Assembly (NCBI GenBank): GCA_051047955.1
Contig: JBPGPT010000013.1
Coordinates: 186,001 to 250,000, forward strand
Length of the DNA stretch: 64,000 bases
Direction of reading: 5' to 3'
Origin: Cystobasidiomycetes sp. EMM_F5
Taxonomy: Eukaryota
Of the stretch, positions 1-64,000 are shown piece after piece. Position 1 is the first letter of the stretch, and the number at the start of each line of letters is the position of its first letter. A program made the position numbers and the translations under genes. The notes below the pieces were generated by a model. It worked only from the letters and a program-made list of their open reading frames with translations. It was not told where the DNA came from and did no database searches.

Positions 1-1391
1 GGCTGCAATGCACTGAATGTAAAGGAGTTAGGTACAAGACAGTGTCAGAGGAAACGCTCACCCTTCCGATACCATTCATCGAAAAGCCTTCGTCTGGCTC
101 AGCCGAGGATGACATGCATGTAGACTCCAAGGGCAAAGCGCCGATTGAAGGCGAGAATGCTGCGCCAGCAGTGACTTCTACGACAGCAAGTATCTCGGCG
201 GGAAAGAAGACAGAATGGCAATCGGTAGAGCTGCAAGAGTGTTTGAACCTCCTCACAGCGGCAGGTACTATCGAGTACAAATGCCCCAAGTGCGATAAGA
301 ATGTTTATGCCAATAAATCGACAAAGTTTGCGTCGTTCCCGGATACACTTGTTCTTCATGCACAGCGGTTCAGATTGCACAATTGGGTGCCCGAGAAGAT
401 CGGTAAGTGACGCGGCGATGTCAACTGCAGATATTCTGTCCACTGACGTGAAGCCAATGCGTTTTCAATCTCGTTTCAGATGTGCCTGTCATTCTCCCAG
501 TCGATGTTCTGACGCTGGACAGCTACCTCGGAAGTGGCAAGAGGGAAGGAGAAGAGGAGTTACCGCAAGAGGCAGAGTGTTGGTGCTACTTGACTATCAA
601 CTATAGTCTCAGGCTTACATGATCCCTCGATACATATAGCTGCCCCGGAAGTTCAGTACAATGCAGCAGCCATGGCTACGCTCCAAGGAATGGGCTTCCC
701 GGCTATTCGCTGTCAAAAGGCTCTATTGGCCACAGGAAACGCTGATGCTGAAGCTGCCATGAACTGGCTATTTCAACATATGGAAGATTCAGGTATGGCG
801 TTGCGCGTACCTTCTGATTTACATCAAGCAAGCTTATCACTTGCCTGTGACAGACATCGATGATCCGATACCTCCAAATACCGAATCTAAATCAGCTGCT
901 TCCGATGAACCTTCCGCGGATCAGATTTCGATGGTTACGGACATGGGCTTCACTGCTGCTCAAGCTCGAAAGGCTTTGCGCGAGACTGTACGTTAGAGAG
1001 GTCACCCTCTTACACATCATGCTGAGTGTCTTATCAGGGTGGAGCCGTTGATCGTGCAGTAGACTGGCTCTTTTCCCATCCGGACGATATGGGTGACGAC
1101 GGTAGTGCGGTGACTGGAGGAGAAGCTGGCTCGAACAGCCAAGTCGCCTCGATCAAGGGTTCTCGCAATGTACCCGCAGCATACACTCTCAAGGCATTCA
1201 TTACGCACAAAGGCCCATCTGTGCACTCGGGCCACTATGTCGCTCACGTCAACGTGTCTGGCCTCGGCTGGGTGCTCTTCAACGATGAAAAGGTAGTCAG
1301 TGCCAACGGAGGCGCTCAGGCCGCTTCTGCTCTCGCACCGTTCTCATACATGTACTTTTACGAGCGCGTCAAGCCAGACGTCGTTGCGTAG
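1..1391 (+). CDS. UBP14: Ubiquitin C-terminal hydrolase, USP5/USP13 (isopeptidase T) type; 5' end outside window; spliced
   Basis: Spliced ORFs give YKCPKC..FASFPDTLVLHAQRF..NWVPEK, two UBA-like segments (LQGMGFPAIRCQKAL; DMGFTAAQARKALRET..AVDWLFSHPD) and His box THKGPSVHSGHYVAH..WVLFNDEKV. Confidence 0.93.
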
Positions 1392-1586
1392 ATCATCCCA
1401 ATCTCCCAAATTAGCACAAAGCTGCTGTAGCGCAGGCTGAGGGCAGGCATGAAGTCAAAGAAGTAGCGTTACATTGTTTGTTGTTTTAGCAGCAGTCGTC
1501 GCGTCCTATATTGCGCAACGTCATCGAAACCCTGCAGCTCTTTCATTCAAGAGGCGCATATTACCCCCGAGCTGCATCATCGTCTA

Positions 1587-2835
1587 CTAAGCCATACCGC
1601 AGATGCTGAGGGTAGACATCTCTGCCAGTGCTGCCTCGACTTGCGCGTCAAGCTGTCCGTTTGCGTAATCCTCGCGCACATTCTCTGCAAAGTATCGTTG
1701 TACACCACCTAGCTTCTCGTAGCCTTCTTCAGCAAACTTGAGCTGCATTCTGCACATGCTCTCAAATGACTGCAAGTAGAACAGATGTCAACTTTACGAA
1801 GCGTGGCTGACGACGATGAGGTAAACCTACCGGATCCAGGTAGGGCACTCGTAAGTCCAGGACTTGTGGTAATTCGGTCTTCAATTGGTTATCAAGGGCT
1901 TCGAAAACTGCATAAAGATCGCATTTGAGCTCTTGAAGTAAACTACCGTCTGTATGCAAAACGTACTCTCTTTCGCTTCGTCCGCTTGCCGTTCAGCCAA
2001 GGGCAACTTGCTGGGGTCATCGCTTGGCCTCTCGACCAATTTACGGGCCTTTGTTCTGGCAGCATCGTAATCTAGCAGCTTCTTGTTGCGTTTGGAGATT
2101 GTATTGTTTATTTCGCCCCAGTATGAGCACATTTTCCCGATAGGTTCGAGCACAGTGGCGCGGTATGGCGCATCGAGCTCTCGCGCCGTCTTTCCTTCAA
2201 GCTCTTCGACTGCTCGTCGATATGAGTGTGCAGACATTGCTGCGTCGGAATTGTCGGCGTAAAAGGCGTCTATCGTTACGGACAGCCGGCTTTGGGCGGC
2301 CGTCATGGCTGGGAGCAGGTCTGTTTCAGTGACGGTATATAATTCAGAATACAAAGACCGCACCTCTAATTGAGTCTAGGTACACCTTTGCCTCCTTTTG
2401 CAGTACATTTGTTGTCTTTTCGAGTTGTCTACCGTGCGGGGACCATAAGCGAAGTCAACAGGCTTTCAAGCGTTGGCGGCATTATCTCTCACCTATAAGG
2501 CTGTTCTGTTCCTGCAAACTCAGGATCACTCGTCCGCTGTATACGCCGTTTCAGTCATCCTCACTCCAAGGCGATGCTGTATCATCGAGCGCAACATACC
2601 TCCTGCAGCGGCGCGACAAACGAGCATCAGCGACGACTTTCCAGACCATACTTCAGCCATCTTTGACACTCACGACCTGCCCGACCTTCTGCTGCAGCGA
2701 TATTCCCGCCCGGTTGACGGCCTACAGATGATGTCCGAGCCATTTATCGACAAGTCGAAGCATGTCAGCGTGAATGTCTGCAAACGCGAATGAGAATCTT
2801 CGCAGTTTTACCTTCTTGAGGCCCGCGAAGCTCAT
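1587..2835 (-). CDS. RVS161: N-BAR amphiphysin-like protein (Rvs161/Hob3)
   Basis: Spliced N-terminus MSFAGLKK|AVNRAGISLQQKVGQV|E|RTSDPEF; KRNKKLLDYDAARTK; LRVPYLDPSFE; ends LSICGMA with no SH3 domain. Confidence 0.9.
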
Positions 2836-3176
2836 GTCTCCCAGAGTTGGCTGGCTGGAAGGAGACCTGGATAGCCGTCAGGAGTATGGGTTGGCTCCAG
2901 ACGACGAAGATGGCCTGTAGAAGAATTTCTCGACAGAACTGGAAGTGGGCTTACAAACGGAGAAGATGCGAGACTACTAACAGGCCGATTTGATCCGATG
3001 TTAAGACTAACCCTGATTGATTTCAACTGATATCGATGAACGCATTCGGTCAGACAGTCCGACCCGTCAATACGGTAGAGCATGCTGTCTGAAGCGCTTC
3101 TCTCCTCCACACCGACATTAGCCGAGCGAGATCCACGTCGCTCAGGGCTTGAACAGCTCTCGCCTTCCCCCTGACC

Positions 3177-5204
3177 ATGGCTGCTCCAGGGTATCTCAAC
3201 AATGGCACAACAGCCAACACACCCCTCCCACTTGCAGACTACCACATAGACACGCCTGCCGAGCAGTATGATCTGGTATCGCGCTTCCCCTGCCCCTCTC
3301 CAGTACACAGCACACGTTGAGGCTGACTGTCGCTGTGACTGCCAATGGCTCCTTTGCAGAACTTTGTCTTTCCTGTAAAAGTCTTGGAAAATGACCTGAT
3401 TCGTTTAGAGCCGCTTATTGTGCGTAAACACCTTTGCGCAGCTGCGATTGCTTGTGCTGACTATTTACTCTCTACATAGCCATCTATCTATGCTCGAGCT
3501 CTATTCGAGGCCTTGAGCACGGAGGAGGCAGCTGCCCTGTACACGTACCGCAAAGCTGCCCAGCCGACTTCGTTTCGCGCCTTCTTGACACATTTGGAAG
3601 AACGCCGTAGACTACAATCAGGTTGTTACTTTGTGATTCTGGACAAGACCAACAATAATGTGCTGGCAGGCTACACGGGCTATACCGGAGCATCGCAAGA
3701 GGTTCTGAAGGGTCTGATAGGACCTGTCATAATTTTACCCAAGTTTCAGGTGCGCTGTTAAAATCCAGATTCGTGGTACAACTCTTCTGATGGCACATCG
3801 AACAGCGCACCCATGTCCAGACAAACTCGACAGCTCTACTCATATCGTATGCTATGTCACCGAGTCCGATAGGGCTGGATTTCCGACACATAGGATGGGG
3901 AGCCTGGCATACCAATCTTGCGTCCCAGAAAGCAGCCCTACGCCTCGGCTTCAAGTACTGTGGGACTGATCGTAACTTCTGGGTCACCGACGGAAAGCCT
4001 GCTGATCCCGTCAGACCTCGTATCGCCGACAAGTGGTTATCGCAGATAACGATTGAGGACTGGCGCAACGGCGCTGAGCAAAATCTGCTTGCACTCGTGG
4101 AAAAGTCTCGGAATATGATCAACACCGGCGCTTCCCCGGCTCTTGGAGCAGTATCTACGACTTTGGAGATTACGACTGGTCTTGCTTACTCTAATTCACT
4201 CTTGGAGAAATCTATGACGGGATGCAATCCAATCCAAGACACGCAGTTACACTTAAAGACAGCTCCATCGGAATATGACCTCGTGTGTGGCAAATACTCC
4301 AATATGTGGAAGCTTAGTGCTGAAGAGATTCGTTGCTCCCGTAGAATTTTTGTTGGAATGTTCCACTGTTGGAAAGTGACATGATCCGGCTTGAGCCTTT
4401 CATAGTAAGTGCAGGAGGGGCTCATGCTGGTAGGCTGCCGGGTGGTGATGAAGTTTAACAGCCTTCCGTTCACGGATGGGACTTGACAAAGGCGTTCAAT
4501 GATCCGGTAAATGAGCACCTGCTCGACCATCTGAGTTCTTGGAAACCGCAGGGCTCGATCGAAAAAGAAGCTCAGCGTTGGGAAGTCAAGCGACGCAATA
4601 ACGGTGAGGTGATGTATGCCATTCTTGACAAAAGTCGTGAGGAAGACAGTCCGCAACTGGCGGGTCTGCTGGGTGTTCGTGACACCCGTGCGAAAGACAA
4701 ATGGACAGAGGTCGGGCCAGCTGTTGTTTTCTCGCCATTTCAGGTCAGTGTCAGCTTAAACTGCCACACAGTCACAGGCGGGACTAAAGGGTAACATACG
4801 GCGGCAGAGAACGCACGTTCTCACACAAGCGCTAGGCCTTCTTTTACAGCATGCATTTGAAGCTGAACCCAATGGGTGGAGTGTTGTGTAAGTCAACGTC
4901 CAACGTAAGAGGCTCTGTTCGAAACATGAAATGCATCGTCTGACACATCTACCGCATCTGTAGAGCAATGAGGTGGTACTGCAGTTCACTCAACATCGCT
5001 TCCGAACGAGCAGCTTTGCGATTTGGTTTTAAGCGAGATTCGTTCGTCAAGCACGCCAAAGCGCTTCAGCCGGGTGATCTCGGCGATCTTGTCGAGGGTT
5101 CGGATAGGCCGTCTCGTCACGGCGTCGTGCTGTCCATAACAGCTGAGGACTGGGCTGGCGGAGTCGAGCAGCACGTTCAGGCGCTAATGGCCAGAAAGTA
5201 CTAG
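3177..5204 (+). CDS. Double-domain GNAT acetyltransferase (RimJ/RimL type), paralog 1
   Basis: Two repeats of YDL|NF..PV..LEND.IRLEP.I|PS..; ILDK..LAG..G; GPV...FQ|RTHV.T; W....N.AS..AALR.GFK; ITxEDW. Confidence 0.85.
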
Positions 5205-5590
5205 AAGTCGGCGGGGTAATGTTAGAGGCGGTGTTGTAATGGCTGGAAGAAGCTGGAGGTCAAGGGCAAGACTGCTTCACTCTAGAAGTCCATTGCGTTA
5301 CAAATGCGGGGAAGTCTTGACGCAACCTTTACCTTGCCTCTTGTCCACGACACGCATATAAGCGATTCTTGTATCGTGCGTCGAGGGGCTGTGCTACAAA
5401 TGCAGATACGAGGCTACTCCTGCATCAATAAGGGTCGGAACGGTCGTCATTGTTTGGAAAGCTGTTTAGCAAACTGGACTGTTTTACTGCCAAGAGCGAC
5501 CGTGATGGCCTCGCTAAGCATTTGCAATTGCAATGCTGCTACTGCTCTCAACTCACAGCAATCCCAACGACGACCTGACTAAAGCATCGT

Positions 5591-7593
5591 ATGCGCGTGC
5601 AAGACTATCGAAACGATATCGCTGGCACTTACGAGCAGACTGAAGCTGATCTGCCAGTAGCCGAGTGTCACAGCGAGACAGCAACCGAAGACTACGATGT
5701 GGTATGTGCTATGTTGCTGTTTATCAATTCCCACAGTCTCCTCTCACCGTCTTATTCGCAGAACTTCGTCTATCCCGTCTCGATCCTCGAAAATACAGTC
5801 ATACGTCTAGAGCCATTGATTGTAATTACACGGAACCAGACTGTAAGCCTGTCAGATGCTGATATTGTCGATATTACGCAGCCGTCGTTACATGCGCGAC
5901 CTCTGTATGAGCAGCTATCATCTCTCGATGCGGCATCTAGCTACAAGCACTGTGACGACACGCCGCCCAAGGACTTCGAAAGCTTCCTTTCATACCTGGA
6001 AAACCACCGTCGTGACAGAGGACATCTGAATTTTGTCATATTCGACAAGACGGAAGCCACCCCACGTATGGCTGGCTTGACGAGCTATACTGATGGACGA
6101 GGTCGGGGCCTGCGTGTGGTACTTGGACATACACTGCTACCTGCTTGCAGTCACGTAAGAATTTTTTCATTCATTTGTATGAGTAGTTCAGCTGACAGGA
6201 CGAGCCAGGAGGAACGGATGCGCACGATCGTAACTGCACTACTGTTACAGTATGCATTGACGTCAGCTCCCGCCGGACTCGGACTGCGGCACGTTGGCTG
6301 GGAAGCCTGGAGCATTGATAGTACCTCCATCGATACTGCCACGCGCCTTGGCTTCAAGTCTGCTGGAGTATATCGCAACTTCTATCTGCCTTGTGCGCTA
6401 CCGAGTGGTCAGACTGTAGATGTCTCACAGTGGTACGGGCAGATGACATTTGAGGATTGGCGAGATGGTGCGAGCGATCACGTTAAGAGACTTGCAGGAC
6501 AGATGACCCTGGGCAGAACTTCGGGTGTTTCGGACAAGGCGACTGGGTGTGCGGCAAGATACCACAACCGCGCCATTGAGGGGCACTCCGAAGATGGTGC
6601 CTCTTCGAGCGCCAGCAAATCGACTTTTTCCGAAGGTAAAGAGCTTCACCTCTTCACCGTTCCGGAAGCGTATGATTTGGTATTCTTCCTTACCTACCTC
6701 CTTCGTCTATACGGCTTCTAATGTATCAGTTGGCAGAACTTTTGTTGGTCTGTTCCTGTTCTGGAAGATGACTTTGTCAGAGTCGAGCCGTTTATTGTGA
6801 GTTAGGCGGAACTTAAGGGCGCTCTGATCACACAGCTCACTGCATGGGCAGCCATCACTGCACGGTAGAGCGCTCTGGGATGCACTTCAACTTCCTTCGA
6901 ATGATGGTCTGCTGAAGTTCATGACATTGTTCCGACCCGGGACTTTTGAGGAGTGGCTTGAAAAGTTCGAGAGAAAGCGTAAAAGCGATAAGCATTTGCT
7001 ACTGGTGATCCTGGACAAAAGAAGCGACCTGCCCAGTCCTCGCATAGCGGGCTTGACCGGCATCGGTCCTGCCATGCACAGGGAAAGATGGGCAGGGATT
7101 GGCCCTGTTATCATTTTAAGCGAATTTCAGGTAGAGAGATCGCGTCCTTGCGAGTACTAGTTTGATAAGGCGATCTCTAACGAGCGGCAGCAGAGAACTC
7201 ATGTATGCACCCATTCGATTGGTCTGCTCCTTTGGCACTGCTTCTCAACAGTTCCCCACGGTTGGGGTCTTCGGTGAGTCGTGCCGACCGGACGAGATGA
7301 GAGCTCAGCTCATCTGACGCACGTATCCACCTTCTGGCAGTACTGTACGGTGGAGCTGCAGCACTCTCAACAGCAAGTCTGAGAATGCTGCGGTTCGGTT
7401 TGGCTTCAAGCGTGACTTGTATTTCAAGTTTGCGGAGGTCTTGTCCGCTGGAGCCGTCGAGCTTGGTATCGGAGTAGCTGTTGAAGGCTCAGACAATCCT
7501 GCCCGACACGACTACGAGCTATCGATAACATCTGAGGATTGGTTCTCGGGAGGTGCGGAGAAGGTTGCGATTTTGTTGGCCAAGCGGTATTAG
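5591..7593 (+). CDS. Double-domain GNAT acetyltransferase (RimJ/RimL type), paralog 2
   Basis: Same two-domain layout and intron positions as 3177-5204; second domain has FQ|RTHVCTHSIGLLL..WSCSTLNSKSENAAVRFGFK; ends AKRY*. Confidence 0.85.
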
Positions 7594-7769
7594 ACTGAGG
7601 GAACGGATAGAGAGTGTCGAGCGTTGTGACTGTCAGTGATTGCAAGACTGAAGAAGCCGAGCAGCGTATATGGCCATTCATGCAACTGATCGGGCCCTTG
7701 ACGTGGTTCAGTTCCCGCATCTGTTGACTTTGTTTACCGCAGAAGGCTTTGCATTTCTGACACGCCAGC

Positions 7770-9786
7770 ATGTCGTAGGTGATATTCAAGAACAAAGTGC
7801 TGCCCGCCGAGCTGACGGGACTCTGGAAACGAATGCCCCGCCAATTGCCAACCCGACATCCATCACTGATGATATCGCAACTCCCTGGCTGCAATGACGC
7901 TCCCGAACCAACGCCAGACGCTTCGTGCGAGCATCCGCGTATCGCCATGTATGGATCCAGCATCGCAGCCAGGTGTTGACGCCCAGCTGATCATTCCCGG
8001 ATATCGACAGGTATTCGGGCAGCCCCACAAGGAAAAGTACGAAAACATAAAGGTGTCTGCCTCAGCTTGGGATACAAACCTGGTATCAGCATCCGCTTCC
8101 TTCGTCGCCTGCAACTGGCAGGCTTCGGGCGGAGGCGCATACGCCGTCATACCCCTAGCACATACCGGCAAGCTTCCCGACATCTTTCCGCTCGTCCGCT
8201 GCCACACTGCGCCTGTTCTGGACACTGCATGGTCGCCCTTCGACGACAGTCTAATCGCGTCCGCAGGCGAGGATGGCAGAGTGGCTCTGGCCCGGATCGA
8301 CGAGACCGTCCTGGAAGCCGCCTTCTCTGGTGATGCTGAAGTAGCAGACATTGAACCCTTGTCTGGAAACAAGATGGGACATGGCAGAAAAGCCGGTAAT
8401 CTGCTCTGGCACCCGACCGCAGAAGGTGTCCTGGCAAGCGCATCCTACGAGGTTAAGCTGTGGGACGTAAACACGCAAGAATGCAAGGTGGAGATGCAGA
8501 GTCAACCAGACATGGTCGGAAGTATGTCTTTCAGCTACATCGGTGACACTTTGGCTACGACCTGCCGAGACAAGAAGCTGCGTCTGTACGACACACGCTC
8601 CGGAGGCGCTCCTCATACTGTCGCCGAGAGTCACGGTGGTGTCAAAGGTACGATCGGCCTTCTCTACTCGCGCTTTAAAGTAGTCGTGCTGACCTGTATC
8701 CCCATATTCTACAGGATCTCGTGTCTGCTGGATGGGCGATCTCGACCGCATCTGCACAACCGGCTTCTCTCGCATGTCTGATCGACAAGTGTTCCTCTGG
8801 GATACTCGCAAACTGACCGCGCCCATCAAGCAGACGACCATCGACACCTCTGCCGGCACTCTGATGCCATTCTTCTCGGCGGGCCAGAACATCGTCTTCA
8901 TCGCCGGAAAGGGAGACGGTAATGTTCGTTACTACGAATATAAGGACGACGAGCTACATCCACTGTCTGAATACAAGAGCTCGGATCCTCAACGCGGTAT
9001 GTGCTTCCTGCCGCCACGATCTGTAAACGTGGGAGAGTGCGAAATTGCCAGGGCATACAAGGTAAGCAGTTACAATCGTGTCCACGGAACTCATGTCGCT
9101 TACGAGTCACCTTGTGTCAGGTCTACGGACATACTATTGAACCGATCTCGTTTATCGTACCCAGAAAATCCGATTCTTTCCAGAGTGACCTGTACCCACC
9201 TGCACCATCTGGCAAAGCCGCACAGTCGGCTGGTGAATTCTTTTCTGGCAAGAATGTCAATCCTTTGTTGATGGTGAGATTGAAGTCGGATGCAGCCTCG
9301 CTCCAAACTGACTTTACAGTTACTCAGAATATGGATGATCAGTCGCAAGCGGCTTTAACTCCCCTGCGAAAGTCCACAGCTCAAAGCACGCCTCTGCCAG
9401 CAAGTGCCGCTGCATCACCAGCTCAAACGCCAGCACAGAGCCGTCAGGCAACAAACACATCGTCTGCAGAGACGCCTAAACCTGCTTCTACGCCCATACA
9501 TCCAGCTGCGTCCGTGGCAGATGCTGGTGGTGTCGTACCGTCTCCGCGATCGACTACCTCTCCAGCACCAATGTCGAGACCTACGTCGCCCCCTCCGGCC
9601 ACCGAAACGCCGACAAAGACTGGAAGTTCCTCAACGGGTGCTTCAGACAATGATGCATTAAAGCAGGAAAATGCACGACTGAAGAATGAGCTGAGCGAAC
9701 GCGATCACCTTATACGTAAACTCGAATTGCAAGTAGAGCAGCTGACAGCCAACGCTAGAAAGGCTCGAGAAGCACTAGGACTGTAG
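7770..9786 (+). CDS. CRN1: Coronin (WD40 actin-binding protein with C-terminal coiled coil)
   Basis: Splicing ATGTC (7770-7774) to 7918 gives MSRFVRASAYRH|VFGQ; SAWDTNL, HTAPVLD, AGKGDGNVRYYE, PISFIVPRKSDSFQSDLYPP; coiled-coil tail. Confidence 0.95.
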
Positions 9787-10006
9787 GAGTGCACGACAGC
9801 TTACATTTCCGCTAGAATATGGTCATTGTGTTTGACGCCTCTGCGTAGGTTGACGTTTGGTCTCGGCAAGCTAGACTCAAAGCCCGGCGTATTATGCAGC
9901 AACAACAGCATTTCGAAATATGAACAGGCAGTAGGGGTACACTTATGTTTGACGTTTTCCGGGAAAAGCGATGAAGTGCAAGTTACAAGGCTCCTTTCAA
10001 AATACC

Positions 10007-13000
10007 TCAATCCTCTCCCGAAGCGTCCTCGCTGTCTGAAGCAGCAGCGAAGAGGGTAGACTTGCCTTTTGCTTGCGTTGCGCTGGACTGAGAAGCCTTC
10101 TTCGACAAGAGACGACCGTGCTTCCCGCTTTTCCTCTGACTCTTCTGTGCTCGTTTGATGACCCGCGAACTACCCTCCGGTGCTTCGCGCTTGCGCTTGA
10201 TGCCCATGCCTGTCAACTTGGCCTCAATTTCGGCATGAAAGTCATCGTCGCTGTCGGATAGATTACCGGATCGCGATGACAGTGCAGATTGCGACCGCGA
10301 CCGGGATCGCGAAGTCGACGATCCTTTCGACAGTGATCTTGCGCTGCTGTTCCGACGAGAGATTGGTCGGATCGCGGTCTTGCGTGTCTGTGGTGGCGTT
10401 GGAGCATCGCTTGCCTCGCTTTCACTTAGCGACATCCTCATTTCATCACCGTCTTCGTCTTCATCCTTCTTGGTCTGCTGCTGCTGACTTTGTCGCCAAG
10501 CGTTGACGACAGCCTGCAATCGCTTACTCTGATAACCCTTGTTTGCCATTGGCGCATATCTGCCTGTGCCTCCCGAGACATCGAAAAAGCTGTGAATTGT
10601 AGACTGATTGACGGCAGAGCCAGCTGCACGACCCGTCATACGTTTAATGATGGGTAACAGAAGCTCTTCAACCTTCGTTGATCCCCAGCCAAGACTATCT
10701 TTCAGAAAGTCGCGCATCGCATCAAGGTCTGGGATGCCCCAGGCAAATTGCTCATCAGAACTGTCGACAGACGGAAAGAGGTATGCTTTCGTGACTTCCA
10801 TGTTGGGCCATCGTTCATCGAGGAATATATCGCGCTTGGATTTTTTGAACTTCCTCTTGAAGGCTGTAGGGTGGTCAGCGGGAGTGTCACGCCCACGTTG
10901 CACTTTGAGCCACCAATCCCGGAATTCGACCAGACCGTTAGTGCCGGGAAACTCTGCCATTAATTCCATGCCGAGTACGGGTCCAACTCCTGGTAGGCCA
11001 TCACAGTAGTCTGACCCAAGAAAGTGCGCGAGTCGTATCAAGCGTTGCCGATCGAGCGCGAGTTCGCGATCGATGTCCGATGCAAGATAGCACTCAACGT
11101 ATTTGTTCTGATTGAACATGTTCTTGTAGACGCGCGTCGCTCCAAACAGAAAGACATCGTTATCATCGGTAATTACTCCGTCAACCAGATTACGTGATAG
11201 GAGTTCAGCACATTGCGCTTCTGCCTCCATAGGAGCGATAACATAGGGCAGTCCCAGAACACGCAACATGGTCTATCGACATCGGTCAGCACGAGAAATT
11301 CGGATAAAGCCCATCCAATGCTTACCTGAATGTCCTTCGCCATTTGTTGTGTGATATCATCTGCCATTTTCTTATCCTTTTTGTTCTGCTCATTGAGAAC
11401 TCGGAGCTCATTCTGCACTTCAAATTCCATCTCGTCCAGGTTACGGTTCGTCAATTCTGACAGAAATTTCGCATACTCTCGTTGCTCGCTCGTCATGTTG
11501 GTGACATGCTCGCGGTCCTCCTCTTCGAGATCTGACAACTCATGTCCCTCTTCGGCAAAGTCGATGTCAGGAGGGATGTAATTTGGATCGTCAGGCGGTA
11601 AAAGTGTTGCATCTATGGGCTTAGAAGTGCGGCGTGACTCTGGCTCCGGACTCGCAGACCATTCGTAGAATATTTCGGGTGACGCCGTACGTGCAGGCTC
11701 TTTATTCCCCTTCCCATTCCCATTTAATGCAGGAGGGTGCCCTTGCACATCCCCTTCTCGGACTTCTGCTTGAAGGTCCCCTTTATCCAAATCCTGCATG
11801 TCGTCATCGCCATTGGGCGATTCTGTTGTCCGATTCTCGTCCAGTACAGACATTGTAGCATTGGTGACGGCCAGATCATCAGCACGAGATCCAGTATACA
11901 CAAGCAGATCATTTTCGTCTGGCATGACGAAGTTCGTTGGCGATAAATTACTGTCGCTGTGATTAGAAAGGGTACGCGTGAGGAGCGATGGCCTCGCAAC
12001 AGCCGTCTGCTGGACGACTTGCTGGCTTGAAGAGGGGCTGGCTCGTTTCGTCTCTGCAGGGCGCTCGTCGACAGGCGGTGTAGGCGACTTCTGTTGCGGA
12101 GCATAGTCTCGTTCAATTACGCCATCATGTTCTCTTATCACCTGCGGTGATGTGTCGCGCTCGGCTTGCTTGGCCGTCAGATCCGGTCGCGGGGTTCGAG
12201 GTTTCGCTTGTTCCATAGGCTCCGACTGCTCTGCTACCGATCCTACAGCATCAACGTCGATACGAAGAGATGGAGGTTTTTTGGCCTGCAATCTATTGGT
12301 TTCGGCATCGGTCCGCGTTGATGAAACGGCGTTCCGCTTGCCATTTGTGGTAACAGCTGGTTGTGGAATAGTTGATACAGGTGCATTGCTCCCATTACTC
12401 TGACCTTCAGCTTTTTTGCGTGCCGGCACCACGACTTCGATGAGATCAGGCCGACGCCGCTTAGGGCTAGCAGAAATTATTGGCACATCATTTTGCCCCT
12501 CGGATGAAGGTGTACCGTTGGCGGCATTTGAGTCAGGCATTGACGGCTGCGGAAGAACCTCGTCAAAGGACACATCAGACTCATCATCACTATCCTTCGT
12601 TGCGTTTCCTTGATCTTCGTAATCCTTTATACTAGCCTCGACGGCCCTACGAAGATCTTCTCGCTCATCTGCATCCTGAACAGCCGACTCGATCTGAGCA
12701 AGTAGCTCGACAGGCAGAGGAAGTTGATCACCACCGGTATCGGATGCACTATCCTCTTCCGCAGCTCGGTTGAATAGTAATTTTGCAGGAGACGATTTGA
12801 CCGGCGCCTCCGTTTCGCTTTCATCCTCATCATCACGACGACGTTTCTTGACGGGAGAATAGCGCTGTTTGATAGCTTCAAGTGCCATACTCCTCCTCAT
12901 CTCAGCTTCTGGCGAGTCTTTACGCTGAACGCCATTACCAGGAATGGCTACCTGCTCAAATTCCTCATCTGTTGTAGTCTTGTCCGCATCGCTCTCTTCA

Positions 13001-14149
13001 GAAGTAGTGTTCTCAATCTTGACTGGTTTGGCAGCCGTATGGCCTTCTTCTCGAATGCCGAGTATATATCCTGCTCCCTCTGATGCTGTGTTTTTGACGA
13101 GCACGTACTCTTTGTTACGTTCACCGGCTATGCGATTAGGGGTCACGCTCTTTACGCGACTGAGCGAGTCTGTGATGGTCAGCAATTTCTGAGTCAGATC
13201 ATTCCGATGCGACAGGCCTAGTATTTGAGCTTTGCTAAAGTCGAGCGGGGTAGGGGCAGCTCGCATTGCTTCTACCTTGCGATGATTTGCTTGACGTGAC
13301 TTTATACGTAAATCACCGATTATTTCATACTTTGCCTCGGTAGGCAGACCGTGGAAAAAGTCGCTGTCCATGTCGAAGTCCTCGGGCCTCATGTCGTCAA
13401 TGAAGGATCTTAGCTCGGCTTCCGTTGCGAGTCGCGGGTCAGAAGGTCGAGCTCGACTCGACAAGGGCTCATCGATGACCGGTAATGCGTATTGATCTTT
13501 GTGTACGTATTTCCTCTTTTTCGAAGGAGACACTTCGTCGGCCGATGGCGCTGTATTCTTGGCGTTTGCAGGGGAAGATGAATTACCGCCTGTTCCTCTC
13601 CTGACAGGCGCACCGCGAGGCTGAATACCGTAATCTTCGTCGAGATAGTTTGCATTCTCGGCGTCGATAACGTCGCCGGTCTCCCTTCGCGCTGCTTCCT
13701 TTTGAGCTTGAGCGAGAGCAGCAGCGCGTAGCTGTGCGGCCAGCAGTTTCTCAGCAGTCTTCGCTGCCGTCTCCTTTGCGCCTCGCTTCCTATTCTTTCG
13801 GTTGCTGATTGCCAGCTTTTTGATGATTGGGGCACCTCCATCAAAGACGAATACGGGCTTTATACCGTAGAATAGCAGTTTGCATATCCGACGAAGGAAT
13901 CCCAGGATATGCGCGTTGTCCAGCGCACGACCGTCCTTGTCTCGCATAGCTATCTGAAACTGATACAGCCAGATGCTCGAGTCGATGGCCAGCCGCTTTC
14001 CGCCCATAGTCTCGAGAGCGACTGGCCTTGCGACCGGATGCAGGAGCGGCCACAAGCCTAGGTATCAAAGTATTTGATGCACATTTTCAGCATTTTGTAC
14101 ACCCAATCCAGCGAGAAAATGACCGTCACAACTCACCATGCACACCCAT
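10007..14149 (-). CDS. RAD2: XPG/Rad2 nucleotide-excision-repair endonuclease
   Basis: MGVHG|LWPLL..KRLAIDSSIWLYQF..KPVFVFDGG (XPG-N); long spacer; PYVIAPMEAEAQCA, DDNDVFLFG, LGSDYCDGLPGVGPV (XPG-I, H3TH). Confidence 0.95.
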
Positions 14150-14388
14150 GATGGCATGTCGACGCCGTCAGAGGTCGATGTAGGCAGTGAACAGGGTAGA
14201 ATGGTTTCCAGATATCCTAATTGTCAAGAGCCAACCCGGTCTTTACATTTCAGATTCGGCAACACTGTTGCTTTCCGACCTACAAGTCACAAAAACGCGA
14301 TTCTGTCAGGAATACTGCACGCAGGACCATCTGAACAGCGGGACATCGAGCAGCACTCGGAGCCCATACGCCGCCCTCAAAGCCCGCA

Positions 14389-14602
14389 ATGATCACGTAG
14401 GGTGCAGTTCAAGAAAACAGCTCGGACTGGTGACTTATATACGGTTTTCGCACTGTGTCTTTACAGCGACACCACCCTGACCACACTCGCCAACTCGCTC
14501 GGACTCCTCGCCGTCTTCCTCATCTTTGTCTACCAGTTTGTGGACGTCGTCGAGAAGCGGCAGCCTCTTGCAGCTGCGGCAGTTGGGGACAAGACGCAGT
14601 AA
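14389..14602 (+). CDS. OST4: Oligosaccharyltransferase small subunit OST4
   Basis: ATGATCAC|intron|C GAC gives MITDTTLTTLANSLGLLAVFLIFVYQFV, matching the Ost4 MIxD..L..LAN.LG pattern with one TM helix. Confidence 0.85.
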
Positions 14603-15060
14603 AAGGATACGGACAGCGTAGTGAGTAAACTCTGCCAGACCGCCCAGTGTCTTCTGATCCATCATCTCCAGAAATGCGCGTAAAGATTGTGAAGGAGCCG
14701 GCGCAGTTGCAATTGTGCAAATAGCGATATCGCCAACCGCCTACAGCAAAGGCACAAACGCAAGGTATACCGATTTCTACGGCTGCGCTGCTCGTATTCA
14801 TGGCTCTGCAAGCAATCGTGCTGCTGCTTTAAGCCGAGTAACGTCAAGCCAAAAGATCTCTTCGAAAGGCAAACGAAGCTCAGCGCAGCTCAGCTCAGCT
14901 CCGAGCGTATTATACGAAGACGGGATCTGGTCTTGGTCGTAGTCATGCTGTATCGCGATTCCTTTCGTGTCGTTGTCAATCAAGCCATAATGCAGCATCA
15001 AACAATTTAAAGAAACGTCTTTCTTGTTTCGTCCAATTACTTGTACAACCGTCTGCACGA

Positions 15061-16494
15061 ATGCCGCCAAAGAAGAAAGAGGCTCCCGGGCCAAAGAAGC
15101 CTGCTGTCGACAAGGTGGGGCGGCCGTGGGTATGGATTGTCGACGCCGTCATGAGCTGACGGTGTGGAAATTACGATGGCAGACCTTTGGATTGAAGAAT
15201 GTACGTGATGCGATTCGACGGAGACTGGGACGCACAGCGATACGATGGATGCGTCTCCTCGCTTTCGCGCTGCAATTCTGACTTGAAATGACTGTCATTG
15301 ACGATACTGACTGGACCGTCCTTGGATCAACAGAAAAAAGGAAAGGTCGGGCAGGCTGCCGTTGAGCAAGCGCAGAGGGAAGCGGCACAGAAGGGCAGAT
15401 CCGATGAAGCCAAACGGAAAGAGCGTGAGAAGGAGGCGCTGAGAGCAAAGAAGGACGGCGAATCTGCGAAAAAAGCATTGGAAGCGGATCTCTTCAAGCC
15501 GGCTCAGATACCGCAAAAGGTGCACTTATATTACATTTGCAATCACATTCTTCCATTGCTGACTGCGTAAGGTTTCTGGCCTATTATTTGCAAACACTTC
15601 AGGCCCCCTTTGGCGCAGACCCGAAAACGATATTGTGTGTAAACTTCAAGAATGGATACTGCGAACGGGGTAGCAAGTGCAAGTTTGCGCACGATCTCGA
15701 AGTAGGGAGGAAGGTCGACAAGAAGGATTTGTACACCGACAGTCGAGACGAGCAGAAGGACAAAGAGGACACAATGGAGAACTGGACAGAGGAGCGCTTG
15801 AGGGAGGTCGTCATGGCTAAAATGGGAACAGACGACCCAGAAGCGGAGAGCACAAAGGGCAAACAGACGCAAGACAGGTATGATATCGTCTGCAAACACT
15901 TTATCGATGCCATCGAATCGTCGAAATAGTAGGTCGACGATACGTTCTTGCAAGGTGGAACGCAACAAACATCTAACTGATATGATACCGCTCTTTTACA
16001 GCGGCTGGTTCTGGGAATGTCCAAACGGAGCGACGACATGCAAGTACCGACATGCGTTACCGCCGGGCTTTGTCCTCAAATCACAGCGCAAAAAGGACGA
16101 AGAGGCAGACAAGGCCAAGGAAATTTCCATGGAAGAGTTCTTGGAGGTGGAGCGAATGAAGCTGTCAAAAGACAAGCTGACACCCGTAACGGCGGAATCG
16201 TTTGCGGAATGGAAGAAGAATCGGCAGAACAAGAAGGAGGCCGAGGCGGATGCTGTGCGGAAAACAAAAGAGCTGCAAGCGCAGGCGGGCAAGATTTCTG
16301 GAATGTCGGGTCGAGACCTGTTTACGTACAATCCGCTCATCACAGAAGGAGACGACGAGGACGATGGGGAGGACGAGGAGTGGGATCTCGACGAGTACCG
16401 AAGGAAAGCGATGGAAGAGCGAGACGAAGCAGAGAGAGAACGAATGCGGATCGTGCAAGAGGGGGTCGGCGGAGTTTCGCTGAATGGCAGCTGA
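15061..16494 (+). CDS. TMA46: Tma46/ZC3H15 (DFRP1) tandem CCCH zinc-finger protein
   Basis: MPPKK..DK|TFGLKN|KKG; PFGADPKTILC..C.RG.KCKFAH; CKHFIDAIE..GWFWECPNG..CKYRHALP; LTPVTAESFAEWKK. Confidence 0.93.
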
Positions 16495-16739
16495 CATGGC
16501 TTCCCCACTTTCTTGTCGTTCGGTTACATTCAGCAAACCAATTTCGCCAATACGCATCCGCAGTGCAACGCAGTGTGTTGTGTAGCATACAATAGTACTC
16601 GAGTAATGCATCTCCGCTATGATGAACCTTGGTGATTGAGTGGCCGGTTAGCCTCACGACGACACGTTGACGACACGTCGGCGGGGAGTGTGCTGGCCAT
16701 TCTCCCCAAGCTGTGCCTGCACGCTGCTCATCTTGCACC

Positions 16740-17464
16740 ATGACTGGCACATCACTGCCCCTCGAGCTGGTCCTCGCCGTCGCTGAGCACCTCGACCAGC
16801 ATGAACTCGCCAGCTTTGTCCGGACTTGCAGGGCTTTCCATGGAGTGGCAGAGCCACTTCTGTACAAGCACATGCGCATACCCATCGATACGGACGCGGA
16901 AGCTCTGCTGGCCGTCTTGGGTGCCCGTGGTGCTGCGATCCCATCAAGCCATCCGTTGATTCGATACGCCGCAACGGTGCAATCAGTGGACTTCACAGAC
17001 TCGCAAGACTCGGGAGTCTGGTATTTGAAGTCCGACGATAAGATGACCCCTCACGCTCGCCGAGAATATCGCTTCATGCATCTCTTCTTCGGATCGCTCC
17101 ACCTCTTCACAAATATGCACTCTATGTACCTACCAGGGAGCGAATCCACCTATCACAATGGTTCAATGACAAGTTCAATGTGGGTTGCCCTGACGCGACT
17201 GCCAAACCTGTAAGTAGCTGTCGCTTTCACGCCTGCAACTCGCTTCTCATGCTGGTAGTGTGAAAACCAAGGCAAAGCATATATCTCACATCGCTGGCTG
17301 TCCTCGGCCATGCGCGGCGGGTGAAAGCAGTACGTCATCATCTTCATGCGTGCAGGCATACCTAAAATTCAGTGCCCGGCCAGGTGAGGGAATTTGCGGA
17401 GCGTAAGGAATTGTATTGGAAGATGGACCCCAAGGAGGAAGGGTACCGGCGCTTCTCTGGATAG
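16740..17464 (+). CDS. F-box-like protein; 3' exons uncertain
   Basis: SLPLELVLAVAEHLDQHELASFVRTCRAFHGVAEPLLY is a fungal F-box-like motif; donor GTAAGT near 17210. Confidence 0.6.
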
Positions 17465-17976
17465 AATTTGCGCAAATGAAGACGTCCAAAATAAGATACC
17501 GTAACACGGAGCTACATATAATAATAAGGCTAGTCCTCACCATAATTTTTAAGCCGGCGGATCCTACGTGGTCTATCATACTGCAAGCGATAGCAGAAGT
17601 CAATATAGCTCAAAGCCTGCTTTTTCATAGTCATCTCACATCTACTCTAGTTTCCGCTGTTTGGATTCATATGCATACAGAAGACGGCCCCGCAATTTGA
17701 CGGCTGGCCCTTTGAATGACGACCTCAAACCTCTGTTCTCACATTCCGAGCCATGCAATCGCAAGTCTATGGAGGCAAGGTCTGGCGCGGCAAGAGCTGC
17801 TCGCGTTGTGTAGGAAAAAGCGCGCGCTGCTGTCCAAGTGCGGGCCGAAGATATTATGGAAAGTGCGACTATTGCGTTCGTCAGAAGAGGTCGGGTGTCA
17901 TTAATGAGTGTGACAGTGAGGTCGTGCATTCTACTTGCGCCGTTTGATGCTGATGGCGTGAATAGGCGACTGGTCC

Positions 17977-18551
17977 ATGACGGGGGCAGTCAGCCTGCTG
18001 GCGGACGGCGAAGACATCAAGGTGGAGAATGAGGTCTGTGACGCGCACAAAATGTACAAACCTTCCACATCCATGTCTCATTCAAACCTCTTCATGTCTC
18101 ATTCAGCAAGACGAGCGCGAGGTAATCTCTGTGCCCGCAACGCCCGAACCGCAGGACGCACCAGTCTCAGGACATCGCGCAGAAGATGGTCCGCGTGAGC
18201 TTCAAAGCGCATTGATGGCAGTGAAGGCAGCTAACAGTAAAACAGGCTCGGTTTTTGCAGCGCAAGATCTTACCGGCTGGACCGGTCGAGCGAAACGACA
18301 TCATGGCGGAGATTGTCGGGCACCAGGGCGTTTCAGACTCATGCAGAGCTGCAGAGAACTGGATATACAACGAGATCGCCTCCGCTTTCCATGCTGCAAT
18401 GACGTCTGGACGGCTTAGATCCGCAGCCGACTACGAAAGACTGCAAGCCCTGGGTCAACGGATACAGGCAGCTTTCGATGAAGGGAATGATATGCCGCAG
18501 CAGGATTTAGTTAACGCGTGGATAGACTCGAACAGCAAGTTGCGCGACTAA
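17977..18551 (+). CDS. Small hypothetical protein (spliced; model uncertain)
   Basis: Three consecutive ORF pieces joined by plausible GT-AG introns; no recognised domain. Confidence 0.35.
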
Positions 18552-18664
18552 ACGACCGTCTGTAGACCTATCGAACTTGCCAAAGTGTATCTATATATGT
18601 TCGTTGATTCTTGCGATGCTGCGCACGGCGGTCAAACACGTCGCTACTACGGCGCTACAACACT

Positions 18665-20768
18665 TCAATCAGAGTCGACCTCTTCATCTCGCTTCTCCGC
18701 AGCTGCCGCCAAAACCCATTGCACAGCGAGCCGTTGCAGCATATCCTGCCAGCCAAACTCTTTACGTGCGATAATTTTGAGGTCGATAGACGCATCCTGC
18801 GGGACGAGGTATCGTAATCTGATCGCTGCAGCAAACAAACGTAAATTCTCAAAGCGTCGAACTAGTTAAAGTAGTGTCAGCACGACAGGCGAGTGTTGTT
18901 ACGCTAGATTGCTTACATGTCAGTCCGACTACTGTGGGATCTTGACTAGTGCCGTCGCCCTGATCGGAGAGAGTGTCGGACGTACTGCGCGACATCGCAT
19001 GCGATACCGGCGGATGCAAAGACTCCCTGCCCGCGGGCGTCGCAGGAGTTAGCGCCGGAGTCGCGGTACCTGATGCCGTTGAGCTATCAGTCCTTCTCTG
19101 TTTCGCTAGACCGGCCACATCGTGTATGCTGCTCGCAGGTATGAAGGCCCACGGCCTTTGGGACTTGCTCAATACAGTGTTGTATCCCGCGCACAATAAA
19201 TGACCGTCGGCCAATGAGGCAAGAAGCCCGCCGCGATCTCCGTTTGAGCTGGATTGATTTTCGACCATTGAAGCTGAATATCCACCTAGTCGCATACCCA
19301 ATTCAGGTGGCAAATGCACAGCGAGGCAAGTGTGTAAACGCCCTATCGTTGGATGCGATCAGTGATCTGCCTTCTGCAAACTGCCATTGACGCATCGCTC
19401 ACCAACAGGATCAGTCGCATACGCTTCCTGTCTAGCCCAAAGCGGCACAGCTTGATTACGCTCACCGGAGCTGCTCATCATCGGTGTTTTGCCCCCCTTG
19501 CGCGTTTCAGCCAGCAAGCTATCGACCGTCTCAATCCAATCTTGCACGACTTTGGCTTCTTTAGCCAAATCGGCTAATGTTACATGATCACTGTATAGAT
19601 GACCATTCGAGCTATCGTATGTGCTGCTACTAGTCGACGAAGGCTGATCCGAGTAATCGTCCGTAATGTTGACTGAGGAACTGCGACCTTCTCGCTCACG
19701 ACCCATGCTGACACTCTCGAAGTCATTGCCAAGACCGTCAACCGACGGATCTGGTGTACTTATCCGATATCTCAAATCGATGTCCTTCAAGGCGCCCAAA
19801 GCTGCCATACTAGCTTTTCGCAGCTGCTGAAAAGGTTCCTTGTTCGTGCTGCGCTTGGCGGGAGACGTCGAAATGGACGTGGGGATGAGACGAGATGTAG
19901 AGGGTGATGGAGCCATAGAAGCATGTTTTGGAATGGGACGAGAAGCTGTGACGAGGCCCAGGGTGCTCGGACGAACAGTACTGCTGTCAGATGCCACTTG
20001 AATTTGAGCACCGGGTGGAAGTCTGTCTTGTGGTAAGGAATGGAAATATCGCTGTGCTATGCGGATAGCATTTGCGGTGCTATGCAGTAGGTCGAGCACC
20101 ATATTATCGATGCTTTCGCCAGGCGGGGCAGGCGAAGACGTTCTTTTGACTGCACTGTCAGCTGCGATTCCCGACATGCGAGAGTAAGCAGGGCGGGTGG
20201 AAGTACTCCCAGAGTCCACTATACCCCATTTCTCGCACACATTTGCCAATTCGGCGTATACTTCGTTCCGGCGCGTTCGCAAGGACGGCATTTCCAGGCT
20301 AGCCGACGTGCTGTATGCCTGTGCAGAGTTGGTCGCAAGCGGAGGCGACGGTCTGCCAGGAGAATACGTATGATGAGCGGCCAACCTGGTCACTGTCCAC
20401 ATTTGCGGGACTCACGGTGGCGAAACTGCATCATCTTCGTCGTTTTCGAGAGCTGGATGCAAAGCGCGCGGGATGGCCAGCGGAAACGAACGGCCGTCTG
20501 GGCCCATCAGCGGACTGCGTAAAGAGTGCAATATCAGCGTTTCCAGTCGTTCCCACAGACCGTTTGGGTGTTCGAGTATCCCTCACGTTGCGGCTGCTGT
20601 GCCATCACGCGCAAATTTGTGCTGAAGATGCTTGATTGAACCCAAGGTCATCACAGACTGGCGTTTCAAGGCCGACGTCGAGAGTTGTCGTCCACTGCTG
20701 CCAGCGTACGCCTTGCGACGTGGTCGGGTCAGCCCATCGTCACCATCGCTTGACGCTTCGACGACCAT
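18665..20768 (-). CDS. Fungal protein of unknown function with C-terminal calponin-homology-like region
   Basis: N-terminal KRQSVMTLGSIKHLQHKF; long S/P-rich ORF; C-terminal LADGHLLCAGYNTVL...T|FRRFENLRLFAAAIRLRY; canonical introns. Confidence 0.7.
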
Positions 20769-22672
20769 GACCAGTCAGTCCAAGCAGCCTCAGCAGCACG
20801 ACCAGCCAGCACTGCGATCCAAGGTCGTGATTCGAGGTGCTCCGCCGACTCTGCCAGAGGATATCCTGTGGACGAGCCTCGAGCCGGTGGTCAAGCTCGA
20901 CACCGATATCGACTGGCGAAGCGTGAGTCTGCGAATGGAAGATTGCCGGGCTGATTTGCTGATTCAGATGGCTGACATGACTGCTGATGGCATGGATCTT
21001 GGACTGATTGACCCCGGCTGACTGACGCGGAATGCAATGCTGGCAGTTCCAACAAGGGCGATCAAAGGTCATAGGGTAAGTGCTGCCAAAATTGCAAGAG
21101 TGAGCAGCGCATGGCCCAGTCTTGGAGGCTGACGTCGCGCCCATCCCTCTGGCCCCCTCCAGCAATCAGACCAAAGAAAGCGTCGATTCTGTCGCATACC
21201 TCCACTTTAAGCGGCCAGAACAGATTATCGGATTCGCTCAAGCCTACAACGGGCACGTCTTCCGGGACAAGCAGGGTAATGGCATCTCACCTCGCAGGTG
21301 TAAAAGTACGCTGAAATTCCCGCAACCAGGCAAGCAGACACAGGTCACGGTAGCATACGCCCCGTTTCAAAAGATTCCTATAAAGCGTCAACGACCGGAT
21401 CCTCTTGCCGGAACTATCGAAGAAGGTAGGTAGAATGTGACAGGCGTATTCTTCAAACTAACTAAACAACCCGAAAGACCCAATCTATAAAGCCTTTGTG
21501 GCAAGCCTTACGGAGCCAGAAGCTAAGCCACCGTTGGACGTGATTCCTGCCAGTAAGTTAATCGTGTCTATTAAAAAGTCTTCATCTAATTGCGTAACAC
21601 TCGCTCATGCGCGACGTTAGTCCCGAAAGCGGTGAACAAGTCTACACCGCTGTTAGATGCTCTGCGCCAGCAAAAGCAGGCAGCGGCGGAAGCTCAAGCA
21701 GAGCGCAAACGAGAAGCCAAAAAGTCCGCGAATAAGAAGACCGAGACTCCCGTTGAGCCGACCAAGGCCAGCAACAAGAAGGTAGCGCCGTCTTTGGTTA
21801 CAACTGGAAAGCCAGAGTCATCTGTTCCGCTCCTCGGACAGGTCGGCCAGTCCAAGCATGTGCCATCAGATCCTTCGAATACAGCAACACGACCGCTGCC
21901 TCTGCAAACATCGACAACGCCTGCGTCGCCTGCAGCGGGAAAGGAATTGCCTCCCGCAGGCAAGGGCAAGGGCAAATCGAAGGCAACAAAGTCGCACAGC
22001 GGCCCTGCCAGCCAAGGTGTACTGACAGGAGATACTCAGGTTGTAGTCGCACCTCGCAATGATGCTATCCCTGCCAAGCAGAAACCGCCGAAACAAGCCA
22101 ATTCAACAGCGGCCACGGCCAGCGTATCAGGCTCGACCAACAATACAAACAGCGGGAACGCTGAAATCAAGAGCGCTGGAACAGCCGCGCATTCCTCTCA
22201 ACCCAGAAAACCTGTGGATCCGTTTGCTTCATTCATAAACTCCGCCGCAAAGCAAATGATGACGACCGGCAAGACCGTTGCCGTCGAAAAGCCTAACCCG
22301 GCAAAGACTACAGCGAGCTCCACTTCTGAAAACACCAAGCCCGCTCAAGGGTCTGCTGCTACATCTGCACTTGTTTCTCCCGCCTCCGCCACATTACAGA
22401 TCGGACAAAGCTCCAGAGGAAAAGCCGGACGTGGAGGTTCCTCACTAGCTCGAGGAGGTACTCGGGCGGTAAGCTCTGCACAGAAGAATGCGCCACCCGA
22501 CAGCAGTGCGCAGTCCACAATACCTGCTTCACCGATGCATCCGATGACTGCGGAGTCAGCTCGAGGTGGGCGTGGAGGTATAGCGCTACGCGGCAGAGGC
22601 AGAGGAAGAGGCGGTCCACCATTTCGCGAGGGGCAGGCGGATCCACCTCAAAATATACCGCCTGCGACTTGA
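20767..22672 (+). CDS. UPF3: Nonsense-mediated decay factor Upf3 (Smg-4/UPF3 RRM)
   Basis: KVVIRGAPPTLPE; AYLHFK..F...YNGHVFRDKQG; VAYAPFQKIP..DPLAGTIEE|DP.YKAF; RGG-rich tail. Confidence 0.9.
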
Positions 22673-22696
22673 GGCAAGCTATGTGCTAACGACTGG

Positions 22697-25628
22697 TCAG
22701 AAGACAATTCGTGCGATGTGCTCATCTTTCCGCTTGGTCGGCTGGATGTAGCCTATGAAAGCGAGATCGCCAAGTGCACTGACAAAGCGTGCTTCGCGGT
22801 GCCTCAGGGTGTGCTCTACATGGTCTTCTTCCTCATCGGACGGAGTATCCTCGTCCTCACTAGCATCGACTCTCTTCTTCGCCGATCGTTTCGCTAACCG
22901 CGCAGTCTTGCCACGCTTCTGTGGAGCTCGACTTGTCTTCGATGTATGTGTTGGAGCAACATCGGTGGTACCAATTTTGTTGGCAGATGCGATGGTCCAG
23001 GCATCATACCAGTCCGAAAGGTTGACCATTTTCCCCGCTTCGGCCAGCAGGCGATACATATGGCACATATCGATATCTCCAAATTCAAGCTTCGGTTCCT
23101 CATCGAGTGCATGCCTCGGAATGCGACTCGTTGGCGTTCTAAGCGCAGCCTGCAGATGGGTAGTAGTTGGTGGATGGAAGGCCTGGTAACGCAATTGCAA
23201 GTAAATGCATCAGCGGTGGTCAATGTAGTAGTTGTCTGCGCGTACGCTGTAGATGCTGCGCTCGAAATCAAATTGCCAGATCTCGTGAAAGATCGTGTCT
23301 GACGGAGGGCGAAATGCTTCCCTGCTCGACCGTTCAGGAAATTAGACGACTGCTGCACGTAAGACATGGTATACGGCTTACATGAAGTAAGCCGACAATG
23401 CCGCGCTTATTTCTCCCATTAATGCAGTAAAGTCTCGGTCTCCAGACGATTGCGGCTGAGAGCCCAGGATATGACCATTAACGAAATTACTGCGCCCGCT
23501 CTGGCGCTCCGCTGTTTCACGAATCTGCTGCATTCGAGCGGCGTACGCTTTGATGTTGCAAGGAACAGATTCTTGAGCCGACTCGTATGCAGTACAGGTT
23601 GCATCCAGAAAAGCGGAACACTTATCCTCTGTCGTACGCCTATGGATTTGATTAGCCCGGATTCCTCCGCTGTGTGCCGCATGACTGACCTGACATTGTC
23701 ACAAGCTTTCCTGGTATGCCTCAGTAACTGTCCCTTGATATAGTACCGTAGCATATGCCTATCATCCATAGCGCTGGTCATTTGCAGATCCTGCAGGATT
23801 GTAAACAGCTTACGCCCATCACGAAAGCTTCGAAGACGTGATGAACGTTCCAGACGAGCTCCGCGGACCGCTTGGAGCAAGCTTGCATCACTGCTCAGCA
23901 TATTTGCTGCAGCTTTTCTGCGGCCGTTGCGTGACGGGCTGCTTTCACTGGTTTCGGCTATCTGGCGGATATGTTGCCTAAAGGACGGCAAAACGCGTAG
24001 CATGGGGGCCTGTGTGAGAAGGAAAGCTTCCACGCTGGCAAATTCATTGTCATCGAGATTCAAGTCTTGTACAGGCACGGTATAGATGGACATGGGATTG
24101 CTCATGAAGTGCGACAGGTACAAATGCTTCGCAGGAATCAGCTTGCAGAAGCGTCGAACAATAGCGACAACGTACTTGCAGCTTGGAGACGACAGCATCC
24201 GTTGAGAAGTCGGAACAGCGGAAGGAGGACCGGATGGTAGACAATGCCCTTCGTCCCGGCGACAAAGCCTGGTGTTCGCTGCCAAAGAATGTCTGATGGA
24301 GAATAATCAGACAGTCTCGGTACGACTGCTGAGCTTTTCTTACTGACACCCTGAATAAGATTATCGAATGCAACATCGTTCTGAGCCAGCTGGAAAACAA
24401 CGGTGCGCAATAGCTCGGAGCTGGATCGTGACAGAAGGGTATGCACAGCTTCTACGGAAGTTGCGATCGCAAAAAGCAAGACGAATGGCAGGCAATGTCG
24501 ATGTCGGCTGTATTGGAGAATCCCGCGCGTCTCAGCTTCGCCTCTGCACAGCCATGTAGTAGACGAACCTCATTACGTAGAGTAGATCTGACAAGGCCGC
24601 CGGATCGAATGCTTCGAAATCTTGGAGGTACACTACGAGCCGGGGCCGTTTCGTAGGTTCTATTGGTAGTGTCAGCTGCGATGGACTCCCCTTATATGTA
24701 CTCACGCACCCAGTTTATCGAATCGAGCATTGTACCATGCTTGAAGGCTGTCCATGTCGTCTGACGCCATCAACGAAAGTTTACGATTCGCCTTTTTCGG
24801 CTTGAATTTGGGTGAATTGTCAGAAGTTGCATATCATGTAGTAAAGTGAAAGTCCGTCTAACCGTTTCGAAGTTGTCTCGTTCATTACCTGCCCGGATAA
24901 GCGCTTGTATGATACTGCGACATGCTGCTTTCTTGTTTGGGCAGTCGGTGCTCGTCAGCGATGCCAAGATGATGCCAGACGAAGGACTGTCTCGGTCCTC
25001 GGGTTGTGTGGAGTGTGAAAACCTTTCTTGCAGGGGCCCCAACAAGGATTGACTGGATCCTATAGCGAAGTTGCTTGAGTGCTAGTCAACGATATACCGA
25101 TGCCACGATTTCCAGTCACCTATGACGAGGCCGGTAGGTAGGCCTTTATCATATTGCTTGGAGGCAGCCGCTGTCGCCGAACTACGGACGAAGCTTTCTA
25201 TATGCTTGATTGTGTCATCGTATGTCCTCTGCAACACTGCCTGGAAACGAGTGGTTTGGGGGTGCGGTTAGCTTCGCACAGTCAGCTGGAGGTGTCCAGG
25301 GAATATCGGCTTGCTTGGAGTGTCCGTTCGCATTTCGACCACGCGTATCGATAGGCTCGTGTCCGCAACGCAGCCAACTCCGGGGAGCTCTCGGCGTAGG
25401 GAATGGGTGGGAGTCCGAATACCTGAATGCGAGTATCTTCATCTGCGCTGCCATCATCGCTGTCGTTTTCGTCGCTCGAGTCGCTCAGTACAGACACAGC
25501 CTGAAAGAGCACGGAAAGAACGAGGAATACGACCAGCGAGTCAGGCTTCCGAGCGTGCAGACCATATCTCTGCGGTCATGCTGACTGCTGACCTGCGCCT
25601 TTGCTGCATATTCCGCTGCCCAAGTCAT
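22697..25628 (-). CDS. ORC3: Origin recognition complex subunit 3; start approximate
   Basis: RAYRYAWSKC; LTSTDCPNKKAACRSII; HFMSNPMS; C-terminal winged helix DMCHMYRLLAEAGKMVNLSDWYDAW..ARFVSALGDLAFIGYIQPTKRKDEHI. Confidence 0.88.
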
Positions 25629-25783
25629 GTTCCTTGTACGCGCATACTATCTTGCCGTCATTTGGCAAAGAGCAAACTTCAATTTGCACCTTGCTTCTGC
25701 TCCAATCTGCGGCACTTTGACATGTCGGATCCATAACATGACACTGACACACACTCCCTCTCAACCTGCCCACGTCTGTCCAG

Positions 25784-27150
25784 ATGCCCTTCGACAAGAC
25801 TGACGCTTTCCGCGGGCTCGTCGCCTACTTTCCACGCCATGTCAGCTCGTCCAGGTATTGCTACATGTGGTGTAAGCGCAGATGTCCCCGTTCCAGAAGC
25901 AACACTGACGCAGACTTGCTCGATGTTATTGCCAAAGTGATGCACCACGGGACCATAGCGTCGGTAGAACGTATCGAAGCAGGACAGCAAGTAGACTACA
26001 TTTTCGCTCGAAAAGGCGAATCCTTTCTCAACAGGTCTCTCTCGGCATCACAAGCTTACCGACTAGGAGGCTGACTTTTGACCTACTGAAATTCTGTCTA
26101 ATCAGATTCCCTGACGTAGGGTTGCCCGTTGTCGACGTGACATGGATAAGCAAATCTATCGAGACTGGGCGTCTGATTCCCATCGAACGATGTTTATTAC
26201 GTCACGTTGGCCAGGGGAACTCCCCAGTACACTCGCCTCATCAGACGAGTTCCTCCCCCAGACATCAGCCCGCGAGTACGCAGAAGCATGCAGAGGCTTT
26301 CAGCGTGCCCCAACGTTCACAAAGTTCACTTCGTCCATATGTCTCTTCAGGTCCTTTGCCCGTGCCTGCTTTGCCTTCCAGCCCGCTTCCACAAGGTTAT
26401 ACACAGCTGAAACCACTCGATGTGGAGAAACTGCTGGCAGATGCATCGCAATCATCCTCATCCAGCCAGGACGAGCAGCAACCCGCTCGTCCACCTCGGG
26501 CAGCTTCGTCAGAATGGTCATACGGTAGTCGGTCCGACACCTCAAATAACGTCTACAATCCAGTTCAGCAGTGGTCGGTGAATGTACCGGCTCGATTGCC
26601 CAGCGAAGAGCCCAGCTTCACTTACACGGACTCTGATAGCGACAAAGACTCGCCAGTGATAACGGACAATGTGGTCGCCGACACAGAGTTCGCGACCGCT
26701 AATAATGTGAAATGCGAAGATGACAGTCCGCAACGCGATATCAAACAAATGACGAATCCGATCAGTATAAAGTCAAGCCCTTCCTTGTCCACAATCACCA
26801 CTTACGCGGACATCGACGTCAAGCCCAAATTCCCTACAGCCGATACCAAACCCGATGTCTCTCGGCTGGCCCTCGATATTCGCATGCGTCGTATCTCTGA
26901 AGAGGCTAGGCGACTCCGAGAAGCGCCGAAACAGACTGACAGGGCCATAAGTACCGATACGAAGCGGCTCTACATGCGCAGAGACGATTCGCCGTATTAC
27001 AAACACACAGCTGCTTTCGATACTCGATCGCAAGCTAGTCGTTCTTTAGCGGCTGCTGCATTAACAAGCATTCGACCGATCAAAGCTAGAAAATTACCGG
27101 CTCACCAGCTTAGATCTCGCAACCAATGTCTACGCTCGTCATCGCTATAG
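25784..27150 (+). CDS. Protein with N-terminal BRCT-like domain and disordered S/P-rich tail
   Basis: FRGLVAYF...G.I...VDYIFA...LPVVDVTWISKSIETGRLIPIERCLL fits the BRCT F.G...F / W...S pattern. Confidence 0.6.
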
Positions 27151-27551
27151 TGAGTGAAGGGGTGATACCAGGTGGCTGCCTCGGCTCTGCTGATCAGAGG
27201 GCCAGCAACCGCTCCGATGTGCAGACACAGCCAAAGAAGGAAGATGACGCTTCAACATAATGGGTTCATGCAGTCGAACACCCTTGTGTCTGCACCGCTT
27301 CCAACGCTGTACGCAACCTCGATGTGTGCAGTATAATGTCGCGAATATTGTACAACGGAAGGAGGCAGTGCATGAGGCACCCGATATGTAACACAATCAA
27401 CATTCGCACTTCAGATAGATACGAGCCTGTAAACCGATGTGCAATTGCTGCTGGCTATTGCTCGCTCAGTAGTCGCTTCGAGCCGTCCGATACAACTATG
27501 GGGACACCTGAGTTGCATTGAGCGTATATCTTGCTTTGACGTTTAGCAAGG

Positions 27552-27602
27552 GGGCTGGCTGGGCATCACGCAGACCAGGGCTGGCTGGGCATCACGCAGA
27601 CC
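27552..27602. repeat. Tandem direct duplication, 2 x 25 bp (period 26)
   Basis: gggctggctgggcatcacgcagacc at 27552-27576 and 27578-27602. Confidence 0.9.
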
Positions 27603-28648
27603 GAGAACGACTCCTAGATAAGCTGGCCTTTCGCGATGGCGGTGTAGACGGACCTGCTGGCAGCGACGGATTAGACACCTTGGGCTTTTGCGATATCTCA
27701 AACATCCCATGCTCGTCACATTTTAGGAGCGCCCCGTGCACATCCTGAGCATTCAACAGATAACGGACGTCTCCGACTTTGCTGAAGTTATCGAGACTTA
27801 CTTTCACGCGAAAGAATGAGTCTATCGGTACTGACCCTTTCTCGAATGCCGCCGGATAAAGTTCGATGTGAGCCTCACGATTAGAACCTAATGCGGTTAT
27901 ACGAGTTTCCTAGATGCCGCAGAGGACGATAAACATTCCCGACCGCCTTGAAAGTTTGGTTTGCTCTGGCCAGATGGGTGGGCGCCGGGGCCAATTTATC
28001 CAGCGAAGGTCTTCGAGCTCGCAACTCTGCTTCGCCCGTAGCCAACCGCCGCCGCATATATTGCGACTGTGCTTTTTGCACGGACCCTGATAGCGATTCG
28101 GGCACTGTCGACGAGAACTTTCCGTCCCGTGTCACATAGATCCTTCGAAAAGTCATATCCCTAGGCTTCTTCGCTAGTTCACGCCTGTTGATAGCTAGGA
28201 CTCTGTCCGTTGATTCCCAGTACTCTGCTGTAAAGGGCACGATGAATGAGTCCTGGGGAAATGTCTCCAGTATAGGCTCTGGATAGCCCCAATTGGTTGT
28301 GACTCGGGCTCTGTGAGCCTCTGTCATTGCAATGGCCAGAGTGCCATCCAAATCCATCACAAAGACTTTGCCGCATGCTTCATACACCTTGCCAAACCTC
28401 TGCCTGATTGGCGGCACAGATACGATGCGATATTTTGTAGCCAGCCATCGTGCTCCAGGCCGTTGCTCCGCAGACAAGTGACCTTTAGAGAGACGCGATG
28501 GGAATATAACAGCTGGACGCCTTTCGCGAATTGCCTGTAAGCGTTCCGCAGTACGGCTTGGCTTCTCTGGATCTGAATCACTGTCGGTGTGGGAATCCGA
28601 CCTGGTGCGCTGTGGTTTCTTGGGCTGCTGGACGCGGTTGGAAGCCAT
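27592..28648 (-). CDS. Hypothetical basic protein (orphan-like; one probable intron)
   Basis: 255-aa ATG ORF continuing in a second frame to 27592; no recognised domain. Confidence 0.45.
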
Positions 28649-29081
28649 GGTGTTTAGCGATGGTAAGCACGAGAAATCCGGCTTAGAAGTAGCAACAAAC
28701 TCAAGCTAGTTGGACTTGTACTCGCCTTGGACAATCTCGCAGTGCTTGCTCGCGGCTGTGCGCCTTTCTCTGCTCAATCATAGGGCAGTTTCATCTGCGG
28801 TGCCTTTATCGATTCATGGGTCAGAGAAAGGGATCTCGCTGTGCCGCATCTGTATTGTTATGGTCAAGAGAAGATTGATGCAGGACCATATATCGTCAGG
28901 GTTGTGATTGACATGCATCCATTTAGCTGGTCGTGTTAATCACTTGACAATCCAGTCCGCGGCACCGGAGACCTGTTCCGGCTCCCCCCAAGTGCGCAGG
29001 ACAGTAGATCTACGGCTTGTTGTGAACGATATCCATTGTAAAGTTCGCTCTTGATATCTGTTCCGTCGTCCGCTGCCAGCT

Positions 29082-30601
29082 ATGCCTTTCAAGACGCAAG
29101 CCTTTGTGCTCGACAAGGTCGATTCACCATTCAAGTTGCAAACGATAGAGCTGGACGACCCACAGCCCGGAGAAGTACTCGTCGAGATCAAAGCCTGCGG
29201 ACTTTGTCATACGGGTAAGTAGAGGCAGCCTCAAACAAAGCGATGCTCAAAGCTGAACCGCTTTGTATCCCAGACCTACTCATTCAGAATGGTGCATTTC
29301 CTTCGGCGTTTCCAAACACTACAGGTCACGAAGGCTCCGGACAAGTCGTAGCAGTCGGCGAAGGAGTGAGCCGCGTCAAAAAGGGCGACAAAGTCCTGCT
29401 GTCGTTTTCATATTGTCAGGAGTGCAAAGCAAGTGGAGATGACGGGTCAGAATGAGGACACAAAGAGCTGATGCGCGCAGCACACAGGGCTGCAGAGGCG
29501 GTCATCCTGCTGCATGCAAAGACTGGATCTGTGAGTAATCATCCTCCCGGACACTGCAAGTTCTGCTAAGAAGCGTGCTATGGAGCCCTAAACTTTGGGC
29601 GACTTCGACCTGATGGATCAGACACGAATGCCAGCTCAGATGGCAAGCGCATCCACGGAACATTCTTTGGCCAGAGTGCGTTCGCAAAGCATGCTCTGGT
29701 CGTAGAGTCATCTGTGGTCAAGGTTCCGGATGATACAGACCTCGTCATGATGGCACCGTTAGGGTGAGCATGAGTGTACTGTACGAATGCTTCGGGAGGC
29801 GATTGATTGGTCTATGGGCAGCTGTGGATTCCAAACGGGCAGCGGGGCAGTCTTGAATCGTCAGGGGGCCATCTTAGCAGACCAAGCAGGAATCTGACGT
29901 TTGTTCACTCAGTCCTGCGACCAAGCAATCCTCAACATACTTCTATAATTGTCTTTGGAGCGGGAGCTGTGGGCATATCAGCCGTGTTTGCTGCAGCTTC
30001 CATCGATATGAGAAATATCGTTATCGTGGATCTGCTGGATTCTCGTTTGGAATTAGCAAAAACGCTCGGAGCGACTGCCTCGGTCAACGGAAAGGACCCC
30101 GGTGAGCATAGGTCTGCTTCAGGCTTTTTGCAGGAGCTGACGTGATATACGAACCTTCTCCAGATCTGGTGGAGAAATTGCTAAAACTGACTGACGGCGG
30201 CGCGGAGTTCGTCGTGGAAGCAACTGGAGCTGCACCATGTATCAAAGCGGGCTGGCAAAGCATGTGTAACTTTGGCAAGATGGTTAGTGATTCATTGCCC
30301 ATTAGTATCGCTATACCGCGCTGACAGCGGTCTTCATCAGGTGCAACTCGGCACACCCGGCCCAGGTCATGACAACCCGGTACCCATTCACGAAGCTGTT
30401 TGTACCAGCAAGCAGTACATGGGTCTATGCGAAGGAGATTCCAACCCGCCTGTATACATTCCCAAGCTCGTCCAGCTATACAAGGATGGCAAGTTTCCGG
30501 TCGACAAGATCAGCAAGGTATACTCGTTCGAGCAGTTTGACGAAGCTGTTCATGCCATGCACGATGGCAGTGTCATCAAGCCCATCATTCAGTTCTCGTG
30601 A
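29082..30601 (+). CDS. Zn-dependent medium-chain alcohol dehydrogenase (aryl/benzyl-alcohol DH-like)
   Basis: CGLCHT|D, GHEGSG, structural Zn CQECK|GCRGGHPAAC, FFGQSAFA, APLG|CGFQTGSGAV, GAGAVG, GSVIKPII. Confidence 0.93.
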
Positions 30602-30825
30602 GAAGGCCTTGCGACTGCCAGCGCAAGAATGATCCCGTCTCCAGCGCAGCCGAAGCAAGTGTGTCTGATAGTTAGCATCCAATAATGTGCATACCTTTCG
30701 CAACAACATATACGCATGTCGTACTGGAGACGCGTTTCTATCCACGTGACTTCGAGCTTGAACTCTTCTGCCGATGTGGTCGACGTGATTGCTTTTCTTT
30801 CTGTCGACGACTGTTTGAGGCAAGC

Positions 30826-31811
30826 ATGGCTGCGGCTCTGTATGGCTCACTTCTGAAGCCAGCAGCGGATGCGACGGAGCTCCTGTCTGGCGTGCTTCAT
30901 CCGACCTATGCCCCGTATCCGTGGGCGCTGGTATTGCACGCAGCTCGAATCAGCCACGTCTTTTCGACAAAAGTCAAGGGAGCAGGCCATAAATTGACGC
31001 CGGGTCAACATATGGCTGGATTTCTCGTGATGGTGGGTCGAATGCTGTCCGGCGCGCGTTCAAGTAGCTGATGTCCGTGCCTTGACAGGCATGGGGAGGA
31101 GCACTTTGGGTCAACGCGCTGTTGTGTCAACCCCCGCCGCAGTTGTATTCGACTGCGCCGTGGATCATTTACTGCACCACTCATGCTGTGCTCAACACTG
31201 TCTTTTCGTTTGTTCCGTGGCCGTCTGGCAAGCTCGTCGACTCGGTCTTCCCAGTCATTGACGCAATCTGTCGGAGCGGGGCTATAGTCGGTGCTGTATC
31301 GGCAGTTCGAGCGCATCCTAATCCGCTCGTGGCCAATAGTCTGCTCGCTCAAGTCATCATTGGCGGAGTCGCTTCCGTAGGCGGAGGTGCAGCGGCGGGA
31401 TTCTTTGGCGTTTGGGACAAGGAGTGGAGTCTAAAAACGCCAGCTTTCCTCAAGGGGTACGTCTGTTGTATTGTAACTATCTACAAGACTGCGCTGACCT
31501 GTTCAATTTGCAGCGGCATTATTGCTACTATGGATCTCTGGGCTGGTTCCATCGCAGCGATAATATATGGCATTGCTACTCTTTCAAATCCTGCTTATGA
31601 ACAAGCAGCAACGTATCTCGTAGGATCGCCAAAGGCCATGATGACACCGCTGGGCGGACGGGCGCTAGTAGTCATCTTCCTGAGCGTTATGTACTTTATT
31701 CGCGTATTCAGCATCCATTACGCGCCAAGAATGACAAGCAAGCCCGTCGCTAATGGTACGACACAGAAGCGAGCCATCAAGCCGGTTCCAAAGGAGAAGA
31801 AGGTGCAGTGA
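30826..31811 (+). CDS. Multi-pass membrane protein, TRIC/TMEM38-like
   Basis: Several hydrophobic helices; M|AWGGALWVNALLCQPP, DAICRSGAIVGAV, AQVIIGGVASVGGG; basic KK tail. Confidence 0.65.
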
Positions 31812-32045
31812 AAGTTGGGGAAACATAAATGCCGAGGCACGTCAGGAAGGCCCGGGGTATGGTAGAGATGGGGAATGAAGGAGATGTTGTGCATAGCAGA
31901 GTACGGCGAATGAAAGCAGCAGAATTTGGGCAGTATGCCAAGTTGTCAGTCGCGTCCGGATCAGCGGGATCATTGTTCATCCGAGTGTTTGCAAGCTCTT
32001 TCTTCTCGTGCGACTCGCGTCGACGACTGCTTGTCTGGTCTAGCA

Positions 32046-33697
32046 ATGTTCTCTGGCGTGAATATCAGCTTTGTCGACTTTGTCAATGACAGAGGTCGGT
32101 CAAAGGCTTACTTGCACAACCCGCTGCTTCTCCAGGAATCGTCACTGAATGATGCTGATGTTGATGCAGCCGAACTGGCTTTTCGAGCTGGCTTGCATTA
32201 CATAGTATCTGGTGGGCTTATATCATCCTACTGCAGGATATCTCTCGCTCATATTTTCCCCAGGCTCGTTCAAGTCCGCCGCGCTGTATCTGCTGGCTTT
32301 CGACCCGATACAACGGAGCTTGAATGTAGTCTCCACAATAGATGCATACGGTCCGCATCAATACCTCGCTACAAACGCGGATCGCACACATATCTACGCT
32401 ACAACATGGGCAAGCCCTCCGATACTCTCCTCGTTTGCAGTGGAACCAGCTCTTCCGGGACAAGCTCAACCGCCGAGCATAAAGCATCTCAATAATGTGG
32501 ATATTCGTGAGCTGCTGTATGATCCGTATCGTCTGCGTAATGACTGAAAGTTGCCCTTACAGCCGCCACCTCCTCTTACGTTTCGATTGTAGGAAATCGT
32601 CTTTACTCCGCGGGAGGCCACTATGCAGAGGTGCACGAAATACTCCCTAATGGCGCAATTGGCTCGAAGACCCAGCAGCTGGAATATTTGCCGTCCGCTC
32701 AAATGGCAAACGCCGACCGGACACGAAAAGCGCTTGTGAGCATGGAGCGAGCTTTTGACCATTATATATTGCCAACGAAAGATCACCACAGCGCGTTGGA
32801 GCTCACGGCTTCGACCTCGACCCAAGTGGAAAGGCATACGTTCCTCATCTGTGGGTGCACATTTGTAGAAAGATAATTTGCAGAAGCTTATCCCGTGTGT
32901 TCGCAGCGGGACGAACTCGATCTGGATATACGAAGCGGACAAGCTTAGAGCAGGGAATCAACTCCATCTCGTCCGGGAGGTCACATCGCCCAGGCCGCAC
33001 GACGGACCACGTCATGTTTGGCCGTCTCCGAATGGCAAGCTATTGTATTCGGTAAGATTTGTAATGTGAATGTTCTTGACATAGCTAATAAGTTTATTGA
33101 TCGCCAGGTTACTGAACACAGTAAGTTCCTCTCGCGACAATACAGACAGTCTCAATATCTGAAATGAGCTGATGTGACGCCCAGCAAATTTCATCGATGT
33201 GTACGAAATCCGTGGAAATACGTTGAAGCACAAACAGTCTGGACAGATCGTTCCAAAGCGTGAGATTAGCAGACTGAAGAGCGCAAGTCTCAAACTGACG
33301 TCGTCAAGCAGATCTTGATTCCAGTAAATACAGGGGCAATACATTGAGGCTATCGCGGGATGGGCGTTTCATCTTCGGCAGCACGAGAGGGTCCACGCCC
33401 GATATCAATGGCTACGTGGCGGCATTCGAGCTGGATGGCGCGGGTTGGCTGCAAAGCACGGACCCTGTGGCTTATCACGAGATGCCAGCATCTGGCGGAA
33501 TTGCTGGCGCAATTGAACCTGCCCTTTTTAAAGGCTCTGAGGGCATACACGGACAAGACTACATCCTGCTCGTTGACGAGCAAGTCGGCTTTGTCAGCGT
33601 CCTAGGGTGGTCTGGCTTTGAGCGACAATTTACAGAAGTCGCAAAGACCCGACTGCCTGACGAGGCTTCTGCAAGTCACGCGTTATGGCTTTCGTAG
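32046..33697 (+). CDS. Beta-propeller lactonase (3-carboxy-cis,cis-muconate lactonizing enzyme / 6-phosphogluconolactonase family)
   Basis: HYIVSG|SF..LYLLAFD; IYATTWA; GAHGFD; GPRHVWPSPNGK.LYS|VTEH; YRGNTLRLSRDG; SHALWLS. Confidence 0.85.
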
Positions 33698-33794
33698 AGA
33701 GTCGTATTATCTTGAGATCATCGTGCATTGACAACAATCAGGAAATTTGACGCAAGCGCTACATCGGACGTGTCGGACATTGCTACATTGTTTG

Positions 33795-35185
33795 CTACAC
33801 CTTAGGCCTCTTGCGAGGAATGAAAAGAGATGGAGCTGGAGGTCTCGCAGCTTTGCCAAGCATCGGCAGAGGCGGAAGGGAAGCAGCGGAAGGCAGTAAA
33901 GGTGCAGAATTGGCAGGAACTGGAGGCGATAAGTGGAGAGGTGGAGATTGTGCACTGGACGACGTAGCTGGAGGCGAGCCAGGCTCTGGTGATGACGCAC
34001 AGGATGTGTATAGAGGTGGCGATTGTGCAGAAGCAGCGTGCGCTATCTTGTCAATATGCTTGGCGGAAATAGGACGTCGCGTGATGCCAGGTATGGCTTT
34101 GGTTGGTTTGGCCCCAGGGACCCGGGAATCCTGACCTGGACCGTTTCTCGCTGCAGACTGCCTGGTTGCCTCCATGTCTCCTTGCCGAACCTGCGGGAGG
34201 GTTCTTGTCTGCCTGGGTCCCGGAAACTCTTCATGAGCCACGTCCGGGCCCGTGTCATCTATCTTGAAGGGCTGGCTGATACTAGATTCGACAGGTTGAG
34301 GGACTGGAATCCTCCGCACCACCGTCCGCACCTTGCATTGCGACGGTACGCAGGTAGTATCGAACGCTTCCGCATACGTTGGAGGCTTCGCTGCAGATGC
34401 TGGACGCCCACTTATCGCCTCATCGAGCCGGGATGCTACAGCTCTCGTATACTTGGGTGGAGTGTAGGTAGCCGCAGAGATTGCTCCAGCTCGTTCTCTA
34501 GCTTTGTCCATCATACTCTTTGGACCTTTGTACTCCCTCTGCGTCCACGGCATTGGTCGCTTTATGAAGAATCCAACCTTCTTGGGCCGTCTTACGCCAA
34601 GTATTCGACGCTTGTCGAAACCCAAGCGCGGGTCAACAACAACGCGTCTGCTTAGTTTCAGATCTCTCAGCGCTGCTACACGCTCTTTGAGTCGGTTACC
34701 GGCAGTTGCTAGCCGTTCTTCTCGTGCGATCTGTTCGTCATAGTACAAGTCTCGAAACGATACGGGCTCGACGCTGTTGTTACCAGTCTGTATTGATGGC
34801 GCAGAGTACGGTACAGCTGACGTGCTTGCTTGTGGAGCGACTAAGCCGCGGTTCTCTGCTACGACTGGAAAGTCCCGGATGAAGAAGCGTTGCCATATTT
34901 CTGATAGATGTAGTCCAAAATCGAGCCATTACATCAGCCATATTTTCGGATCTGGCTCGAAACATCCGCAAGCTCACCCTCGTCCTGTTCAGCTATGTGA
35001 GGACTGTACTCTTCAATCTCGCGCAGCTGCTCTACGCGACAACCGGGCAGGATGTCCTTGAGCATATCGTAGGGGGTATCGCCGACATCGGACAGGTAAG
35101 CGACGTTGGTCTGGAGGATCTGTTTGCACAAGTCTGAGAGCCGCGGGACTTGGGCTGGATGGGTGTTGTGGAGATGCCAGGACAT
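33795..35185 (-). CDS. ELA1: Elongin A-like protein
   Basis: BC box VPRLSDLCKQIL; DVGDTPYDMLKDIL..EQLREIEEYSPHI; SFRDLYYDEQ; ends SLFIPRKRPK. Confidence 0.82.
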
Positions 35186-35378
35186 TGTATTTGGATGCGT
35201 TGTTTTCTGTCGAGCGGTTCAGAATGTGATGGGTTTGGATGTTTGCAGAGTGAGCATGGTGAGCATACTGCGATAACCCGGCATCAGTCATCGCATCATG
35301 TCTGCAGTATGCTTGACCGTTCGATACGTTTGAAGACAACTTATAATGCCGGTCATTCTCTGAACAACTGACCATTGG

Positions 35379-36325
35379 ATGTGGACGGTCAGGGCACCAG
35401 CGATATCACTCGACAAGGGCAACAGCGTCGACGACGATGACCAGGATGAATTCTACGACGCCAGCGACGAGCCGCCAGCTTTCCCCATGCTCGGGTCGAT
35501 ACAGCGAGCCCAGCAGCCATCGGCAGCGGGCAGCACCCCGAGCTTCAACGTCGTAGCCCCTCCGAGCCCTACGTCCTCCACGTCCTCCTACTCTGATGCC
35601 TCTGGCGCTTCCACGCCGCGAGCGAGCAGTAACACCGTCCCAGCTTTCCAATTCACAGCCCCAAAGACGAGCAGTACAAAAGCTGCTGCCCGCCCAGCGC
35701 CATCGCATAGAGCATTCGCTCCTGAACCTGACGAAGTCTTGAATGGACGTCAGGTCGTTTCAAGATCTGGGGGCATTGGCAGTCTATTGCCGCCACCGAC
35801 AACGACGACTGTTCCGACCAAAGTCCGCAAGAAGTTTGCACTGCAGCCTGGACATTCGGCGTTGGACTGGGCGAGGATAATGAAGGAGGGCGGGGATGAC
35901 CTGAGGGTGAGCTGGCAGTCTCGAGACGGTCGCACAGGTTGACAGTCTAGACAGGCTGGATACGATTCACCTCAACGCATCACGCTGTCCGAGGTCAAGG
36001 AGCATAGAAGGCGCGACGATGCCTGGAGCGTCTTCAACGGCAAGGTGTACAACATCACGCCGTATCTCAACTACCACCCGGGAGGTGTACAAGAGCTCAT
36101 GCGCGTTGCAGGGAGGGATGGTGAGTGGGCCCACCTGTCAATGACAAACGTCTGCTGAAGTGTATTGCTTGGCTCAAAGGCACGGATCTCTTCAGTACGT
36201 CTGGTAATACTCAAGCCTAGTCTTGGTTGACTGATTCACTGCTGTCCACAGTGAAGACGCACGCCTGGGTGAATGCGGAGCTCATGCTCGAGGCCTGTCT
36301 GATAGGCTTTCTCGTTCGGGAGTAG
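35379..36325 (+). CDS. Cytochrome b5-like heme-binding protein (Irc21/NCB5OR N-terminal type)
   Basis: RKKFALQPGHSALDWA; DAWSVFNGKVYNITPYLNYHPGG; HAWVNAELMLEACLIGFL. Confidence 0.88.
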
Positions 36326-36529
36326 ATAGTTGTCAGTGCATAATGTCAGTCCATAGTATTGCAGTATCGCGAACCTGTTGTTGCCAGACTATCAGCTTGG
36401 ATTCTTGACAGTCAGCGAGTGGCGTCAATTCGACTTTCATTAATGAATCTTGGTGATCCTCTTTGACGGAGACCAACAAGGTGGCCTTCTGTACACAGCT
36501 CGCCATTACATTCCACCTCTGCAACAATC

Positions 36530-37479
36530 ATGTCTGGAAACCTCGATAACGCCAATCCTATCGTCCACTCTGCTGGCAAAGCTCGGCAGAACAAGCTCAC
36601 GGCTTTCCTGGACGAAGATGCAGAAGCGTTTGAGGCTTTTGGATCACAAGACGATGGATACTCGAGTATGGAAGATGCAGACAGCAGTATCCAAGCAGAT
36701 CCTGCAAAGAATGCCGGCTCTGACGAAGTCAAAGAAGATATCGATGCGGACGAGATTTACGGCAAGCATGGCATACTGGCGACATGGCGACATGAGGCTA
36801 ACGATTTCAACAGACTTGATTAGGTCCATTACGGATCCCGAACACCCTCTCACGCTCGAGCAATTGGCAGTCGTGTCGGCTGACCAGATTAAAGTCAACA
36901 ATGGGCCACGACCGTCAATTAATCTTCAGTTTAGTAGGTGTGAATCGGAAACGAGTAGAAAAGCTGTCTAATCGCTGTCCGTAATGCTTCGTAACGTCAT
37001 TTCAACCGAGTGAGTTTTGGGTCGATATACTTTCAGTGTTCGCTTAAAAGGTCTGATTCCCTCAATCCACAGCGCTATTCTTTTGCAGCGCCAACCATAC
37101 CTCACTGTAGCATGGCTACTTTAATAGGTGAGTGTTTTCTCGTCGCTTCCGCTCAACTCGGCGCTTAGCTGTATTCTTCGGAAGGATTATCTCTGCGGGT
37201 CCGCCTCCTGCGAGCACTTCCAGACCGATACAAGGTCGATATCAAAGTCAAAGAAGGTTCACACGAGAGTGAAAGGTCGCGTACGTCGAGGAAACACTGT
37301 TGACGCCTTAACTTGCGGGAATACAGGCTGATTTAACTATTTTGGCTTCAGTCAATAAACAGCTCAATGACAAAGAGAGAGTAGCGGCAGCACTTGAAAA
37401 CACACATCTCCTTGAGGTCGTTCAGAACTGCCTTGCTACTGCTGGTCAACGCGGTAAAGAAATTGCCGTAGCTGCTTGA
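36530..37479 (+). CDS. CIA2: Cytosolic Fe-S assembly factor Cia2/FAM96B (MIP18)
   Basis: [60 protein letters not shown]. Confidence 0.93.
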
Positions 37480-37950
37480 GGCGTCCCGCCGCGCTTTTTG
37501 CAACACTCCCCGCCCAGTGCAGCACACCTTACGCGATGCAGTACGAAGCAGTAGAGTACATCGACTTGGCAATTCATCTGATTCGGATGAGTCGAATAGC
37601 CCTCAGTCGGGAGAGCGGAGACATCACGCAATATACGCGGCCAGATCCAGCCCACTGCACGAGGCCGACTGTTTCTGGAATACCGTCGTCATTGTAGGCG
37701 GAGCAAATCTCCATCACAAATTCCATGCAGATGGTCGAGCCGTAAAAGCAGCTTCCGGCGAGCCAGTCAACCCCGTGAAGTGTAGAAACAAAGGGGGCTT
37801 GGGATCATTGTTTGCATTTTCCTCGTGGACCATGTCCATTCCTGTAGCGCTACAAATTCTCTTTACAATTGTCAAGACTGCTCTCCACCCATGCATTTTC
37901 ACTGTATTTATAATAGTACTACTGCTCAACTGCTCAACTGCTCATCGAGA

Positions 37951-39306
37951 CTACTCTGGCATGTCCCAGACACGCACAACTCCATCACTATCAGCTGAAA
38001 TCATTTCGTTTCTATCCTCGAGTATGATCAAGTCTCCGCTTCCGAAATAGCCCATGCCTTTCGAAGCTGCCCCTTTGATTGGATCAACCCTAAAGACTTG
38101 GCTGCCCTTGTTATCGAGAACATATAGCCGTTCGTCGCCAGTCTTGAATGCGACTCTGTCAGTCTTGCCGATATACGTAACGTTTGAAATTTCTGGACAC
38201 CGTGGAAACCGCGCATCGGGCATCTGTTCGACCCGAAATTTCCAATCCATTGTCCAAGACGTGGTGTCGACGTATTGGATGATTCCCTGGTCGCCCCCAG
38301 CTATCAAGCTGGAACCATCACTGCTTATTGCCAATGATCGGATCCATCCACCAAATCCCTCGATTGTTGCCAACTTCTGGCCAGTCGAAGTGCTCCATAC
38401 GTGGACTTTACGATCTCCACTACCGACAGCTAGCCAGGTGCTGTCCTTTGCAAATATGCCTGCCCAGTTCTGGTTCTCGGCGCCTGTCAGGATGTATAGC
38501 CTCTGTCCGGTCTCGGCATCCCATAGGATGGCAGTGTGATCCCAGCTTGAAGTAGCTAGATACTTGCCATTCGGGCTCTGACCCACCCACATGATGGCTT
38601 CGTTGTTGCGAAACCCTCCCAGGGAGCGCGGATCGTCTGGGAGTTCCGGGTGGGATACAGTATAAGTGACATTCTTTGTTGCAATGTCAATCGCTTGCAT
38701 CAAGTTGCGCTCTGCCATGAGAAACAGCAATTTCCCATCGTTTGAGAACGGCCTACTCCCAAAGCTGGGCAGTGTACCTCTGTAGCATTCCTTACGGAGA
38801 ATATCACGCTCAATACTGGCAAACGACAGACTTTCCTTTACATCTCGGAGGAGGTCAGCCTTGATGGCCTCTGTCTCGTCGTCTGACCACTTCTCGTTGT
38901 CGCGGAGGGTGTTGAGGGTGTAGTCTACAGACTTCTGAGCGATATCGTCTAGGCTGTTTGTGTTTGTAAGGATGGAAACTTTGCTCTTCGACGCAAGAGA
39001 GTCAGTCGGTACAGGGTAGAGCTTGAGTGTCCCTTGCGAGGCCATTCCCCGTCTGAACGGTGCACCATTCTCCACCGCTAGGATGGCCCCAGATTGCCCG
39101 AACCGCAGCTTGCCCGAGTCATTTGCACCCAGCCCTGCGGGTATAGTATGTACTCTCCTCCAGTCAGCGTCATATATCTCGATATCCCCATTCCCTGCGA
39201 CTACTGCAAAGTGGTTGCTGGCTGTATCGCAGGCCAACCTCGTCACTCGCTCTCCGTTCGAAAACTCGAGTGCCCGGCGTTCTTGTCCCCAGTGCGTGGT
39301 AGCCAT
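37951..39306 (-). CDS. WD40-repeat protein, intronless
   Basis: 451-aa ORF with SPNGKYLATSSWDHTAILWD, GSGDRKVHVWS, SADSDGVVRVWD. Confidence 0.85.
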   Translation of the reverse strand: MATTHWGQERRALEFSNGERVTRLACDTASNHFAVVAGNGDIEIYDADWRRVHTIPAGLGANDSGKLRFGQSGAILAVENGAPFRRGMASQGTLKLYPVPTDSLASKSKVSILTNTNSLDDIAQKSVDYTLNTLRDNEKWSDDETEAIKADLLRDVKESLSFASIERDILRKECYRGTLPSFGSRPFSNDGKLLFLMAERNLMQAIDIATKNVTYTVSHPELPDDPRSLGGFRNNEAIMWVGQSPNGKYLATSSWDHTAILWDAETGQRLYILTGAENQNWAGIFAKDSTWLAVGSGDRKVHVWSTSTGQKLATIEGFGGWIRSLAISSDGSSLIAGGDQGIIQYVDTTSWTMDWKFRVEQMPDARFPRCPEISNVTYIGKTDRVAFKTGDERLYVLDNKGSQVFRVDPIKGAASKGMGYFGSGDLIILEDRNEMISADSDGVVRVWDMPE

Positions 39307-39517
39307 CCTGTGGTCACTGTGGACGATGCAGGATACTCCTACTCCATGGCTGTGCTGTTGCGCGCTTTTCCATCAAGTCACCAAGACAACCCGTCAATGC
39401 GGTGGCAAGACGATGACTTTGTGCAGGAATGCAGGGTGAGGCAGCTTTCTTTCCTTCTTTCCATTCCAAAAGAGTAATATTCTCATTACTACACTCAATA
39501 AACCACAAATCACAACC

Positions 39518-40523
39518 ATGTCCATCTCGTCTGCACTCTCCGGGTCAGTCTGGTCATCGTATCGCAAGCCGCACAGCCTCGAGCACTGACACTGATACTA
39601 TTACATGCAGCCTCAGCACCTCCTGCGCTGGCTCGCTCACTACCCTCCTCACGTCCAACTTTGCGACCTGCGCTGATGTCCTCCAGCTCGCATCAGTGTG
39701 AGTCGCCAAAAGCAGTCGCGCAGGTGGCGTCAAGAGCCAGGAATGCGCAGCGAAGGATACAGCACACTGACGCGTTGTATGCGTGGACATCCAGCGCATC
39801 GTCCTCGGGGTCCATTGTACAGCCTTTGAATACCTGGATTACAGGTCAGTCGGATGCAAGGGACCGTGCGCCAGTCGCGATAACTGACTGCTATCCCGAA
39901 AAGACATTTGCACAAACTCGCCATGCACAAGCTCCGACTTGTCCAGCGCAAACAGCACGCTCAACTCGGGGTGCAGCGGCGACCTCAAGAGTGGGGCACT
40001 CATTCCGACGGCACTGTCCCAAATAATCACAAATTACAACGGCGTACGCGACCTTCTCTGCACAAAGTACCGCTCAAACAACACCTACTGCATCACGCAA
40101 ACACTCGGAGCAGCCCAGAATGCAACAGGGACACAGTTTACAATCTCCCAATTGACCTCGCTGATGTCTGGACAAGACACTGCCAACTTCCTAAGTGCAA
40201 TTCCAAAGAGCAGTTACTGCACAGACTGTGGACACGCCATCACGACAGAAGCTCTCAAAATCGTGCAAAACGTCCAGTCAAGCGCCGTATCGACCGTACA
40301 ATCGGCTGCTAGCGGAAAGTGCGGAGCCAACTTTTCAGATGGCTCTCTACCGTCCACAATCACGACAACCTCTACGGCCAACAGCACATCTGCAAACGCT
40401 GCATCCGCATCTACCAAGCCCAACGCGGCAGCTCATGTGACCACTCCGCACTTCTTGTCCGTCAAGTCGCTGGCCATCCTTGGAACCCTCTTTGCAGCCG
40501 CGCTGGGCGCGACTATTGCATGA
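39518..40523 (+). CDS. Cys-rich putative GPI-anchored surface protein, paralog 1
   Basis: 10 Cys (LSTSC, FATC, CTNSPC, SGC, LLC, YC, YCTDC, KCG); S/T linker; hydrophobic C-terminus. Confidence 0.8.
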
Positions 40524-41136
40524 TCTGACACTAAGAAACGCAAAATCGTGGAAACACGCACTCGCATCATGTAGCATCTCCTCTACCTTTTTGAGCTGTG
40601 CATCGACTATTCCTTCTTGCACTACGATCACATCATTCTGTCACGGACAATTGTATCAACAAAGATAATGTTTCTGCAATACACGTCAGGCAAAAATAGC
40701 TCGCTAACGCGCAGCTCACCTCCAGAGTGGTTGTGATTGATAATTCAGCACTCCCTTATGCCTGACTAAGTTGCTGCACTGTCGGTGTCCCGAGCTGACA
40801 CGTAATCTCACACTGAGCGGGCTCACGCGAAGAGTGTCCACATATAAGCAATCTACAAACATGTCCAGACTGCCTGTATCGGGTCGCATCCGGCATCCAA
40901 AAACCCTCTGAAGAGTGGACTCAAGAGAGCAGATCTGATCGTCCCCTTGATAGTGACCCGGGTTTAAAGCGAGGAGGCGAGGCCAAGCCATTTGCGAGTC
41001 GTACTCTGGCTCAGCTAGGAGTGATCTGGCTCGTCACAGTCTCGCTGCATAACTAAAGCTGTACACAGGCTTTCCGATCCTTCGGTATAAGTCGATCCTC
41101 TCACCTCGCTGCGCCCCTCTCCTCCGCCATACAAGC

Positions 41137-42419
41137 ATGCGTACTGCTCGAGCATTGACCGCTGTACCCACGACACTTGTCCTGCTTGCCTTGCAAGTCA
41201 GTTACGCTACCGCGGTCACACCCAGTCTCGGTGGAGATCTGTCATCAGCCATCAAATCGTGCGTCTCCCAGCCTAGAAATAGCTATACATCAGTGGGACT
41301 TGCTGATTTTTCGATTTGTGCTTAGGTTGAGTCAGAAATGTCAAGCGAGATTGGCACCTATCATCAGCAGTAATTTCGCAACGTGCGTAATCACTGCTCA
41401 CGCGAATAATGATGTTATGAAACGCTGACCTTGGCGTTTATAGTTGCATCGATCTTACGGACCTTGCTGCCATCATGGCCGTCTCGTCTACGCAAAGTGT
41501 TTTGCCGAAGCTTGAGGTCGGTTGAGTATACGAGAGCGTGATGTTTCGGGTACATGAGCTGACTTGAACGAATGCTTCCCAGACATGGATCGACGGTATT
41601 GCTACGGAGTCGCCCTGTCAAACTTCGGATCTATCAGGTGCGCTTTGATAAAGGATCTTATTTGGAGGATGTCGGTAGGCTAAAGTGGAGATATGGTTCA
41701 GGTGTCAAACAAGCTTTGGACAGCTCTTGCAGTCAAGGAACGGACGCGACCAATCCTACCGTAGTGGCTCTCAATGCACTGGTTGTCAATTATTCTCAAC
41801 TCCGAGATCTGCTTACTATTCAACAGAATAACGTTACTACTAGCCCGTACTGTGTACCTGATGTCCTCGAGCAAGCTCAGGTAAGGGTCAAATATACGAG
41901 TTGTCAATCATGGGTCGTTGATCTTGGTGCAACAGAATGGTACAGGCCGTGTATTCTCCAAGGACAATCTTCAGAAGTTCTTGAGCGGTAGTTCCACCCA
42001 GATGGTAGAGATGTTCCAGTCGCTCAAACCTGACGTTTACTGCAACAGTAAGTGGTCGAAGGCGATTTGATGGAATGGACATTTGACTGACAACGGGTTC
42101 ATCATAGCCTGCGGACAAGGCAGTCAGTAATTTGGCACATGTGCGCGGTTTTCGCTAACGCGTCTGTGCGGTTCGTATTTTAGTTGTCTCCAAGACGATA
42201 GCGTTGCTAGCTCATCAGAATACGACAAGCGGTACTCAGCAATCGGACGACCTCAAGAAGAACTTCGTTGATAAGTGCGGATCACAGTTCTCGAGTAATT
42301 TGGATGGATCACTTCCAACTGGCCTTGCGCAGCCCAGCAGCAGTGCCGACTATCGATTCACGATGGCTTCTGTCACCACGCTCGTCTTTGCAGCTGTGCT
42401 GACGTTATGGATAGCTTGA
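41137..42419 (+). CDS. Cys-rich putative GPI-anchored surface protein, paralog 2
   Basis: Signal peptide MRTARALTAVPTTLVLLALQVSYA; LSQKC..SNFATC; NYSQLRDL; YC; KCGSQF; hydrophobic tail. Confidence 0.8.
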
Positions 42420-42789
42420 CGTTATGTGTATGCCGATAACAGTGTACCTGTCATTTTCTTCTACTAAATTTCTGAGTCGCGTCTTTTGACTAGTAGAACT
42501 CGTACGATAAAGAGCTGTCCTCTGTGTCGATTGCTAACCTAGCCAATGTTTCTTGCTCCTATTTCACTGCTCCCTCCCAAAATATCTGACACATTCAGCC
42601 GCTCACCCTCAAGCTGACTCCCTTTCAGTATAGCGGCTGCATCGCCTCGCGATGCACACAACCATGACCTCTCCGAAATCACCGAGCGCAATGGCCGCTC
42701 AGAGCTCGTTGGTCTGCCAATACGCATGCACATGCACTGATCACCCGACTCTGTTTACACGCTCACTACATAATTTGCACCTCACTGGT

Positions 42790-43882
42790 ATGAGGTCACG
42801 CACGCTCTTTACGACACTCACCTACTTGGCACTGGCCGGCCTCAAAGGCTGTACTGCAAGCACAAATCTTAATACTGAATTCGCGTCGCTCAGCGCGAGC
42901 TGTCAGAAGCTACTGAAATCATACGCTACAACGTCTTCGACCATAGGTACATGTACCGGTGTAGGGGTAAGCGGGCCCTTACCCGCTAAGAGAGTGTCAC
43001 GGTCATAGACTGAAAGCGACCGGTCCGGTGCCGAACGCTCCATACACAGAACCTAGTAGTCGGCTTAGCAGCCAACGGCAAGGAGGACAGCGGCGCGAAA
43101 GGCACGTCTGTCTTACCATCTGTGGCTGGATGGCTCTCCGATACTTGCGGCGGAAAAGGCTGCACAAAATCTGCTCTCAAGAACGGCATCAGTCAGGTGG
43201 AGAGCGAGTGCTCCGATGACCTGGATAAGAAGTCATACCTGCCTCTCCTCGTTAAGTCTCTACTTGAGAACTTTGATGAAGTGCGGAAGGTATCGTGCGA
43301 GGTATGTATAGGCACGACTTGCGTGAATGACAAAGTTCTTACTACGTGGTTTTATATACAGCATCAGAAAAGCAACAAGAAAGAATACTGTGCAAGTGTC
43401 GTCCTTGACAGCTTCGAGGTAGGCGTATCTGGCGAGCTCTTGTCAAGAGTCAGCTGACACCGCTGCGAGTTACAGCAAGCTAGCGGACACGATTTTGACC
43501 TGGACTTTTTCTCGGCAGTCGTTGTGCAGGTGAGTCGTGCAGATACCGCACATGACAAAGCTGACTATGTATCGTGTCATAGCCTTTGGCATTTATAAAT
43601 TCACTCAACGGAAAGGACTGGTGTACAGTCTGCTTAAATGATATGGTCGTAAAGTCAGAGCCAGTCATACACGACATGGGCCAAAGCTACGTCAAGCAGA
43701 CGAATCAGCTCCTCAAAGACAAGTGTGGAGCTAAATTTAAACCGTCACAAGCACAAAAAGGCATCACTGAGGCTACCGGCAAAGCGGCCCTGAAATTCGA
43801 TAGTGCTGCTATGCCGCAGATACCGTTGGCTGATCTGGGCCTGTTGGTACCATTGCTACCAATTCTCATAGCCCTACACTAG
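42790..43882 (+). CDS. Cys-rich putative GPI-anchored surface protein, paralog 3
   Basis: Signal peptide MRSRTLFTTLTYLALAG; LSASC, GTC, TCGGKGC, NFDEVRKVSC, EYC, WCTVC, KCGAKF; hydrophobic tail. Confidence 0.8.
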
Positions 43883-43991
43883 TGAAATCGACTAGCGGTG
43901 TGCCCATCTCGCTCTGTAGAAAGCTCCTTTAATGTCACCCGAAACCGTCAACGCCGAATACATACATGCTTCGCAACGGAGCCATTCGGCA

Positions 43992-45553
43992 ATGTCACTG
44001 GAGGCCAGCTTCCCGAATTTGCGGAGGACTGGCGAGCATCAACTCGGCAGACACCCGGCGATGCCCCCTTTGACTGACAGTATCCTCGCCCTCACTGCGG
44101 AGCAGTGCTCTGGCTTGGTTTCTGAAATTTGCTCTGAGTGTACGATTCCGGCCACTCCCCTGTAACTCTATCACTCCCAATCAATCATCACCAATATCAG
44201 TGTACACCATGTTGATGCAATCCAATCCGTGGTTAGTCAGTGCGGGCATAGCTCGGACGAGCTCCCTGGCTGGCTCCGCATTAGCATCAACAATCGCCGT
44301 TGGGTCCGATACCTTCAAGCCGCTATCGGAAATATCCAACACCAACACTGCGACCGGCACTTTAACGGGTGCCACTGGAGGGAAGCTGAATGTTGCATCG
44401 TCTTCATCATCAACGAGCAGCACCTCCGTCGTTTTGTCCGGAACAGCAGTCGCCTCGGGCGCTGCGAACTCGTCAGCAACTGGCTTGAGCGCAAGTTCTA
44501 CTGCCGCAACGACCACTGCTTCGTCACTCAACACTGGTCCAGCTTTAGCGTCTCCTCTTCCGATCAACGGCTACACCTTGAGCTCGCACTGGTCATCCCT
44601 TAGCAATACCTGCAAAGCGCAATTACAACTCATCGTCAATAAGTCAGAATTTGGTACTTGCTCTGGCATCAGCAAGCTGTACAGTGATCTGGTATCCAAC
44701 GCTGCAGTGGTAGGTCTCGCTGGTGGACCCCAGAGTCGATGTAGCTGAGACGCCCGTCCAGGATGCCTCGACGAATCTTGTGCCCATGGTCAAGGATTGG
44801 TTAGATGGCTACGCATGCAAGCCGAAGCCATGCGAAAGCTCAGTAGTCAACAAAGCCCTGCAGGATGTCTCAGCAGCTTGTAAGACGGACATGGACAACA
44901 AGAACTGGATTGCAACAGCAGTCAATGGTGGCATGCTCGTAAGTCATACCCTGCGGATCTGAGCATAAATCCTGAGTTAGCCTACAGAACTTCGAGACGC
45001 TGAGGGAGGCCGGCTGCCAGAAGGATACGAAGACCGACGAGTTCTGCCCAGTCGAGGTCCTCAATAGCATCTCTTCGACAGGAATACCGATTACTTGGGC
45101 AAACGCCCAGAAGATTATGCCAGATCCCCTTCCACCGCTTCAAGCCATTCCCAAATCGTCTTACTGCACATCGTGTGGACACGCCTTGGCTACTGGTCTC
45201 CTAAAGAGTCTGTCGCTTGTCGACACCAATATGCACGACCAGGTCAAGAACTGGGTCGAGAAACAGTGCGGTAGTAAGTCAGCCTTCGAATTCGCGGCCT
45301 CGGTGTCCTTCCATGCTAAAGTCATGCGAATTCAGCTGCATTTGGCGACGAGGAGTATCCGAGCGACCTTGTGGATGGATCAAAGCCCACAGTTGCTGCG
45401 TCATCTGCGGCAGCAACAGGATCGTCTACAGCCTCGTCCGGCGGCGATGGGTCCGGAGGATTCGACAGTGGTTCAGCCAAGGCCATGGACAGGTCCCTCA
45501 TTACTACCGCTGGGCTTCTTCTTGGTACTGTCATACTGTTTTTGGCCATGTAG
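43992..45553 (+). CDS. Cys-rich putative GPI-anchored surface protein, paralog 4 (S/T-rich N-terminal extension; start uncertain)
   Basis: LSNTC..EFGTC, ACKPKPC, NFETLREAGC, EFC, IPKSSYCTSCGHA, QCG; ends LLLGTVILFLAM. Confidence 0.75.
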
Positions 45554-45674
45554 TTCACGCTTTACCGGCTTTGTGTTGTCAGATGAAAAAGAGAAAGCGG
45601 AAATGCCTATTGTTGTACCAAGAAATGATTGCAGGGCTTCTGCTGGACAGAGATCGTTCTACTCTACTCTATCA

Positions 45675-48600
45675 TCAGGAAGGTGGACCTTGCTGCATCC
45701 GCTGCTTTGCCTTCATCCTGCCGAGTTCAGAGGTGCCCCAGCTCCCAGCACCAGCTTGCTCGCTCGCATCGACGCCTGCAACTCCTCGGATCAGACGAGG
45801 AACCCACTTTCATGATCAAAAGATAGTTAGACGTACCTTTGCTGGCACCGATGCCGGCACCAGCAGAGAATGCTTTCGCCTGGATAGGGGCAACCCGGCC
45901 AGCACTTTCAGAGCCAAGACCCTTACCTGCAGACCAACCCATGTTGGCCAGCAATTTCGAGCCGATATTGCTTTCTTCAATATGTTTCTCCGGTGCTGAC
46001 ACTACGGGTTTTGGTGCCGGCTCGCTATTCTTCTTGTGCTTCTTTTGGAGCGGTACATGCTCCGGCTGATTGTAGGCGAGTCTCCGTTCGAGAGCACGGT
46101 CGCGGTATTGTGAGGAAGTCGTATCTACCTGACTACCGGCAGGAAGCGCTGCCACAGCTTCGAGGGTTGTGCGAACTTTGGCTTCGTCGCCCAGATTCGT
46201 CTGAACGGCATGAAATCAGCTTGGGCTGGTTCGGTAGACAACGACCGGCTACTCACTTTATGGAGAGCGGATTGCTCATTATGTCGCTGCAGTTGATCGA
46301 GGCTCTTGAATTGACGCTGGCACAAAAGACATTTCGGTAAGGCGAGATCGCTTGTATCAGCGTATGAGAAATCGGGCTGGCTCTGTTCTTCGTTCTCAGA
46401 TTCCGGGAGAGCATGCTTCTCTGGGCGTGATGCAGTTACAATAGGAGCCTTTGTCGGAAGTTTCGACTGTTCAAAAATTTGAATATATGCGACGTCAGAC
46501 CTTTGTTCATCAGCATGAAGTATTTCCGGTCTCAATGTACGACAGCAGGCGTAGGTGCGTCTCTAGCTGAGACGTCAGGAACATCGTCTTCTGCCTTTTT
46601 TTGATTCCACTTGTTGATATCGACGGCGATCTGTACGGTAGCGACATCGGGTCGTTGAACGAGCGCATTTTAGCAAATCTGCAATCGAAGGGTAGTGCAA
46701 AGCTACCGCTGTGAGAATGGACCTTTTTCGATATGATGAGTTCCGTGCCGCCTTTCTTTTTCTCTGGAGGTAATAAGTAAATGTCAGTCGCGTACATGCA
46801 CCAAAATGAGCCTGTCTGAAACTCACCCTTCGGAATCAGCCCTTGTGGTCTGACAGTCGTGAAGTTAGCTTAAATGTCCACGCAAATGAATATTGTACGA
46901 AAGCTGGCAGGCGGGCGTACACTGAGCCAAACAGATTCAGACTGATAGCAGGCGGAGCTTTAACGACTTCGGCCGGATGATCCTTCTCCAGAGAGCTCAA
47001 GAATGCATCGACGTCTGCGGCTTTCGTGTCGTCTAGCTGCTTCGTTTCGAGAGCGCTTCGATAAGCGGGATCATCGAAAACTGCACCGTACGCATTGTCG
47101 TCCCAGTACTGATATTCTTGACGTTTGCCATCAGCCTCTTCTTCCGAGAAGGACCAAGTTGTTTTGGCATATGCCTTGCTGAAGCAGCCCACTCTTGCAA
47201 ACGTCACCGCTACGAGTTTGTCGGCAATCGTAAATCCAGTTGGAAAAGCTACTGGGTCGATAATGGTACGAAGCGCAGCTTTTGCGCACTGTATGCAAAT
47301 GTGTGTGTCGATAGGCATGTGAGGAAACGTAAGCAACGTCTAGTCGGGCCTTTAAACATGGTCGCGACTCGTCTGACCTCCTCGTCCGGATAGACGACAA
47401 ATGCAAAACACCACGAGGCATTTGTAATCTTGTCCTTGATGAGTACTACGCGTCGAGAGCCTTTTGCATTCTTGACCCGGTCGATTGTCGCTTCGTCCAT
47501 GTTTCCGAGTCGGCGCGTGATGTCTACGGCTTGCGTAAGCGGATCCAATCCACGGACTAACAGGATCTATGCGCATTGTAGGCGATGTTAGCGCAGAGAC
47601 ATGTCTGCAAATCAAAAAAATTGTACCTTGTTGGCAGAACTTCCCATATCGCCACTGCCATCGTTGAGCTGCATGGGTCTGCTCTCAACTTCCGCTTCTC
47701 GCTGCAGCTCCCTCCCTGCTGCATATAGTCTATTGGCACGATCAAAGGGGACGTCCATGCACAAACTCACCCCGATTACGGACATCAGAGTCTGACGGTC
47801 GCTTATCGCTCGAGGCATAGTCGATGCGAATCTTGGTGCCGTCTTCTGTAATGTCGTGTGAGCCTCTCGACTTCCATAATACGTGGTCGAAATTGGCTTC
47901 TACGAAGGCTGCAAGCGGCATTTAGGTCAGCAAGCTGATGGCGTACGAAAGTGTCGAGGACGCACCCCTTGCATGCTCTAGTGATATGAAGCGCACGAAT
48001 CCAAATCTCTTACTCTGCCCGGTCTGCTTGTCTATGACTATTGTTGCATTCTCCACGGCAGACGGATCGTCTGGATGGGCTTTAAATTCGTCGATGAATG
48101 AGCGGACATCGTCCTCGGTCGCCATCTGCGGCAGACCGATGAGTATGACAGAGTTGTTTGGAGCTGTATTTGGCCTCCTTCTGGGTCGGTCTGGCCTGGC
48201 TGCTGGAGCCTGGTCGGCGTACTCTCGATAATCTTGGCCGGCATATCCGCCTGCACTAGACGTCGAAGGGGGACTTGGAAAGCGAATTAGGCTTCTATCG
48301 TAGCCGCCACTGTCGAAATGGGGTGCATAGTCTGGTTGATGGCGTGGCTGCTCCTGGTATGGCCGGTAGTCTGGCTCGTCGTGTGAACTGCCATACCCGC
48401 GCCCGCCTGGGTTGCGGTCGTCGTGCTCTCTCGTGCTGTACTGGTCGTGCTGCCATCGTTGAGTGTGATGGCTGCTGTGTCCGTCGTTGGTATATCGATG
48501 ATCCTGCCTGTTCCCACGGCGCTGCATGTCTCAAGTCAGCGTCACTCTAACATCGACCTGGCTGCACCTCACCTGGCCATGACCATGACCATTTCCATTC

Positions 48601-48752
48601 CCGTATCCTCCTCTGTGCGTTGCGTGTCCTTCCTGGCGGTCATATTGTAAATATTGCTGATCCTGACTGAATCCTGGACGATAGCCCTGCTCATATTGCA
48701 CATCCTGCCCATGACTGCCATACTGCGGCCTGTACGAGTCGCGGTGAGCCAT
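45675..48752 (-). CDS. RBM5/RBM10-like splicing regulator (RRMs, zinc fingers, G-patch)
   Basis: RRM (SVILIGLP..SKRFGFVRF); second RRM (SWCFAFVVY); C2H2 CLLCQRQF..HNEQSALH; G-patch NIGSKLLANMGWSAGKGLG. Confidence 0.88.
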
Positions 48753-48846
48753 TATATCAGTCGAGTACTTTACGTCTCTGGATGGTCAGAAGCAGACCTG
48801 TTTCACTCCAATTAAAGCCATGACTTGGTGAATATTTCACCAAACC

Positions 48847-49745
48847 ATGCTCATACCGCCCCATGGCTTTGAGCGAGTATCGTCCGAGCTGTACGTATCG
48901 ACGCTCCCCCACCCTCGCTCAGTCAAGTTCCTCCGTCTCCTCGCGATATCGTCCGTCATCCATCTCGCTCCAAAGGACCCGGCAAAGCTCGAGCTGAGCA
49001 GCGAGGTCAAGGAATGGCTGGAAAGTGTTGGGCACTGCAGGTGGCTCCACGTAGAAAAGGTCAAGGGGCAGGGAAAGGTCGTCCTGACGCTTTCGACGGC
49101 CAAGGCAGCTCTCGAGGTGGGCAAGCAGTGGACAGTGATGATGATATGGACGACTGACGGATGACTACACAGACTATCCTCGCAGCTCCTCCACCGACGC
49201 TCGTCACCGGCTTTGAAGGAATGGAGAGCGTAGCCCTCCTGCGCGCATGTCTCCGCAAACTCCAGTGCTGGGACATGTCGTCCATCCAGAGCGAGCTCGC
49301 GAGATCCATTCCCCTCTCCCTCGACGCCCTCCATATCCGCTTCGTCAACCAGTTCTGCAGCCTCTCGCCCGTTAGTATGCCCGTACCCCGGGCGCATGTA
49401 AGCGCACACTCTCCACTCGAGGATGCACGACAATCAGCCACTGCGCAATCAGCTACACTGTCACTGCCGTCGCCCGACAAGCTGCCGAAATGGCTGTTTC
49501 TCGGTTTCCGCTCTCCGTCAGCTCTTCTATACGGAGGACAGTACGAACAGGCCAGTGCATGCATGCGCGAACTGACTTGGCATCCGACGATGCGTATTGC
49601 TTATCCGGACTGCGAACTGCTTTCAGAGCGGGCAATGGACAGACATTTGCCGCTGGATGGCGACTACGATGCTCTGCCAACGCCGCGCTGCCACAAGACA
49701 GCGGCTTCATCTCCCGAACGACCAGATCCGCTATCGACATTCTAA
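48847..49745 (+). CDS. Oca/Siw14-family (PFA-DSP) phosphatase-like protein, probably inactive
   Basis: LIPPHGFERVSSELY..P.PRSVKFL..L; ACLRKLQCWD.SSI..EL.R; no HCx5R motif. Confidence 0.75.
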
Positions 49746-50424
49746 GCTATAGGAAGCGTCCGGTATGTGTCATAGGGCGCTATCGGCGCACCATCCTGGT
49801 AACAAACCATCTGCGTACGTACGACATTCCAGCGAGAACGGCAAAGGGAACTGTGGACATATCAGGTTATCGATCATGGTCTGCTCAACGCAGCTGCTCA
49901 CATCATATCCCCGCACGCCGGCCCGATGCTGCTCCACCAGCTGCAATATGTGACCAATCTGCCCCTCATGCACAAAGTGCTGACGAGCGTACATGAATGC
50001 AGCCAGGGCTTTCCTCTGTAGCATCTTACCGTCTTGCAGACGCTCCTCGAGTAGCTGTAGGATACCCTGCGATGCTACGTCAGAAAATCCTCCGAGAAAC
50101 CTGGCGAGTTTGCCATTCTCTCACCTCGGCAGTCAAATCCGTCTCGAGCGCGACGATCATGTAGCTCACAGCTGCCTCCGACTCGGTCGGCACTGTTCAA
50201 TTCGTCAGGCCAGTAAAGCGCGAAATCGGGATACATACTCTCTGCCACAATGACCTATAAGTATGGTCAACAAGCGAGCACGAGTACGGCCAGGAAACGG
50301 ATGCCACGCATCCCAGACTTACGCATCCAGAAAGCATAGCCATCACCCATTCTCTCGACATGCCTCGATTAGAGTTGCTTTAAAGCATTCTTCAGCTGTG
50401 GTGCATGGCGGTGTGTACCGGATC

Positions 50425-51457
50425 CTACCTTCGCATCAGGCATAGTCTCGCCTCGCGATAATCAGACTCTAGCCTTGTGCTCGGGCTTGTGGGTCCACTT
50501 CGCAAAATGTTGTGCACGTCGAGAGTATCAATAGTCTTTGCGTCCCAGTCCGCCAGCGGATAGTAACGCTGCGGATCTGCGCTGTATGGCGCGTGTGCAA
50601 ACAAAGGCATATCAAACTTGCCGTATCTGCTTTCGAGCTGGTTGTACTGGAATATGTCTTGCAGCTCGAATGCGTGCCGGGAAAGGACAACGTCAAAGGG
50701 TATCTGATGTGTGCCGCCGGCTCGCCTGTCGCGAAGTCTGAAGATTTGTTCTGTGCAGTTCCAACCTTGACATGCGTTCAAGAGGTGAACGTGAGTCGCA
50801 GTAGGCCAAATCCTAGTCATCTGCAAAAGCTGATTGTTGTCGAACTGCTTCAGCTGATTCGCATTTGAGAGGACAATGTCAGGTCGCCATGGTGGTTTGC
50901 AAGCTGTTGGGGGATTGCGAGGGCTGCAGAGATGCACCGTGAAAGAATGTATGTTGCTGAGGATTGCAGTGAGCTCTTCGTATTCTTCGTCTTCGCCGGC
51001 TGCAGCCATCCACATCAATCAGCGTACAGATCCAACCCTACCCAAATGATTACTCCAACCTACCGGATTGTTTGACTATAAGCCACTTGGTCGGAGTGAG
51101 CCATTCAGGGGGCAACTTCCAATCGAATGGCGATGCGCCATTCTCCGAGTCATGCAAACTCCCATACCAAGCTGGATGTTTGCCAGTCGTTTCGAGTTGG
51201 TGAAGGATGTAGCTCTTTGCAGGTCGTATCACAGGAGAGTGTCGCCGACTGCGCGTGATGTCGTAGCTGCGGACATTCGCTTCATTGTACGAATGTCTGT
51301 ACGAATGTCGTAGCAGACCGTTATACACGACCTCTAAGAGCTGAGCCAAGACGAGCAGCGGCAGAAGTAAGGGTATCAGGCGTCTGAGACGCTGCGAGCG
51401 TGATGGTAGAGGATTGCGAATGGAGATCAGCGTAGACCCGTACACGGAGCCGTACAT
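50425..51457 (-). CDS. Hypothetical type II membrane or secreted protein (one intron)
   Basis: RLRR followed by hydrophobic LIPLLLPLLVLAQLLEVVY; two ORFs joined by a GT-AG intron near 51020-51062. Confidence 0.55.
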
Positions 51458-51712
51458 GATTTTATTTCAGCCTGTCACACCGTCATCTGAAGACCTCGAA
51501 AGGCAAGGTTCGTCCATGGATCCTTTGTGACGGGAATGCGCCCAAACGAGCTCATCGCACCGGACGCGCAGCACACCCGTCCAAACACTATCAGTTACCC
51601 TTCGATTAGCATTAGCCATGTTAGTCGAGTCAGCCATGGAATGAAATGGCGCGTCTTGCAACAAAGTTCAGTCTCTGACTTGACTTTGACGTTTCGCGGT
51701 TGCCGTTCTTGC

Positions 51713-54700
51713 ATGCTGCGCACCAGACACTCGATATTCCTGCTACCACGCTCCTTCAGACGCCCACTGCCACGCCAATACGCTGACTGGCAGCATATCC
51801 AACTCCAGACTGCTTCCGCAACATCCAGTATAGCTATGGCTACCCCCGTCAAGCCAGAGTCGGCCGTCAAGGCTGGGAAACGGCAGGAAGGCCACTGGCA
51901 GCTTCCGCAGTCGTCGGGCCAGCAGCACAGCTTGAAGGTCTGGAACTCGCTCACTCGCTCAAAGGTAAGTTGTCAGGCCGGTTTTCGAAAGAAACGATAT
52001 AACCATGCGATCAAGGCGTCGTGAGAAGAATGGTTTAGCTGACACTGCCGTCGTATTACTGCTGACATTGTCCAGGTCGACTTTGTCCCCGTCCGAGACC
52101 GGCACATCACTTGGTGCGCCTGGAAATCTGGACAGGTTGCATGTCTAGGCTGATGGGGATGATTTGCATCAAAGGTACAACTGCGGACCGACAGTCTACG
52201 ATGCTTCTCATATGGGACATGCAAGGTGACTGGCGGCGTAGATTCACTTGTACTCTGAATAGTCCTAATCCTTGTCCACGCGCTGCAGAAACTATGTTAC
52301 CCAAGATGTCCTGCGAAGGATACTGCGCGACTACTTTGGCTACAATGTTCACTTTGTGATGAACGTTACCGATATCGATGACAAGGTGGGTAATGTCGCG
52401 CCAAGGCCCGGCGCACGAATGAATCTGTGTCGCGTCAGATTATCGTCCGCGCAAGACAGCAACACTTGTACTCTCAATATCGCGATGAGCAAACAGGCCT
52501 ATCCCCGCAGCTTGTTTCGGAAGTTCAAGACGCATGGCAGGCGTACTTTGATAAATTCACAAAAGGTCTGACTACGCCGGTCGCGGTGGATGGCGTCGCT
52601 TCAACTTCGTCCTCCGCTGAGGCCTTCACATGGGACAGCCTGAATAGCAGGATACAGTCTGATGCAGCTTGGTTGAGCACAAACAAAGAAAGTAACGAAA
52701 AGTTCGTCCTTCATATGGAGACTTTGGCTGCCACTCGAGCAGCATTGGCGACAGCACGAGCAGATCTTGACAGCGGGAGGATGGGTCAGCAGAATGCATG
52801 GACGTTGCTCGACGCTTCAAGGGATATTGTTAGCGCATGGCTGGACAAGAAGAGCGGGAGTACGGTAACGGACCCTGCCATCTTTCGAGCGTTGGCTGCT
52901 TACTGGGAAAAGTCATTCTTTGAAGATATGGAAAAACTTCATGTGGACCCTCCGACGACGCTTACCCGCGTGTCGGAGTATGTGCCAGAAGTCGCTGCGT
53001 TCGTTCAGACAATCGTCGAGAAAGGATTTGCTTACGCGACTCAGGACGGCAGCGTCTATTTTGATGTTGCTCGGTTCGATGGAGCTAACAGTCAGCAGTC
53101 TGACACATTGCAGAACGGCCATACGGACAGCTGGTGCCACACGTATGCAAAGCTACAACCGTGGAACAAGAGCAATAGGGCGCTCCTGGACGATGGAGAG
53201 GGTTCGCTCACAACTACTGCAGAAGCATTGAAAGAGAAAAAGTCTCCATCAGACTTTGCTCTATGGAAAGCAAGTAAACCGGGAGAGCCTGCTTGGGACA
53301 GTCCGTGGGGCCCTGGTCGTCCAGGCTGGCATATAGAATGCTCAGTAATGGCATCCGAGATTCTCGGAGACAAAATGGACATACATTCCGGAGGGATAGA
53401 TTTGGCATATCCACACCACGACAACGAGATGGCACAAAGTGAAGCCTTTCACGATTGCCGGCAATGGGTAAACTATTTCTTGCATACGGGGCATTTGCAT
53501 ATAGAAGGCTTGAAGATGTCTAAATCGCTAAAAAACTTCATCACAATCGACGAGGCTTTACAAAAGAGCTCGGCACGCCAACTTCGCCTGGCTTTCTTGC
53601 TACAGCCCTGGAACGCAAGAATGGACTACAAAGAGAGCGGTATGGCGGAAGTCAAGTCTATCGAAGGCACCTTGAACGTAAGCTCTATCGGGCGTAAAAC
53701 ATGTATGTTTTGCTGATTGGAACAAAATGCAGAAATTCTTCACTACCGTGAAAGCTTTTGTAGCCGAGGGGACAGCCAACCAGTCTGTCGGCAAACATAC
53801 GTACGCTCACAGCGAAAGGGCCTTGATGGCTAGGTGAGTCGCACTTAGCTAGCTTGTAGACAAGGTTGCTGATCCGCGAATCTTTCTGCGACATCAGCCT
53901 GGCAGATGCGCAATCCGGCTTCCATGAAAAGCTTTGCGATTCATTCAATACTCCTGACGCTATGCAAATACTGCTAGACCTGGTTTCGTCAGCAAACGTG
54001 TACATCAACTCGCGGAGTAGATCAGAGACGAATGTGGATCTCCTTGCCAACACCTCTGAATGGGTGACGAAGATGCTGCGCTTATTCGGTTTGGGCGAAG
54101 GGCCGGAGATCGATTCGATGAGCAAGCGAGTTATAGGCTGGGGTCAGGCACAACGACAAGGCGCAAACGGCTCTGGTTTGAAAGACGTGAGTGCGGCTAT
54201 ATATTTGCCGACTAGTTGGAACTAATAAGCCGCGTCGTCTCAGCGCGAAGCACTTCTTATGCCGTACTTACGGGCACTATCCACCTTCCGAGATGGTGTG
54301 CGGCAGCTAGCGCTCGGCAATGCAAAATTGTCTGAGATATTAGAGCTTTGTGATCGTTTGCGAGATCAAGATTTGGTCGACCTCGGCGTGGCACTCGATG
54401 ATCAAGAAGGTAATGTTCAGTAAAACAATCTTACATGTAGCCTTGTCCACACTGCTGACGCTACTGGCGGCAGACGGCAAAGCCCTAGTTAAGCTAGCAC
54501 CCGCCGAACAGCTGAGAGCTGCGCGAGACGAGAAGGCCGCTGCTATTCGCAAGAAGGCCGAGCAGAAGGCCGCTAGCCAGGCAGCTGCTGAAGCGAAGAA
54601 ACGAGAGAAACTGGAAAAGGGGCGTCTTGCACCGCAGGAAATGTACAAGAGCGGGGCTTTTGCGACGGAATTTTCCAAATACGACGAGGACGGTCTGCCT

Positions 54701-54814
54701 ACGCATGATGCGCAAGGCGAGGAGGTCAGCAAGAGCCGCGCGAAGAAGCTCAAAAAGGACTGGGACGCTCAAGCTAAATTGCACGAAGCCTTCTTAGCTG
54801 ATCAATCCAAATGA
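51713..54814 (+). CDS. Cysteinyl-tRNA synthetase (ATG 51713 adds a presequence; ATG 51836 gives the short form)
   Basis: YNCGPTVYDASHMGHAR, NVTDIDDK, DFALWK, GRPGWHIECS, YPHHDNE, KMSKS. Confidence 0.96.
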
Positions 54815-55196
54815 TTATGCGCTCATTTCCTCCCACCTGGTCGCCACATTTCGTACTTTATCAGTGATTCAGCTTGGTCTTTACTGTTGGTCATGTTAGT
54901 GCAGAAACGTGGGGCAGTCTCCTATTGCAACAATGGTCCGTTTTGTCAGTTGCAGCGTCCCGAGATGCGCAGCAGAGAAGTTCGACATTAGCGCGGACAT
55001 GAAGATGATATTCAGCGGAATGGTCACGATGTCCTCCTTCAACAGTGTTCGTTCTATCAAATTTTCGAGTCATGACATCGCTTGAAAACGCGAGACTGGA
55101 TTGAACGGGCTTCTATTCTTAATTTCCTGATACCTTAGATCGACAAATCCGCACCCTTGTGTTCCGTAGCGCTCGAGCGTCGTATATTTTCGCAAT

Positions 55197-57564
55197 TTAG
55201 GCAAGGTAAGTCGAAGCTGTAAATGAAATGGCTCATTGTGTCAGTACACATTCGTGGAATCATGGAGTCATGTACTGACCCGACACATTGCCTCCGCGAC
55301 CGGTCCAGTTGGTATGTACATCCTGACCGGCTTTGCTTCCTGCAAACTGTGGCAAGAGTCTGTAGGTGTGTGCACCAAAGTAGTCACGCTGAGCCTGGAG
55401 CAGAGAAGCGGGCAGGCGTTCTGTGCGGTAACCATCAAAGAACGATAGCGCCGTTGAAAAGGCCGGGGTAGGGATGCCCCAGAGTGCGGATTGTGCGACG
55501 ATGCGTCTCCATCCTTCCTGAGCCTGGTGGATGGCCTTGTTGAAGAAGCCATCAAACAAGAGGTTTTCAAGTTTCTGATCCTTCTTGAAGGCTGCGGTGA
55601 TATCGCCAAGGAAGACGGAACGGATGATGCAACCACCGCGCCACATCAGAGCAATGCCGGCGTAGTTGAGATCCCAGTTGTACTGGTTGGCCGCTTCGCG
55701 CATGAGCATGAAGCCCTGCGAGTACGAGATGATCTTGGAGGCGTAAAGCGCCTGCTCTAGGTCGTCGATGAATTGTTGCTTGTCACCCTTGAAGGCCTCA
55801 ATGGTAGGACCGCCAATGACCTTGGAGGCGCGGGTTCGCTCCTCCTTGAGAGAGGAGAGGCATCGAGCGAAAACAGCCTCGCCAATCAGAGTGACGGGCA
55901 TACCTTGTTACACCAATCTCATCAGCCAAATTCTTTCACAAACGCCCCATTCTCAACTTACCCAGATCTAAAGCATTGATGGCAGTCCACTTGCCGGTAC
56001 CCTTCTGACCGGCCGAGTCGAGAATCTTGGTGACGAGCGGTACTCCATCCTCGTCATTGTACTTGAGAATATCTCTTGTAATCTCAATGAGGAACGAGTC
56101 GAGAACGCCCTTGTTCCACTTTGTAAAGACGTCTGCAATCTCGGCCTCCTTCATGCCTAGACCCTGCTTCATGATCTGGTACGCTTCGCAGATGAGCTGC
56201 ATGTCGCCGTATTCGATACCGTTGTGGACCATCTTGACGTAGTGACCGGCACCCGCTTGGCCGACCCAGTCGCAGCATGCTATACACGCAGATCACGTCA
56301 GATGTAGCATCGCATACTGTACCAGTCTGACTCACGCTGGCCGTCAGTCTGAGCGGCAGTCTTCTGGAATATCTCCTTGATGTGTGGCCACGCAGCTGGC
56401 GAACCACCGGGCACTGCAAAGCAAGCAGGGCTCCATACATCAGTATGCATAGACGTGCGCTCCGCTAGAGGTGTCTAGACATACTGAGAGATGGTCCGTA
56501 GCGAGCACCTTCCTCCCCACCGGATACACCGGATCCTACAAAGAGGAGACCCTTTGCTTCCAACTCGTCCATGCGGCGGTTGGAGTCGGGATAGTGGCCT
56601 GACGAAGACAGTGTGTCAGACGTAATGAAGTAGAACTCCAGCAGGCGTATACGCACTGTTTCCTGTGTGTCGTTTGTGTGGAAGTAGTATGCACGTCGTG
56701 CGTCAGCTATGGGCCATTTTCCGCAGACTCGCGGTGTAGCAGAATCTACGAACCTCTGTAGACAGGCGCAGGAAGAGAGATGGTCAGATTTCCGATTCCC
56801 TCGCAGTACTGTGGGACGGCCTCACCCGTCAATGATGATATCGCCCTTTTCGAGGTGGGGAACGAGCTGCTCGATAAAGTCGTCTACGGCTTTACCAGCT
56901 TTAACGAGGAGGACAATCTTTCGGGGAGTCTTTAGCTTTGAGCATAGCTCCTCAATCGAGTGTGCCCCGATAATGTTTGTTCCCTTTGCCTCGTTTTCGA
57001 GAAAGTGGTCTACTTTGGAGACTGTCCGGTTGTAGGCGACGACGGTAAAGCCCTTGTCGTTCTGACGCGGGTAAAGAGTAGGCTGTCAGCTCGGTGCTGA
57101 TTCAAAGGGCCGCCAGACTAACCATGTTGAGGATCAGGTTCTGACCCATGACTGCGGGGCAATAAACGGCGGTATCAGCATGTCAACTGCGAGCAACCAA
57201 CCCGTTGCGCTGTGATGACTGCGACGGAGCTCGACGCTATCGCCCATTTCTGCCCTTTGAATGGCCGTCGAGCCCTCGGTCATCACAGGAACGAGCAAAT
57301 TGAATGCGACCCACCCGCGAGGCCAATGAGCTGAAATAAGAAACCAGAACACACTCAGCCTGACATGCTCCGGCCACCCTCGTAGCTCTGCCCACTTACG
57401 CCGATATCACCACTGGTGACCCAACCATTCGCGGGCGGGACAGGATACGAGGATTTGATTTGATTTGATTTGACGGCAGAGGGGTATCGCGAAAAGGTCA
57501 GTCTGCGTGCTTTCTCTATCCTCCACTGGATGACCACCCACACTGCTCCCGACTTGCTGGCCAT
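55197..57564 (-). CDS. GND1: 6-phosphogluconate dehydrogenase, decarboxylating
   Basis: [63 protein letters not shown]. Confidence 0.97.
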
Positions 57565-58171
57565 TTTGCTGTCTGATCTGAGATGCCTCGATATCCTTTC
57601 GAGCCGTGCCTGCAGAATGGTGGGCTGGCTGGGGAGCCGTCTCAGCGAGGTGCATCCTGGATATCGTCGATATCCTCGTCGCCGCCGTCGTCGCTGATGC
57701 CCGCTCACTCTTTGCTGCCCAACTTGTGCGTTGTCGTCTGCTCAAGCTGCGGATATCAACGGCAAACTTGCAATTATTATTCTCAGATATGTTGCAAAGG
57801 GTTATAACATGCTGGTAATCAGACGTGCAGTCTCACTGCGACACGCCGCAGGGCTCGTCCGCACCGCACCGCTTCCCGTCTATCTGTACTGTACACGTTG
57901 CTGCCATGCTCACTGCTTTTTGGGGGAACGATACTCGGCGGGGAATAGGCCCAGGCTTGACGTCGCAGTGTCTCGACTGCACAGCGACGACCATGACACT
58001 TGCCCGTAAAGCCGGCTTGCAGCTTTCGGTCGATCCTCGCGTGAACTCGAAAGCGGAGATGATTCCGATACAGCTCGAGTCTGCATGATCGTCCCGCATG
58101 TCGTAAGGCTGTATAGATAATGCCCGTACTTTTACCGTCGTGCAGGATGAATTACGTCGAAACCGCCGGCA

Positions 58172-59795
58172 CTACTCTTCCTTGTCGTCGGCAGGTACAG
58201 GTGACCCTGGTTCAGAGTCATCGCTGTAAAATTTGAAAGCACACCATCATCAACCTCGACCAGCCTATCCATCGCATCGGATACCCATCACTCACCTTTC
58301 ATCGTCACTTCTAGAATCCTCTGCCCCTCCACCCAATACTACCCCTAGCGCCACTTTTACAATCATAAAGAACCACATGACGAGTAGAAGCTGGAGCGCC
58401 GTCAACAGACCGATAAAGATGTACCTCGTCTTTTCGTTCCAAAAGTGTTCCCTCTCCCACGACCAGTCGTATGCAATGTACGTGTTGAGCTCAAACACGA
58501 CAGAAAGGTAGACCAGGTTGTACAGCCAGTGACGCGTGATGATCCACCCTACCATAAAGACTACAAACCCGACATTGCACGCCGTCTCATACCCGAGATA
58601 TTTGAAGTGCTTTGCAATTGCGAGCAGGACATCGCTCGGGTCCATCAGAATCAAAATGACGTTACCGACGCGTGTAAAGTTGAACGTGTAGGAGAGAGAT
58701 AAGAGTGACACTGTGAGGATGTGGTGGGCGAGCATCTGTCAAAAAGATGCATTCAGTCTGAGCTTCTTGGCGTGCTTCACGTTGACAAACCTGATAGTAA
58801 TCTTTCCGCCGCTTCTCCATGTTGACAGAGATGATCTGATGCAACCAGAAACCAGCGTGAGCGAGATAGTACGTTTTCATCTGCCAAGTGAGCTGATAGT
58901 GAGGATAGTCCTGCCACAGTCCAGCGAGGTTAAAGTTTCGATATGGCGAGTGCTGCATGATCCACACTCCGCATGGACAGATTATGCCAAAATAGACTAT
59001 GTTCCACCCTTGTTCCCCGAACCGCAACTGGGTCGAGACTTTGTACACCCCGCCTGCTTTTGCCAGAGGGACCCAAAAGAAGCGTATCGTCGCCTCGCGT
59101 AGGAATGTAAATGCAATGACCCAGAAACAAACAATGTACACGTCGTCTATTCCTTTGAGGTAGAGCGCGTTACTCGCACTGCTCGACGGCGCCAGGCGCG
59201 TATAATTGCTAGTGCCGTTGGCCGCAGCCGAGGGCATCTGATACGAGAGGTGTAGGAATTTTGACGAGAGGGTCGATAAGTGGTACGACGGCAGTCGTGT
59301 ATGGTGTGACGATATCGTCTGAGGCGATGGATACAGCTGGTCTGCGAGCATGAGGACTGCGAGCGGCAGTCCACATATTCCTGCAGGGAAATTGGGCAGC
59401 AGCGCATCAGTCGCAAATTACACGAGCACGCCTGCTTGGGACAACCCACGCAAGATCCAGTTGCTCGTCTGCTGCTGCTCGAGTCTCCGCCTGCTCGTCG
59501 GCTCAGCTCGTCGTGTCCACCTCGCTGGCGATGTTGCTGCTGGCGCATATTGTTGACCTGCTCCGGCGCCAGCGTACCCGTTGCCCAGGACTGGCGTGCT
59601 GGATCCCGAGCCATTGGGCGTCCCGTTCATCAGCGAGCCAGGCAGCTCGTCCAGCTCTGCGACGCTGCCGCCGTTGACGCTCCGACGTTTCAAAGATCCA
59701 TCTCGGACAGTGACGGCGCTCCCAGAGCCGTCCGCCTTGACTGTCCTGCTGCTTCCACTCCGTCTGCCTGCGCCAGAAGGTGTAGAGACCATCAC
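58172..59795 (-). CDS. Ceramide synthase, Lag1/Lac1 (TLC domain)
   Basis: RFGEQGW; EKRRKDYYQ|MLAHH; GNVILILMDPSDVLL; AEDSRSDDE. Confidence 0.92.
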
Positions 59796-59985
59796 ATGCG
59801 GCAGATTGTCTTGTTGGCAGGATGTGAACGGACGTGGTCAAGGTCTCAACTTGTTTCATGGTAAACTTGACCTCGTTTATTGGAGACAACACGGCAACTA
59901 AGCACAGACTACACACAACATGCGCACACTGACGGAATCCTGCTGAAACTGCGGTATCGTTTCCAACTAGATCATTTGGCACGAT

Positions 59986-61762
59986 TCAGGCACGATGCAC
60001 GTAACTGAAGCGCGAAGGGCAAGCTCGTCAATGGAGATTAGCGTCGCTTCAAGCTACTCTGACTCACGTCGCGTCAATCTGTCCGACTTGCGGAAGGGCA
60101 AGCATAATCTTGCGGCGGTAGTTGCCGCCCAGCGAGGCTTCTATCGGGTTGCCCTCAAGATAGACAGTCTCCAGGTTCTTGAGCCCGCTCAGCTGCGGCT
60201 CGACTTGTTGAAAGTCGGAGATGGCATTATGATTCGCCTGTCACGCAAATTCAGCCGAAGAAACAAGTGATTGTGAAGAAGATCCTACCCAAAATTCCTC
60301 AAGTTCTGATAGATGGGCAATGTTTTCGATATCCTTGATGTAGTTGTTACCAATGTCCAGGACGCGAAGTTTCGTCTAGTGAAACCGTCCCACTCAGCTT
60401 CATCATATGCAATGTATAAGGTATACTTCAACATACATTATTTTCCAGGCCCTCCAGCTTCTTGATGCCATTGTGACTTAGATACACCTCTTCCAGCGAG
60501 GTGAGTTCCTCCAGCCCTTCTATCTTCATGATACGATTACTTTGTATTGACAGAATCTTTAGATTGCGCAGTGTGGACATGCCGTCCAGTTTGGTAATCT
60601 TGTTCTTGCCCAGCCATAGCTCCGTCAAATTCACACACGACGAAAGATTTTCTATCGTCTTGATTGCGGTTGCATTCTTAGCTCTGCGATTTCGCGCTCA
60701 AAGCGAGCTGTTCTCACCCTGAGCTTGTTGCCTCCAAACTCTATGCTTGTGAGTGACGACGCGATATTATCCAGACCTTCGATCATCGATATCTTGTTTT
60801 GGATAAAGTATAGCATGCCCAAGCTCTCCATCCCGCTAAGCTGATCTTTCGGTACTCTGCGGAGCAGATTGAACGACAGATCCAAAGATCTGAAGAGAGA
60901 TGGGCGTGAGATTGCCTTTTTAACAAACACAGGTAGTATATGGTTGAACGAACTTCAACTTTTTGAGCCCCTTGAGGCCTTTCACAGACGGTAGCCGGTT
61001 GTCGTACAAGTCTAGTTCCTCCAGCTCGCTCAGCTCCCCGATGGGCATGCTTCCATCGTCCAGGACTAACGATGAGAGCAGATTCTGCCGTAAAGATAGA
61101 CGCTGTGATGGAGACATCAACATCACAGGCAGCCTGTCTTTGGACACCCAAATGAACTTACTTTGACACTGTGCCTGAAGCGTTCCAGACGCAACTTGTT
61201 CAAAGACCTCAACCGGGCGTGCGTGAGTTCGAGTTCCTTTAAGATTAGTCGCATCAACGAACGAATTCACGAAGCCTGGCCTCCATGCAATTTGAAATTA
61301 GCCCACCTCGGTGTCGTCTTCATAATCTCCGAGTAGGTCTGTTTGATGCGGTCATAGGGTGCCACGATGAAGACAAGGTCAGTCTGAAGCGCTGTAGCTG
61401 CGACCTCGGCTGCTTCATATGAGCACACCCAGAGAATCTTCATCGTCTGCAGCTGCTTCCTGCTGTCCACTGCCATCGCGTTCAGCTATCCGGCGATTAT
61501 CCTCAAACTGCCGCTCGTCGAGCTGCGCAATTTTCGCAGCCAGTCCGCCTTCAGTCTTGACAGGCCCATCAAATTCCGAGTCTGCATCAGACTCTTGGTC
61601 GCCGTCTTGCACGTCGTTTTCGTCCTGTCTGGATATGCTCGGAATGCCGCGTACAGCTGGCGGCAGTTCCCCAACAAGACGAGCCCTCCGACCATCTTTG
61701 CTGCTCCCGTCCAGTTGTGTGCTCTGCGACGTCGAAGCTTCGAACCGCTCATGGTCTTGCAT
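59986..61762 (-). CDS. SDS22: PP1 regulatory subunit Sds22 (LRR)
   Basis: LSLRQNL, LEELDLYDN, LDLSFN, LWLGKNKI, LSIQSNRI, YLSHNGI; LRRcap TVYLEGNP..YRRKIMLALPQVGQIDAT. Confidence 0.92.
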
Positions 61763-61933
61763 GTTTGGTTGCAGCGTCAAGTTGCAATGGCATCAGATCC
61801 ATTGCAAGCTATTCCACAAGCTGAACCAAGTCGATACATGCTCATCAAGTCAACTACATAGATTAGATGTATGAATCTATGTGCAATTACTGGCTACAGA
61901 TAGCCCAGGCGGCGAGTTTCAAGCTCGGAGGGC

Positions 61934-64000
61934 TCATAACAGGAGTAAGCGGAGATAATCCAGCACAAGACTTGACACTACCCGCTCCGCACCAGGTCCT
62001 TGAAGTGCATCGTGTAAACGACCCAATGCCTCTGCGGTGGCTGCAATGCAAACCCAGCAGGTCAGCTTGGATAACTGCTAGACTTGTATTAATCGTAAAC
62101 TGACCTGCGCTGCCGAGCGATACTTTGAGGCCTTCTGGTGCTTGCGACAGAATCAATTTTCTCGCCTGAGTCCTTGTGGCCTCCTTCTCCTCCGAAGTAC
62201 GTTCTGCTTTCGCTTGAACGCCCGGTACAGATGACCACCAGCTAAAGAGGGTAATGGCGTCAGTAACGCGTGCGTATTTTGCAAAACGCAACTCACACAT
62301 CGTCAGGAGGTGGCCAAAAACTCTTGCGAAGCAAGTCGACGTTCTTTGCATAGAACTGCTCGTCTGACATTGTAGCCACGAGTCGGGTGACTGCGGCCCG
62401 GATGACGCTGGCATAGGACGTACGAAGAATACTCTCTAGTACCCTGAGAATACCTCTTTTGATGTTCCATGTCGAGTCTACGAGGTCGTAGGCTTCCTCC
62501 AAGATGGCCATGGCGAAAGAAAGGACATTGTTGAATTCCGATGCGGACAGAGCCGAGGCTACTGCCGGACTTGGAGTACGCGGCGGAGGGGCAGGCGATG
62601 CTCTCTCACTTGCAGCTGTCGCACCCGCCATGCTGGGCAAAGGCTCATCGATTGCCTTTTGTGCAACGGACTCTGCTTCTTCACCAGCGTGCTGTCGCAG
62701 ATATTCCTGATCTACCTGTAGCAGTTGATCGAAGCTCATACGACCACGCAGCACGGGCGACTGCTTCACGGAAGACTCGACTGCGTCCTTCTCCACATTG
62801 TCGCGACCAGCCGGTTTGCGGCGAGGTGTATAATGGAAGCCTTGCGGAATGGCCGCCTGCTCTCTTTTGGCTGAAGTTGGAGTATCCTGCGGTGGGAGCG
62901 GTACATCTAAAGGACCATCTGGGACATGATAACCGTTCGGAGACGCTGGTCGCGGTGGAAGTGCAGGTGGTTGTGACGCGTGTGCAGGCATGATCGGTGT
63001 TGCAGGCTGCGACGCGCCTTCGGAATGATTGGAAATAAGATTTGCAGGTTGAATACCCTCCGACGCGGCAGCTGCTTCCTGCAGTAATCTTTCGGGGAGG
63101 TCTATGCTTTCTTCCTGAATTGAAGGCGATTGCAGTATTGGCAAAGCGTCACTCGAAGTGGCTGGTGTCTTAGCAGCAGCATCCTTCAGCGATGACATTG
63201 AAGACCGCTTGCTTGGTGTCTGCGGGCTGCCAACTTCCGCTGCCGAAGGACGTCTTCGTAACTTCGGCAGCGTCGTCACTGCCGTCGTAAAATTGCTCAA
63301 ACCTGTAGCAATTCCCCTCGTTGCTGCTTCACCGCTACGGCCGATACCTCGCGTCACGCCAGTCACACCTTTTCCGATATTGTTCACTCCACGGCCGAGG
63401 AACGCAAGTGGCTGAATATTGGTGCTCTTGGAGTCCGTACGCTCTCTCGCAAAGAACAGCGCAACCGGATCGCATGCAGCGTATCGGTCATCCTGCAGCA
63501 GGGCTGTTAGATACTGCTCCAACGACCGACAGAGGTTCTCGCTTGTCTGAAAGTTGGTGGACGGTAGAGGGGCGCGAGGGAAGTCTCGTGTACCGGAAGC
63601 AGGAAGCGCCTTCTTGATGCCTACATCCATATTTTCGAACTCTGGATATTTACGAGCAAGCTGGATGTATTGTCAGTTTCACGTTCATACAAATCCGCAT
63701 ACGTAGTGACTCACAATATATCCAGGCTGACCTTCTACTTCAACGGCGATAAGGAACTCGAGGTCCCGCTTGTTTTTGACATGACTATTGTGGAAGGCCG
63801 AGGGCGGCGAGAGATCGGTCAAAGTCACAGAGAAAGCCGGGTTCTGAAGTGATTGCGCGTCTTCATTATCGTCCTGAGAAGACAGCGTAAGTGTCGACTG
63901 GCTAGAGTTGAAACCATCTGGACTTGTAAAGTCGGACTGTGCGGGAACAACCACCTCCGAATTCTCCTTCGAAAGTGCTGTTTCGACAGCGGTGACGGAG
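61934..64000 (-). CDS. PX / Nexin_C sorting-nexin-like protein; 5' part outside window
   Basis: FLIAVEV..PGYIV; LCRSLEQYLTALLQDDRYAACDPVALFF (PX); WNIKRGIL..SFWP..ERTSEEKEATR..PEGLKVSLG (Nexin_C-like). Confidence 0.78.

What the first reader, a model, noticed from the sequence alone, without database searches (positions are those of the whole stretch)
57562..57708. Cryptic in-frame PTS2 upstream of the 6PGD start codon, reachable only by non-AUG initiation
Seen: on the minus strand, 57606-57580 encodes RLERISRHL, a perfect PTS2 consensus (R-L-x5-H-L). It is in frame with the first ATG (57564) and separated from it by 5 codons. No in-frame ATG lies upstream before the next in-frame stop (~57742). 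Candidate starts are near-cognate only: CTG 57615, ATT 57618 (in a cccACC context) and GTG 57708. An out-of-frame ATG near 57655 overlaps the region. Established: peroxisomal 6PGD isoforms made by non-AUG initiation or alternative splicing are known in some fungi (Ustilago, Candida). Inference: one gene makes cytosolic and peroxisomal enzymes, and annotation would miss the longer form.
Basis: partly seen in the sequence, partly recalled or inferred. Interest (0 to 1): 0.8.

Follow-up and report, generated by a model that had tools for sequence, protein, structure and literature searches.

The report
Hidden peroxisome signal before 6PGD start
Just upstream of the normal start codon of this basidiomycete yeast-like fungus's 6-phosphogluconate dehydrogenase gene lies an in-frame peroxisome-import signal with no AUG before it, a layout shared with related fungi and already shown in a smut fungus to give a minor peroxisomal form of the enzyme.

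Summary
On the minus strand, RLERISRHL (57606-57580) lies in frame 5 codons before the 6PGD ATG (57564). An in-frame stop lies at 57744-57742, with no in-frame ATG between.

The gene is a 12-exon 6PGD of a Pucciniomycotina fungus. The same motif class sits at the same place in relatives:
- a Sporidiobolales-like metagenome contig (L013: RLSSLLKHF, 5-codon spacer, no in-frame ATG);
- fused gene models of two Rhodotorula species (5-codon spacer);
- Mixia, rusts and Ustilaginomycotina.

Only the motif-defining residues are kept. Chance gives a strict match in about 6 in 10,000 such leaders.

This is the layout proven for Ustilago maydis Pgd1, where translation starts at non-AUG codons (PMC7214817). 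So it is a new member of a known kind, in a sister subphylum.

The likely starts are ATT 57618 and CTG 57615, both with A at -3. The route is inferred only. No RNA data could be had. An out-of-frame ATG at 57655 narrows the useful range of transcription starts. An AUG-bearing upstream exon is not excluded.

The scan noted the same thing earlier in another fungus (e1-7555986).

The parts
57580..57606 (-). PTS2 nonapeptide coding stretch, RLERISRHL, in frame with the 6PGD ORF (codons -14 to -6)
   Evidence: aligned with the motifs of relatives
57613..57618 (-). Tandem near-cognate codons ATT (57618, codon -18) and CTG (57615, codon -17), each with A at -3. These are the proposed start of the extended isoform.
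   Evidence: L013 has ACG at codon -18 with A at -3 and G at +4
57643..57645 (-). In-frame CTG, codon -27, weak context (T at -3).
57706..57708 (-). In-frame GTG, codon -48. It is also the first bases of a GTGAGC donor-like site.
57742..57744 (-). In-frame TGA that bounds the open leader (59 codons to the ATG)
57653..57655 (-). Out-of-frame upstream ATG (A at -3). Its 39-codon uORF on the spliced model overlaps the PTS2 and the main ATG.
57562..57564 (-). Canonical start codon of 6PGD (agcaaaATGg)
55197..57564 (-). 6-phosphogluconate dehydrogenase gene. The 12-exon model is 57564-57542, 57412-57400, 57330-57315, 57151-57123, 57061-56826, 56755-56754, 56662-56657, 56598-56485, 56413-56336, 56279-55962, 55903-55280 and 55216-55197. 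Product 492 aa.
   Evidence: all introns GT..AG; Pfam; 88% identical to P0007/P0005 and 86.6% to Cystobasidium minutum P0017
58292..59417 (-). Upstream neighbour on the same strand: a TLC-domain (Lag1-type) gene ending at stop 58294-58292. This leaves 727 nt to the 6PGD ATG for its 3' end plus the 6PGD promoter and leader.
   Evidence: the same gene order occurs in Rhodotorula/Sporobolomyces (fused models P0018, P0149, P0156 and others) and in L013

Best explanation
The 5' leader of this Pucciniomycotina 6PGD gene encodes a working type-2 peroxisomal targeting signal. Most ribosomes start at AUG 57564 and make the cytosolic enzyme. A small share start upstream at a near-cognate codon, most likely the tandem ATT 57618 / CTG 57615 (codons -18/-17, both with A at -3). 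They make an enzyme 17-18 residues longer, whose N-terminus (Met-LQA-RLERISRHL...) carries the PTS2 at residues 5-13. Pex7 would then take it into peroxisomes, where it can supply NADPH.

Shown here: the motif, its frame, the absence of an in-frame AUG on contiguous DNA, and conservation of the motif at this place in relatives. Inferred: transcript coverage, the start codon used, and import.
For: (1) Sequence. The motif is in frame and the leader is open, with no in-frame ATG for 59 codons.

(2) Conservation.
- L013 is a Sporidiobolales-like metagenome contig with the same TLC-6PGD gene order and the same 13-nt second exon. It has RLSSLLKHF + 5 codons + ATG, no in-frame ATG in its 57-codon leader, and ACG at codon -18 (A at -3, G at +4).
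- Rhodotorula kratochvilovae P0149 has RLRSTLSHL-SPHAT-M.
- R. mucilaginosa P0156 has RLSQTLHQL-EPPAR-M.
- Mixia P0016 has RLKAISNQL-I-M.
- Rusts have the motif too: P0042, P0091 and L002 (RITQLNHHL).
- Ustilaginomycotina P0019 and P0064 have it as well.

(3) In the 10-row alignment A1 only the R at motif position 1 and the Met are invariant. Motif position 2 is L or I, position 8 is H or Q, and position 9 is L or F. The x positions differ freely. Between the window and L013 the R and H codons differ synonymously (CGG/CGC, CAT/CAC). This points to selection on the peptide, not on the DNA.

(4) Counts. Among the 302 proteins then held, 20 distinct leaders of 14 or more residues precede a canonical Met, and 12 carry the motif. 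After merging four near-identical RLSDLSAHF forms, that is 9 of 17 lineages. The loose motif's background is 3e-4 per 9-mer.

(5) Precedent. U. maydis Pgd1 has a PTS2 39 nt upstream of its ATG and starts at tandem AGG AUU (-63 to -58) at about 2% efficiency, shown by reporters and fractionation (PMC7214817, Results read). Here the PTS2 starts at -42 and the tandem near-cognate codons lie at -54 to -49.
Against: - There is no transcript evidence for this organism, because no RNA run was listed.
- The out-of-frame ATG at 57655 (A at -3) would divert ribosomes into a 39-codon uORF that overlaps both starts. A productive mRNA must therefore start within about 36 nt, between 57654 and 57619, or rely on leaky scanning.
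- A near-cognate codon at -18 in two sequences is not significant. About 15% of codons are near-cognate.
- The leader RNA is no more structured than shuffles (z +1.5), so there is no support for a start-enhancing hairpin.
- Formal ATG-exon splice routes exist.
- Rusts and P0022 use an upstream in-frame AUG, so the route varies between lineages.
- 8 of 17 leader lineages lack the motif. These include P0040, P0117, P0192, P0231, P0236 and three evident mis-models. So do the Agaricomycotina-like loci L066 and L019.
Confidence: 0.58

Rival explanations
1. A PTS2-bearing isoform is made, but from an AUG. A longer or alternatively spliced transcript would join an upstream mini-exon with its own ATG in frame to the PTS2 region, as in Candida albicans. 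One example is ATG 57907 (gtgagcATGg) with donor GTGCGG at 57869 or 57864.
For: One search found 15 formal combinations of ATG, donor and acceptor that keep the frame open through RLERISRHL to the main ATG. One gives MAATCTVQIDGKR-QPTILQARLERISRHL via the acceptor ccccag at 57629. The gene is very intron-rich (11 introns). Rusts, P0022 and L047 do place an AUG upstream of the motif. Alternative splicing is the published route in Candida, as cited in PMC7214817 and PMC9549241; the Strijbis 2012 paper itself was not read.
Against: None of the 15 candidate introns has a CTRAY branch site nearer than 85 nt to its acceptor. Only 5 donor-like sites exist in the whole intergenic region. The mini-exon would lie inside what should be the promoter and close to the 3' end of the TLC gene. 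L013 has only about 290 nt between the two genes and no in-frame ATG in its leader.
Confidence: 0.15
2. The motif is real and ancestral, but in this organism it is not translated. The mRNA would start downstream of it, or the uORF from 57655 would block it. It would then be a relic or silent leader sequence.
For: The TSS is unknown. The pyrimidine-rich stretch ctccccagccagcccaccattc (57640-57615) is the kind of sequence that often holds fungal start sites (recalled general knowledge, not tested). That would put the cap at or past ATT/CTG. The uATG at 57655 argues against long leaders.
Against: An untranslated relic would not keep all four motif-defining residues, the frame, the open reading and the 5-codon spacer, while the x positions diverged completely from L013 and the Rhodotorula forms.
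Confidence: 0.17
3. Chance match: an arginine-rich GC-rich leader happens to spell a PTS2.
For: The leader is R-rich (RRRRRRGYRRY further upstream). A loose match also turned up by chance in a bacterial-type leader, L062 RVLYKEFHL.
Against: The probability is about 6e-4 per leader for the strict pattern. The match occurs in the one gene family for which a leader PTS2 is published, and at the position shared with relatives.
Confidence: 0.03

Closest known systems
Ustilago maydis Pgd1 (umag_02577): cryptic PTS2 in the 5' UTR translated from tandem non-AUG codons (Kremp et al. 2020, PMC7214817; Results, Methods and supplement legends read)
   Same: It is the same enzyme. The PTS2 is in frame a few codons before the canonical AUG (4 codons there, 5 here), and there is no in-frame AUG upstream. 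Two adjacent near-cognate codons lie shortly upstream of the motif: AGG AUU at -63 to -58 there, AUU CUG at -54 to -49 here. The canonical AUG is in strong context.
   Different: The subphylum differs (Pucciniomycotina, by protein identity). The motif residues differ (RLERISRHL against RISSLAAQL), and so do the near-cognate codons. An overlapping out-of-frame uATG is present here. Nothing has been tested experimentally here. The paper's text does not name the 'related fungi' of its Figure 1B (0 hits for six taxon names), so I cannot tell whether Pucciniomycotina were already covered.
Candida albicans Gnd1: peroxisomal PTS2 isoform by alternative splicing (Strijbis et al. 2012; seen only as cited in PMC7214817 and PMC9549241, not read)
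   Same: One 6PGD gene gives a cytosolic form and an N-terminally extended PTS2 form.
   Different: There an AUG-bearing upstream exon is spliced in. Here no convincing exon of that kind was found, though it is not excluded.
Rust-fungus 6PGD with an AUG-initiated PTS2 extension (Austropuccinia psidii P0091, Logan P0042, transcript-like contig L002)
   Same: It belongs to the same subphylum, with the same motif class (RLAQLTHHF, RIGQLHSHL, RITQLNHHL) in frame before the canonical Met.
   Different: An in-frame AUG lies upstream (codon -44 in L002), so the long form needs no non-AUG start. The spacer is longer, at 8-14 codons.
Classical PTS2 cargo such as peroxisomal 3-ketoacyl-CoA thiolase (recalled; no call)
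   Same: A nonapeptide R-L-x5-H-L lies within the first ~15 residues of the translated protein.
   Different: Thiolase carries the signal constitutively, downstream of its AUG.

Membership tests
PTS2 signal | Nonapeptide matching (R/K)-(L/V/I)-x5-(H/Q)-(L/A) (consensus as printed in PMC7214817) | tested here: met
   RLERISRHL. It also fits the stricter pattern [RK][LVIQ]xx[LVIHQ][LSGAK]x[HQ][LAF], which I recalled from memory and used.
PTS2 signal | Near the N-terminus of the translated polypeptide | tested here: inconclusive
   The motif would be at residues 5-13 if translation starts at ATT 57618, and 4-12 if at CTG 57615. This depends on the unproven start.
PTS2 signal | Pex7-dependent import into peroxisomes | not testable with these tools
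   No genome is held and no experiment was possible.
Non-AUG-initiated peroxisomal 6PGD isoform (Kremp type) | Host gene is the 6PGD orthologue | tested here: met
   Pfam PF03446 + PF00393; 82-88% identity to basidiomycete 6PGDs.
Non-AUG-initiated peroxisomal 6PGD isoform (Kremp type) | PTS2 in frame in the leader, with no in-frame AUG between the bounding stop and the motif | tested here: met
   on contiguous genomic DNA only.
Non-AUG-initiated peroxisomal 6PGD isoform (Kremp type) | In-frame near-cognate codon(s) upstream of the motif in a favourable context | tested here: met
   ATT 57618 and CTG 57615 both have A at -3. CTG 57645 and GTG 57708 are further candidates.
Non-AUG-initiated peroxisomal 6PGD isoform (Kremp type) | Motif conserved in leaders of related species | tested here: met
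   L013, P0149, P0156, P0016, P0042, P0091, L002, P0019, P0064 and P0022.
Non-AUG-initiated peroxisomal 6PGD isoform (Kremp type) | mRNA covers the motif and the start codon, and no spliced form supplies an AUG | not testable with these tools
   No RNA holder was listed. The splice enumeration was inconclusive.
Non-AUG-initiated peroxisomal 6PGD isoform (Kremp type) | Extended protein is made and is found in peroxisomes | not testable with these tools
   This needs reporter, fractionation or N-terminomics work.
Alternative-splicing PTS2 isoform (Candida type) | Upstream AUG exon joined in frame to the PTS2-coding exon | tested here: inconclusive
   There are 15 formal combinations, but none has a branch site within 85 nt of its acceptor. 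No RNA was available to test them.

The most novel reading that the evidence does not exclude
The AUG-less PTS2 leader of 6PGD may be an old, subphylum-wide trait of Pucciniomycotina yeasts. It would have a fixed geometry: motif at codons -14 to -6, a 5-codon spacer, and a near-cognate start at codon -18. It would share an origin with the Ustilago system. Non-AUG-made peroxisomal 6PGD would then predate the split of the two subphyla, and rusts would later have replaced the non-AUG start with an AUG. That would make it one of the most deeply conserved non-AUG-initiated targeting isoforms known in fungi.
Probability: 0.4. Interest if true: 0.55.

Novelty: new member of a known kind. Interest (0 to 1): 0.4.

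Why it matters
Peroxisomes need their own NADPH supply. Hidden leader-encoded signals show how a single housekeeping gene can serve two compartments without a second gene.

This case extends a mechanism proven in one smut fungus to a sister subphylum that includes oleaginous Rhodotorula yeasts, where peroxisomal redox balance matters for lipid metabolism. It also shows that standard annotation misses the long isoform. In the relatives seen here, the leader surfaced only in extended gene models (some fused by mistake to the neighbouring gene), transcript-derived proteins, or raw DNA.

It is not a new principle.

Tried and rejected
- Whole genome of the window: none is held. I therefore could not look for PEX7 or other PTS2 cargo.
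- RNA runs: no RNA holder was listed, so read laying could not be used.
- Leader RNA fold: a small 5-bp hairpin starts 16 nt after ATT, but the 91-nt stretch folds less well than 188 of 200 shuffles. I did not use it as support.
- Bacterial promoter/terminator scan: 0 sites. The model does not apply to a fungus.
- Metagenome scan: 80 loci were kept of 520 relatives. Most are intron-less with MEPKADIALIG-type starts and look bacterial. Five had a loose motif in the in-frame leader: L002, L013, L047, L051 and L062. L062 is a likely chance hit in a bacterial-type leader. The hits in L043 (717 nt upstream, followed by a stop) and L045 (other frame) were rejected.
- Third protein search: 107 fragments had the anchor, 8 had 18 or more residues before it, and 0 had the motif. 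These were mostly bacterial-type, so nothing was learned.
- Cluster look-up: 16 extended or fused models were found. Only P0149 and P0156 read the true leader. The other 14 replace or skip exon 1 and are uninformative.
- Earlier findings by place: nothing.
- Literature on Pucciniomycotina or Rhodotorula 6PGD PTS2: 0 papers for 'Rhodotorula + PTS2 + 6-phosphogluconate dehydrogenase' and 1 unrelated paper for 'Pucciniomycotina + PTS2 + peroxisom'. This covers the held library only.
- Candidate 5'-UTR intron 57708-57610 (GTGAGC...CTGCAG, 99 nt): it would remove the uATG and also ATT/CTG while keeping the frame and the stop at 57744. It cannot supply an AUG, and without RNA it was left open.
- Pex7-peptide complex prediction was not attempted, because no Pex7 of this organism is at hand.

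Full report
**1. The observation**

All positions here are on the minus strand.

- 57606-57580 reads CGG CTC GAA AGG ATA TCG AGG CAT CTC, which is RLERISRHL. It is followed by RSDSK and the ATG at 57564.
- The frame is closed upstream by TGA at 57744-57742. The 59 codons between hold no ATG.
- The out-of-frame ATG is at 57655 (tccaggATGc). On the spliced model it opens a 39-codon uORF that ends 26 nt after the main ATG.

As for chance, the strict PTS2 pattern occurs 4 times among 127,948 six-frame 9-mers of the window, and the loose pattern 38 times. In 40,000 Markov leaders, a strict match open to the ATG arose in 0.058%.

**2. The gene and the organism**

- A 12-exon GT-AG model (57564 to 55197) gives a 492-aa 6PGD. 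Pfam finds PF03446 and PF00393 in its two large exons.
- A search with the 207-aa exon listed 120 of 7,988 strong hits. The best are Pucciniomycotina: Sporobolomyces, Cyphobasidiales, Rhodotorula and Cystobasidium.
- Over the full length, the nearest are unnamed JGI proteins P0007 and P0005 (88%), a Cyphobasidiales MAG (87%) and Cystobasidium minutum (86.6%).
- The window therefore comes from a Pucciniomycotina fungus, probably near the Cystobasidiomycetes. No closer naming is possible.
- The upstream neighbour on the same strand is a TLC/Lag1-type gene ending at 58292. That gene order is shared with Rhodotorula and Sporobolomyces, where annotators have often fused the two genes.

**3. Relatives**

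Public 6PGD models mostly start at the canonical Met. In one search, 63 of the 120 have 8 residues before the GLIGLAVMG anchor. Leaders can be read only in three kinds of sequence: models with an N-terminal extension (some through fusion to the upstream gene), transcript-derived proteins, and raw DNA. These show the same motif class just before the Met.

| Source | Motif | Residues between motif and Met |
|---|---|---|
| Window | RLERISRHL | RSDSK |
| L013 (Sporidiobolales-like metagenome contig) | RLSSLLKHF | PKPRI |
| Rhodotorula kratochvilovae P0149 | RLRSTLSHL | SPHAT |
| R. mucilaginosa P0156 | RLSQTLHQL | EPPAR |
| Mixia osmundae P0016 | RLKAISNQL | I |
| Rust, Austropuccinia P0091 | RLAQLTHHF | 8 residues |
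| Rust-like, P0042 | RIGQLHSHL | 10 residues |
| Rust-like, L002 | RITQLNHHL | 14 residues |
| Pseudozyma hubeiensis P0019 | RISSLAAQL | 4 residues |
| Thecaphora frezii P0064 | RISSLSNHL | 4 residues |
| Unnamed P0022 | RLVLLSSQL | 4 residues |

- L013 shares the TLC-6PGD order, and its first two exons are cut at the same places, including a 13-nt second exon.
- L013's 57-codon leader has no in-frame ATG. It has ACG at codon -18 with A at -3 and G at +4.
- In alignment A1 (10 rows) only the motif's R and the Met are invariant. Motif position 2 is L or I, position 8 is H or Q, and position 9 is L or F. The x positions are free.
- Between the window and L013, the R and H codons differ synonymously. 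That is what selection on a peptide signal looks like.

As for counts, of 20 distinct leaders of 14 or more residues before a canonical Met among the 302 proteins then held, 12 carry the motif. After merging four near-identical RLSDLSAHF forms, that is 9 of 17. P0156 adds one more outside that pattern.

The leaders without the motif include:
- P0040, P0117, P0192, P0231 and P0236;
- three models that do not read the true exon 1 (P0011, P0137, P0181);
- the two Agaricomycotina-like loci whose leaders I read by eye, L066 and L019.

So the trait is common in Ustilaginomycotina and Pucciniomycotina, but it is not universal in Basidiomycota.

**4. How it most likely works**

The published case has the same layout. 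In U. maydis Pgd1 the PTS2 starts 39 nt before the ATG and no in-frame AUG lies upstream. RNA-seq gave no AUG-supplying splice form. Translation starts at tandem AGG AUU (-63 to -58) at about 2%, and this yields a peroxisomal fraction (PMC7214817; Results, Methods and supplement legends read).

Here the PTS2 starts at -42 and tandem AUU CUG lie at -54 to -49, both with A at -3. The main AUG has a strong context (A at -3, G at +4). I therefore read the leader as encoding a minor 17-18-residue extension that places the PTS2 at residues 4-13, as in constitutive PTS2 cargo (the last point is recalled).

**5. Caveats**

- The transcription start is unknown. No RNA run was listed and no genome is held.
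- The uATG at 57655 would capture ribosomes on any mRNA that includes it. That leaves about 36 nt of useful start positions, or else leaky scanning.
- One search lists 15 formal ways to splice an upstream ATG (57907, 57994 or 58099) in frame to the motif. None has a well-placed branch site, but none is excluded.
- The shared codon -18 rests on two sequences.
- The RNA fold gives no support.
- Lineages differ in route. Rusts, P0022, L047/L051 and P0211 have an AUG upstream of the motif.

**6. Novelty**

The principle, and even the gene, are in print. What is new here is:
- a further instance in a sister subphylum;
- the constant 5-codon spacer among the window, L013 and two Rhodotorula species;
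- a second AUG-less leader (L013).

The held library has no paper that links Rhodotorula or Pucciniomycotina 6PGD to a PTS2. I could not see which species Kremp et al. showed in their Figure 1B. The scan itself reported the same kind of leader in an ascomycete earlier (e1-7555986, not re-tested here).

**Verdict:** a real feature, probably functional, and a new member of a known kind. Interest is moderate.

Noticed in passing
window 56754-56755 and 56657-56662 (minus strand): To keep the conserved DGGNSH in frame, the 6PGD model needs a 2-nt exon (AG) and a 6-nt exon (GAAACA). They sit between three well-formed introns of 70, 91 and 58 nt, each with a CTGAC branch site and a CAG acceptor. The N-terminus is likewise cut into exons of 23, 13, 16 and 29 nt. 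L013 has no intron at the DGGNSH site.
   Followed up: partly
window 58292-59417 with 55197-57564; proteins P0018, P0124, P0130, P0131, P0137, P0149, P0156, P0175: The TLC/Lag1-6PGD gene order is conserved with Sporidiobolales. Many public annotations fuse the two genes into proteins of 819-892 aa. These faulty models are what exposed the leader peptides of two Rhodotorula species.
   Followed up: partly
window 57610-57708 (minus strand): A candidate 99-nt 5'-UTR intron runs from donor GTGAGC at 57708 to acceptor CTGCAG ending at 57610, with a CTGAG about 30 nt before the acceptor. It would remove both the uATG at 57655 and the ATT/CTG pair. If real, only the intron-retaining mRNA could give the PTS2 form.
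   Followed up: no
proteins P0202, P0237, P0296; loci L027/L031 (about 3400-3466), L061 (about 3040-3169): Pezizomycotina-type 6PGD leaders share a different conserved stretch: ARLANLKLGG, RLAGINLGG or RLASLNVGG. It begins like a PTS2 but lacks the H/Q-L end. Its function is unknown to me.
   Followed up: no
L047/L051 3881-3940; proteins P0211, P0302, P0209: Several other fungal 6PGDs are intron-less or from early-diverging lineages. They carry a PTS2 or near-PTS2 directly behind their only AUG, with no second Met before the GDIG box: MMSPINRLNIIKNHL, MNRLTQLASHL, RLSILSKQI, RLSNLAKTI. This suggests that N-terminal PTS2 targeting of 6PGD is widespread in fungi, with varied ways of making the cytosolic form.
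   Followed up: partly
window about 57450-57475 (minus strand, intron 1): A short tandem repeat (CAAAT)x4 lies inside the first intron. That intron's only CTGAC lies about 88 nt from its acceptor, unusually far.
   Followed up: no

Follow-up and report, generated by a model that had tools for sequence, protein, structure and literature searches.

The 6-phosphogluconate dehydrogenase (6PGD) gene of this Cystobasidiomycetes genome raises the question of whether a conserved substrate-binding loop can depend on an exon of two nucleotides and, if it does, whether such an exon is a constant part of the message or a regulatory switch. The gene, which we term gnd1, lies on the minus strand at positions 55197 to 57564 of the window, the 64,000-nucleotide stretch analyzed here. 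The gene model, its homologues and matches to 6PGD entries in PDB identify it as an NADP-dependent 6PGD. The model comprises 12 coding exons (23, 13, 16, 29, 236, 2, 6, 114, 78, 318, 624 and 20 nt) and predicts a product of 492 amino acids. Among the 120 homologues listed, the closest full-length proteins that carry names are from Pucciniomycotina, and the product is 87.4% identical to a protein from a Cyphobasidiales MAG and 86.6% identical to that of Cystobasidium minutum. It has the features of the long-form NADP-dependent enzyme: the PF03446 and PF00393 domains, as assigned through its homologues, a length of about 490 residues, the DGGNS loop, and Asn102. When the largest exon was used as a query against the 18.3-Mb genome of the same organism, the single match was the gnd1 locus itself.

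The arrangement in question spans exons 5 to 8, all given here on the minus strand. Exon 5 (56826..57061) ends in GAC GG, an Asp codon and two leading bases of a Gly codon. Intron 5 (56756..56825, 70 nt) follows, with donor GTGAGG, branch motif CTGAC (branch A at 56784), acceptor CTACAG, a pyrimidine-rich stretch of 32 nt from branch point to AG, and a posterior of 0.82 in an intron model trained on this genome. Exon 6 (56754..56755) is the dinucleotide AG, which supplies the third base of the first Gly codon and the first base of the second. It is separated by intron 6 (56663..56753, 91 nt; GTTCGT, GCTGAC with branch A at 56703, ACACAG; posterior 0.10) from exon 7 (56657..56662), which in the gene model is GAAACA and encodes the remainder of the second Gly, an Asn, and the first base of a Ser codon. 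Intron 7 (56599..56656, 58 nt; GTGCGT, CTGAC with branch A at 56616, CGTCAG; posterior 0.77) leads to exon 8 (56485..56598), whose opening GC CAC completes the Ser codon and adds His. A sequence-only reading had proposed these exons and introns, and every one of its coordinates matches the minus-strand sequence, as does its statement that each intron has its own donor, branch site and acceptor.

In each of the three introns the terminal AG is the only AG past the branch motif. Donor-to-branch spacing is 38 nt in intron 5 and 37 nt in intron 7, compared to a genome median of 37. Both tiny exons are thus flanked on either side by canonical introns, of which intron 6 is the weak one. Its donor has the lowest score among the 11 introns of gnd1 in the genome-trained model, and the T at its +3 position is shared by 18 of 1,100 called donors. 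Its branch-to-AG stretch is 44 nt long and free of AG; a stretch of at least 44 nt occurs in 2.5% of called introns.

We enumerated splice paths from exon 5 to exon 8, with no more than three introns per path and none shorter than 30 nt. There were 6,583 paths using GT or GC donors and AG acceptors, and 674 of these were open and in frame. A single one, through the 2-nt and 6-nt exons, reads D-G-G-N-S-H, which makes exon 6 the sole canonical route to the motif. The motif, as DGGNS[HY], is present in 117 of the 120 listed homologues, and the remaining three start downstream of it. The exon 5 peptide aligns with residues 22-99 of the sheep enzyme (PDB 1pgn), and therefore the Asn encoded by exon 7 corresponds to Asn102, a residue that contacts the substrate, 6PG (PMC1919378). 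The earlier claim that the motif cannot be built without the 2-nt exon is upheld by both the enumeration and the homologues. So is the frameshift predicted on its omission, which leads to a stop at 56346, in exon 9, after 168 codons. Skipping of exon 7 keeps the frame and removes two residues, and retention of intron 5, 6 or 7 brings a stop after 106, 108 or 121 codons, respectively, that of intron 6 lying at 56748. Across 860 kb of this genome read on both strands (1.72 Mb), the full cassette, a series of branch motif, AG-free spacer, YAG, NG and GTNNG, was counted 7 times, genuine microexons among them, which puts its chance occurrence per 163 nt at no more than about 7e-4. These features of the sequence argue that the 2-nt exon is very probably real, and that the 2-nt and 6-nt exons together are likely to be genuine coding exons that are always included.

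Exons this small do not appear to be peculiar to gnd1. We searched for introns using an unsupervised model with a Markov background, trained on 860 kb (796 kb plus the window), or about 5% of the assembly; a first model, which strayed onto coding motifs, was dropped in its favor. The introns it calls are predictions, false positives included, with median values of 59 nt for length, 37 nt from donor to branch point, and 22 nt from branch point to AG. Of neighboring called introns, 21 of 372 pairs at the strict threshold and 32 of 557 at the loose one lie no more than 15 nt apart, and the density per nucleotide of such short exons resembles that of longer ones; in five of the 557 pairs the gap is 2-3 nt. 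The opposite-strand control for such pairs is distorted by the complementarity of donor and branch motifs, and we gave it no weight. In gnd1 the branch-to-AG distances before the two tiny exons are 32 and 44 nt, against the median of 22. A longer distance before exons of 6 nt or less was seen at the loosest threshold (p = 0.006; 13 exons, gnd1 included) and was not significant at stricter thresholds (6 exons, p = 0.17-0.18).

The same contig carries a second example, FBA1, which encodes a class II aldolase (G000 C35:63646-64538, or L088:3646-4538, plus strand). Its predicted exons measure 24, 2, 58, 12, 6 and 47 nt, the 2-nt exon being GC at C35:63739-63740. With the tiny exons included, the predicted N-terminus aligns without gaps to Escherichia coli FbaA; without the 2-nt exon, a stop follows after 13 codons. 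The 2-nt exon gives the peptide VPAGV, which stands at the same offset in 10 of 120 homologues, basidiomycete yeasts included. By sequence alone, 843 of 12,364 paths through this N-terminus are in frame, and thus the FBA1 case rests on splice signals and homology. Some annotated FBA1 records from Rhodotorula and Tremellales have insertions or deletions at the tiny-exon junctions, which suggests that the microexons may be conserved in relatives and often mis-annotated there. On these predictions, tiny exons are part of the ordinary grammar of this genome.

How introns 5 to 7 might be removed can be considered in terms of their signals. The splice sites around the 2-nt exon presumably cannot be occupied simultaneously, from which we infer sequential removal by intron definition; stepwise, intron-defined removal is the standard inference for ultra-short exons (PMC4674806). 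Three short GT-AG introns would each be recognized across the intron and excised in turn, and the tiny exons would never be recognized as exons. We lean slightly toward an order in which introns 5 and 7 are removed first and intron 6 last. This order is favored because of the strong signals of introns 5 and 7 and because intron 6 has a weak donor, a distant branch point, and a predicted hairpin. Removal of introns 5 and 7 would attach AG to the end of exon 5 and GAAACA to the start of exon 8, so that intron 6 would then lie between two long exons with both microexons already fused. The AG of exon 6 would also place the weak donor of intron 6 in an AG|GT context; across called introns, compensation of weak donors by an exonic AG is a small, marginal effect (15/76 vs 121/1,024, p = 0.048). 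Occasional skipping or retention probably yields premature stops as noise. How the removal of introns that lie 1-6 nt apart is ordered was called an open question in 2015 (PMC4674806), and gnd1, a compact housekeeping locus with a predicted hairpin at a donor, would be a convenient minigene for that question.

The alternative that fares best accepts the exon and makes it regulated. The predicted hairpin, of 13 bp, occupies 56720..56752 on the minus strand, where positions +2 to +15 of intron 6 pair with +22 to +34 through three G-U pairs and one bulge, covering the weak donor. It would block U1, and condition-dependent retention of intron 6 (stop at 56748) or skipping of exon 6 (stop at 56346) would then tune the supply of 6PGD and NADPH. 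For the first 40 nt of the intron the predicted folding energy is -15.9 kcal/mol (z = -3.68, equalled by 1 of 200 shuffled sequences), compared to -6.8 kcal/mol for the predicted U1 duplex at this donor and -8.3 kcal/mol for the opposite strand, and in context the donor positions +3 to +6 are predicted to be 72-94% paired at 37 C. Stability of this order was matched by 37 of 6,000 random 40-mers, and any 40-mer as stable was found in 4 of 359 introns. Both failure products contain early stops, and stem-loops that hide a donor are known to control MAPT exon 10 and SMN2 exon 7 (PMC7404189). In those human alternative exons the structure, which has been probed, embeds the donor and competes with U1 (PMC7404189); the predicted gnd1 hairpin would do the same.

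Several observations weigh against regulation. The hairpin was noticed post hoc, upon folding the region, and its rarity depends on the window chosen: none of the 1,100 called donors was as stable at 35 nt and 2 were at 40 nt, but windows of 30 and 60 nt gave 82 and 95, respectively. The opening energy of the donor reaches only the 86th percentile, and the donors of gnd1 introns 1, 3 and 8 are as closed or more so. The three-intron region as a whole folds no better than shuffles (z = -0.5). None of the 9 remaining predicted exons of at most 6 nt has such a hairpin, and a donor hairpin as a general feature of microexons was rejected (p = 0.17, n = 9). The hairpin sequence is single copy in the genome and has no match in Rfam. 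In Cryptococcus neoformans, most intron retention occurs independently of NMD, which speaks against a retention switch, although frameshifting alternative sites are often NMD targets (PMC5006051). The skipping and retention products of gnd1 do place an early stop well upstream of later junctions, as expected for AS-NMD, but this is not diagnostic since it is true of any frame-breaking exon.

The suggestion in the sequence-only reading of an NMD-coupled switch is accordingly not borne out, given that the genome has one match to the gene and that frame-breaking microexons are common. We regard a regulated exon as unlikely. The hairpin is the sole feature that keeps the idea of a switch alive, at a low level of plausibility, and it may be fortuitous, help to order splicing or serve as a regulator. 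It is equally doubtful that it functions by hiding the weak intron 6 donor, 2 nt from the intron 5 acceptor, until intron 5 has been removed. If it did, it would constitute an RNA-structure timer that orders splicing around the pair of 2-nt and 6-nt exons, and a tunable off-switch on the NADPH-producing step in the pentose phosphate pathway, and the 249-nt unit of two-base exon, six-base exon, three introns and hairpin would offer a small system in which to test how spliceosomes deal with splice sites that nearly touch. The predicted hairpin is the one unusual extra of the gnd1 microexon locus, and constitutive inclusion of both exons is the reading we prefer.

A second alternative dispenses with the 2-nt exon. 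Since the AG of exon 6 duplicates the final two bases of intron 6, the same mature mRNA would result from a single 161-nt intron (56825-56665) that ends in AC, with the AG contributed by an 8-nt exon (56664-56657). Path enumeration in which AC acceptors were allowed does yield this identical protein, and the length is feasible, as intron 3 of gnd1 measures 163 nt; the intron model cannot call introns with more than 70 nt from donor to branch point and is therefore uninformative on how rare 160-nt introns are. Such an intron would have to be of the GT-AC type and bypass a CAG two bases downstream, against the rules for 3' splice sites. It would also leave unexplained the complete internal branch-acceptor-donor cassette, and it could not account for the 2-nt exon of FBA1, which is GC. 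We consider the single intron very unlikely. Because its mRNA is identical, neither sequencing of the mature junction nor the RT-PCR that had been proposed could prove exon 6. The point applies to any microexon identical to the final bases of the intron after it, for which mature cDNA is no proof of an exon.

More improbable still is a recursive, zero-length site or recoding, in which the second AG of CAG-AG serves as acceptor, 2 nt are lost, and the frame is rescued through ribosomal frameshifting at a G/A run or through use of a GC donor within intron 7. The AG|GT adjacency, a GGG AAA C run in mRNA that skips exon 6, and an in-frame path through a GC donor at 56654 are all present. However, the GC-donor path reads DGKQCH and loses Asn102, and a zero-length site preserves the motif only if a non-canonical AC acceptor is brought in as well. 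The G/A run is out of phase for a classical -1 shift, and a +1 or -2 shift would be required. Zero-length pairs numbered 0 among introns called at thresholds of 0.3 and 0.5 and 2 at the loosest, a count that is no independent test because the model excluded GAG acceptors by design. Equally remote is a broken gene or an assembly error, to which the single assembly lends some room, since the reading frame runs unbroken for 492 codons, its product is 85-88% identical to the nearest homologues, the locus is the sole match in the genome, and the cassette is complete.

We also looked for transcripts and orthologues that bear on the preferred reading of constitutive microexons. An RNA run compared at 80% likeness gave mostly 6PGD of other organisms. 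One RNA contig of 240 letters matches 56829-57046 with 1 difference, its final 22 letters aside, and none of the joints listed in the run spans the microexons, so that the run speaks neither for nor against them. No intron at the DGGNSH site was found in the 80 metagenome loci examined, out of 520 confirmed, and two pattern scans of prokaryote genome contigs for gnd1 orthologues returned 0 matches and 1 bacterial gnd. Among 120 short 6PGD homologues, 82 read through DGGN, 11 break right after the D, and 27 fall outside the pattern; many of the short proteins end at the motif, as expected of fragments. A partial C. neoformans model that ends I-I-D-G and a Coprinellus model that goes off frame just before the motif (P0125, P0150) hint that other basidiomycetes may have awkward exons at this site. 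Two further 6PGD fragments, P0157 and P0168, follow the motif as far as D-G-G and then diverge. The next residue in P0157 is E, which would be compatible with an intron located where gnd1 has its intron 6.

A fungal exon of 2 nt is not new as such, since fungal exons of 1-2 nt have already been published. In Coprinopsis cinerea, 1,165 genes have internal exons of 15 nt or less, and long-read annotation includes 57 two-nucleotide exons in 50 genes and 13 exons of one nucleotide; among the 89 genes that have an exon of at most 3 nt, omission creates a stop in 63 (PMC12230235). These resemble gnd1 in coming from a basidiomycete and in that omission usually leads to a stop, although the subphylum is different; the name phosphogluconate dehydrogenase is absent from the supplement text searched, and the C. 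cinerea gnd1 may or may not be among the genes concerned (PMC12230235). A parallel in argument is Fusarium CYP621A, in which a 1-nt exon, shown in 24 genes and by SRA reads, completes a Gly codon (PMC12940212). There, as in gnd1, the codon belongs to a conserved motif, the case is made from frame and motif, and gene models had missed the exon; but the Fusarium exon is 1 nt and backed by RNA, whereas gnd1 combines 2 nt with a 6-nt exon and is known from its sequence alone (PMC12940212).

In Arabidopsis, APC11 has a constitutive 1-nt coding exon for which sequential, intron-defined removal was proposed, as here for gnd1 (PMC4674806). The 1-nt exons of APC11 and VPS55 differ in being from plants and experimentally tested; VPS55 has an intron-retained isoform in some lineages, and adjacent microexons of 5 and 12 nt have been validated in rice (PMC4674806, PMC8831610). 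The microexon of Xlr2 in Trichoderma virens is likewise fungal and its inclusion decides which protein is made, but it lies in a transcription factor and is regulated by glucose, a kind of evidence that differs from the genomic case for gnd1 (PMC11121469). Full-text literature searches turned up no paper on the gnd1 exon, and subscription journals or supplements beyond their reach might describe it. What gnd1 adds is a pair of tandem microexons that would code for the loop of a core enzyme in which Asn102 binds the substrate, and that can be overlooked or wrongly placed by gene-prediction and read-alignment programs. At corresponding positions, annotations of relatives are broken in FBA1 records and possibly in gnd1 records.

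Several minor observations concern other parts of gnd1 and its surroundings. The first four exons (window 57564-57123, minus strand) are likewise short, at 23, 13, 16 and 29 nt. The usual N-terminal motif GLIGL[AG]VMG is lacking from 18 of 120 6PGD homologue records, several of which begin MGQN; these nonstandard N-termini are in part consistent with overlooked small exons. In intron 1 (window 57541-57413, minus strand), a candidate branch motif lies 40 nt past the donor and 89 nt short of the acceptor; the spacer up to the acceptor holds four TCAAA repeats and no AG, and a 13-nt exon follows. Intron 11 (window 55279-55240, minus strand) contains a perfect 9-bp inverted repeat that pairs its donor with the branch-point region, which is partly expected because donor and branch motifs are complementary. 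A 3-nt exon, GAG, is predicted at window 2602-2600 (minus strand) between introns of 71 and 63 nt. Finally, 2-nt AC exons are predicted in two neighboring genes, at C35:500801-500800 and 498146-498145 (both minus strand), with flanking intron scores of 0.96/0.96 and 0.69/0.32. Both directly precede a Cys-Cys pair, and the two genes encode small, Cys-rich proteins with hydrophobic N-termini that are possibly secreted.
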